Positions 1 through 64,000 of a stretch of 64,000 nucleotides of DNA are shown piece by piece. A program made the translations under genes and the position numbers. This stretch comes from a virus. The DNA is taken from the IMG/VR virus record IMGVR_UViG_3300032289_002472, positions 1 through 64,000 of that record; one strand, given 5' to 3'. The notes under the pieces were generated by a model. The model had not been told where the DNA came from, ran no database searches, and saw only the letters and a program-made list of their open reading frames with translations. How positions within the stretch are numbered: the stretch's first letter is position 1; the number at the start of each line of letters is the position of its first letter.

Positions 1-8117: not shown

Positions 8118-8410
8118 ATACAGAATTAATCAAAGAAATTGCAGGTATCATTATGACTGTCTGCTTTATGTTTTGCTACGTACCACAGATTGTTAAGATC
8201 TTTAAAAACAAATCATCCAAAGACGTATCACTGAGTTTAATCCTCATGTCCATTGGAGGATATATCTCAGGAATGGTTTATATGTTCCTGGGAACCTTTG
8301 GGCTGTGGTGGTTCCTCAACTATTGCGTAGGACTAGTTATGTGCTCAATCCTAGTATATGCGTGGCTTAAATTTAACCACACCGATCAAGACGATTGGTG
8401 GGACTACTAA
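8114..8410 (+). CDS. PQ-loop/SemiSWEET family membrane protein
   Basis: YVPQIVKIFKNKSSKDVS, three TM helices. Confidence 0.8.
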   Translation: MNTELIKEIAGIIMTVCFMFCYVPQIVKIFKNKSSKDVSLSLILMSIGGYISGMVYMFLGTFGLWWFLNYCVGLVMCSILVYAWLKFNHTDQDDWWDY

Positions 8411-9870
8411 AAATTTAAGTACTGAGAAGCACCCTGCTGCTGCTGTGGCTGTGTCTGTGGCGTGTTGATCTCAGCCGACTCTTCTACGTCGGTAAATAAG
8501 CGACGAGGAGTTGGGAAAGCCACCACTGATTGACTCATTTGAATTGGGTTGATGTATTCAACCTTATTAGTCTTACGATTCTTTACTGGGAAGTAAATAT
8601 TCCCATCATTGCCTTTTCTAGCAACCATTGAGAAACGTTGATCTACACCAATGTTCTTAGACTCAGAACTTCTAATAGGATCAATGACCATTACCTGACT
8701 AGGAGAAACATTTCTACTGGAAATTGGAATAGCATCAGAAGATGTAATGGCTCCCTCACCAGTCTGAACTACCCTCTTCTGATAGTCATAGATTTCAAGA
8801 GGATTAATTCCTGAAATGTGATTGCTCAAGCTATTGCCTACAATCAATCCTTCTAGCTGTGAAGTAAAATACCCAGGCCTCATTCCCTTGAGAGTCCTGT
8901 TGTACGTAGAACGATAAAGAAGATCTCGACTAAGACGGCCAGCATCTTTTTTTACTCTTTCGCTAAACAAATCTTCTGGTCCAACAAAGTTTTTATTGGC
9001 CATGCTGTCACGATCATCTTCTTCTTCTAAACCTTTTTGAATATTTAAAAGCTTTTGGCTGGCCCTTAAGATTAATCCAGGGCTGAGATTCTTTTCTGCA
9101 ACTCCAAGAGTTCTACTTCCAACCTCTGGATCAATCTCACTCTTCTTCAGCTCTCCTAAAAGATCGGTTACCTTGGTTTTTTCATCAGCATCAAGTTTGG
9201 CCTTACGCCCCATCAGCTTATCGTAAAACTTAGAGAATGATTTGTTGTCATCCTGGTCTTTATTGATGTCTAAAATTTCAGGGCCCCAATACTTCATGAT
9301 TTCATCATCTTGAACACCCATTCCTTTTAATACTGGATAAAGTTTAATGCGGCTTTTACCAATCATGACACGATACACACCAGTTTCTGGCTCCATAAAT
9401 ATACGCATACCTGCGCCAGTTCCTGCAACAGTGTTTACGTGACTTTCCAGTTCTCCGTTTTCTTTACGTCTAGCATAGATTCCAGGCTTTAATCTTTGCT
9501 GTCCTGCAACAAGGCTGTACTCACTGCCACCGTTGATAAAAGTTCCTCTGTGAGTCATCCAGGGCACCCTGGAGAGCACTCCCTCAAACTCATCTAATGG
9601 CTCCCCCGTTTTTTTATCTAACAGAGATATCTTACCCATCAAAGGTGCAGACAGCTTTCCTCCGGTGAGGATGGCTTTCTTCTCGTCAGCCAAGGTATAT
9701 GGCTTTTTAAGGTCGTATCTTAAATTAGACGCCTCGATACGAACCTTATCGTTTTCTATGGGAAACTTGTTTTGATAGGATTCTAAAACCCTATCCATTA
9801 TTTCCTGTCTTAGCTCGCTTGGATTGTCGAACCCACGGAGTTTAATTCCCTTGGGAACAATGGCGTCCAT
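8407..9870 (-). CDS. phage RNA polymerase beta subunit, N-terminal half (split RpoB-like)
   Basis: VPWMTHRGTFINGGSEY, DDRDSMANK, INPLE..KRV...GEGAI, RNVSPSQ..IDPIRSSESKNIG match RpoB blocks. Confidence 0.85.
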   Translation of the reverse strand: MDAIVPKGIKLRGFDNPSELRQEIMDRVLESYQNKFPIENDKVRIEASNLRYDLKKPYTLADEKKAILTGGKLSAPLMGKISLLDKKTGEPLDEFEGVLSRVPWMTHRGTFINGGSEYSLVAGQQRLKPGIYARRKENGELESHVNTVAGTGAGMRIFMEPETGVYRVMIGKSRIKLYPVLKGMGVQDDEIMKYWGPEILDINKDQDDNKSFSKFYDKLMGRKAKLDADEKTKVTDLLGELKKSEIDPEVGSRTLGVAEKNLSPGLILRASQKLLNIQKGLEEEDDRDSMANKNFVGPEDLFSERVKKDAGRLSRDLLYRSTYNRTLKGMRPGYFTSQLEGLIVGNSLSNHISGINPLEIYDYQKRVVQTGEGAITSSDAIPISSRNVSPSQVMVIDPIRSSESKNIGVDQRFSMVARKGNDGNIYFPVKNRKTNKVEYINPIQMSQSVVAFPTPRRLFTDVEESAEINTPQTQPQQQQGASQYLNF

Positions 9871-10922
9871 TATTTTTTGATATTCATTCCAAGAGCAAAG
9901 CTCTTGAGGATTTTATCCTTATGTTGTTCCAAGATTTTGAGAGCTTCTGGATCTAAAGCATCAATTGTAGAATTGCCCCCCTCAGTTAAAATAACATAAG
10001 TATTATCATCAATCTTTTGAAGATCTAACTCATCATCTACAACCTTTTCTTTTCTTTTAACAATTCCGTCATCCTCGGTTTTAGGTACTGATGGCATTTT
10101 GGAAACTTCTTCAACAATCTTTTGCATTGCTGCATCTTCCAGGAATGCCCCTTTCTCCAGAAGAAGCTCAGGATTGTTTTCATCAGCGTTATTCTTTACA
10201 GCTACTGGCTTTGTCACAACTTTGATATTTTCTGGAGTGCGCTTCATGCTTTCTGCCTCTTCCTTCTCAATCGCACGTTGAATATCTTTTTTGCGGTTGT
10301 AATAAAGATAGTGTCCACCCACCAATCCCGCAACTAAAGGTAGCCCAAAAAGAAAGGATGTAGCCACAGTCCCCTTATTGGCCTCAGGGGCTTGAGCTTC
10401 CTTTAACTTGATAACACTAAGTGCTGCAGTCTTTCTATTTTCTTCTACAGGCACAGACTTTACAGCCTCAACAACAGACAGAACTAAACCATCTAATGTT
10501 GGGAACTCTGTAGCTGACTTTTGAGGTGCCAGCTCTTGAGCAAGATAGTTACTATATTGCTTCTTAGTAGATTCAAGCTCTCTGTCCAATACTTCTTGTC
10601 TTTTCTTTCTTAAAATCTTATCTACAACATAATACCCTAAACCAAAGCCGCCAGCGATAGAGCCAGCAATTGCTGGTGTGTCTAACGCAATCCCCCAATT
10701 GGCTTTTTTAGATTCAGCTTGTTTAGGAACTGGAACCTCAATTACAAGCTCAGATGGTTTTTCTTTTACCTGTTCTTGTTTTTGCTTTTCCTTGTATAGA
10801 GAAATTAAGTGAGCAAGCCCCGCAACACCCGCCCCAGTAAACATGGTGGGAACGCCATACTGCTTAAATCTATCCAGTAAATATGATTTTAAATCCTCGG
10901 AACTTGCTTCTTTCTTAACCAT
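9870..10922 (-). CDS. putative virion internal protein
   Basis: Multiple K-x-A motifs; Gly/Ala hydrophobic segments. Confidence 0.5.
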   Translation of the reverse strand: MVKKEASSEDLKSYLLDRFKQYGVPTMFTGAGVAGLAHLISLYKEKQKQEQVKEKPSELVIEVPVPKQAESKKANWGIALDTPAIAGSIAGGFGLGYYVVDKILRKKRQEVLDRELESTKKQYSNYLAQELAPQKSATEFPTLDGLVLSVVEAVKSVPVEENRKTAALSVIKLKEAQAPEANKGTVATSFLFGLPLVAGLVGGHYLYYNRKKDIQRAIEKEEAESMKRTPENIKVVTKPVAVKNNADENNPELLLEKGAFLEDAAMQKIVEEVSKMPSVPKTEDDGIVKRKEKVVDDELDLQKIDDNTYVILTEGGNSTIDALDPEALKILEQHKDKILKSFALGMNIKK

Positions 10923-10967
10923 AGTATTTAAATTATATTGAAATGTTTCTGAATAGTCCAGTGTGGA

Positions 10968-11453
10968 CTATTTGTTTTTAGCCGCCTTGGACACTACCTT
11001 AAATCCGGTACCCTTAGAAACTAAATACTCTTCTGGCTTTGATGTTTTGATTGTAACGATTGCTCTGTATCCAGAACTGGCATTAGGATCAATCAAGATA
11101 ATTGGGTCTTTGATGGGTTCAGCCAAGATTAAACCATTCTCTGGATTAAATACCTGATCTAATATTTTTTCGTATTGTTCTTTGTTCTTCTTGTCTGTGA
11201 GATCAAAAACAAATACCTGGTTGTTTGTAAATTTAAGTTTTTTCTCTACAGGATCTTTTTTCTTAATAAACTCCTGTTGAGCGCTTCCACCCCCAAAGGC
11301 TGCTCCATTAAATTCTGGCTGAGGTAGGGAAAACTCTTCTTTAAAGGATTCAGGCCTATTCCCAACAATTACGTTAAGTGCGTCCTGAATGTCTTTTGGT
11401 AGTTCTTTAAATTCTTTTTCTGCGTCTTGTTCGTGTGTGGTTGTGTCGTTCAT
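10968..11453 (-). CDS. hypothetical protein
   Basis: ORF in structural block. Confidence 0.65.
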   Translation of the reverse strand: MNDTTTHEQDAEKEFKELPKDIQDALNVIVGNRPESFKEEFSLPQPEFNGAAFGGGSAQQEFIKKKDPVEKKLKFTNNQVFVFDLTDKKNKEQYEKILDQVFNPENGLILAEPIKDPIILIDPNASSGYRAIVTIKTSKPEEYLVSKGTGFKVVSKAAKNK

Positions 11454-11854
11454 ACAGATCCGATTTCAGATGTATCCTCAAGTCTATTCACTTGATTATT
11501 CTTAAGATCTTTAATCATTCTCTTGTAAGCTTCAAGCTTTGCTTTTGACTGCCTCATTTCAGGGTCGTCATTGTTCTCAAGGGTTTGCTCAAATTGATGT
11601 CTGGCTTCGGCAGAGCCTATTCCAAGTAATCCTCCCGCTGCAAAAAGACCAATTGGAATACCCATTGTCAGCGTTTTTGCCGCCCCCACTAAAGGATTGG
11701 CAATCTTAGCTAACACATCTTCAGCCTGTTTAGGTCTCAATCCGTATTCGCTCATGGCACGACAAAGACCCAGCTTAATGGATCTAGCCATTTGCTCAGA
11801 CTCGTTTTCTTTATTAATTTCTTCGATTAAAGTACTCATAAAATTAGTATACAT
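11450..11854 (-). CDS. putative virion protein
   Basis: K-x-A motifs, Gly-rich hydrophobic helix. Confidence 0.5.
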   Translation of the reverse strand: MYTNFMSTLIEEINKENESEQMARSIKLGLCRAMSEYGLRPKQAEDVLAKIANPLVGAAKTLTMGIPIGLFAAGGLLGIGSAEARHQFEQTLENNDDPEMRQSKAKLEAYKRMIKDLKNNQVNRLEDTSEIGSV

Positions 11855-13370
11855 AATATCCGCCAGGTTGCCAAGACGGTCCACTCTTTCTTCCCATGCT
11901 TCCTAAACCTCCTCCAATGGCCATAGAAGCTACTGTGCCAAGAGGTCCAAATCCAACAAGCTTTGATGTTGCATAACCGATTAACATCCCAAGACCCATA
12001 CCCCTCAACTGATTGACATTTATAGAGCTCCCTGGAGCCTTCCTCAAAGCTGCTCTAGCTTGAGCAATAAGAACGTTTCTGTCTCCTTGAGTAAGTGTAG
12101 GGTCAGCCCCTAAAATGCTTTGAAGTGCGATAAGATCTACGGTTTGATTTCCAGAAGAAAACGCAAGCTTATCTGAAGATTCTTTAAGCATGTCTTGTTC
12201 ACTCAATGATTTATTTTTATCTTTAATTAATTTATGTGAATTAATTAATTGTGTTTCTTTTGTTTTTTCTAGATTTAATTGATTAAGCCTTTGAGCGTTT
12301 TGTTCTCTTTCTCTGGCTGCTCTCTGAACAGCTTCACGAGCTGCAACGATTTTAGGTGTTTCGGGAATTTGAAATGTGTTTGGCGTTGGTGGTGCGTGAG
12401 GAGTGCCCAATCTTGATGGAGTAGTTTTTAACTCAGCTCTACTAAAAGTGTTGGGCGTGGTTTTAAGTTCGGCTCTAAATCCCTCAAAAGCGTTCTTTTT
12501 CTTATGCGGCTGCAATGCATCGTAATAAGATGGGGCAGTATAAAATTTTGGATCAAAAATAAACTGTTTGCCTTGCTCCATATTATTTAAATGCCTGAGT
12601 CTTTCAGATTCTGCCATGTACTTTGGATCACCCATGTATTGAAATGCGGCAGATCCCAGTCCACCAATTCCAGCTCCCATCAATGCTTTTTGTAATATAG
12701 AAAACTGATTGTTTTCCTTGCCATATCTCCAATCGTCGTAAAGTCCTTTGAGTCCCCCTAAACCAAGTCCAATTCCTGCAGAAGCTAGTGCACCCCCAAA
12801 ACCTCCCGTAAGTGGATAGGTTAGTTTATTTACCATATCACCGACAGATGCCGACTGACTGGCTTTTTTGACATTATATTTCTCTGTAATATTTTTTACA
12901 AAATTTTGTACAGTAGTGTTTGGATGCTTTCGTGGAATGATAGACCATTTTTTGGGATTTTCTGAATCCCTTTCAAGCTGGAATGTCATGTTGGTTTTGC
13001 CTGTCTGAAATGTTCCAAGAATGTTGTCATTCTTTGACTTGTGAATTTGAGCTCTACCAACATACGAGTTTCCACCCACACCAAAATCATCTACTTCAGT
13101 ATCTGGAAGCCTTTTAGCAACAATAGGTTTATCTTTCTGGTCAGATTGCTCTAACTGAAAATTTAATGTTCTATTGTTAATCAAAAAAGACAGTACCCTG
13201 TTTCCATCTCCACCCTCAGTAAGAGAAAAGTCCCACATCTTAGAATTCTTAATCTCAGGAAAACCTGAGTAAGTTTCTCTAGAGCGGGTTTGAGAAGACA
13301 GGGCAAAAGACCCTAACTCAACAGGCTTGAGAAGGGTCTCTAAATCTTCTTTGTTCAGTGATTGATTCAT
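11844..13370 (-). CDS. putative virion internal protein
   Basis: Glycine-zipper segments after K-x-A motifs. Confidence 0.5.
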   Translation of the reverse strand: MNQSLNKEDLETLLKPVELGSFALSSQTRSRETYSGFPEIKNSKMWDFSLTEGGDGNRVLSFLINNRTLNFQLEQSDQKDKPIVAKRLPDTEVDDFGVGGNSYVGRAQIHKSKNDNILGTFQTGKTNMTFQLERDSENPKKWSIIPRKHPNTTVQNFVKNITEKYNVKKASQSASVGDMVNKLTYPLTGGFGGALASAGIGLGLGGLKGLYDDWRYGKENNQFSILQKALMGAGIGGLGSAAFQYMGDPKYMAESERLRHLNNMEQGKQFIFDPKFYTAPSYYDALQPHKKKNAFEGFRAELKTTPNTFSRAELKTTPSRLGTPHAPPTPNTFQIPETPKIVAAREAVQRAAREREQNAQRLNQLNLEKTKETQLINSHKLIKDKNKSLSEQDMLKESSDKLAFSSGNQTVDLIALQSILGADPTLTQGDRNVLIAQARAALRKAPGSSINVNQLRGMGLGMLIGYATSKLVGFGPLGTVASMAIGGGLGSMGRKSGPSWQPGGYYVY

Positions 13371-14159
13371 CTATGATGATTGAAACCACTGTGAATTACG
13401 TTTTCTGAGCTCCTTCATAAGGTCTTGCCCAACTGCCGTATTGTCCATCAAGAGTTTTCCACCGCCAGCAGCTGCCAAGCCACCCAAACCAGCTCCCCAC
13501 CATGGCATATCTTTGCCGCCCACCGCTTTGGTTGCTAATGCACCAGTCAATCCTATTGTGAGCAATGGGGCAATGGTGTGCATATTATCTTTAAGATAAC
13601 CCAAAGCCTTTCCACCAAAATCTTTAAGCGTGGTGCCAAGATTTCCAAAAGCAGAGCCTACATCATTCATGAATCCTTTTCTAGCCCCTTGCTGTACTTT
13701 GTTGCCTGCATACTCAAGCCCACTGTCCACAAGCCCCTTGACGGTTTTTCCAGCCTCAGAAACATTTCCAACAATATTTCCTGGAAGACGGTTGTAAACG
13801 CCTTTAATAGTATCCCATACTCCTGCCTCTTTCTGTCCAATCTCCTCAAGAGAAATCAACAATTTAAGTTCTTCAATTTTGTCATTGGCCAACTTTAATT
13901 CTTCTGACCAAACCGTTTCTGCGGCTACTTTATCAGAAGCATTTTCAATAGACCATTCCGCGCCTCGTTCGCAAATATGTTGAATTAAACCAAGGGCCAT
14001 AGCTGGTGATAAGTTGGCCTCTTTCTCTAAGAAATCTACAAAACCATTACACAAATCAATTTGTGCCTGCTTCTCTGTAAGGTCAAAGTCTTTTTGAGCT
14101 AACTGAGCTACTTTGTGGAAAACTTTAGACGAAAAATCTGGTGTAATCTTAAAATTCAT
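13371..14159 (-). CDS. putative virion internal protein
   Basis: HKVA, EKQA, EKEA, DKVA, QKEA motifs. Confidence 0.5.
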   Translation of the reverse strand: MNFKITPDFSSKVFHKVAQLAQKDFDLTEKQAQIDLCNGFVDFLEKEANLSPAMALGLIQHICERGAEWSIENASDKVAAETVWSEELKLANDKIEELKLLISLEEIGQKEAGVWDTIKGVYNRLPGNIVGNVSEAGKTVKGLVDSGLEYAGNKVQQGARKGFMNDVGSAFGNLGTTLKDFGGKALGYLKDNMHTIAPLLTIGLTGALATKAVGGKDMPWWGAGLGGLAAAGGGKLLMDNTAVGQDLMKELRKRNSQWFQSS

Positions 14160-14215
14160 ATCCTATATAATGCACCAAGAATTGGTGCGTTTCTACCAAA
14201 AAATTTGGTTATTTG

Positions 14216-14243
14216 ATGATCACGAAATTTGTTTCGTGATCAG
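14216..14243. terminator. hairpin after portal-like gene
   Basis: TGATCACGAAA-TTTG-TTTCGTGATCA. Confidence 0.45.
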
Positions 14244-15977
14244 TTACTGAATTGGGACATTTTGTACCACTTCTGGTAATGCTTGCTGCATTCCCATAGA
14301 TCTAGCTTGATTTCTTAGTTGATCCATCTTTTTCAAGATAAGAGCATGCAATGTATCGTTGCTATTTCTAATGGCAGTTAACTGTCTACGTCTTTCCGTC
14401 TCTGGCATTTCTAACAACTGTCTAGCCATTTGATCTGCTTCCTGGTTGACGTTCTCAGGCGTTACTTGGCCATCTCCAGATTGTCCGTTTGGATCCTCTG
14501 GATTGATAAGCCCCATCTGAGACATTTCCATCTCTTCCTGCATTTTCTGAGACTCTTCTTGTTCTCTTCTTTGCTCTTCAAGGATTTTCTTAAACTCTTC
14601 AGTTGGATTAGGAATGCCCATTGGGGACATTGCCGTTTCCTTACTGATGAGATTGGCTGACATCGCTTGAAGCCTCCAGGCTTTGTTTTCAATGTCGTCA
14701 ATAATCTTAACCGACTCAAGTTCACACTCGTAATCTCCGCTACCCATATAGGAAGATATTTTAGATACACAATCTTGAGAAAGAAGGTTAAATCCTCTGA
14801 TAAGGTTTGACCAGCCACGTTCAAATACGCGAAGGCTAATCGGTGCAGCCTGAAGTGTCATGGTGCTGCGATAGAGTTCAGGGGGAATGCCTCTACCGTT
14901 GAGCATACGATCTTCCTCGTCACGAATTTGATCTACTGGTGCAAGGTTTCTGCCCTCTCCACCGACAGCTTGATAAGTAACTGGGAATGGGAAAAAGTTC
15001 CAGTCAGTTCCATCTGCTCTGTGCCTTACAACTGCGTCTTGCATTTGTTCGACCCAGTTTTTCATTAAATTGTTATAGATAGAATTTCCTTCAGTGTAAT
15101 TACCTTGCGCTGGGCTGATAATACGAATGGGAACGATGTAATCCATCATGAGAACTTCGTTGTAACGACGAAGAACCTGAAGTCTAAAAAAGTTTTTGAA
15201 GCTAGAGAGAATAGCAGGAAGTCCCCATCCACCGAGCCACAAACCAGAAAGGTATGGCTCTCTTAGGTGATGAACATGATTAGGCTTAAACTTAAACAAA
15301 GACTGTTTCTTGATTGCTTGCAAGAAAGGTAGTGGGGTGGTTTTAAGGTAAAACTCATCCCCACCTAAAACACCCGTTTTAATTTCCTGTGGAACCTCTG
15401 TGTAATACTCCGTGTGATGGGTCAATCTATTAGCCTTAATGGTAATATGTTTAGGGTTCCATCTGACTAACTTAATCCCCTTGCTATCCTTCTTTTTGTA
15501 GTCTTTGGCAAAGTGTTTAGTGTCTCCACCACACTTAGGGCAATAAGTCAGAAAGTTTCCGTCATTTGCGTCGTAAGAAAAGTTAACGTGCTCAATATTG
15601 ACTTCTCTGCGGCACTTAGAACAAATAAGCACTCTAGTAAAAGGAAGTGAAATAGTTGCAAATGAATTACCATAGCACATGAAGTCATTGCCAACCGCCT
15701 GAAGTGTTCCCATTAAGTCGAAGTCATTGTTAATGAGCTTTTCAAACTTCTTTCTTTCTTCGTCAGCTTGTCCACTAAACTTTAAGTCAGTGAGAAAATA
15801 GTTAACGATTCTTTCGCTAGCTTTTCTATATGTAGAGTCATTGACGTACAAGAATTCACATAGCTCCAGTGCGCTTACAATGGTCCTTGGAGCATAGCTA
15901 GAAGCAAGGTCGATCCATGGATTCATAAATCCACTAGGACCCGACCCCATATTATTGCCGAGTACGTCGATGTTCAT
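14244..15977 (-). CDS. putative portal protein with Zn-ribbon insertion
   Basis: 577 aa; WNPKHI, HHLRE...GWGLP portal-like motifs; CSKC/CPKC; coiled C-terminus. Confidence 0.6.
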   Translation of the reverse strand: MNIDVLGNNMGSGPSGFMNPWIDLASSYAPRTIVSALELCEFLYVNDSTYRKASERIVNYFLTDLKFSGQADEERKKFEKLINNDFDLMGTLQAVGNDFMCYGNSFATISLPFTRVLICSKCRREVNIEHVNFSYDANDGNFLTYCPKCGGDTKHFAKDYKKKDSKGIKLVRWNPKHITIKANRLTHHTEYYTEVPQEIKTGVLGGDEFYLKTTPLPFLQAIKKQSLFKFKPNHVHHLREPYLSGLWLGGWGLPAILSSFKNFFRLQVLRRYNEVLMMDYIVPIRIISPAQGNYTEGNSIYNNLMKNWVEQMQDAVVRHRADGTDWNFFPFPVTYQAVGGEGRNLAPVDQIRDEEDRMLNGRGIPPELYRSTMTLQAAPISLRVFERGWSNLIRGFNLLSQDCVSKISSYMGSGDYECELESVKIIDDIENKAWRLQAMSANLISKETAMSPMGIPNPTEEFKKILEEQRREQEESQKMQEEMEMSQMGLINPEDPNGQSGDGQVTPENVNQEADQMARQLLEMPETERRRQLTAIRNSNDTLHALILKKMDQLRNQARSMGMQQALPEVVQNVPIQ

Positions 15978-16141
15978 TAGGCGTTGATGCTATCTATCAA
16001 TGCTTCCTTATCCAGCTTTTTTTCAGAACGGGAAATAATGGATTCTTCTCCCGTCTCTTGATCGTCGCATTCAAACGCCACCTTCTCAGAACTTTCTTCC
16101 GTAGGCGTTACATCTTCTCTAATAATTCCAAGCTTTTGCAT
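15977..16141 (-). CDS. small hypothetical protein (54 aa, not in ORF track)
   Basis: MQKLGIIREDVTPTEESSEKVAF..., coupled to portal-like start. Confidence 0.55.
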   Translation of the reverse strand: MQKLGIIREDVTPTEESSEKVAFECDDQETGEESIISRSEKKLDKEALIDSINA

Positions 16142-16142
16142 A

Positions 16143-16409
16143 TTAAATTAATCCAATCTGTTGGGCTTTTTGTTCTTTGTCTTCGCGAGTTGGGCTTGGC
16201 TCTTTTTTTACCAAAAATTCAGTAATGTCTCCACCAATGTCTGGAATCTCTACATATCCAGGATCTGCCTTTGGTTTATTTTCTGGGACGCTTTCTGTTT
16301 CCTTGTCTTTAAGTCCTACCTCAACTGATCCTTGGTTTTCAGCCTTCTTGGAAAGTACCGATTCCAATAATTCTATTGGAAATTGAAAGTTTGGTATATT
16401 ATTTTCCAT
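16143..16409 (-). CDS. hypothetical protein
   Basis: ORF in operon. Confidence 0.6.
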   Translation of the reverse strand: MENNIPNFQFPIELLESVLSKKAENQGSVEVGLKDKETESVPENKPKADPGYVEIPDIGGDITEFLVKKEPSPTREDKEQKAQQIGLI

Positions 16410-16418
16410 ATTTTAAAG

Positions 16419-16967
16419 TTATACTTCTTCGTTGTTTTCGTCCATCACAAAAAATATGGACAATACAGAGTTAAGGGCTGTCACAGGGATGTAAACCCCA
16501 CTTGCATACAGGTGATAGGTTTGCCCGTTATAGATGGCATCAAGCTGGGCACCCCTTTTGGGCTTTATACGAACTCTATCTTCTTGAGGGCTTATAATTG
16601 AGAAAACAGTTTCATTAACAAATACTTCTGAAGCCAAGATCTCTACCTCAGTGTAGGGTGTAACAAAAACTACCGGTAATGTACTGCTTGCAATAGGAAA
16701 AATTTCTTCTGCTGTAGACTCTGCAACTTCCTCTTGCTTCACTCTCTTTTTCTCCTGAGCTTCTTCCGCGATCTCTACAATATTCTTGGGCATGGCAGTG
16801 CGCTTAGCCTTTTTAGCTGACTTGGAGGTATTGTCTACCTCAGTTCTGCTAAATGTTTTCAAGTCAAGAACCTCAAAGGTGGGTGGAATGTTATTGTGCC
16901 GCTCTGCAAGTTGTTGAGCGGCATTTTTAAGTACCGAGTATCCAGGAAGTGTGTTTGCAGATGCCAT
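16419..16967 (-). CDS. hypothetical protein
   Basis: ORF in operon. Confidence 0.6.
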   Translation of the reverse strand: MASANTLPGYSVLKNAAQQLAERHNNIPPTFEVLDLKTFSRTEVDNTSKSAKKAKRTAMPKNIVEIAEEAQEKKRVKQEEVAESTAEEIFPIASSTLPVVFVTPYTEVEILASEVFVNETVFSIISPQEDRVRIKPKRGAQLDAIYNGQTYHLYASGVYIPVTALNSVLSIFFVMDENNEEV

Positions 16968-16968
16968 A

Positions 16969-17211
16969 TTACCAAAACCAAATCTCAAAAGACGTAGCTA
17001 CCGTCTTAGGTTTATTAAACTGTTTAATGTCTTGAATCACTCTGGAAGAAACTATTATTTCAAAAGGATGTTTTATTAAGGAGTGTCGTACCTCGACTTG
17101 ATGAGTTCCACCCTCAATACCTCTTGTGTTGTCAGTTGAATAGGATCCTTTAACTTCAAGGTTTTTGCAACCTACCAATAATAAAGCAATTGGTAAAAGA
17201 TATTTTAGCAT
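16969..17211 (-). CDS. putative lipoprotein
   Basis: LLLVGC lipobox. Confidence 0.55.
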   Translation of the reverse strand: MLKYLLPIALLLVGCKNLEVKGSYSTDNTRGIEGGTHQVEVRHSLIKHPFEIIVSSRVIQDIKQFNKPKTVATSFEIWFW

Positions 17212-17546
17212 CTTGTTGGATAGCGAAACGACCAGTCAAGTTGCCAATCTTCTTCTAGTTCATTGGTCGTTTCACTAAGGCCAAAACCATAGTCAAAGCG
17301 CATGCCTTCGTCAAACAAAGTTTCTCTAATACCATCAATCATTTTGCGCTGTTTATGGTCAGCAGGATAAAACACTACGTTACACCACTGGTCAGCATCA
17401 GCTCTTTCTAAGTCTTTAGGACTGCTAGATAGTTTTACATTTCCTGGAACCCTTGATGGGTGTATTACGGTTTTAACTCCCCACTTAGCAATATTCATTG
17501 CTGCTTCCATTGCCTTATTGTGTGCTTCATTCGAGGTCATATTCAA
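17205..17546 (-). CDS. hypothetical protein
   Basis: Overlapping operon ORF. Confidence 0.6.
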   Translation of the reverse strand: MNMTSNEAHNKAMEAAMNIAKWGVKTVIHPSRVPGNVKLSSSPKDLERADADQWCNVVFYPADHKQRKMIDGIRETLFDEGMRFDYGFGLSETTNELEEDWQLDWSFRYPTRC

Positions 17547-18288
17547 TTGTTCTTTGTATTGTTGCTTGATCTTGAACAGGAGCTTGTTCGTGCTTTGGTA
17601 TTTCTACCGCATAAGAGGTGGTAAAGCAAATTGGATAAGTTGGATCTTCAATAAATTTTGACAACCCACGCGAAGGAACAAACGAAAACAATGCTTTGCC
17701 CCAATCTAGTTCGTTCTTTTGAGCAAAGCCCCCAACAGTTCCCCACACATCTATGCCAAGCGGTGTCACAACTTGAATAGAGTTTATATCCTTCCACTTC
17801 ATTTCATTCTCACCATTTTTTAAGGTAGTAATATAGAGAATCTTTTTTATGTAAATGGTCGTAGGAGAAAACAAATTACCTGCCCAAAACTTACATCTCT
17901 TCTTAGATTCTGGATCTACCTCTGGTAGGGCAAATCCACTATCAGCCATAAAACGATCCTTGTTCTTTTCTATAACGGCAAGAAAGGACCTAAAGACGTG
18001 AGCCCTATTTTTAATAATAGTAGTAGGGCTCATCTTTTGCTGTGCTCCAGATTGATCTTTCTTAACATTTAAAGAATTGTCTGGATTCAGTATATCATCA
18101 TTCACCGGATAACTATAGACTGTTGTGTGATTTGATTGAGCCCATGGAATAGGGGTGGATGTCGTCGGATACCAACCTGAGATTGATCCATCTGAGGTTG
18201 TTATAGTTGTTGTATAATCTACCTGAGAGGAGAGCTGGCTATATCCAATGGTGTTGTTTGTGCTCATTTTGTTATTACTATGGCACAA
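17527..18288 (-). CDS. hypothetical protein
   Basis: Overlapping operon ORF. Confidence 0.6.
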   Translation of the reverse strand: MCHSNNKMSTNNTIGYSQLSSQVDYTTTITTSDGSISGWYPTTSTPIPWAQSNHTTVYSYPVNDDILNPDNSLNVKKDQSGAQQKMSPTTIIKNRAHVFRSFLAVIEKNKDRFMADSGFALPEVDPESKKRCKFWAGNLFSPTTIYIKKILYITTLKNGENEMKWKDINSIQVVTPLGIDVWGTVGGFAQKNELDWGKALFSFVPSRGLSKFIEDPTYPICFTTSYAVEIPKHEQAPVQDQATIQRTIEYDLE

Positions 18289-19402
18289 GAGTTAATCTAG
18301 CAAGCTTAGATGTAGTGGATCCATTTATTGTTGTAAAACTTCCACCTATTATAAGTGATCCAGTAGAATCAAAGCATGCACAAGTTATTTCTCCGTCAAT
18401 GTCGATATAAGTCAAACCAGTGTATACGCTTGAATCACTGTTTAATTGCACAAGTTTTCTGTACCAAAACGCATCATCAACCGTATTGAAATCACCCAAG
18501 ATCAATGTTTTACCATTAGACTCTTTAAGCGCTATGTTTGCTGGTCCATCAAAACTAGGAGAATACCCTGTATTTACTGTGCCAGTTTGGTAATTGATCT
18601 GAAATATACGTTTTCTATTAAGTGTGCCTACTTTTGTAAAATCTCCAATAAAGGTAACGACAGAGGGATTTGTCGTGCTGTCTACAAAAAAATCTTTAAT
18701 AATTTCGTTTGGTCTAGTTGTATTGTGGCCCCAAAAAGGAATAGAGTTTCCATAAGGATCTAATTTTGCAATGTATTTCCTGGGTCTGCCGCTAACTCTA
18801 GCAAACTTCCCACAAATTATTGTATACTGATCAGGAAGAACTAAAGCTTTATCTACAAAAGGTGGAGAAATGATTGGCAAAAAACTTGAGTCAATGACGC
18901 CACCTGGACTTAGTTTTACCATTCCCATTCTATTAAACCCATTAAATGATGAAAACTGACCAGAAACATAAATATTATTAAAGTAGTCTACTGTTATATG
19001 CTCAATCTTACCATTTCCAGCTGTTCCAATATTATCGAAAAATGCAGCGTCAAAAGTTCCATCTGAATTTAGTCTCAACATCCCCCCCAACGAAAATCCA
19101 AACAAAAACTTGCCATCTGACTGATGCAAAAAAGCAGTTATAAAATTTGCAGTAAACCTCGATCTATTTGCAGCAAAAATAGAGTTCATCATCGCAGTAT
19201 TCAAAGTGCCATTATTATTTAATATAAGCGCCCCATTGAATACAGTACCCGCAGCAAAATAGGATCCCGAATATGTAGCCAAAAACCCCCCAGTATTTAT
19301 TTTAAAAATTTTGTCGACTGAAGTTACGTCAACAGTGTCTGCTGGAGCGAATGTATTTACAGCATTCTGGCTAAAAGTCTGATCAATTGAATAAAATGGC
19401 AT
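18278..19402 (-). CDS. delta-60/DUF5122-like beta-propeller protein
   Basis: Repeats QSDGK..., RLNSDGTFD, IGGSFTTING. Confidence 0.75.
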   Translation of the reverse strand: MPFYSIDQTFSQNAVNTFAPADTVDVTSVDKIFKINTGGFLATYSGSYFAAGTVFNGALILNNNGTLNTAMMNSIFAANRSRFTANFITAFLHQSDGKFLFGFSLGGMLRLNSDGTFDAAFFDNIGTAGNGKIEHITVDYFNNIYVSGQFSSFNGFNRMGMVKLSPGGVIDSSFLPIISPPFVDKALVLPDQYTIICGKFARVSGRPRKYIAKLDPYGNSIPFWGHNTTRPNEIIKDFFVDSTTNPSVVTFIGDFTKVGTLNRKRIFQINYQTGTVNTGYSPSFDGPANIALKESNGKTLILGDFNTVDDAFWYRKLVQLNSDSSVYTGLTYIDIDGEITCACFDSTGSLIIGGSFTTINGSTTSKLARLTLVP

Positions 19403-19406
19403 AGCG

Positions 19407-20345
19407 TTAAATAAATATTTTTCTTTCGTTCATTCTCTTCAAAATAGAAGCAACCCCAATTTGACTGCTTGTAGCCGAAGGATCGTATTTTCCGTCCTTA
19501 ACATATTTCCCTCGATCCCAATATTGAGAACCAGACCAAAGGTAAGGACTATGATTTCCTTTGTACATTCTGTAGCCCCAACCATTGTACCTTTCAGCTT
19601 GATAAAGCATTCCAGCAATTGACCAATCGCTCCACTTATCAAGACCCTTTATTCTTAAGGCGTCTTTTGCGCTAAAATCCCAACTATACCCATTTATAGT
19701 GTCTGGAGATGCCTTAGGACGACCAGCGGGAACGTTTTTAGTTCTATACTTTAGTGAATCTCCATTGTGTAAATGTTTGATGAAATTTTGATTGGACTCC
19801 ATTTTGTGAATACATCCAATCCAGTACCATGGCGCGATTCCAACTTTTTCGTACTCAGTTTGATTGACAATAATTTGATCAATAATTTTATCAACCAATT
19901 GCTTGTCTTTAATTTTGCACACTCTAAACATATCTTCATACTCCTCCTTTATTCTAGGATATGATGTGCTTTTGTTGGGTGGAGGAATGCTCACTTGTTT
20001 TTTATATTTTGTTACTGGAAACTGTCCACCAGGGGAAATGTCGTGGATTGTATCTCCATCCTCTTGGTAGGTTTTTCTATAACCATTTTCCCAGAGTATG
20101 TCAGTAAAAAATGCAGCAATATCAAATATCTCCGACTCTTCCCATTCTGGAAATATAACGTGAAAAGTTTCGTGCAATAATGTATCAAGATAATCTTTAG
20201 GTGGCTGATAAGGATCAAGCTCAATCAGAGCATCTTCATCAAAAGAGTGTCCATAAGCACTACCCTTGGGCTTCAGGAGAAGATTCTTGTGTACCACCGT
20301 CAGTTTGTTGGGAAACTGAGCTTTGGGTTTCTTCGGTTTTGGCAT
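19407..20345 (-). CDS. lysozyme-family (COG5526-like) domain fused to N-terminal HExxH domain
   Basis: LLHETFH; HKMES...HLHNGD...YNGWGY...SPYLWSGS...GKYVKDG. Confidence 0.75.
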   Translation of the reverse strand: MPKPKKPKAQFPNKLTVVHKNLLLKPKGSAYGHSFDEDALIELDPYQPPKDYLDTLLHETFHVIFPEWEESEIFDIAAFFTDILWENGYRKTYQEDGDTIHDISPGGQFPVTKYKKQVSIPPPNKSTSYPRIKEEYEDMFRVCKIKDKQLVDKIIDQIIVNQTEYEKVGIAPWYWIGCIHKMESNQNFIKHLHNGDSLKYRTKNVPAGRPKASPDTINGYSWDFSAKDALRIKGLDKWSDWSIAGMLYQAERYNGWGYRMYKGNHSPYLWSGSQYWDRGKYVKDGKYDPSATSSQIGVASILKRMNERKIFI

Positions 20346-20868
20346 TTTTTATTTCCTCCTGATTTGTTTCTAATTCTTCTGGCGAGTTTTTTGTTGTGGT
20401 GGGACCCCATCTGTCAATTGGGCATTTCTCTGTGGCAAGCCTCAACTTAGCTTGTGTAGAGCAACCACATTTTTGACAACGACCAGTATTACCAAAAGCC
20501 TTTGAATCCCAGAACTCGCACCTAGAGCAAATTTCTAGTCTTTCTTTTAGTTGCTCTTCGTCAACTGTCTTAAATCCAGATCCCGTCCATTTTAACATGC
20601 TTTGAGCAAATGACTGTACCATTTGCCCCGTACTGGGTAGTTCTACATTTTTTGAGTCTTGTATTACTTTTTTATTCTTATTATTTTTCTCTTGCCTCAT
20701 TATATCCTCGAATATTTTGTGCATATTCCTTGGATTAAATGGATTGTTTTGTACTTCTTCTGCAATTCTTTTTTGCTCCTCAATCGAGAGGTGTCCAAAG
20801 ACTTTTTGTGTGGGCCTCTCAGTAATTATTGGAGTATTTACCTTTTTTATAATTTCTTCAATATTCAT
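20260..20868 (-). CDS. Cys-cluster (DUF6171-like) protein
   Basis: RLEICSRCE...CQKCGC...K...CP..RW. Confidence 0.6.
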   Translation of the reverse strand: MNIEEIIKKVNTPIITERPTQKVFGHLSIEEQKRIAEEVQNNPFNPRNMHKIFEDIMRQEKNNKNKKVIQDSKNVELPSTGQMVQSFAQSMLKWTGSGFKTVDEEQLKERLEICSRCEFWDSKAFGNTGRCQKCGCSTQAKLRLATEKCPIDRWGPTTTKNSPEELETNQEEIKNAKTEETQSSVSQQTDGGTQESSPEAQG

Positions 20869-20882
20869 AATTCACTAAATCC

Positions 20883-23800
20883 CTACTCATTTAAATTTGT
20901 TGTTGCAAAACTAGAATGTAGACATTTCGAAGAATTTTCTCCAGCGGATAAAGAAACGTTTATTTTTTGCTCAACTTTACCACCAGAAGATGAGCTATTA
21001 AAACTCCCTTTAGTTTCTTCATAAGTTACTCTTGAAGAGCAATCATCTTGATCAATATATTCGGCTGTTATAATTTGATAGTCAGTTGTATAGGTTTTTG
21101 ACTGAGGTACTCCTTGTGAGTTTTTTATTTCGGGAGCTTCAAAAGAAATCGTTAACTCTAAAGATCCAGAAGCAGACGACTTAAAATCTTTACCGATATA
21201 ATCGTAAGCGCAAGAAGGAGAACAACAATCACTAGCAGTCGCATTACTACACCAAGGCATTGGGTACCCCTTTGACATCTCCCATGTTCCATTTAATTCT
21301 GGGCTGCCTTCCACGACATTTTGCCAAGTATATGTAGCAGTACATGCACGAGCTTCATAGAAGCTAGAGCTTGCTTCACATGTTTGAAAACCCTCATCGG
21401 TAAAACTACCCTCACATTTTTCAGTCTCTGAATAATTCCAGGTTGATGAAACTGCGGTACCGCCAATCGTTGTAGATCCACTGTTAGTTGTTTTGGTTAA
21501 GCAAGATCCCTCAGTTGTTTCCTCTGAGTCGCTAAACGTACAGTTTCCTGTTCCGCAGGTTGGATCAACTTGTGAATCGAAATTACCAAAAGAAAAATAA
21601 TTACAGGGTATGGTTCGTCCATAGCCAGTTGATGTGCAACTTCCCTCCCCTGTACAATAGTCTAAATTCCATTTTGCACTCTCTGGATTAACCCTATTTG
21701 TACAACTCGCTGTATTAGAAGTGGTTCCACTCCCTTTGCGGGTTCCACTACACTCTTCTTGCGGTGGGCATCCCGCCGCCCAAGATCTTTTTATATTTCC
21801 ATTACTTGAAACACTAAGTGAATAATTGTTTGAAGCAAGACATTCTCCCTGCATTGGGTCGTAAAGTGCTGTACAGAGTGCACTGCCACCCCCTCCCCTA
21901 GAGTACGTACCGCTTGACTGAAAAGTTAACGCTGCATATTGCTTACAATCTGGAGCAGTAAAATAAACAGGTGTGCAATTATCTGGATACTTCTTTTCCT
22001 CTAGTATGCAGGTGCCCGATTGATTTGTTTGCTCTATACTTGTTGATATACTCGCACTTCCACAAAAAGGTTCTGCATATCTACGTGCCCCTGGTATTGA
22101 GGGGGGCTGTATATCGTGCGTCTCTCCCCTGCCTAAAGCAATTATTCTCTCTGTTTTAATTCCACTCTCATATTGCGTAATTTCTTTTATGGTTACTGGA
22201 TTAACGGCTTTTATCACAGACTTTACTCTATAAACCCCTCCTGCTCCCTTGGAGTACATAGCAAATGGTCCTGCTCCGCCACTCCACTGCAACACCTTAT
22301 TACCCCCATATCCAAGTAATACACTTCCAGCAACTCCCCAAGGTAACGACGAAAAACCAAATGAATTTAAGGCGCTGCTATTTCTTGAGTCTACATTTTC
22401 TATTGTATTTGGATTACTTAAAGACTCCATCGCTGTTTTTTGTATGGTTGTTTTTTTTTCTTCTTCTGAGTAGCAATATGCCGACTTTTCAGAAACGGTC
22501 ATTTCACCGCAATCCCACTCCCTGCTAGTGTCAGTACAAGATACTTCGGTTCCACCAGTTATTGCTGGTTCGCACAGCATAAAAACCCCTACGTCTCCAT
22601 CATAGCATGAGACGCCTGTCTCTGGATCAATAGTCCAGGTCCTAACAACATTTCTTTCGCTGGCAGAATATCCTCCACACGTTCCACCGATAATTCCTTG
22701 GCCACTGAAAGTGTATGTTAAATATTTATCATCAGGGTCTCCCCCACATAGTGGAGAATAACCATGAAGTTGAGAATAAGCAGATATAGTTTTTACCTCT
22801 ACCTCACAGCAACAACTACAAATGCTTAGGGGCCCAAACATTGTAAGGGTTTTTTCTGAATCGTCTTTGAATGCTGCCTTATCTCCGCCAATACAAAGAC
22901 AGGTGGCTCCAAGATATTCGTCTAATACACCATTGATATCATTAAAATTACAGGCACAAATCGGATTGCCTACATTCACTCTCTCGCAGCTAGTGCATGG
23001 TCCAGTAGAGTCTGGAATTTTCCTCTCCATGATGTCTGGAGAATCACCCTGGACATACATTGGAACAGAGTCTTTATACTTCCATTTCTCGTCCTTGTTT
23101 GTCTCGGGATGATACTTACATTTATTGTATTCGCAGTCTCTCAATGTCTGACCGCCAACCATACTATTTACTCTGTCCCATATATCCGTTAAATGAATAG
23201 CAGATATTTTCTGAGTGACCCACCCCTTAAACACGCCCCCCGTAATTGCGTTGTCGCAGCAAAAAAACGTTTCGTCATTAAATGGTTGTTGCTCATCCAA
23301 GGGGTTAGTTAATTCAACCCCCAGAGAAACCCACTTAAGCCTTCTTCTCCTATAGGGCCACGCACTCAGTGGGAGTCCAGCCGCAATAGCGCTTTTATTT
23401 TCCTCGCACAAAGAGTGATCCATGTATTCTTCTGTGTAGTGAGCTAAAGCATATTCATTACAGCAAAATTTTCGTGCAACGGTACAGGGCCTATCTTTAG
23501 GGACGCAAATTGGGCCTGAATAAAAAAGTCTTTTAGCTACATCACCAAATTTATTTTGATAATGCGGACTAGCTCTCCAATCAAAATTAAAGTGACAATA
23601 TTGCTGCCAATCACTGATAACCGTTCCAGATCCCGTACAGCTTGGCCAAATACATTGAGCCTTCCAAAGATCTGGATCTATGTTAAAGATTTCATTATCT
23701 TTGCACGTAATTCCACGAGGATACTCAATATCAAAATTTTGAAATCTAAATCCGGTACATCCATAGCAAGGGTCGTTTAAGTAAACAATCCAGGGGCCAA

Positions 23801-24158
23801 AATTAGTGCCCTGATTTCCCACGGTGTTGGCATAACTATATTGAGTCGATAAAAGATCTATTCTTCTGATTATGTCTCCACCAGTTATAACAAAATATAT
23901 TTCATCGTAATTTCCAGATTCATCAAATCTTACACTACAGAACCCTTCAATACTTGCCAAATTGTCTCTCTGTTCTTTTGCCCCCTCTTGCTGTTCTGTG
24001 ATATAGTTATATTTTAAGCCCTCTTCCCTATCTTCTTTCTTCAATAAATCCCAAAATTGATTAAAGCTGGTTCTAAGTTGTGTTAATTGCCACCACTTTA
24101 CACAAGACCCTTTATAAACATAGGATCCTTCCCATTCTTGATCCATTTTACAGGCCAT
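20883..24158 (-). CDS. large Cys-rich putative virion/tail protein
   Basis: 1091 aa, dozens of Cys, S/T/G-rich. Confidence 0.6.
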   Translation of the reverse strand: MACKMDQEWEGSYVYKGSCVKWWQLTQLRTSFNQFWDLLKKEDREEGLKYNYITEQQEGAKEQRDNLASIEGFCSVRFDESGNYDEIYFVITGGDIIRRIDLLSTQYSYANTVGNQGTNFGPWIVYLNDPCYGCTGFRFQNFDIEYPRGITCKDNEIFNIDPDLWKAQCIWPSCTGSGTVISDWQQYCHFNFDWRASPHYQNKFGDVAKRLFYSGPICVPKDRPCTVARKFCCNEYALAHYTEEYMDHSLCEENKSAIAAGLPLSAWPYRRRRLKWVSLGVELTNPLDEQQPFNDETFFCCDNAITGGVFKGWVTQKISAIHLTDIWDRVNSMVGGQTLRDCEYNKCKYHPETNKDEKWKYKDSVPMYVQGDSPDIMERKIPDSTGPCTSCERVNVGNPICACNFNDINGVLDEYLGATCLCIGGDKAAFKDDSEKTLTMFGPLSICSCCCEVEVKTISAYSQLHGYSPLCGGDPDDKYLTYTFSGQGIIGGTCGGYSASERNVVRTWTIDPETGVSCYDGDVGVFMLCEPAITGGTEVSCTDTSREWDCGEMTVSEKSAYCYSEEEKKTTIQKTAMESLSNPNTIENVDSRNSSALNSFGFSSLPWGVAGSVLLGYGGNKVLQWSGGAGPFAMYSKGAGGVYRVKSVIKAVNPVTIKEITQYESGIKTERIIALGRGETHDIQPPSIPGARRYAEPFCGSASISTSIEQTNQSGTCILEEKKYPDNCTPVYFTAPDCKQYAALTFQSSGTYSRGGGGSALCTALYDPMQGECLASNNYSLSVSSNGNIKRSWAAGCPPQEECSGTRKGSGTTSNTASCTNRVNPESAKWNLDYCTGEGSCTSTGYGRTIPCNYFSFGNFDSQVDPTCGTGNCTFSDSEETTEGSCLTKTTNSGSTTIGGTAVSSTWNYSETEKCEGSFTDEGFQTCEASSSFYEARACTATYTWQNVVEGSPELNGTWEMSKGYPMPWCSNATASDCCSPSCAYDYIGKDFKSSASGSLELTISFEAPEIKNSQGVPQSKTYTTDYQIITAEYIDQDDCSSRVTYEETKGSFNSSSSGGKVEQKINVSLSAGENSSKCLHSSFATTNLNE

Positions 24159-24159
24159 A

Positions 24160-24438
24160 CTATTTTGTATTCCTTAAAAATTTATAACTACCCTCAAGGC
24201 GTTGTTTGTCTCCAGTATAACCGTCTTTAAAAACAACTACGTCAGTATCAGTATATACATAAACGCTGTTAGGTTCGGGTATCCAAACCTTTTTCTTTTT
24301 GCCAAACTGATCTAATTCAACAATGGCAATGTCGTAATTAACTAGCTGTTTTTCACTGGGTAAACTTTCGCACCCAACCAAAAACCAAACCCATGCTATT
24401 ACAACAATGACAATTACAATGTTTTCAATGCGCTGCAT
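24160..24438 (-). CDS. putative lipoprotein
   Basis: Hydrophobic N-terminus, LVGC lipobox. Confidence 0.55.
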   Translation of the reverse strand: MQRIENIVIVIVVIAWVWFLVGCESLPSEKQLVNYDIAIVELDQFGKKKKVWIPEPNSVYVYTDTDVVVFKDGYTGDKQRLEGSYKFLRNTK

Positions 24439-25097
24439 AAATGTGCCCCCTCTTCAAAGAGTTTCTCCATTTGATCAAACTTGATAAAAAATCTGCCATT
24501 GCGTCCATAAGAACTTCCCCAGCTATTTATGGCAAAGAATGTTTCCCACTTTGAATCAACGCCGTAAATGGTCCACGCATGCCCTCCCTCATAATTGCCA
24601 TGAACACGCACAAAACCATTAGGGTCTGGATGAGTCATTCCATAATACCATCTAGTTCCTGCAATGACCGGACCATTTTCATAGATAAATTTTGCGACAT
24701 CTTCTACGCTGTATCCCCAAACGTATGAAGAAATAATTCCTTTGTCTTTTAAGAACTTAGCACCAGCTCGTACGCTGGTTCCATAATAATCTGGCTCTTG
24801 TCCTGGCCATTCATCTATTTTTTGAGCCTCTTTGTATATTGCAGATGGCTGAGGTAAGTTATCAACCATCCCACCCCAAGGTTCTGTTCCAAGAAATTGG
24901 GCCCAAGAATATCCAACACAGTGGCTGGTATCCCCCTGATTTAGTAATGGTCCAATTTTCCAAGACTGCCTAATTGAATCGTCGAGCCTTGGTTTTGATC
25001 CATACATCATGAATCTTTCGTCGCGTTCATCGTGACTAAAAAGCAGTCCCTTTCCGAGCAAGGGATGCTCCGACTTAGCAGTATTAACTTTTATCAT
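24414..25097 (-). CDS. papain-like C1 cysteine peptidase
   Basis: LNQGDTSHCVG, GGHAW, INSWG catalytic motifs. Confidence 0.85.
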   Translation of the reverse strand: MIKVNTAKSEHPLLGKGLLFSHDERDERFMMYGSKPRLDDSIRQSWKIGPLLNQGDTSHCVGYSWAQFLGTEPWGGMVDNLPQPSAIYKEAQKIDEWPGQEPDYYGTSVRAGAKFLKDKGIISSYVWGYSVEDVAKFIYENGPVIAGTRWYYGMTHPDPNGFVRVHGNYEGGHAWTIYGVDSKWETFFAINSWGSSYGRNGRFFIKFDQMEKLFEEGAHLCSALKTL

Positions 25098-25110
25098 TTG
25101 TGTAGTTTGT

Positions 25111-25698
25111 TTATTTAAATTTTTGCTTTATTGCATCATATAATTTCACCCATTCCGTAGGATTCAAGTCATTTTTTCTGCCAGGACTCGCCTGTCTATG
25201 ATCTGTCATCCACGGCAAAGAAAATTTCCACTTTTCCCAACGAGGCTCCAACCAATCAAGAGCACTATTAATCTGATCCTCATTTAATAGTGCTCCAAAT
25301 TTTTCATTAGGATATGTATTTCCAGAAAACGCACACCCAAGCATAAATTCATTGCAAGAGTTTTTACCATTCCACTTAGATTTGCCTGCATGCCACATTC
25401 TCTTAGTGTCTTCTCCAAATACAACCCTGTCGCCATTCTGTTTAATTAGGCAATGATAAGATGCATAGATTCCTTTGGATGGATTAGAGGAATTCATGAT
25501 CCAACCAATGTCACCCTCCCAAGTTCCACAGCTATGGTGAAAAACTACCCCTAGGGGTTTAATAGAAATACCTTTGCTGTGGTTTCGAGTGACCATCACG
25601 GTCTCGGAATATTTTTTGGGAAAAATCATTTCTTCCTTAGGTTTATCTATTTTTGGATACTTTGCAAACAAACTCTTTAGCCACTTAAAAATGCTCAT
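25111..25698 (-). CDS. N-acetylmuramoyl-L-alanine amidase (Amidase_2), putative endolysin
   Basis: VVFHHS, ASYHCLI, WHAGKSKW, DHRQASPGRKND. Confidence 0.88.
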   Translation of the reverse strand: MSIFKWLKSLFAKYPKIDKPKEEMIFPKKYSETVMVTRNHSKGISIKPLGVVFHHSCGTWEGDIGWIMNSSNPSKGIYASYHCLIKQNGDRVVFGEDTKRMWHAGKSKWNGKNSCNEFMLGCAFSGNTYPNEKFGALLNEDQINSALDWLEPRWEKWKFSLPWMTDHRQASPGRKNDLNPTEWVKLYDAIKQKFK

Positions 25699-25742
25699 TT
25701 TTGTAAAATGTAATTTGACTCTATCTGTTTGTTAACCTTATA

Positions 25743-26246
25743 TTGGAGCTCATGAAAACACTATTATATCTAATCATTAGCTCAACCTTAATCTTAACAA
25801 CAGGATGCGAATCCCTACGTAAGTTTAATAGCGAAAACAGCAATGTCGGACAAGTAATTTCTGACTATATTGTTTACGTTAAACCAGTTGTTTCAACAGC
25901 TACATCCATCGTCTTCAATGTAGCTGTAAGCGCTCAAGATCGCGTTGACAAAGCTCAAGTCATCTATGGCTATGCTGTAGTGATCAAAAGATTAGCTCAA
26001 GGAACTACCCCAACTCCTCAAGAGCTTTCAGACGCACTCTATAATGTTTCCCCAAGCAAGAAGCATTGGACAATGTATGTGGAAAACATTAGTTCTTTGT
26101 ATTCAACGCTTTATGGCAAACTTAATGGTGATGCCAAGCTTATCCCAGTAATCCTTGGAGAGATTGCTGCAGCCATTGAAATGGCTACAGTTCAATACTT
26201 GCCAACACCAGCAGAATTGAAGCTGGAAGCTAAACAAAAGAAATAA
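25743..26246 (+). CDS. putative lipoprotein
   Basis: LTTGC lipobox; own terminator. Confidence 0.6.
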   Translation: MELMKTLLYLIISSTLILTTGCESLRKFNSENSNVGQVISDYIVYVKPVVSTATSIVFNVAVSAQDRVDKAQVIYGYAVVIKRLAQGTTPTPQELSDALYNVSPSKKHWTMYVENISSLYSTLYGKLNGDAKLIPVILGEIAAAIEMATVQYLPTPAELKLEAKQKK

Positions 26247-26265
26247 ACATTTCTCCCTAAAATTC

Positions 26266-26294
26266 AAGACCCTACCGAAAGGTAGGGTCTTTTG
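26266..26294 (+). terminator. intrinsic terminator
   Basis: AAGACCCTACC-GAAA-GGTAGGGTCTTTT. Confidence 0.75.
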
Positions 26295-26420
26295 GTTTAA
26301 GCTGCCCCCCCGAAGGGGGGCAGCAACTAACCACACACAATGAACGTACAACAACACCAAGTATTTCTACTTAGCAATAAATAATTTATAACAATTTTGA
26401 CAAACCGTCAACTGTTTATT

Positions 26421-26930
26421 TTAAACAATATGATAGACGGGATTCTTAAAAGAAAACTCCCCAATTATTAACTGAGGGAGAGGTGGTTTCCATCTAACCA
26501 AGAACAATCCATTAAGCTCAGGCTCGTGCATTTGATAGGGCTGGTGCTCAGCTGTCTCGGATACCCCATATACCTGTCCTGTCGTCTTTTCAATGATTTC
26601 CCCTTCAAGGACAAACAAAGATTCATAATAGGTATGGTAATGTTTAGGCATAATGCCAGAACCCTCACAAATCGCTCTAGTGCAACCATCCCTATCGTCA
26701 ATGAGCATGAGCTTAATTCCAGGAAAGATATTTATCCAAGAGCCTCGGTAAAGATGGGCTTCCATGATCTTATCTTCATGATCATGTGAAGCCATTACCC
26801 TAATGTCTTGGCCTATTTCCTTTGTTGCACGTTCAGCCGCTGCACGAAGCCTAAGGTGTGCAGTCAATAGTTCATTTTTAATTGCTGGAGCTGTCATGGC
26901 TTCTTGAGTGCTCTCTCTAAAAGACTGCAC
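26421..26930 (-). CDS. cupin-domain protein
   Basis: MPKHYH..E.LFVLEGEI...H motif. Confidence 0.7.
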   Translation of the reverse strand: MQSFRESTQEAMTAPAIKNELLTAHLRLRAAAERATKEIGQDIRVMASHDHEDKIMEAHLYRGSWINIFPGIKLMLIDDRDGCTRAICEGSGIMPKHYHTYYESLFVLEGEIIEKTTGQVYGVSETAEHQPYQMHEPELNGLFLVRWKPPLPQLIIGEFSFKNPVYHIV

Positions 26931-27274
26931 TGGTTAGCAATATGTTCTCTCAGTTGATTAATTGCTAATTCCAGGTTGTGCTTATTCTCCTGCGAACTAG
27001 CAGCAATAGCAGGAGCAATTGCTTCAACTACTTTTGTTAATGATCCCATCGTCGCAATGTTTTCTTTTGAAAGATCTAATAATTCTTTAGCACTAGCTCT
27101 TTCTTTCTCTTTATAGTCTTTTATATCCCTTAGAAGATAAAAAACCCAGAATAAAAGTACGGCAACCCCTAATCCAAATTTAACTGCTATATCAAAAATA
27201 GAGGTAAATGATGGGACATTCTCTACACTTGCCGTCAGATCGGGAGCAGCTAAAAGAAAAAACAACGTATCCAT
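26894..27274 (-). CDS. holin-like membrane protein
   Basis: One TM plus coiled coil near amidase. Confidence 0.4.
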   Translation of the reverse strand: MDTLFFLLAAPDLTASVENVPSFTSIFDIAVKFGLGVAVLLFWVFYLLRDIKDYKEKERASAKELLDLSKENIATMGSLTKVVEAIAPAIAASSQENKHNLELAINQLREHIANQCSLLERALKKP

Positions 27275-27363
27275 AAAAGTTGAATTTCTATATATTAACC
27301 TAAAAACAAAAACGCGACTATTAAAAAATAGTCGCGTTAGTGCTTTAGCTTAATTAAATTAAG

Positions 27364-27816
27364 TTATTTTTTAGATCCTGGTTTCTTAAACGCAGGTCTT
27401 TTGGGTGCTGGAGCTTTTTTAAGTGTATTAGTCTTTTTAACTGGAACAGCTTTACGAACCTCAACCTTGGCAGCGGGGAAGAAAGCCTCTGAAATGGCCG
27501 CAGTAGTCTTACTAAGGGCTAAGCCATCGACCTTAACTGGTTTTCCAGAAAGTACGAGTGCCTCTTGGATATCGCGACCATATCTTTTAATAATGTCTGC
27601 TGGAATCATGTTGTAAAGTGAGTCAATCACAACCCACAAGATCCCTGTGATTGCAGCTTCATTAAGATAAAGCTCAATACCTGGAATTTTATCTGCCAAG
27701 AAGGATACTAAATAGGCAGCAAAAAGAGTAATTCCTTTTTGAATATAAGGACCGCCTTTGCTAAGGGCAAATCTAACGATCCATGTTTCTAAGAATGCTG
27801 GTAGTTTTAATTTCAT
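27364..27816 (-). CDS. holin-like membrane protein
   Basis: Two TM, basic C-terminus. Confidence 0.4.
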   Translation of the reverse strand: MKLKLPAFLETWIVRFALSKGGPYIQKGITLFAAYLVSFLADKIPGIELYLNEAAITGILWVVIDSLYNMIPADIIKRYGRDIQEALVLSGKPVKVDGLALSKTTAAISEAFFPAAKVEVRKAVPVKKTNTLKKAPAPKRPAFKKPGSKK

Positions 27817-27821
27817 AGTTT

Positions 27822-28079
27822 TTATTTGCTGAATCCTGAAGTTTGTCTCGAAGAGCGAAATCTGTCAATCATTGTTTGGACATTTGGTACGTATGATATT
27901 TTAATTTCAATTCTACCGTATTTCCCTATATTATCTCCAGTTGGGGGGATTGGAAAGCTGACACATCCAGAAGACATTAAAGCCAATAGAAGCAATACCC
28001 TATAAAGTATATTTGACAGTTTCTCTAACATTTCTTTCTGGGTTGTCTTGTTTATTTTTGGGTTTTTTACGTTCACCAC
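27822..28079 (-). CDS. small lipoprotein (o-spanin-like)
   Basis: MSSGC lipobox, overlaps end of upstream membrane protein. Confidence 0.4.
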   Translation of the reverse strand: MVNVKNPKINKTTQKEMLEKLSNILYRVLLLLALMSSGCVSFPIPPTGDNIGKYGRIEIKISYVPNVQTMIDRFRSSRQTSGFSK

Positions 28080-29121
28080 GAATCATATAAACAATCACTG
28101 TATCAACTATCTCTAATAGTATAGCTAAGGTCATACAAATCAATGCTGTGATTTCCCCCCTAAATAATGCACCAAAAGACAGTTGAATAATATTCTCTGT
28201 AGAGAACTTTACATATTCAGGCTTTAGATCGAGCTTTGAGCTAATTGTATTTATTGAAGCATTTAACTTAATTAGCTCATTTGCCAACTCATCAAATGTT
28301 TTAGCTTGGCTCACTTTAAATACCAATCCTTCGTCGTTTTGAGTAGTAACAAGCTGATCGATTGTATTAATTGCACCAGATAAACTAGTTTGTTTAGCTT
28401 CAAACTCTTTTTGTACTTTTTCTGTTTCTCTAGTTTTTTCCAGATCTATATTTTGCTTTTCTATGGTCGCTTCAGCCTGTGTTTTTCTCAGATTTGATTC
28501 TAGCTCTTTAGCCTTTGGTCCTTCTCCTGCTTTACCAGATGTAATCTTACCAGGGACCCCCTGAGTTTCATCAATGTAGAGTTGCTCAGCTTTGTTTACC
28601 TCAAGTGCCAGAACTTTTCTTTTTTCTTCAATCTGTTTGTATACGTTAGAAAGGGCTAGGGCTTGTGCTTTCTCTAGGGCTATTAGACTTTTACTAATTT
28701 CTTGCCGAGCGTCCTTGTCGAAATAATTAACTTTTTCTAATACCTCAAACTTGGTTTCAATCAAAGACTGCCTGACACTTGTCTTTGCGTAAAATCCAAT
28801 AAAGTCAAAGATAGTCGGTAAGATACTTACAGCTATGCAGAGAATAGCCATCTGAAGAGTAAATACCTTTCTACCGTATAGAATTATTTTAATGCAGTAG
28901 GGGAGTCCTACTACGGATAATGCAGACAGGAATACAATAATGAATGGCCAATCAATTAATATTAAACTTAATGCATAGTGGGCAAAAGCAATGGATACAA
29001 CCATCACAATCCCATAAACAATATTTAACGCCCTAGCAGCAACTACATTCTCTGTATCAAAGCCGAATAAAGTTTTGTAGCTGCTTTCTTCGCTATTTTC
29101 ACTTGAAGAAATTAACATCAT
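28000..29121 (-). CDS. membrane coiled-coil protein (DUF4407-like)
   Basis: 3 TM, coiled coil with G..GEGPKA, C-terminal TM. Confidence 0.6.
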   Translation of the reverse strand: MMLISSSENSEESSYKTLFGFDTENVVAARALNIVYGIVMVVSIAFAHYALSLILIDWPFIIVFLSALSVVGLPYCIKIILYGRKVFTLQMAILCIAVSILPTIFDFIGFYAKTSVRQSLIETKFEVLEKVNYFDKDARQEISKSLIALEKAQALALSNVYKQIEEKRKVLALEVNKAEQLYIDETQGVPGKITSGKAGEGPKAKELESNLRKTQAEATIEKQNIDLEKTRETEKVQKEFEAKQTSLSGAINTIDQLVTTQNDEGLVFKVSQAKTFDELANELIKLNASINTISSKLDLKPEYVKFSTENIIQLSFGALFRGEITALICMTLAILLEIVDTVIVYMIRGERKKPKNKQDNPERNVRETVKYTL

Positions 29122-29138
29122 TAATTAAGGTAATTGGA

Positions 29139-29576
29139 CTATTGATTCAATAAAGCAGCTTTCTCAGCTCTCTCAGTTCTTTCAACCTCAGTATTTACAA
29201 TCTTAGACAAGATGGCTCTATTGTTGCTGTTCCACATATAATTCTTAAACATCGAATCATAAACTAACACCCTAAAGCACACAACAGCGGTCAAAGTATC
29301 CCCCTGATTTATGCTAGTCTCAAGCGTATTTCTTGTTGAGTCAAAACCCTCTTTGCTAGACTCATCATTGGTTATAGATCTATCTGAAGTTGCTAAATTA
29401 GAAGAAGGAGTCGATGCACCAAATAGTGGAGATCCCGTAGGATTTGGTATTCTAGGAAGAGGCATTCCAGTGCATAACTCTGCCTTCATTTCAAGAGCGT
29501 TACACACAAACTCAAGTTCCCTTCTCGGCAAAGGAATATATTTTTCCTCAATAGAGGAGTCTGGAGATAGTGCCAT
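29139..29576 (-). CDS. hypothetical structural protein
   Basis: ORF in tail block. Confidence 0.55.
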   Translation of the reverse strand: MALSPDSSIEEKYIPLPRRELEFVCNALEMKAELCTGMPLPRIPNPTGSPLFGASTPSSNLATSDRSITNDESSKEGFDSTRNTLETSINQGDTLTAVVCFRVLVYDSMFKNYMWNSNNRAILSKIVNTEVERTERAEKAALLNQ

Positions 29577-29590
29577 TCTACACTAAAAGT

Positions 29591-30073
29591 TTAGGCATTC
29601 GGTGCATTTAGCTGCACAGATATTTCTTGGAGCGCAGCTTCAAATGTAGTTGGAGGTAATGGCCAATTAGTACGAGGGGATGGATCAGCTACATACATAT
29701 CCAAAATTAACTTAAAGTAAGCCTCTAATGAATCAAGCAATGGGCTTTGCCTGCCAAATGTTGTAAGCGTTTGTCGCATAAACAACAATGTTGGCTGTCT
29801 GTTGCTTCCAAGCCCCACAGACTGTAGCCATTCTTCTGCTGTCATTACCCTCAGTGGCAATTCTACAACCTCCCAAGATCTATTCAACACCGCTGAATCG
29901 AGATCGGGAACATCCGACTTTACAATTGTTTGAGTTGATGGATTGTAGGCAGGCTTCTCTGCTTCAACCAGGGTTAACTCAACAAGTGGTGCTTGCAATC
30001 CTTCGACTGCGTTTTCGTCTGCTCTAGGGTAATCTAGAATCTCTCCGGTTTCGGTATTATAAATAATTTTCAT
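29591..30073 (-). CDS. tail fibre assembly-like protein
   Basis: YPR...P.YNPSTQ...WEVVEL pattern downstream of fibres. Confidence 0.5.
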   Translation of the reverse strand: MKIIYNTETGEILDYPRADENAVEGLQAPLVELTLVEAEKPAYNPSTQTIVKSDVPDLDSAVLNRSWEVVELPLRVMTAEEWLQSVGLGSNRQPTLLFMRQTLTTFGRQSPLLDSLEAYFKLILDMYVADPSPRTNWPLPPTTFEAALQEISVQLNAPNA

Positions 30074-30792
30074 GATATTCTGTCAAACGTTATTAAACTA
30101 AATGCAGACACTGATTGTGTACCATTTAATTGCCACATAGATATATTTGCATACCCTCCAGGTGTAGCATTAAAGTTAAATAATACAAGCTTTGGACTTC
30201 CTTGGCGAGCAAGTTGAGTTGAAAAAACGGTATTAGTCGGATAAGCAAAAGCAGCTACATAATCTGGTGCATACTGTCCTGTAGCCACTGTGTCAACCGC
30301 AATTCCAACCCTCCATAATCCTCCGCCATTAAAAATTAAGTCTACTGCCACACCATAATGTGCTGAGGATGTGCCTGAAGGGCTATCAAATAAACCATTA
30401 TTTACGTTTACAGATATTCCACCATTTCTTACAAATTGTGAATTATTAGGATCTTTAAATGGAGGATACCCACTAAAATTTACATATTTTCCCTCTTTTC
30501 CAAAAACTAATAAATCGCTTGGAATTGACACATTAGACCTATAGCTCAATGGCAGCGTTGCACCCAGATTATTGTCTGTTGAGGCGTCTTCAAACACGGA
30601 AATTCCGCTTGTAGTAGCAACTGGACAAATCTGAGCATACCCAGACACTCCATAGCGATTGCTATTATTCAAAGAAAAAGATTTAGCAACACTAGAATCT
30701 GACCAAAAGGCTGGCGCTGTTTCAACTCCAACAAATGTTGGGAGAACAACAGATAAATCCGAAAAATAAGGATTAATTAAATGACTGCTCAT
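30070..30792 (-). CDS. tail-associated protein
   Basis: LINPY N-terminus, beta-rich. Confidence 0.5.
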   Translation of the reverse strand: MSSHLINPYFSDLSVVLPTFVGVETAPAFWSDSSVAKSFSLNNSNRYGVSGYAQICPVATTSGISVFEDASTDNNLGATLPLSYRSNVSIPSDLLVFGKEGKYVNFSGYPPFKDPNNSQFVRNGGISVNVNNGLFDSPSGTSSAHYGVAVDLIFNGGGLWRVGIAVDTVATGQYAPDYVAAFAYPTNTVFSTQLARQGSPKLVLFNFNATPGGYANISMWQLNGTQSVSAFSLITFDRIS

Positions 30793-31419
30793 TTATGATT
30801 TTTGTCCAAATAAATACAACTTTAATCCACGCCCTCTTTCTAAAGTTCCAGCTTGAATAATTTGTACACTTATTTGAGATTCCTGAGAGAATCCATTCCA
30901 TACCATATTTGGATGGTTAGATGGTGTTGCAAAATACTTTGTCTGACCTGCGGGTATTTGCAACTTAGGATCATTTGCAGCAAAGATGCTTTGTCCATCC
31001 CTGAGGACATCTATAACCAGATTTGATCCTGTTGGTGCAGTTGTAACACTGACACCAAAACGAGTAAGGGTAAACGCATGCGGAGAAAGAAATCTTACTT
31101 TGACGCCAGCAGTCAATGCAGTAACTTCATCTGAGCATGCTGCAATTAATTCAGTTGGAGAGCTAGAAAGTTCCCCATAAGCACTACCACTAGAGCTCCA
31201 AGAATAAATTCTTCCAGTGTCACTTGCAACATAAACTCTGTTGACCTCTCCTGTGGCTGGAAAATTTGCAAAATTTGAATGAACTGAGAAAAAAGATAAG
31301 TGAGAGCGAACACCAGCAAGGTCAGATGTTAAAAGAGTTCTCGCAGATGAATTTAATGCTAACTCTTTCAGGGACCCGTCAGATTGCTCTTGTAATACTG
31401 TAATATCGTTGTTTGCCAT
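30793..31419 (-). CDS. tail fibre-associated protein
   Basis: FPATGEVNRVYVASDTGRIYSW; ACSDE..TAPTGS motifs. Confidence 0.6.
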   Translation of the reverse strand: MANNDITVLQEQSDGSLKELALNSSARTLLTSDLAGVRSHLSFFSVHSNFANFPATGEVNRVYVASDTGRIYSWSSSGSAYGELSSSPTELIAACSDEVTALTAGVKVRFLSPHAFTLTRFGVSVTTAPTGSNLVIDVLRDGQSIFAANDPKLQIPAGQTKYFATPSNHPNMVWNGFSQESQISVQIIQAGTLERGRGLKLYLFGQKS

Positions 31420-31423
31420 AATG

Positions 31424-34400
31424 TTACCAAGTTCCTAATTGGACCCTCCTCCATGTGTTATTACTGATGCAGATATAGAGAAAGTTGTTTGTGTAGGCTA
31501 TCTGCCCTGCCGTGCCGCTATTAGTTGGAGTAGATGGGACACTTGTCCAAAACAACGGAGCAGTGCTATTAGTGAGCCAAGTTGCACCGAGGCCGAGGTT
31601 AGTGAGAGCCGTTGATGCGTTTGTTGTAATGGCCCAAGAACCAAGAGTGTTGGTTAGAGCTATAGTTCCGCTCGCGTCAGGCAACGAGATAGACCTGTTT
31701 GTAGTAGCACTTCCTACGAAAGTGGTGCGTGTATTAGAAATGCCTAACTCAATCATTCCAGTTCCGGTTGTGTCTATTGAACCACCTCCTGACATTGTTG
31801 TAATTGATCCTCCTGATCTATTCCCTCCCCCTGGAACACTGCCAGCAGACATATTTAATGTTCCACCATTACGCCCCGAATAATCTGAGCCAGTAGAAAT
31901 TATAGAACCACCCTTTGAATATTGATCACCTCTTAAATCTATAGATCCTCCATGCCCATCGTCAGGTCCAGCACTCAAGTTGATGTAGCCGCCATCTCCT
32001 CCATCGCCATCGCCACCAGGAGCACCATTTAGATTAATATAACCAGCATTTCCTCCAGGCTCTATAGCGGAACTGTAGGCCACCGCATCCCCTCCCTTCA
32101 TGAAAAGAGATCCATTTGTGCCACCTGTTAACACCTCACCAGTGTTTGTGTTTGTAGTAGTTCTACCCATCGAAATGTTGATGGCGTTAGTATTTGTCAG
32201 CCAAGTCGCTCCGAGACCGAGGTTGGTGCGGGTGGTTGCAGCGCCATTAGTGTTATTTTGACTAAAACTTATTGCACCCTGTCCAGCCAGAGTAGTTCCT
32301 ATTTCAAGCCCAGTCGCAGTAATCGCAACCGGAAAACCCAAAACTCCAATCCCAAACCTCATCCTTGTTGATGGATTTGTTAATACACTTATCTCAGCAA
32401 TGTCAGACCCAGCAGCAGAAATAAAAGACAGTCTTCCATACTCACCAAGACGAAGACCGTTAAATGTCACATTGTCAGTTCCTCCAAGACCAAGGTTGGT
32501 TCGGGTCATAGCCTTGTATGACGGCATGTCCGGACCTACGGGATCAGTCACATTTAAAGGCATTCGAAAATCCCAAGTTCCTGAAGACCAACTTGCCACT
32601 ATTGAATAGATAGACGGGCCTCCAGTGACGATGTATTTGTTTGTCGTAAACATATCGTTCTGAAATGCCTCGCGGGTAGTGTTCGTAAGCCATGACGCCC
32701 CTAGACCGAGGTTGGTGCGGGTAGCGGCAGCATTATTTGTTGTCTCAAAAGATATTGGAACACCAAACTTAAACTCATCTCTACTGATACTTGCTATATT
32801 TAAGTTACCATTCTGTAATAATATTCTTGGAGTATATATTGGCTGTCCAGATATTGATCCGTTAAAATAGCTAGTGCCCTTGAATGATATAGTTTTATTT
32901 GTTTCTGCAAACTGCCCAGTATTAAAATTAATAAATGGTTCTGTGCCACCAGGACTATCATAAGTTATGTTTAAATTAATATCACGTGCTTCAATCTTTT
33001 GTAATACAGAATTTGGAGCCTCAAAATACCTTTCTGTATTTGTGGTATTTCCAATATACCTCCACCTGGCACCCCATACTCTCGATCCACTAGAGTGAAA
33101 ACTCCATTCGTCAGTTCCTGTGCCAGTACCTGCGGCACTATCCTTGATAAATCCACTATTAGTTTGACCAAGAGTTAAAGTATAAGTAGTTGAACCGAAT
33201 TGCTGAGCAAACCCTAAGTGCATTTTACTAAAAGTAACGTCACTTGAGTTACCCAAACCAAGATTAGTACGAGTAATCCCAGCACCAGTTGAATTAGTAG
33301 AAGCAAATGAAATTGCACCATTTGACCCAATCATTTCTATTCCTGGAGAATAAAATTTACCAGTACCGTCCATTTCGGAAATAACTTGATTACCAAGAAG
33401 AGTAAATTGAATTCTATTGTTAGTGCCCCCCCTTATAGCAAGAGTAGTGGTACCCATTGCATAAGCGTCTCCTTGAATAGCATTTGTAAAAAAAATGCTG
33501 CCAAATGTAACAGAACTTGATGTCCCTAATCCGATGTCGCTTCTAAAGTTCGTGACATTGTTGTTTGTCAACCATGCGGCACCCAAGCCAAGATTAGTGC
33601 GAGTAATTGCGGCACCTGTTCCTGAAAATTGTAAAGGTATGTTGCTTCCTAATTCTATAGAGGTTGGAAACATACTCATTACAGCAATTCCACCAGAAAC
33701 AGCGGTCAATCTTTCTGGGTCAGATATTGAGAAAAATCCTCTAGTTGCGGCTCCAATACTAATTCCAAGGTTTGTAAGACGCCCGCCTGTGACAGTTAAG
33801 TTAGAAAATGAAACAGAAGTTGCTGAATTAAAGCCAAGATTAACTCTAGTACTTTCAGCAATCTCTGGAGTAAAAAAATTAATTGGAGCAAAAGCTGTTA
33901 TTTGATTAGTGGACCAAGAAAGTGCCAAAGAGCCTCCATCAAGTAATCCACCCTGCTCTAAAGAAACTCCTTTATTCCAACCACTAATACCCGTCTCATC
34001 CAAAGTTGATTTATTGGCTGTGTTACTGTTGCTGGCAGTGACACTTAAAAAAGTCATGCTGTTAGTGACTCCCAACCCGAGATTCGTACGAGTAGGGCCA
34101 GCATCATTAAAAGTAATAGATCCTCCTACACCAATATTTAGAGTGGTTGCAGAAAATTCCGTTGCGGTAATTGGACCATTTGTGCCTATTGCCAGCGTAT
34201 TACCTTTATTGTTTATATACAGAATGTCTGTTGATGTAGCTCTATATAAACCTACATCATTTGTTCCAAGCTGAATTGCGTTTGCGGAAGAACTTCCAGA
34301 AGAAACAAGCAAAGTATTAAAGTTAACATTATCGGAAGAACTAAGACCCAAATTTACTTTTGCGCCACTAACGTTAGTTGCTCCCGTTCCTCCACTAGAA

Positions 34401-34756
34401 ATTGATAATGTGCCCGATACGTTTGTTGAACTTGTTGGAAGGTTAATAAAATTAGATCCATCGAGCGGAGACCAAGTAACTGGCGAAAGAGACGTTAGTC
34501 TGTAGAAGAGTCCTGTATCTCGAGCATACCCAAGAGAACCTATTTCCAGCCTGGAAGGTGGAATACTTGCCAAACCAGTTAAATCTGCTGCAGTAAATGG
34601 TCCACCCTTGATTTCATTTGCGATAGCCGTCGGAAATGTGTCCTGAACGGCAAAAGGACGTATTGGAGCCGTGACAAGGGTTCCGCCCTGATTGTTCTGA
34701 GCAGATACCGTGCTAACCAACAGCAAGGTTAATAAACTTAATAATCTTAATTTCAT
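31424..34756 (-). CDS. tail fibre protein
   Basis: Repeated TRTNLGLG, ISSGGTGAT, C-terminal GTAGQIAY...YIC..NTWRRV. Confidence 0.8.
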   Translation of the reverse strand: MKLRLLSLLTLLLVSTVSAQNNQGGTLVTAPIRPFAVQDTFPTAIANEIKGGPFTAADLTGLASIPPSRLEIGSLGYARDTGLFYRLTSLSPVTWSPLDGSNFINLPTSSTNVSGTLSISSGGTGATNVSGAKVNLGLSSSDNVNFNTLLVSSGSSSANAIQLGTNDVGLYRATSTDILYINNKGNTLAIGTNGPITATEFSATTLNIGVGGSITFNDAGPTRTNLGLGVTNSMTFLSVTASNSNTANKSTLDETGISGWNKGVSLEQGGLLDGGSLALSWSTNQITAFAPINFFTPEIAESTRVNLGFNSATSVSFSNLTVTGGRLTNLGISIGAATRGFFSISDPERLTAVSGGIAVMSMFPTSIELGSNIPLQFSGTGAAITRTNLGLGAAWLTNNNVTNFRSDIGLGTSSSVTFGSIFFTNAIQGDAYAMGTTTLAIRGGTNNRIQFTLLGNQVISEMDGTGKFYSPGIEMIGSNGAISFASTNSTGAGITRTNLGLGNSSDVTFSKMHLGFAQQFGSTTYTLTLGQTNSGFIKDSAAGTGTGTDEWSFHSSGSRVWGARWRYIGNTTNTERYFEAPNSVLQKIEARDINLNITYDSPGGTEPFINFNTGQFAETNKTISFKGTSYFNGSISGQPIYTPRILLQNGNLNIASISRDEFKFGVPISFETTNNAAATRTNLGLGASWLTNTTREAFQNDMFTTNKYIVTGGPSIYSIVASWSSGTWDFRMPLNVTDPVGPDMPSYKAMTRTNLGLGGTDNVTFNGLRLGEYGRLSFISAAGSDIAEISVLTNPSTRMRFGIGVLGFPVAITATGLEIGTTLAGQGAISFSQNNTNGAATTRTNLGLGATWLTNTNAINISMGRTTTNTNTGEVLTGGTNGSLFMKGGDAVAYSSAIEPGGNAGYINLNGAPGGDGDGGDGGYINLSAGPDDGHGGSIDLRGDQYSKGGSIISTGSDYSGRNGGTLNMSAGSVPGGGNRSGGSITTMSGGGSIDTTGTGMIELGISNTRTTFVGSATTNRSISLPDASGTIALTNTLGSWAITTNASTALTNLGLGATWLTNSTAPLFWTSVPSTPTNSGTAGQIAYTNNFLYICISNNTWRRVQLGTW

Positions 34757-34759
34757 CGT

Positions 34760-36610
34760 TTAGTTAATTGTAATGGGTATGTTTGATCCAAACTGGATGT
34801 CGGTACTTCTATAAATATAGAACTGAGAAACATTACCCCTAGCATTAGTATAAGAAACTTGTGTATTTGTCCAAGCTGTATTTGGTGCATTATTTACAAT
34901 AAACGATGCTGTACCCCAGCTGACTGGGTACGCAAAGTAAATATATTGTCCACTACCAGAAATGCTTACACTTTTTCCTTTGCTATCCCTAAATTCTCTG
35001 CCTGCTCCTACGCCTGAACTTGTATGAAGATTTCTTATCTGGCTATTATCAAGAGTAGGAGTTGATGCAATCCCCCAAGATAAATAATGCCTAAATGCTA
35101 TTGATGTTTGAGCAGTTACGGTTGATCCTGGTAACCCTGTTCCATCATTTACAGTAAGAGTCCAAGTTGTATCAGTAGTAAATGGAGTATTTGGGAATCC
35201 AATAGGCCCAGGAATGAATGCTGTAGTCGTTCTACTATTAGTATTTATGGGGTTAAATGTTCCCTGAGAGGCAGAAATTGATTGTGAGGCTACTGGAGTG
35301 TTCGTGGGGGAAATTGACCACGACAAACTCACACTCATTATCGTTGAACCAATTTCAACGGTACCAGTCGTATTGCCAAACGAAACTGATGGAGCAACAC
35401 GAGTGAATAGCCCAAAGACATAAGCCCTAGTTGCCGCATCGTTATCATTTACTGGTGTAGCTAAGTTTGTAATTCTTTGCCCTTGAGCATTTAATGAATT
35501 TGAGTTGAATAATGCCTCTTGGAAGCCTGCAGCATTCGTGTTTGTAAGCCCACTCCACCTCAAGCCAAGATTTGTTCTAGTAGCGTTTGCGGCTGGCGCT
35601 AAAGTTCCGGCAGGAATTGGCGCAGCTGCGTTGAATGAAATTCCACTTGAAGATAAAGTAACGCCATCACTTGTCACAACACCAAGTGAACCGTTTGTAG
35701 AAATTGAATACCCATCTCCAACAGTAACCGCCTTAAAGTTTACGTTATTTGTTTCCCCAAGTTCTATTCCAATCCTAAAAAATAATGGATTAGTGTTGGT
35801 AAGGACATTCCAACCCAAACTTAAGTTTGTTCTTGTCTTAGCTGCCGAATCAGTACTAAATTGAATTCCAAATTCTGGATCAATAGTTATACCATCCCAC
35901 ACACTAGAGTTTAGTGTGACCGCACGAAAAGTAACACGATTGCTTTGCCCCAGCCCCAAATTTGATCTAGCTGTAGATACGTCTTGAGCTCCAGTTCCAC
36001 CATTTGCTAAGCTAATTGGATATGTAACTGCTGGATTAGTTCCAGACCCTGGGACATTGATAAAGTTTGACCCATCAATTGAAGCCCACGTCACTGGAGA
36101 AGTAGAGGTAAGTCTATAATATAATCCAGGAGATGTGGCATATCCAAGTGCGCCTACAGTAAGCCTTTCAACAGCAATGTTAGATAAACCCGCCAAATTC
36201 GACGAAGTAAATGGCCCACCTTTTATTTCATTGGAGTCTAACTGAAGAGCAGTCTTGAAAGAAGATGCATTCGAGTTAGTCAATCCACTCCAGGAGAGTC
36301 CGAGGTTAGAACGAGCTGTATCTGCATTGGTCGCACCCGTTCCACCGTTTAATAGTGATACTACCCCATTTGTGGATAGCTTTTGATTTAAAGCTGTTTG
36401 TAAGCCTGTAACATTACTAATAGTAATATTACTTATGGAAATGTTACTTAAGTTTAAAAATGGGGCTATACCAGTAGCTAAGATGTTGGCATTTGAGGTA
36501 GTCAAGAAACTTGATCTAACTTCATCATTGCCATCCAAGATATATTTAATGCTTTGTCCATACAGAAGATTGGGCAAAATGATTAAAAGGGCCAACGTTA
36601 ACTTACGCAT
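34760..36610 (-). CDS. tail fibre protein
   Basis: NGGTGA..ARSNLGL repeats, RITNLATPVNDNDAATRAYV. Confidence 0.8.
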   Translation of the reverse strand: MRKLTLALLIILPNLLYGQSIKYILDGNDEVRSSFLTTSNANILATGIAPFLNLSNISISNITISNVTGLQTALNQKLSTNGVVSLLNGGTGATNADTARSNLGLSWSGLTNSNASSFKTALQLDSNEIKGGPFTSSNLAGLSNIAVERLTVGALGYATSPGLYYRLTSTSPVTWASIDGSNFINVPGSGTNPAVTYPISLANGGTGAQDVSTARSNLGLGQSNRVTFRAVTLNSSVWDGITIDPEFGIQFSTDSAAKTRTNLSLGWNVLTNTNPLFFRIGIELGETNNVNFKAVTVGDGYSISTNGSLGVVTSDGVTLSSSGISFNAAAPIPAGTLAPAANATRTNLGLRWSGLTNTNAAGFQEALFNSNSLNAQGQRITNLATPVNDNDAATRAYVFGLFTRVAPSVSFGNTTGTVEIGSTIMSVSLSWSISPTNTPVASQSISASQGTFNPINTNSRTTTAFIPGPIGFPNTPFTTDTTWTLTVNDGTGLPGSTVTAQTSIAFRHYLSWGIASTPTLDNSQIRNLHTSSGVGAGREFRDSKGKSVSISGSGQYIYFAYPVSWGTASFIVNNAPNTAWTNTQVSYTNARGNVSQFYIYRSTDIQFGSNIPITIN

Positions 36611-36684
36611 ATTAACTAATGGTATATTTTATTAAATAAACGAGCAAGCAAGTAATAGTATAATTGTCTGGTAGCTAAAAAAAA

Positions 36685-38896
36685 CTATTTATTGTTTCCC
36701 AAGAACTTTGCGAGCTCCTTCTTAATTGGTAGCTCATCAGAGATCATTGCCATCTTTTCCTGAATTGTATTAATTACGGCATTTATACTGTTGGTCATCA
36801 TCTGACTTCCCTCATTTAATTGTTGTTGCATGCTTTTCAGGTCAGCAGAAGACAGTCCTTCTTGTTTTTTTTCTTTTTTCATACGTTTTGTGATGTTGCA
36901 GCAGCTGGGGTTGGAACCCAATACTGCTGCAAAATCAATAAGTGGTCAAGGAATCGATTTTATTTTTTTGATTACGCTTTTGAAGTTACCTCCAGCATAA
37001 GCAATGACATCGTTGCAGATGCAAAAAATCATTTCAATTTCTTTTATAATATCTTTAATATCAGTCTGTTGTCTTTCAGATAGATCCGAACTAGTCTTTT
37101 CAAGAAGCTTGGCTACCACCACAGATAACATCTGTGCTGCACCCTCTAACTCGTGAAGATACTTAACCGTCACTGGATTATCAAACTCTAAGACGATTCC
37201 AGGTGGTGTACCACTGGCTTCAAACAATTGGCGTTCATTAAACTCTGAAAGAATATGGTGCATACTTGTTAATACAGATAATGCTCCATAAATCAATTCA
37301 TGCTCCTTCATTTCTTCGGCAAAGTAATTAAACCCAAGAAACTGCTGAAGAAGATGAGCTGCCGCAGTATTGGCTCCGACACAGTGTTCGACAATCCTTA
37401 TCTGTGGATCGACCACAGGAAAATCTAAACCTTTAATGTAAGAAATTGTGGATTTAAAAAGCTCTGATTCGAATGAATAGAAATTTTCTGTCGCAACTTC
37501 CTCGCCTAAAACAGTTGGCTTTAGTTCATCATCAAACAGCACAAGATCATCGTCATCCAGAATTAAAAGAAAGTCTTCTACCTCTTTGATGATGTTCTCA
37601 ACCTTACTTAAATATTGAATATTATCTAACGTTTCTGGACCAACTAACTCTCCCCATCCAACGCCCATTTTTTCTTCTAGGGCCGTCAAGAAAGCATCAA
37701 AATCTTCGACCATGAACATTGGTATATCTACCAATAAATCTGTGGTCCAGTTAATGAAGCTTGATGCTGGTGGCGTAGATGGGAATGTTTCGTCAACCGT
37801 TGTCTTGATCAGCTCCAGTATCTCTGGGCGTGTCATTATCCCCGTGCTGTTGTTCATTGCGTATTTCTTGGTGCCTTAGTGTGCGTTTGTTATATCTATC
37901 TACTTCGTTCTGAACAGCTGCTACAATTTGAATTACTTCCGGTTCGTCGGCGACGATATTTTTATTGTCTTCGTCGACCATAGACCAGCTAGTCATCTTT
38001 CCATCTTCTCCTACAAAATCTATATATCGATAGGTTTTGTCTGAAAAGCTAACCTCGTACTCTTCCTCAATAAGGGTACGTACCGTTTTTGATTTAATTT
38101 CCATTATGTGTGTGCTTCTAAGTATGTGCGAGTTCTAGCTGCATCGCGTTCATATTCTATCCAGCTGTCGTGCAGCCGTTGCTCTGTTTGATAGTATGCT
38201 ATTTTTTCTGCTAATGTTTGTTTGTCTTGTTCAAAGCTAGATTGATTGCCAAACATTAACTTTGCCAAACTTTGGCCAATTTCAAATTCGCGCTCGACTA
38301 TTTCTTGCGCAACTTTAATTGCCAATGCATTTTTTCCTGCCATCTCTCCCAAGCCTGACTTGATGGCATCCACCAATAGATTGGATTTGTTCATTTATAT
38401 TTTATTATAGTTTGTAACGAACAGCGTGGATTAGTTAAAAAATATTTATAAGTAGTTTTATACCATAACCATACAATTAGTCAACAAACAATAATAAAAT
38501 ATTATTGTTCGTTGTCGGGGGGTTCGTCGTCTCTGACGGCGACGAACCACCCCAAACAAGTCAATGCCTCTTGAGCAGCATCCTCGTAACTAGACGCCTC
38601 AACCATAAAAATATGGTTGGGATCATCTTCGTTAACGACCCTATACTCCTTTATGGTCGTTCCTTGTTGCCCTGATGCCATTGGAATATTTCATTCATTG
38701 CGGTAGAGCGGATTTGCTCTGCCACAAAAAATGCAGCTAAACTTTGACGAAGCTTGTCAACCTCTACTGGAAGCTGGGGGCCTCTTTCTATGGTTGACTT
38801 TAGGCTTTTTATTTTCCTTTTGAGAAGGAGATTTTCTTTTTTGAGATCTATTTTTTGAGCCTTGACCTTTTGAGGCTTTGTTTTTGTGCTTGGCAT
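36685..38896 (-). other. run of hypothetical CDS (36685-36921, 36946-37857, 37793-38104, 38104-38394, 38651-38896)
   Basis: Co-oriented ORFs, no recognisable motifs. Confidence 0.6.
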
Positions 38897-38919
38897 TTTT
38901 AGAATTAATTTTGATAAGA

Positions 38920-39573
38920 TTAATTAGCTGTTAATATTGGTTTATCCGACTTTCTCCAAAAGCCTTGAATGCTTAACCTTGGTTCCGTCATGGAATTACT
39001 GCACATAGTTGTAGCATGCCAAACTGGTGGCACAAACCAACATAGCTGATTGTGTACAGGACACACCCATTTTCCATTAACTAAGCCTGGGGTCCCGCTA
39101 TATAAAAATAAACCACCCCAATCTGGGCTCCAGTTTTTATTAAGATATATTGTTGTAGTAAGCTCCTCCCACTCGGAGTTATGAATATCGTCATGCCAAT
39201 TTATCTGGCTGCCTGGCTCCCAAACATGCAAGAATAAGCTGTAAGGATAATACCCCTCAAACTGCGGAAGATTTTTCCAAACCTTCTCCTGAATTGTTTC
39301 GGCATATTCGTCAAGGGGAAGCATATACACAGGACCAAAGGATCCTTTCGCCAACCCCTTACCCCAGAATCCATAATGATTAATCCTGAAGGATGCTTTG
39401 TCTTTGGAAGCTTCGTATTTTTTAATTATAGAGTCTATGGTAGATCCATCCAAAAAATTGGGGATAAGATTTACCAATTCATCTTGATTTAACTCAGTTT
39501 CGGGCGCTTTATTCTCAATAGTAGAATTTTTAAGTTCGTCCAAAGCTTGTTGTATTTCTTCTAGTGTCTTCAT
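38920..39573 (-). CDS. 2OG-Fe(II) oxygenase (prolyl hydroxylase-like)
   Basis: WHDD, IYLNKNW...GG, WH, R.SIQ. Confidence 0.88.
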   Translation of the reverse strand: MKTLEEIQQALDELKNSTIENKAPETELNQDELVNLIPNFLDGSTIDSIIKKYEASKDKASFRINHYGFWGKGLAKGSFGPVYMLPLDEYAETIQEKVWKNLPQFEGYYPYSLFLHVWEPGSQINWHDDIHNSEWEELTTTIYLNKNWSPDWGGLFLYSGTPGLVNGKWVCPVHNQLCWFVPPVWHATTMCSNSMTEPRLSIQGFWRKSDKPILTAN

Positions 39574-49574: not shown

Positions 49575-50264
49575 CTATTTTAATGCATCAACATACATCT
49601 GCTTCAAAGACCTTAAAACACTAATTTCAATATTTTTCCTGAATCTGGAATCTTCGACCTTATCTTGCATATATGCTTGAATCTCGTCATCAACTACTCG
49701 GGCAGCATACCCCATCTCCATTACGTTTTTCTTGAGCTGCTTATATTGAGCGGGTAAACCTTTTTTAATTCTTTTTGTTACCCCATCAACAAGCTTCCTG
49801 TATTTTAGGTCAGTATAGTATTTGGCATGGCGAATCTCGTGATTGAATAGATCGCCCTCTGTCTTGTCAGTTCCTATAATATATCCATTCAGGCAGTTAT
49901 GATATCCGACCTCAATAGTTATATCTGCAAGAATATTAGACAATACTTCGTCGTAAGGGGTCTCATAGGTCTCAGTATTCTGTAATGGCATCCAGTGTTC
50001 ACTGTAACACTTCACAATAACTTCTACCGGAATATTGAATCCTGACCAGTCACCAGGATAACTAAATTTACTGTGATGATTTTTAGCGTACCAATCCATG
50101 TAGTCCCAAATTGAAAAACCTTTATCCCTAAATTTACGATTTGGAGATTCGTAAAATTCTTGAACACGGCAAAACGTCATACCGCGCTCATATTGATCTT
50201 TAATTACTACCGCAAATATACGGGGTTCGATAATGCTGATAGTATAATTAACCAAGTGTTTCAT
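49575..50264 (-). CDS. conserved phage protein (HExxH)
   Basis: RVQEFYES...WSGFNIP...HEIRH. Confidence 0.65.
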   Translation of the reverse strand: MKHLVNYTISIIEPRIFAVVIKDQYERGMTFCRVQEFYESPNRKFRDKGFSIWDYMDWYAKNHHSKFSYPGDWSGFNIPVEVIVKCYSEHWMPLQNTETYETPYDEVLSNILADITIEVGYHNCLNGYIIGTDKTEGDLFNHEIRHAKYYTDLKYRKLVDGVTKRIKKGLPAQYKQLKKNVMEMGYAARVVDDEIQAYMQDKVEDSRFRKNIEISVLRSLKQMYVDALK

Positions 50265-51262
50265 TAGTCTTTATAGTTTCTGTTAATTATTTTAAAGCTG
50301 AGGGGACGACCATTTCCTGAGGTTTTGTAGGTTACTGGACGAACTACAATACCTTCTGCTGGCGTTCCATGAAGCGTAACAGTTGAGTCTGCCAGCTCTT
50401 GAAGAGATTCAATACCAGACTGTACACCATCAAGGGTTTTGAACCCTATCAATGGCACCATATTCATTCTGTTGTTAATACAGAAGTCGGCCATCTCATT
50501 GAAGTCGTAATACTCATAGTCTTTTTCTTTGACCTGAAATACATACAACGTTGGCTGCATCAGCTTGAGTTGATTGCCCTGAATTCCAGGACCCATTAAC
50601 TCTCCCTGAATATATCCACTCCAATCTTCTTGTATTTCGAGCTTCTTGGCAGCAATCCAAAATGCATTTGTATCACTCTCTTTTAAAGAAAGCCTTCTGC
50701 TGCAAACCTGTGTTATTTTCCCCTTTTCAATAATGATTGTACAAGAGCTACCATCTAATTTTTGAGTAATAGTGACTCCACCCTCATTAACTTTGAGGAT
50801 TTCTTCAACTATATCAAAGTTAGAGAGACCATTGTCTTCGTCAGTAGAGGAAATTAAATAGCTAGGAAAAGGTCCTAGCACCTCTCCAGACAAGCAGGCA
50901 GGGATCTCTTTTTCGTATTTCTTAATTCCTAAAGCTCCACCTACGTCTGCTCCTATGTGCCAAGACTGAACATTCTCTGGTAGAACACTCAGTGGCAACA
51001 ATAAGCCTTGAGAGTATTGGCCACGCAACTTTATTGTTTTGAGCCTAATCGATTTTTCTGGATCGTTCTTGTGCGCCAAAAACTCAGACCAATCAGCTGC
51101 TGGGAGAATGGTGTCAATAACGACAAAGACAACCTTATCCCCCACTTTAAATTCGTTTTTTTTAACTATCGACTGCCATCCCAATACTTTAGCTATCTCT
51201 AAACTATCAGCATTGTTGTGTGGCACTATTTCTTTGACTACTTCAATTGAGGCAAGTTTCAT
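50264..51262 (-). CDS. RNA ligase, DRB0094/Rnl5 family
   Basis: N-terminal OB (NADSLE...LRGQYSQG), KLDGSS, QGE, EGIVVR, FKIIN. Confidence 0.9.
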   Translation of the reverse strand: MKLASIEVVKEIVPHNNADSLEIAKVLGWQSIVKKNEFKVGDKVVFVVIDTILPAADWSEFLAHKNDPEKSIRLKTIKLRGQYSQGLLLPLSVLPENVQSWHIGADVGGALGIKKYEKEIPACLSGEVLGPFPSYLISSTDEDNGLSNFDIVEEILKVNEGGVTITQKLDGSSCTIIIEKGKITQVCSRRLSLKESDTNAFWIAAKKLEIQEDWSGYIQGELMGPGIQGNQLKLMQPTLYVFQVKEKDYEYYDFNEMADFCINNRMNMVPLIGFKTLDGVQSGIESLQELADSTVTLHGTPAEGIVVRPVTYKTSGNGRPLSFKIINRNYKD

Positions 51263-51745
51263 TTCTTGTGTGTTTCCGTATTTATATTAAAGGTAGCATT
51301 CTTCCAGATTTTGATCTGTTCGCTAGTGAAGTGTTTAATGTGCCCTCCATCTTCTAATACAACCGCAAAGATGTCGTTTTCCCACATTCCACCATCTTTT
51401 ACATAAAGAACGTATCCAGGACCAATAGGAGTTACCACTGGGATTGGATTCCTGAACTCGTAGATCATTGACGAAATCTACCTAATTCAGTAAGTTTCGT
51501 CCAGCAGAAGAATCGGGCATCATAAAGCCACTGATAACCATGTTATGCTGGTGGGCATACCCATGGGCATCATTCCAATTATGAGCCCAAATTGTCACAT
51601 TCCATAGTGCATCATTAAATGTGTAATATGCATTAAATGGTTTTATCTTATCGTGTGGCCCCTCTTTAATGTCTTCGAGGTTTTCTTCGTCCTCAGTTCC
51701 ATCATATCCAAAGTGACCATATAGTCGGTTTGTGTTAATATTCAT
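51259..51745 (-). other. two small hypothetical CDS (51259-51468, 51482-51745)
   Basis: ORF track. Confidence 0.55.
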
Positions 51746-51829
51746 AAATGTTTGAAGATGTTAAAGATATTGTAAAAGGGATTAGATCATTCGGCAGTCG
51801 ACGAATACTAATATACAAGAATTTCACTT

Positions 51830-52537
51830 TTGATATTGCAAAAGACGCCAACAATACTGAAAAATAGATACATGATACTTGTCATTTCTGACATTCATTT
51901 AGGTGCTCCAGTTTGCCAAGCAGAGTTAACTCTAAAGCTTCTTGAAGAAGAAGAGTACGACACACTGATTATATGTGGCGATTTACTGGACAGCTATCAC
52001 CTACACAGGCTTTGCAAGAAGCAATGGAAGGTGCTTTCCACACTTAGAAAGATTTCAAAGAATAAAGAGTGTATCTTCATCAAAGGCAACCACGACCAGC
52101 ACATAGAGACAATCACTGCGCTGCTAGGTTTTGAATTCTATGAAGAATTCATTAAGACCATAGGAGATAAAAAGATTCTTTTTGTCCATGGTGATAGATG
52201 GGATCATTTTGTGATGGCAAAACCAATATTGACAAGCATAGCCTCCTTTTTTTATCATCTGCTCCAATTATTTGACAGCAAACAAAAGCTAAGCAGGAAA
52301 TTAAAAAGAATCATTAAAACTTGGCACAATTCAGCCGATACACTCATGGAGCGTATCTCTAAGTATTGCGTCGAACACAAATATAATGCAGTATGCTTTG
52401 GTCATTCACACATCCCTAAAAAACATTTTTATCACGGCATAGAATGCGTAAACTTAGGATCTCAGTGCGATCTTCCAGTTACATATGCTGTGATAGATCA
52501 TATAGGAAACATAATTCTTAAAAACAAAGATTATTAA
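51830..52537 (+). CDS. metallophosphoesterase (UDP-2,3-diacylglucosamine hydrolase-like)
   Basis: SDIHLG, GD, GNHD, HGD, GHSH. Confidence 0.85.
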
Positions 52538-52542
52538 TTAAA

Positions 52543-52630
52543 GGATAGGTGGCAGAGTGGTCTATTGCATCGGTCTTGAAAACCGAAGGGCTGAAAGGCT
52601 CCGTGGGTTCGAATCCTACCCTATCCGCCA
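52543..52630 (+). tRNA. tRNA-Ser(TGA)
   Basis: Long variable arm, CCA. Confidence 0.93.
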
Positions 52631-52641
52631 CTTTAAAAAAT

Positions 52642-52714
52642 GCCCGTATAGCTCAGTTGGTAGAGCACCTCACTTGTAATGAGGATGTCGTTGGTTCGAA
52701 TCCGACTGCGGGCT
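52642..52714 (+). tRNA. tRNA-Thr(TGT)
   Basis: Cloverleaf. Confidence 0.93.
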
Positions 52715-52730
52715 CTTTTTTAAATAAAAA

Positions 52731-52878
52731 GTACGGCTGCTTCTCATACAACCTTGCGGGTGAGAAAGCTAACGCGAGCCGTTCACGGGTCGATGGTGAC
52801 CATCCCCCTTATTACAGGCATGACCTGCTTCTTTTCATCAGTGGGTTCTGACTAGCGGCTCATTACGCCACAGCAACT
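52731..52878 (-). ncRNA. unassigned structured RNA
   Basis: GC-rich intergenic island; ACGGCT/AGCCGT, GCTTTCTCA/TGAGAAGC stems, GCAA loop. Confidence 0.35.
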
Positions 52879-52882
52879 TTTT

Positions 52883-53788
52883 CTACTCAGCGGAAATCTT
52901 TGTAGAACACTTTCCTCCACAGCATTTCTTTCCCTTGCTCTCTTTGTCAATTTCCAATATAGCAGCAACGTGATTTTTTTGGACGTCAATACCTCCGCGC
53001 ACAAGAGCATCTGTTAATTCACAGACGGAAGGGCATCTACCAAGCTTTTCTTCAAGCTCCTCTGCTCCAAAGATAATGTTTTGAACACGTTGATGAAAGT
53101 TAAGGTTGATCATACCTTCTTCGGTTGGATCCTCCTCTTGGTTTTTCATTTCAACAACTGCTCTTACCTGGTTCTCAGAAAATGAAGAGCCGTAGCTGAT
53201 GCTTAAAAACTCTGCCATCGTACGTAAGTTAGGTTCAGTTCTAAATCCTAACGTCTGTTTTCTTGAGTTATATTCACTAATGATTCTTTCAAGCTTTGTG
53301 TAAACATTCATAGGAATGAAAGCTAATCCTTCATCAAACTCATCATTGGATTCATCATCAAAATCGCTTAAATCTTCGTTTGAATCTTCAGGAGTTTGAT
53401 AGTCATCAAAATCTTCCTCGTCTTCGTCAATGAATTCACCATCACGAGTGTATCCATTAATTTCTAAGAACTCTGCCAAGACGTCGTTGATGACTTCATT
53501 AACACTTACATCTTTCTCACAAGAAACTTTGATGAGATGTTCAAGAATGTCCCTGGGCCATTCTTCTGTCTCAAGCTCCAGAGTAACGAACTTTTCGAGA
53601 AGAATAGATCCGTCATTTTGATGATAAACGCTAAATTTATCTCCCTGATTCAATCCTAGGACTCCTAACTCCTCTTCCGTAAAGGAAATTAAAAGGTCTG
53701 TGGATTGTTGCAATTTCTTTGTAATAGTCTGTCGTTTGTTCATATTTTTGCTTTTCGTATTGGTTGTATATTTCTTCCGCCTCAACAA
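52883..53788 (-). CDS. putative transcriptional regulator (AbrB-like N-terminus)
   Basis: LGLNQGDKF...DGSILLEK; acidic linker; probable start 53743. Confidence 0.5.
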   Translation of the reverse strand: MLRRKKYTTNTKSKNMNKRQTITKKLQQSTDLLISFTEEELGVLGLNQGDKFSVYHQNDGSILLEKFVTLELETEEWPRDILEHLIKVSCEKDVSVNEVINDVLAEFLEINGYTRDGEFIDEDEEDFDDYQTPEDSNEDLSDFDDESNDEFDEGLAFIPMNVYTKLERIISEYNSRKQTLGFRTEPNLRTMAEFLSISYGSSFSENQVRAVVEMKNQEEDPTEEGMINLNFHQRVQNIIFGAEELEEKLGRCPSVCELTDALVRGGIDVQKNHVAAILEIDKESKGKKCCGGKCSTKISAE

Positions 53789-54005
53789 CCTCTGGTGAGA
53801 GCGGAATCCAGCAAGATGACAGAGAAGGAACGTGAGCGCCAGTTATTTTTTCGATATAGGCATGGTCCTCCTCCTCAATAGTTACTCTATTAAGAGCTTT
53901 AATTACTTGGGAGTTTTTAATTTTTACTTTTAGCATATTTTGGTTTGTCAAAAAAAGTAGTTGAATGGTGCCTTGAAATATGCAAAATGCATCATTGAAA
54001 GTAAA

Positions 54006-54078
54006 GGGGGTTTAGCTCATTTGGTAGAGCGTCTGCTTTGCAAGCAGAGGGTGAGGAGTTCGAATCTCCTAACCTCCA
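54006..54078 (+). tRNA. tRNA-Ala(TGC)
   Basis: Cloverleaf, G3-U70. Confidence 0.93.
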
Positions 54079-54098
54079 AACTAAAACACAAACACAAA

Positions 54099-54671
54099 AT
54101 GAGCGAAAAAGTACTAAAAAAAGTAATGTCTCCAAAAGACTTCATTGAACATAAAATCACTCTCGATCAATACAATTTAATTGAAGAATACGAGAAACAC
54201 TTAAGAAGAGAAATTGGTAATAGGAATACTCTATTTACTGATGAAAAAGATGACGCAAAACTTAAGGGTGCCGCCGTTGAGGTTATCTTAAGTTTATATG
54301 AAAATATGGTGTTTGGTGATGGGCAAGATTGTGATCTTTATTACAAGGGGTGGGGAGTAGAAGTGAAAGGTCAAGGATGCAACTCTAAACCAAGCATAGA
54401 CTTTGAAGTTTGGATGAAGAAATCCCAATCAATTATTACTCCTGCAAAACTATTGGTTGCTGCAAGGGTTTTAAATAGAAAGAACGAGAACGAAAGGCTT
54501 CACACAGCTTGGATATGTGGAATTATTCCAATGGAAGAATTTATATCAATTGCAGACTATATTCCAAAAGGAACAATGAAAAACTATGGCCCTGTCAAGA
54601 TAGATAAAATTGAAACGCCGTATAAAAATTTATACGCCCCTAAACAATTTTTTAGAGCGCGGTTAGCTTAG
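54099..54671 (+). CDS. PD-(D/E)xK-like nuclease between tRNAs
   Basis: GAAVE...D..CDL...VEVK; start reassigned to ATG 54099. Confidence 0.55.
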   Translation: MSEKVLKKVMSPKDFIEHKITLDQYNLIEEYEKHLRREIGNRNTLFTDEKDDAKLKGAAVEVILSLYENMVFGDGQDCDLYYKGWGVEVKGQGCNSKPSIDFEVWMKKSQSIITPAKLLVAARVLNRKNENERLHTAWICGIIPMEEFISIADYIPKGTMKNYGPVKIDKIETPYKNLYAPKQFFRARLA

Positions 54672-54728
54672 CGGTAGAGCAGGTCCTTTACACGGACAAG
54701 GTCGGGGGTTCGATCCCCTCACCGCGCA
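54657..54728 (+). tRNA. tRNA-Val(TAC)
   Basis: Cloverleaf, GTCC-TTTACAC-GGAC. Confidence 0.9.
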
Positions 54729-54729
54729 T

Positions 54730-54951
54730 TTAATTTGAAGCTAAAGCAGAAACTTGCTTTGAGGCCTCAAGCTCTTTAACTCTTTTTAAGTAAGTATATG
54801 GACTACTAGCAAAAACTCCATGAGTAGGACGAGTAAACAAATCCTTAATCTTTCTCTTGATTAAGCCGTATGCTGATTGATTACTTTCCCCCTCAGCATT
54901 TGCAATCTTAGAGGAAAGCTCAATCAAGTATGTTTCAGCATACTTATTCAT
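54730..54951 (-). CDS. putative capsid-internal protein
   Basis: MNKYAETYLIELSSKIA leader. Confidence 0.55.
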   Translation of the reverse strand: MNKYAETYLIELSSKIANAEGESNQSAYGLIKRKIKDLFTRPTHGVFASSPYTYLKRVKELEASKQVSALASN

Positions 54952-54952
54952 T

Positions 54953-55681
54953 TTAGCCCCCAACTGGATATAGTGGTGGTGGTGGTGGAACGGCTTTTCC
55001 TGTGTTGGGATCAATTTTATAGAAATTTTGTTTCATTTTATTTCCCAATGGCGTTACTGCATTGGGACCCGATACAGAGCCTGGGCCATAATTTGCTAAA
55101 TCCATCTGCCCCTCATTAATCATTTGCTGTTCTGAAGGCATGATCATTTGACCATTTGGAATTTTTTCAACCCTCAATTGAGGTAAACTATCCTTTAATC
55201 TCATTTGAGGTGCGGATGAATTAATGCTTTTAGCTGCGTTTTCAACCCTCAATTGAGGTAAACTATCCTTTAATCTCATTTGAGGCGCGGATGAATTAAT
55301 GCTTTTAGCTGCGCTCCCAATGCCTCCAAACATGGCCCCCAGGCCACCTCCAATAGCGCTTCCAGCTGCACCCAGAGCGGCTGCAGGATTAACCATAGGA
55401 TTAGTTGCCAAACCTTTTATGTTCCCAAAAGCAGAACTTACCTGGTTGCCAATTGAATTTGCAACAGAGCCTAAAATACTGGGCTGTGAATTACCCATAT
55501 AATTACCTCTTCTGCTTGGAGGAACACCACGAGAAACTGTTTTAGGGTTAAGCAACCCACCTCTTCCAACTAAGCCGCCTCTATTGCTATAGGGGACTCC
55601 CATAACAGTAGGAGGAGTATAAGGATCGGCTGCAGTCTTTTGGCTCAGCTCATTTAAATAGGTTTTTGTATATTTATTCAT
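54953..55681 (-). CDS. putative capsid-internal protein, low complexity
   Basis: MNKYTKTYLNELSQKTA leader; 75-bp tandem duplication. Confidence 0.6.
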   Translation of the reverse strand: MNKYTKTYLNELSQKTAADPYTPPTVMGVPYSNRGGLVGRGGLLNPKTVSRGVPPSRRGNYMGNSQPSILGSVANSIGNQVSSAFGNIKGLATNPMVNPAAALGAAGSAIGGGLGAMFGGIGSAAKSINSSAPQMRLKDSLPQLRVENAAKSINSSAPQMRLKDSLPQLRVEKIPNGQMIMPSEQQMINEGQMDLANYGPGSVSGPNAVTPLGNKMKQNFYKIDPNTGKAVPPPPPLYPVGG

Positions 55682-55693
55682 AGCTCAAATTAT

Positions 55694-55912
55694 TCAGTTT
55701 ACAGAAGTCCCCTGTGTTATAGCGCTAGCACTAACTTGTGGAATGTTTTTGGTCGGGTCCATTGTAGCTCCTAGGCCACGTGCTTCTCTACGCTCTTTTC
55801 GATAATCTGCGACCATTGTCATTAGCTTATCAAAGTTAGGAATTACTTTGGAAAGCAACCCATCTTGAGCAGCTTTAAGGTGTCCAAAATAAATATCTGC
55901 GTATTTATTCAT
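55694..55912 (-). CDS. putative capsid-internal protein
   Basis: MNKYADIYFGHLKAA leader. Confidence 0.55.
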   Translation of the reverse strand: MNKYADIYFGHLKAAQDGLLSKVIPNFDKLMTMVADYRKERREARGLGATMDPTKNIPQVSASAITQGTSVN

Positions 55913-56686
55913 TTAATAAAGTTTAACAGATAAGACCCCATCGTCAACAACTCCATAATGCTTTTCTGTGTCCAAACACCAAGATTCATGTGCCTCACCT
56001 TGAGCATATATCTCTGGATCAACAAAGGTTGTGTGACCAAAGATTTGCTTACCAATATGCTTTGAAGGAGTAAACTCATGTCTTCCATCCAGCCAAAGAA
56101 GCCCACCTATTTGAGCGCTTCCATATCTGCATCGGCCCACATCGGTAATGAAGTAATTACGATTATGAGAAAAATTTCTAAAGTTTGACCAAACATCTGG
56201 CAATACTTTATCAATTAATTCATCAATTGATTCATTAAAATTAAGATGGTCGGGCATTATTCCAGCATGTGAATAAATAATACCCTGAGACTTGTAAGCT
56301 AATTTTATATTTTTTGCGAAGAATTCATCTCTCAAGTTGTTATCAAAAAACACCTTACGAAATTGCTTGGCTTTATTTTTGGTAAAGCCTGAACAATAGT
56401 ATTCTCTGACTGGAACAATATTAGTGTGGGAGTGAGCCTTGTTTAAATAGATATATTGTACGTCATGGTTGCCCAACAAGAACACGAACTTGTCCCTTTC
56501 GGGATGATCCGTCATTAGGTCTCGCAAGAATAGACAGGTATCTAAAAAAGACGCGACATGCGGAGGTTCAAAAAAGGAGTCAAACCAGTCACCCAGAAAG
56601 ACTACCTCATCATAGCTTTCTTTTTTAAGCACATCCTCAACCAAAACAACTCTTTGATGTATATCAGGGATTATTAAAGTTTTCAT
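55913..56686 (-). CDS. calcineurin-like metallophosphoesterase
   Basis: PDIH, GDWFD, GNHD, HAG, GHT. Confidence 0.88.
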   Translation of the reverse strand: MKTLIIPDIHQRVVLVEDVLKKESYDEVVFLGDWFDSFFEPPHVASFLDTCLFLRDLMTDHPERDKFVFLLGNHDVQYIYLNKAHSHTNIVPVREYYCSGFTKNKAKQFRKVFFDNNLRDEFFAKNIKLAYKSQGIIYSHAGIMPDHLNFNESIDELIDKVLPDVWSNFRNFSHNRNYFITDVGRCRYGSAQIGGLLWLDGRHEFTPSKHIGKQIFGHTTFVDPEIYAQGEAHESWCLDTEKHYGVVDDGVLSVKLY

Positions 56687-56691
56687 AAAAA

Positions 56692-57157
56692 ATCGGCTGT
56701 CGTGTCTCAAGGTCTACGACGAATACTTTCGAACAGATAGGTCTATAGTTAGCGCCCTATCCTAGGTATATCAACTCGCCTCGCCTGAAGAAAGTCAAAT
56801 GAATGACTTTCTAACTCTCGGTGGCCGTCACCGTGCTTATGGTTACAACACCCCATTTTTGCGGAAACCATCCGCTTCTATCGTGAGTAGGATCTCACTA
56901 GAAGGCTAGTTATGCCCTCACGAATTAATTGAATGGCCCTAAACTATAACGGCGTCGGCTTGCGCTACTAACCTCTTTTTCTAGACTATGGTTAGTAGAC
57001 CATTCAAAGTAAAGAGACGGAAGGCCGTGTACTGTGGCACTCTATACTATAGGTATAGCGCCAAACCAGCTTCCCGAAATATATTTCGGGAACCCCGAAG
57101 CACCGCAACCTTCACCCATTTGGGCAGCTCGGTCTGCCGAATACTCAGCAGCATCTC
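56692..57157 (-). ncRNA. unassigned large structured RNA(s)
   Basis: About 460-nt GC-enriched region without a credible ORF, with at least 10 stems. Confidence 0.55.
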
Positions 57158-57324
57158 AAAGTATCTGTAACAAATTCATTCGGAACCCATAATGTCTGCA
57201 AAGTATCTTCATGATAATAGCAAACACAGCTTTGAGTATCACCTTTATCTAAGATAGATTGTAGCTGAAATTCTGTATAATCAGGAAATATACAAAACTT
57301 TTTAATTTGTGTATTTGTATTCAT
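57145..57324 (-). CDS. small hypothetical protein (59 aa, not in track)
   Basis: MNTNTQIKKFCIFPDY... Confidence 0.45.
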   Translation of the reverse strand: MNTNTQIKKFCIFPDYTEFQLQSILDKGDTQSCVCYYHEDTLQTLWVPNEFVTDTLRCC

Positions 57325-57331
57325 TTTAAAA

Positions 57332-57409
57332 TGGAGGTGGTCGGAATCGAACCGACGTTATGAGAACTATTGATTTGTGTCAACACTCATACGAAGCCAA
57401 TGCACCCCC
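57332..57409 (-). ncRNA. minimal tmRNA (tRNA-like domain only)
   Basis: GGGGGTG/CACCTCC-A with G3-U70, no D stem, long P2-like stem, GTTCGATTC T-loop. Confidence 0.7.
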
Positions 57410-57414
57410 CTAAA

Positions 57415-57969
57415 TTAGTCTTCTTCGGGCACAGGAGTATAATCTAACTCTTTTGCCTTTTCGGAGCAAAGAGTTTTAAACCACCCACCCCTAGAGTGCA
57501 AGCTTCCAGGAGCTCCTGTCACTTCACACGTTCTGCCAGAAATATATTCGGCAAAGTCTACAGCGCTTTGAATTCTTTGATCCAATTGCCAGTAGTATGC
57601 TTCTACTTTATCTAAGTCTAATTTTTCCCTTCCAGGAAAGTCTTGTTGCATTGCCTTTATGTAAAAATAGACCCTAAGAGTAGCATACTTTTCTTTTATC
57701 TGTGTGAATATGACCTCAGGAGCTGGAAGATAAACTATATTATCTTCCCAGTGCTCTTTGTCTTTTTTATAAAACTCATCTTTGACCCCCATGGTATGAT
57801 TACTTGTAACCATGCGCTTTATATATCCACAAAGGTCATCAAGTATTTTATACCAACCATCGTCGCATTCGCACCCAAAACACATTAATGATTCTGTGGG
57901 TGGAAGTTTATGTCCTTGAAAAAACTCGGGGTATTTTTCAGTTAGTGACTTTTTTAGCTCTTCTTTCAT
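57415..57969 (-). CDS. conserved phage hypothetical protein
   Basis: ECDDGW...QIKEKYATLRVY...TCEVTG..G...GGWFKTLC. Confidence 0.75.
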   Translation of the reverse strand: MKEELKKSLTEKYPEFFQGHKLPPTESLMCFGCECDDGWYKILDDLCGYIKRMVTSNHTMGVKDEFYKKDKEHWEDNIVYLPAPEVIFTQIKEKYATLRVYFYIKAMQQDFPGREKLDLDKVEAYYWQLDQRIQSAVDFAEYISGRTCEVTGAPGSLHSRGGWFKTLCSEKAKELDYTPVPEED

Positions 57970-58214
57970 TTTTTCGAAGAATGGTTATTAGCAGACTTTT
58001 GCCAAACTTCATAATGTATTCCTACACACCCCTTCTTTTTTCTCTTTTTAATTCGTTGAACTAAAGCCGCATGTCGACAATTTCGTTTAACTTCGTCCAT
58101 GATTTTGTAAGCCATGGTCATCTCTCCTTCAAGAAAGGGACCAGCTAAAATGTGAAAACCATTAGACCTAGCCTCTTTTTCTGTAATGTATTTGTGATTA
58201 ATTAATTCGCTCAT
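57966..58214 (-). CDS. hypothetical protein
   Basis: Start trimmed to ATG after the tRNA. Confidence 0.55.
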   Translation of the reverse strand: MSELINHKYITEKEARSNGFHILAGPFLEGEMTMAYKIMDEVKRNCRHAALVQRIKKRKKKGCVGIHYEVWQKSANNHSSKK

Positions 58215-58235
58215 GTTGTTGTTCTTTAAAATAAA

Positions 58236-58316
58236 TAGCGTAGGAGGGACTCGAACCCTCAAGACTTTCGTCGACAGATTTTAAGTCTGTTGTGTATGCC
58301 ATTCCACCACTACGCC
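58236..58316 (-). tRNA. tRNA-Leu(TAA)
   Basis: ACAGA-CTTAAAA-TCTGT, variable arm. Confidence 0.9.
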
Positions 58317-58467
58317 CAAATTTACTATTTAGCTATGCCCCGCTTTTGTAATCTCTTGAGTCTTGCCTTGCGAGCATATTTGCTCTCGTGCATTGGATCC
58401 TCTTCAAGCATTTTGCGACGACGTTCTTCTTTTTCTTTTTGTATCTGTTCTCGTTTCTTAGACATGT

Positions 58468-59337
58468 TTAAAACATACGTGTAAAGGCGAGCGTCCCCAT
58501 TGGTATTTGAGGTACTCCATTGCCATAATTTCTCGATCCGTAATAGATGTGTGGGCTGTGAATATAAAAATGCCCAGCCTTGTTATTTGAGTTTGTCTCT
58601 GCCATTTGCCTGATCTCTAAAGCTAGTGCTTTTAATATATTTTTTGTGTTGGGGGAATAAGTATTCTTATCCACCCTTTTCCACATGTGATCATCATCAA
58701 CTTGTATATCCTTGAAGGTCGGTGTGTGCTCCCATTTACGAATTAAGTCCGCACAGAAATAAACAGAATTTCTAGACTTTAATCCAAGGGTTAACATCAA
58801 AACTGAACGAGGACCACTATTTATATCTTTAGACAAAATAGCGTTTATATCATTCATGACAGAAGGACAAACATAACCCAAATAATCAGCATAAATAATA
58901 TCAAAATGATGATCACTAGGAATACCTGTCTGTGGGCTTCTGATTAAAGCTTCTGACAGGTGTCCATGCTGATGGGTCATGTTGAATGTAGCTCTACCCC
59001 CATAATCGTTTGACAACTGTTCAGCCACAGAAGTAGCCATAGAATGAATACTAGGATTGTTTTCGCATCCCCAAAAACAAAATCTGTTCTCAGGAAAACT
59101 TTCAACAATGCTTCTTTCATGTGCCCACTCTTGGGCTGGTAGTGTCAGAAAATTAACTGTCTGTCCCTTTTCAAGGGCTGAAGCTAGTAAGGGAGCGATA
59201 AATCTATTACTGTAATCTTGATCCAATCTTTTATTACGATTCTTTTCTGGGCATGATACAAATGACATGTTTCTTTGAAATAGACTTGATGCATTTTTCA
59301 ATTTCTTTCCAGCTACACCCTTGAAGACTGCACCCAA
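58468..59337 (-). CDS. putative SAM-dependent methyltransferase-like protein
   Basis: FWGCEN and FDIIYADY Rossmann-like motifs. Confidence 0.4.
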   Translation of the reverse strand: MGAVFKGVAGKKLKNASSLFQRNMSFVSCPEKNRNKRLDQDYSNRFIAPLLASALEKGQTVNFLTLPAQEWAHERSIVESFPENRFCFWGCENNPSIHSMATSVAEQLSNDYGGRATFNMTHQHGHLSEALIRSPQTGIPSDHHFDIIYADYLGYVCPSVMNDINAILSKDINSGPRSVLMLTLGLKSRNSVYFCADLIRKWEHTPTFKDIQVDDDHMWKRVDKNTYSPNTKNILKALALEIRQMAETNSNNKAGHFYIHSPHIYYGSRNYGNGVPQIPMGTLAFTRMF

Positions 59338-59683
59338 GCTTGTATGGAAAATAAAGATTAATATTAGGAAATGCTTCGACGATCTTTGATAAAGATTGCT
59401 TAAATGCTAAATATTCAAACTTGTTTTGATTGTTATTGGGCATCAAACAATAAATATTAGCGACACTAAGCTCATCAGTTACACGAACAACAGAAGACTG
59501 ACCCAACACATCCAATGGAGATCTCTTGAGTGTAGTTTCAATATGTTCCTGCAAAACCTTAGGGAATTTTTTGGTAACCTGGAAAGAAAACCCGCCTGAC
59601 ATTTGATCACCGCAGCTCACGGGGTGAACAATCACCCCAGAGCTAACGGTAAGAACGTCTTTTACTACTGTAGCCATGGTCAC
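59234..59683 (-). CDS. macro domain (ADP-ribose processing) protein
   Basis: IVH.V.C...MSGG...KKFP; VANIY; PYKLGCSLQG.SW. Confidence 0.7.
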   Translation of the reverse strand: MTMATVVKDVLTVSSGVIVHPVSCGDQMSGGFSFQVTKKFPKVLQEHIETTLKRSPLDVLGQSSVVRVTDELSVANIYCLMPNNNQNKFEYLAFKQSLSKIVEAFPNINLYFPYKLGCSLQGCSWKEIEKCIKSISKKHVICIMPRKES

Positions 59684-60051
59684 ATAGCTCCAACAGTTTT
59701 GATTAGATCTTTCTGTTTGCCATAAGTGTAAACAGCATCCAGAGGAATAACTCCATTCTCAAGACCCTTTACCATGGCATTGAACCCTGTCGATTCGCGC
59801 AGTCTTTCATAAGCTAAAATCCAGATCTCTCTGGGCGTAAGCCTTTTTTGAAGCGCTATTGTTTTGATCATTTTGTTAAGTCGTTTGCGGTCAGAGTTGG
59901 TCTTCTCAGACACTAGCTTCTTAGCAATCTTCTTTTGTTGTTTAGGCAAATTAGATTGATAAATTAACTGCAGTGAATCAACAACCTCAGTCGAGGCATC
60001 AGAAAATTTTTTAATAGAATTATTTAAGTCTAGTAGTAGTTGTTCAGGCAT
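59680..60051 (-). CDS. hypothetical protein
   Basis: ORF track. Confidence 0.55.
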   Translation of the reverse strand: MPEQLLLDLNNSIKKFSDASTEVVDSLQLIYQSNLPKQQKKIAKKLVSEKTNSDRKRLNKMIKTIALQKRLTPREIWILAYERLRESTGFNAMVKGLENGVIPLDAVYTYGKQKDLIKTVGAM

Positions 60052-60112
60052 AATGTGTGTTTTTGTTTATTGTGTAGAAATTAGATCTTGGCGATAAGTC
60101 ACCAATAAAATT

Positions 60113-60565
60113 TTAAAAACACCCAACAATTTGGTTAGATATTTTAGGTATCTTTGTTGGATGAAGCTTTAAAGAAATCGATATTGGAGATTTCCTAGAA
60201 ATAGCTGTAGATATACTTGGACTAATTTTTAGTCCGGTTGGGCAAGTGACAATAAGGTCTTGGTTGCTATTCCAAAAACCTTGAGATAAAAAATTAATAA
60301 TTAACTTAGCCTTAGACTGATTAAAAAGCTCTGCCTCAGGATAATCAAAGGGATCTCCATCAAAGCAGTTAATGCTCAAAATTTCTCTAGGACTAATCTT
60401 AAAAGCTTTCTGCAAAAGATCTGCATTGTAAAAATGTGAAGACCTCCAGCCTATTTCGCTTGAAGAAACAAAAACCACCCATGGGGGTTTCCCATGGGTG
60501 GCATTAGAATCTTGAATCGCACGATTTAGACCTTGATAACAGATAGCCTGAATCGTTCTATTCAT
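60113..60565 (-). CDS. degenerate tyrosine-phosphatase-like protein
   Basis: LIVTCPTGLKISPSI resembles the HCxxGxSRS loop without Arg. Confidence 0.4.
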   Translation of the reverse strand: MNRTIQAICYQGLNRAIQDSNATHGKPPWVVFVSSSEIGWRSSHFYNADLLQKAFKISPREILSINCFDGDPFDYPEAELFNQSKAKLIINFLSQGFWNSNQDLIVTCPTGLKISPSISTAISRKSPISISLKLHPTKIPKISNQIVGCF

Positions 60566-60566
60566 C

Positions 60567-61607
60567 TTAGTAGTTAGACAATATATGATTTAGCAGAGAG
60601 TTAGATTCCGACTCATCCATCCTATGCATTGGAATAACATAGAACTGTGTCGTGGTGTCCACCTCGGGATTGTCTTGGCAATTTGGGAAGATAAAGAAAT
60701 CTCCCTTCATCTCTACCTGACAATAGTTTTCGTGATTTAGAGCGTCCTTAGATTCTGCAAGCAGAACCATGTCGTTTGTCTCACAAAGCCAATGATCATG
60801 TGAAACCCCCAACAACTCTCCAGATTCATATAGCGTGAAGTCCTCGCCAAGTCTGATTGGCTCTAAATTTAATTTAAGAGTAACACCTTCATTGGGTCCG
60901 ACCTTCAATGATCCAGCTGACTGATTCAAAATATGGCGAGTTGCCAAAGTTTTGAAATCATCAAGCTTTTCTTGAATTACTTCCTGAACAGTTATTGAAA
61001 GATCAGAAGTCTCAATGAAATCTAAGTACTTTTCTTTAATCTGTTCTTTCTGTTCAGATGTCAGCGTAAAACCCTTGTGCCTCAATTCAACAATAACATT
61101 TTCCCAAGGATTAAACATGCCGTAAACAATTGAATCAGGGTAGCCATCTTCAATTTCTTTGATCTTATTGTCAAATGCTTGAGATTCTGAAATATCTACT
61201 AGATCGGACCACTTGATTGGTTTAATCTCAAGATTTTCATCCAAATTCTCATGGACTGATTTTGACGAAATGAGATGTGTCCTAAAGTTGTCAGCAATCT
61301 GTGAAAGATCTGTGGTAAAAACCATCAACGACTTTTCAAAAGCTTCAGTAAGTTTAAAGTCACAAAGATTCTGTAACGAAATAATAATTCCTGATTCAGC
61401 TAATTTAGTGCTGATAACTGCTACAGTAGAAAGAGAAACTTCAGGAAATAATTGCTCAAATTTTTTGCTGTCAATTTCTTGCTCAAGAAATTCACTTTTA
61501 ATTTCCACTTCATAAGGAAGTATGTCTCTGGTTGTGTTCCAAAGCTGATTAAAAAGATAGTGTTTAATATTTGTTCTCATTTTGTAAAAGAAAAGGGAGG
61601 GGGACAA
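60567..61607 (-). CDS. acidic hypothetical protein
   Basis: Long ORF. Confidence 0.65.
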   Translation of the reverse strand: MSPSLFFYKMRTNIKHYLFNQLWNTTRDILPYEVEIKSEFLEQEIDSKKFEQLFPEVSLSTVAVISTKLAESGIIISLQNLCDFKLTEAFEKSLMVFTTDLSQIADNFRTHLISSKSVHENLDENLEIKPIKWSDLVDISESQAFDNKIKEIEDGYPDSIVYGMFNPWENVIVELRHKGFTLTSEQKEQIKEKYLDFIETSDLSITVQEVIQEKLDDFKTLATRHILNQSAGSLKVGPNEGVTLKLNLEPIRLGEDFTLYESGELLGVSHDHWLCETNDMVLLAESKDALNHENYCQVEMKGDFFIFPNCQDNPEVDTTTQFYVIPMHRMDESESNSLLNHILSNY

Positions 61608-61644
61608 ATGCCCCCCTCCCCATTAGTTAATCTTAATATTAAGA

Positions 61645-61848
61645 TTATTCGGCCATTTCAGCTCCGCTCGGCTTTTTGCCTGGAAGCTTCATTTGAGCCC
61701 TTTTTAAAGGCTCAAAAATTCCGACCTTAACTTTTTCGATAATCTCATCAGAGATATCGTTCGCTTCGGCGGAATTAATTAATTCTTCGACGCCAGTCAA
61801 GGCAAGCTCGACTGAACCTCTAAGACTAGATGTTGATTTTTTTCTCAT
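61645..61848 (-). CDS. hypothetical protein
   Basis: ORF before GC hairpin terminator. Confidence 0.55.
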   Translation of the reverse strand: MRKKSTSSLRGSVELALTGVEELINSAEANDISDEIIEKVKVGIFEPLKRAQMKLPGKKPSGAEMAE

Positions 61849-61854
61849 ATTTTT

Positions 61855-63048
61855 CTAATAGTAGCCGTACATTCCGTCATAGCTTCGAGCCATTAAATAC
61901 TTGCGCTCGTTAATCCACGACTCAATTGTATCGGCAAGTTTCTCTTTTGAGATGCCCCATGTAGCTAAAATATTAGCGTCCACAGCGGTAAGCACCTCAA
62001 GTTTCGTTTCATCTAACTGATGGTCGAAAGTAGTCAAAATGTCACATAGCTCAGCTTGTGTCATCCTAAAGTTTCGACATATTTTATCTACTGACGGCTC
62101 CAATAGGTCTTTAGTTTGTTCCTCCCCAAGACCTAAAGAACCCTGATGGGGGCTTTGGGAATATCCCACCTTTTTCTTTTTTTTGTTTTTTTTTGAGGCT
62201 TTTTTGGACTCCCACCACTCCCAGTATGGATTTGTGGATCCAGAAGAATAATTGGAAGCATATTCAGAAGAACCTCCGTAGTTATTAACTACAGTAAAAC
62301 TCTTCTTTGGTGGCTCCACTCGATTCTTCATCCATTCTTCAATCAAGCCCTCTTCAGCCAACTCTTCAGTGTTTTGTTTCACCAAAAAATTAGTTGTATA
62401 TTCTTGAATAGCTTTAGGAGCCCTAGAACCAATGTAGTCACTGGGAATTTCGATGAAGTCACTCATCTTAACAGGACAGAAAAAGACTTGAGCTTTTTCT
62501 ACTGTCTCCTCCCCCTCCTCATTGACGACAATTTTCCCAGGAATAACTACCGTAAAACGAACGTGAACATCTACTTCTTTCTCGTCAATTTTACCAATAG
62601 TTATGTGAATACCTGGAGAATTTTGCTCATCGTTTTTGTCGGTTCCAGATTGGAATGCGCCCATATTACAGTGTGAGTGGCATGTCCCCCACTGATAATA
62701 TTTACCGCCCTCCAATACCTCATTCATTTGAGCCTGAAAGGTTTCATGGTCTGGCAACTCTTTAGTTGTCATTCCAGTATCCTTTTCTTGAGGGAAGGCC
62801 CAAGCCTTCCACTCTTTGGTAACATCACTATAAAAAAGCCTAACTTGTGCCTCAGCTTTTTCATCTTTATTTACCTTGCGAAAAAAGGAAGCAATTGTCC
62901 TCCATAGAGACAGCTTCATCTTTCCACATCTCAACTCCAATGCTGGATCTTCTTTTATTTCTTCATATTCCACAGGAAAAAACCCCGACAACTTATCGTT
63001 AATTTCTTTTTTGATTAGTGGCTTACCACTATGAATGAATAATTTCAT
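61855..63048 (-). CDS. JAB/MPN-like metalloprotease domain protein
   Basis: E...GTCHSHCNMGAFQSGTDKNDE...GIHITIG. Confidence 0.8.
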   Translation of the reverse strand: MKLFIHSGKPLIKKEINDKLSGFFPVEYEEIKEDPALELRCGKMKLSLWRTIASFFRKVNKDEKAEAQVRLFYSDVTKEWKAWAFPQEKDTGMTTKELPDHETFQAQMNEVLEGGKYYQWGTCHSHCNMGAFQSGTDKNDEQNSPGIHITIGKIDEKEVDVHVRFTVVIPGKIVVNEEGEETVEKAQVFFCPVKMSDFIEIPSDYIGSRAPKAIQEYTTNFLVKQNTEELAEEGLIEEWMKNRVEPPKKSFTVVNNYGGSSEYASNYSSGSTNPYWEWWESKKASKKNKKKKKVGYSQSPHQGSLGLGEEQTKDLLEPSVDKICRNFRMTQAELCDILTTFDHQLDETKLEVLTAVDANILATWGISKEKLADTIESWINERKYLMARSYDGMYGYY

Positions 63049-64000
63049 TTACTTTGATACTAGAGAGGTTGACTAGGATTTTTATTTCACCACTAGAACG
63101 AGTTTTTTGATGTGTCATCTCAGATGTCTTTTTGTAGCGATCCAATTGATACTCATGGATGTTTTCGTTAAAAGAATTGGCAACATACTGTTTCACAGCA
63201 GTCTCCCCCTTCCTAATCACAAACTCAGGAACCATGACTGATTGAGTCTCTTTAGGCTCAATTGTGTATCTCTGAATAACAGGTCTCTCAACGGTTGCCG
63301 AAAAACTCACCGAAACCTTTTTCTGTAAACTATCTTTAACATCGTTGGCGTTTATCCCAAAATGATAATGACCATACATGTTAGTAACTGCTGCTGATGA
63401 ACTAACCTGAAACCCAGCAGCCATCAAAGCCTTTTTGAAATAGCTACTCCACTTGTTGTTTAGCATAGTGTCGACACCCCAAAATAAAGGAGTGCCATCC
63501 TTAGCTGCTGCAACCGCAAACTCTGATAGCCAGTCGGAATGAACCTTGTCCAAAAGAACTGCTACAAGAGGAGAAGACTTTTTAGCCAAGGCAAGAGCGA
63601 ACTCACCAAAGGATGACATGTTTTTGTACTCTGTCGATTTTAGTAGGTTCATCTTGTATGGATCTAAAAACTCAGATTTAAAGTTTTTAGCTATCATACT
63701 CAACAGTTGAGATCGTGGTTGAACAGCTACACGATTATTGGTTATTTCAGAAAACGACCTAAAAGCTATCCTCAGTTCATCTTGATCCAGAAGCTTTGAG
63801 ATTCTTTTGTGTACCTCAATTTCTTTGCCATTAATTTCCAATAGACACGTTTTTTCCAGAAGAACCCCCTGGGAATCTGTGTCAATTTCTGTAAATTTTG
63901 TGCAAAAAGAATTTTTAGCCTTGCGACAGAACGTAGTGGAAACTTTAACAGTTTTCCATTTACCGTCATGCCACAGCCAAGTGACAGACCCATTCGGCAA
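63029..64000 (-). CDS. hypothetical protein (5' end may lie outside window)
   Basis: Open to the window edge. Confidence 0.6.
   Translation of the reverse strand: MPNGSVTWLWHDGKWKTVKVSTTFCRKAKNSFCTKFTEIDTDSQGVLLEKTCLLEINGKEIEVHKRISKLLDQDELRIAFRSFSEITNNRVAVQPRSQLLSMIAKNFKSEFLDPYKMNLLKSTEYKNMSSFGEFALALAKKSSPLVAVLLDKVHSDWLSEFAVAAAKDGTPLFWGVDTMLNNKWSSYFKKALMAAGFQVSSSAAVTNMYGHYHFGINANDVKDSLQKKVSVSFSATVERPVIQRYTIEPKETQSVMVPEFVIRKGETAVKQYVANSFNENIHEYQLDRYKKTSEMTHQKTRSSGEIKILVNLSSIKVNEIIHS

Follow-up and report, generated by a model that had tools for sequence, protein, structure and literature searches.

A 78-nt RNA gene of a freshwater phage and its relatives among tmRNAs reduced to the tRNA-like domain

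Described tmRNAs of phages, organelles and laboratory constructs

Trans-translation is the main bacterial route for freeing stalled ribosomes and an antibiotic target, and it is needed by some phages. Full-length phage tmRNAs, which are of the ssrA type and manipulate trans-translation, are known from Bxz1-like mycobacteriophages, Bacillus phage G and the marine phage Melnitz (PMC4131195, PMC9004378); they retain the tag template, unlike the RNA described here, and were detected by ARAGORN in 2.3% of 18,146 phage genomes (PMC9004378). The form consisting of the tRNA-like domain (TLD) only escapes this count. For that form, Hudson, Lau and Williams list "Mycobacterium phage DS6A (TLD only)" (PMC4131195), which corresponds to tmID 11587 of the tmRNA Website, "Standard, no CDS" (Mao et al. 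2009, as cited in PMC4131195 and PMC11915505), and the 2025 tmRNA database is reported to hold nine "Standard, no CDS" sequences and 79 phage sequences (PMC11915505). The DS6A form is reported to inhibit the endogenous tmRNA in E. coli (PMC11915505, PMC4131195). The inhibition by such a TLD-like molecule is given as strong (PMC4131195, PMC11915505) and, according to Hudson et al., occurs whether or not the molecule is chargeable, "perhaps acting by titrating SmpB" (PMC4131195). In the literature searched, we found no description of the breadth of the TLD-only family beyond PMC11915505.

Molecules of the same design, with a TLD closed by a short helix, have been engineered from Thermus, Aquifex or E. 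coli tmRNA for TLD-SmpB crystals and for the Ala-TLD-SmpB-EF-Tu complex on the 70S ribosome (PDB 4ABR; cited in PMC3968760 and PMC3895274). Such fragments are reported to bind SmpB and EF-Tu, to enter stalled ribosomes and to accept peptide (PMC3968760, PMC3895274), the Ala-TLD-SmpB-EF-Tu complex having been solved on the stalled ribosome (PMC3968760) and peptidyl transfer to TLD-only tmRNA having been reported (PMC3895274). They are laboratory constructs, whereas the RNA described here is a natural gene under selection. CDS-less tmRNAs are also found in organelles, as the jakobid-type mitochondrial "Permuted, no CDS" class and the ~65-bp Mallomonadaceae plastid form (PMC11915505), and these are similar in keeping an alanine-accepting TLD after loss of the tag template, with action through SmpB presumed. 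However, they are mostly permuted two-piece genes and represent vertical reduction of a resident rescue system, whereas the phage RNA is an added gene that, unlike the organellar forms, would have to compete with an intact host tmRNA.

Structure and tmRNA identity of the 78-nt RNA gene

In the window, by which we mean the first 64 kb of the viral record, a 78-nt RNA gene (hereafter mini-tmRNA) is located on the minus strand and runs from 57409 to 57332, RNA nucleotide i corresponding to window position 57410-i (Table 1). The first-pass annotation had reported a G3-U70 pair, A73, an unpaired D-loop, a P2-like stem and a T-arm at this place, and inspection of sequence and fold revealed all of them on the minus strand. 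The acceptor stem consists of 7 bp (G1-C77, G2-C76, G3·U75, G4-C74, G5-C73, U6-A72 and G7-C71), of which G3·U75 is the 3:70 pair. The P2-like helix is made up of a lower stem, UAUGAG (nt 19-24) with CUCAUA (nt 46-51), and an upper stem, UGUUGA (nt 25-30) with UCAAUA (nt 37-42), with a hairpin loop of CACAAA and a 3-nt bulge, GUU, at nt 43-45. The centroid fold is the TLD plus the P2-like hairpin, with a minimum free energy of -25.7 kcal/mol (z = -2.6 relative to shuffles). The 3′ end reads CUCCA-UUUU, so that CCA is not encoded, and CCA is likewise absent from 8 of the 12 tRNA genes of the phage. A scan for promoters and terminators around the gene gave nothing over the shuffled expectation.

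Table 1. Features of the mini-tmRNA gene and its surroundings (window coordinates)
Feature	Position	Strand	Description and basis
mini-tmRNA gene	57332..57409	-	From G1 at 57409 to the discriminator A at 57332, confined to the tRNA-like domain; RF00023, leave-one-out model R2, fold
Acceptor stem, 5′ strand	57403..57409	-	GGGGGUG, including G3 of the alanine identity pair G3·U70; sequence
D-loop analogue	57392..57402	-	CAUUGGCUUCG, nt 8-18, unpaired; GG at 12-13 are the T-loop partners; sequence
P2-like hairpin	57359..57391	-	Stands in place of the entire mRNA-like and pseudoknot body; fold
Junction A52-C53	57357..57358	-	Equivalent to E. coli A334-C335; family alignment and PMC8363625
T arm	57340..57356	-	GUCGG-UUCGAUU-CCGAC, nt 54-70; sequence, fold
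Acceptor stem, 3′ strand, and discriminator	57332..57339	-	CACCUCC plus discriminator A (A78, 57332), no encoded CCA; sequence
Leader	57410..57414	-	5 nt, UUUAG, from upstream ORF stop codon to G1; presumed RNase P substrate; sequence
Trailer	57325..57331	-	7 nt, UUUUAAA, ahead of the ATG of the next ORF; sequence
Upstream ORF	57415..57969	-	184 aa, no assigned function; homologues of 32-33% identity in two distant relatives without the RNA gene
Downstream ORF	57145..57324	-	59 aa, Cys-rich, putative gene
tRNA-Leu(UAA)	58236..58316	-	Nearest tRNA gene on the same strand
tRNA-Ala(UGC)	54006..54078	+	True tRNA-Ala; first six acceptor pairs (GGGGGU/ACCUCC-A) in common with mini-tmRNA
RNA ligase	50264..51262	-	PF09414 plus PHA02142 OB domain; in the tRNA-rich region
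Metallophosphoesterase	55913..56710	-	Calcineurin-like; candidate RNA end-healing enzyme

The absence of an anticodon loop, a tag ORF and a pseudoknot, which had also been claimed, was borne out by the length, the fold and ARAGORN. Only 33 nt lie between the two TLD halves, all of them in the hairpin and without a GCN codon, and they provide neither a tag ORF nor a resume codon; pseudoknots PK1-PK4 and the long H2 helix are absent, the length and fold leaving no room for them. One candidate for a hidden tag was the 7-codon AUG...UAG run at nt 20-43 (AUG AGU GUU GAC ACA AAU CAA UAG); it is base-paired and has neither a GCN resume codon nor an upstream single strand, and was treated as probably due to chance. 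At the junction of TLD and P2, the mini-tmRNA reads UUCGUA...UAAC and the standard tandem G·A motif UUCGAC...GGAC, with GGAC present in 56 of 89 family members among the matches listed. The G18·A52 position is kept, and a U19-A51 pair stands in place of the equivalent of A20·G333; since U19-A51 replaces one G·A pair, the affinity for SmpB may differ.

Searches with tmRNA models, suggested as checks in the first-pass annotation, gave a divided outcome. The mini-tmRNA aligned over its full length with Rfam RF00023 and scored 48.8 bits, the gathering score being 47 (E-value, 3e-16 within the window and 1.2e-19 when the genome was searched); the entire central part of the 374-position model is deleted in this alignment. 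By contrast, ARAGORN at default settings called neither a tRNA nor a tmRNA at 57332-57409; the Rfam tRNA model made no call there either. A covariance model (R2) trained on 30 other phage elements, the element of this window being left out, gave the mini-tmRNA 69.1 bits (E-value, 3.7e-13), as against 24.9 bits for the phage's own tRNA-Ala and 24.9 bits or less for the phage tRNAs. This result contradicts a reading as degenerate tRNA-Ala and agrees with the earlier claim that the element is distinct from the true tRNA-Ala(UGC). The mini-tmRNA resembles tRNA-Ala in G3·U70 and A73, the canonical T arm and the need for processing and CCA, and its first six acceptor pairs equal those of the phage tRNA-Ala, but it is devoid of a D stem and an anticodon arm. 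From these common acceptor pairs, the two RNAs should be substrates of the same AlaRS.

The 3′ 24-mer of the mini-tmRNA has exact matches in 29 bacterial genomes, and 8 of the 10 matches checked were 3′ ends of full-length tmRNAs called by ARAGORN, the 5′ ends of which (GGGGGUGCAYUGGYUUCGA) are like that of the mini-tmRNA. Because both ends match full-length tmRNAs, the mini-tmRNA corresponds to a tmRNA TLD with its halves joined by a short hairpin. Compared with canonical tmRNA (ssrA, RF00023), the TLD is retained almost letter for letter, with the 3′ 27 nt identical and the 5′ 18 nt having 1-2 differences from tmRNAs of Flavobacteriaceae, Bacteriovoracaceae and Acidobacteriota MAGs, whereas about 290 nt comprising the long H2, four pseudoknots, the resume codon, the tag ORF and H5 are missing, CCA is not encoded, and the molecule cannot act as a template.

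In the DS6A genome, model R2 found exactly one match (GenBank:JN698994, 28478-28557, plus strand; our L157) with 55.8 bits, located in the gp33-gp34 gap, unannotated in the GenBank record and below the Rfam tmRNA gathering score. Since R2 found this element even though it fits neither of the two search patterns described below, the window element is tied to the published type by an independent sequence. The DS6A TLD-only RNA and the mini-tmRNA are both phage-borne, about 80 nt long, and have G3·U70 and A73, an unpaired D-loop, a short hairpin-closed P2, a T arm and no tag ORF. They differ in that 1) DS6A is a 60-kb temperate mycobacteriophage and the window's phage a freshwater phage of ~157 kb (estimated), unrelated to it in phage type and habitat, 2) the DS6A element has ~70% GC, as against 39% in the window's phage, 3) the D-loop is GGCUUCGUA in the mini-tmRNA and GGUGGUCGAC in DS6A, 4) U19-A51 replaces one G·A pair in the mini-tmRNA, and 5) the Rfam tmRNA cut-off is passed by the mini-tmRNA but not by the DS6A element.

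The claimed identity as a tmRNA tRNA-like domain therefore stands on the Rfam score, the leave-one-out model, the link to DS6A and the 3′ 24-nt identity to bacterial tmRNA genes, and it is well supported that the phage's mini-tmRNA gene is genuine and specifies a tmRNA of which the tRNA-like domain alone is left ("standard, no CDS" form). The novelty of the type had been overstated, as the tmRNA database already includes it as "Standard, no CDS"; the type is known but sparsely documented, and the breadth of the family is the point of interest.

Phage background and distribution of the family

The record is 113,067 bp long (estimated to be ~72% complete) with a GC content of ~39%, and carries genes of a tailed phage, including those for a large terminase, a DnaE-type polymerase, UvsX, DnaB, SbcC and tail fibre proteins, with identity of at most ~32% to any cultured phage. 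On the minus strand lie 123 of the 140 predicted ORFs, and the mini-tmRNA gene is co-oriented with its neighbours. Twelve tRNA genes are present in the record, those for Gly, Pro, Ser, Thr, Ala, Val and Leu being situated between 49 and 58 kb. The two ORFs flanking the mini-tmRNA gene matched no Pfam or PHROG family, and ESM Atlas gave hypothetical phage proteins only. The RNA ligase and the phosphoesterase look like an RNA-repair pair and have 52-55% identity to their counterparts in two distant relatives (L126 and L127); DS6A also has an RtcB-like ligase (gp76). In the 113-kb record (~72% complete), no gene for SmpB, a CCA-adding enzyme, an RF-1/ArfB domain or a tyrosine integrase was found. 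Since the record has no SmpB gene, any action of the mini-tmRNA would depend wholly on host factors.

Two further observations were made in the record. At window positions 893-1719 (minus strand), the intron option of ARAGORN revealed a gene resembling tRNA-Phe(GAA) and interrupted by 731 nt; the 3′ part of the interruption matches the Rfam model of the group I intron core (954-1151, 63.6 bits). When joined, the exons form a cloverleaf with an encoded CCA and an unusually long extra region (~25 nt), followed by a terminator-like hairpin; the gene was missed by default ARAGORN and the Rfam tRNA model, and the intron ORFs have no Pfam match. Outside the window, at record positions 89641-91158 (minus strand; L124:5641-7158), a 505-aa protein encoded among replication genes matches the PHROG annotations "polymerase" and "reverse transcriptase".

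No relatives were found in searches for related loci with the 184-aa upstream ORF and a 397-aa ORF (61855-63048), and a search with the phosphoesterase returned L126 and L127, the two distant relatives, whose proteins are 53-55% identical to those of the phage where genes are shared. Both keep the ligase, the homologue of the 184-aa ORF and the phosphoesterase; the mini-tmRNA is absent, and its syntenic slot holds overlapping ORFs. Because the element is missing at the syntenic place in these distant relatives, the mini-tmRNA is a sporadic accessory gene. Against cultured phages, blastn of the 78 nt gave no match, and blastn of 56800-58400 matched the tRNA-Leu only. Contigs of the same phage population were present in lake and freshwater metagenomes from several studies, and the gene is retained in four of them. 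The differences listed among the lake strains are U10C in the D-loop, loss in the leader of an extra G before G1, and an AA insertion in the leader; the leader indels leave the mature mini-tmRNA untouched. Among the public runs listed for 56000-59500, none with RNA data carried the region, a result that is neutral as to expression. Elsewhere, the lake strains have a 92-nt insertion at 56922/56923 and a replacement of 69 nt by 66 other letters at 58016-58086, each in an ORF flanking the RNA region.

As for the host, the 29 exact matches of the 3′ 24-mer (Acidobacteriota, Bdellovibrionota and others) were considered as a clue and set aside, since with ~5 free positions across 185,579 species they are compatible with chance. 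Shine-Dalgarno sequences were not enriched (14 of 107 predicted starts, 13%, versus a background of 11.8%), and the regions upstream of predicted starts are A-rich and G-poor. This lack of enrichment may point to a host in which SD is not used, for example one of the Bacteroidota; TANNTTTG, the -7 box of Bacteroidota promoters, was not enriched (69 versus 71 expected).

To describe the family, IMG/VR was searched with two patterns. Pattern 1, a TLD closed by 25-55 nt, gave at least 89 unique sequences of 65-92 nt. Pattern 2 used interior motifs only (UUCGAC...GGAC plus the T arm) and left the acceptor unconstrained; it gave at least 113 unique elements, 108 of them with a recognisable acceptor helix, and 51 of these 108 had been missed by pattern 1. 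Both patterns together yielded at least 140 distinct mini-tmRNA elements in IMG/VR contigs. Invariant columns of the family are partly owed to the search patterns; the pairs left free in pattern 1 (5:68, 6:67 and three T-stem pairs) are standard in all 89 sequences listed, with all four Watson-Crick types represented, the T-stem pairs being 100% paired with the four types all seen among the matches listed. In a model-guided family alignment, 97.1% of the cells were paired, with both-sided changes in 504 cells versus 145 in shuffles, and controls in which the partners were slid by 1-3 columns gave pairing of only 43-54%; the P2 helix shows covariation at 7 of its 7 pairs.

The carriers of the family are otherwise unrelated to the window's phage. 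ARAGORN never called the element itself in 60 other carrier loci, 17 of which have tRNA genes, and in 11 of the 60 the element abuts a tRNA at tRNA-like spacing. At two loci (L008:2976-3318 and L057:5905-6228), ARAGORN reported long "tmRNAs" whose tags are not plausible, one of them being a 30-residue AVPDTG... peptide; these "tmRNAs" end exactly at the mini-tmRNA 3′ end and are probably false extensions of TLD-only genes. A pattern fixing the acceptor and T arm of the window's element had no match in viral contigs. Its sole match in metagenome contigs (L159:1153-1227, plus strand) is 75 nt long and agrees with the window's RNA in acceptor stem and T arm but not in the interior; it lies in an SD-using gene context unrelated to that of the window.

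Although pattern 2 leaves the acceptor free, 107 of the 108 elements listed have G3·U70 and all 108 have A73; acceptor pairs 4:69, 5:68 and 6:67 vary freely among them, and CCA is encoded in only 32. G3·U70 and the discriminator A73 constitute the alanine identity of tmRNA (PMC3968760). With regard to SmpB, Trp122 of the E. coli protein inserts in a pocket formed by A15, U17 and A334 of tmRNA, and C18 and G19 stack on SmpB, the G19C change abolishing binding (PMC8363625). The equivalents of U17, C18, G19 and A334 are all present in the mini-tmRNA as U16, C17, G18 and A52, and the A334 equivalent, which pattern 1 does not require, is conserved at 90% or more in the alignment of 89 listed sequences.

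Possible role at the stalled ribosome

From the conserved identity nucleotides and the published work on TLD-only constructs, we infer processing, charging, SmpB binding, ribosome entry and a benefit to the phage. On balance, we lean towards the view that the mini-tmRNA may compete with the host tmRNA at stalled ribosomes and so blunt trans-translation. It would be made within a long minus-strand transcript and excised in the manner of a tRNA, with RNase P cutting at G1 and the 3′ end being trimmed, after which the host CCA-adding enzyme would add CCA and the host alanyl-tRNA synthetase would charge it with alanine via G3·U70 and A73. Host SmpB would then bind at the D-loop and elbow, and EF-Tu would deliver the complex to ribosomes stalled on broken mRNAs, in competition with the full-length host tmRNA. 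As it offers no template, the nascent chain would get at most one alanine and no degradation tag, and the net effect would be that host trans-translation, i.e. tagging and the coupled mRNA decay, is blunted during infection. Points that weigh against this view are the need of some phages for trans-translation, the altered pair at the TLD/P2 junction, the dependence on host factors and the lack of the element in the two distant relatives.

It is also possible, though rather unlikely in our estimation, that the outcome is a productive rescue without tagging, in which the Ala-charged mini-tmRNA and host SmpB would free stalled ribosomes while nascent phage proteins escape marking for proteolysis. 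The peptidyl-TLD would be released by drop-off and peptidyl-tRNA hydrolase, or by ArfB-type factors, and the setting would be a phage kit of tRNAs, RNA ligase and phosphoesterase that sustains translation when host nucleases cut RNAs. This explanation accords with the conservation of the alanine identity where the search did not ask for it, since pure titration would not need charging; with the RNA ligase and metallophosphoesterase in the same tRNA-rich region and the RtcB-like ligase of DS6A; and with CDS-less mitochondrial tmRNAs being thought to help with incomplete mRNAs (PMC11915505). However, inhibition is all that has been reported in vivo for a molecule of this kind, the step releasing the peptidyl-TLD is hypothetical, the record has no RF-1/ArfB-type domain, and the tie to the repair genes is one of proximity alone. 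A broader proposal of the same kind, which we likewise hold only tentatively, makes tag-less rescue by the mini-tmRNA one arm of a "translation maintenance" island (12 tRNAs, the RNA ligase and the end-healing phosphoesterase), through which the phage would go on translating and its proteins would stay free of tags when mRNAs, tRNAs or the host tmRNA are cleaved by host defences.

Competition by a charged mini-tmRNA, as favoured above, has also to be weighed against simple titration, in which an uncharged mini-tmRNA would take up SmpB of the host, and perhaps RNase R, at the expense of the host's own tmRNA. The inhibition reported by Hudson et al. to be independent of charging (PMC4131195) and the presence of the SmpB-contact nucleotides in the mini-tmRNA are consistent with such a sponge. 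Nevertheless, the near-invariance of G3·U70 and A73 in the 108 listed elements, with neighbouring pairs free, points to selection for recognition by AlaRS. As the charging nucleotides are conserved even though inhibition has been reported regardless of chargeability, charging is favoured over a pure sponge; the conserved pair and discriminator, judged by sequence, argue for alanine charging and not for SmpB titration alone, and we regard titration by an uncharged RNA as improbable.

Still less probable is a decoy or antidote against host defence, the mini-tmRNA mimicking the tmRNA or the top half of a tRNA and thereby absorbing or misleading defence proteins, such as the SmpB-like domains of CoCoNuT or tRNA-directed nucleases. 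In its favour are described defence systems whose SmpB-like domains may bind to tmRNA (PMC11090510), an anti-CRISPR mechanism that involves fragments of tmRNA and tRNA (PMC11662646), and the RNA repair genes nearby; on the other hand, such an interaction is hypothetical for any TLD-only RNA, and the conserved charging determinants would be left unexplained. That the element has no RNA function of its own, being a degenerate tRNA-Ala, an attachment-site leftover of a tmRNA gene or a tRNA-like cutting signal between two mRNAs, is the least probable of all: ARAGORN at an 80% threshold forces a "tRNA-Val(GAC)", the element begins 5 nt past a stop codon and ends 7 nt ahead of an ATG, and relatives do not have it, but the forced tRNA is not credible, as its D stem has only 2 bp and its anticodon stem contains two G·A mismatches, both TLD halves are present and closed by a helix where an attP remnant would keep the 3′ part only, the record has no integrase, the covariation and conserved identity nucleotides of the family indicate selection on the RNA itself, and the gene is kept in four lake populations.

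A natural TLD-only RNA is a ready-made probe of TLD action on the ribosome and of the way in which phages tune host quality control. This instance adds an example from a large freshwater phage, the U-A junction variant, the RNA-repair gene neighbours and retention across several lakes. Published accounts give one phage example (DS6A) and nine "standard, no CDS" sequences (as reported in PMC11915505), versus at least 140 distinct elements in IMG/VR. Because ARAGORN-based censuses miss TLD-only elements, phage interference with ribosome rescue is probably much commoner than annotation suggests. If the mini-tmRNA is indeed charged and acts in tag-less rescue, the G3·U70 pair and A73 conserved in more than 100 phage elements would mark a widespread and so far unrecognised counter-measure at the stalled ribosome.
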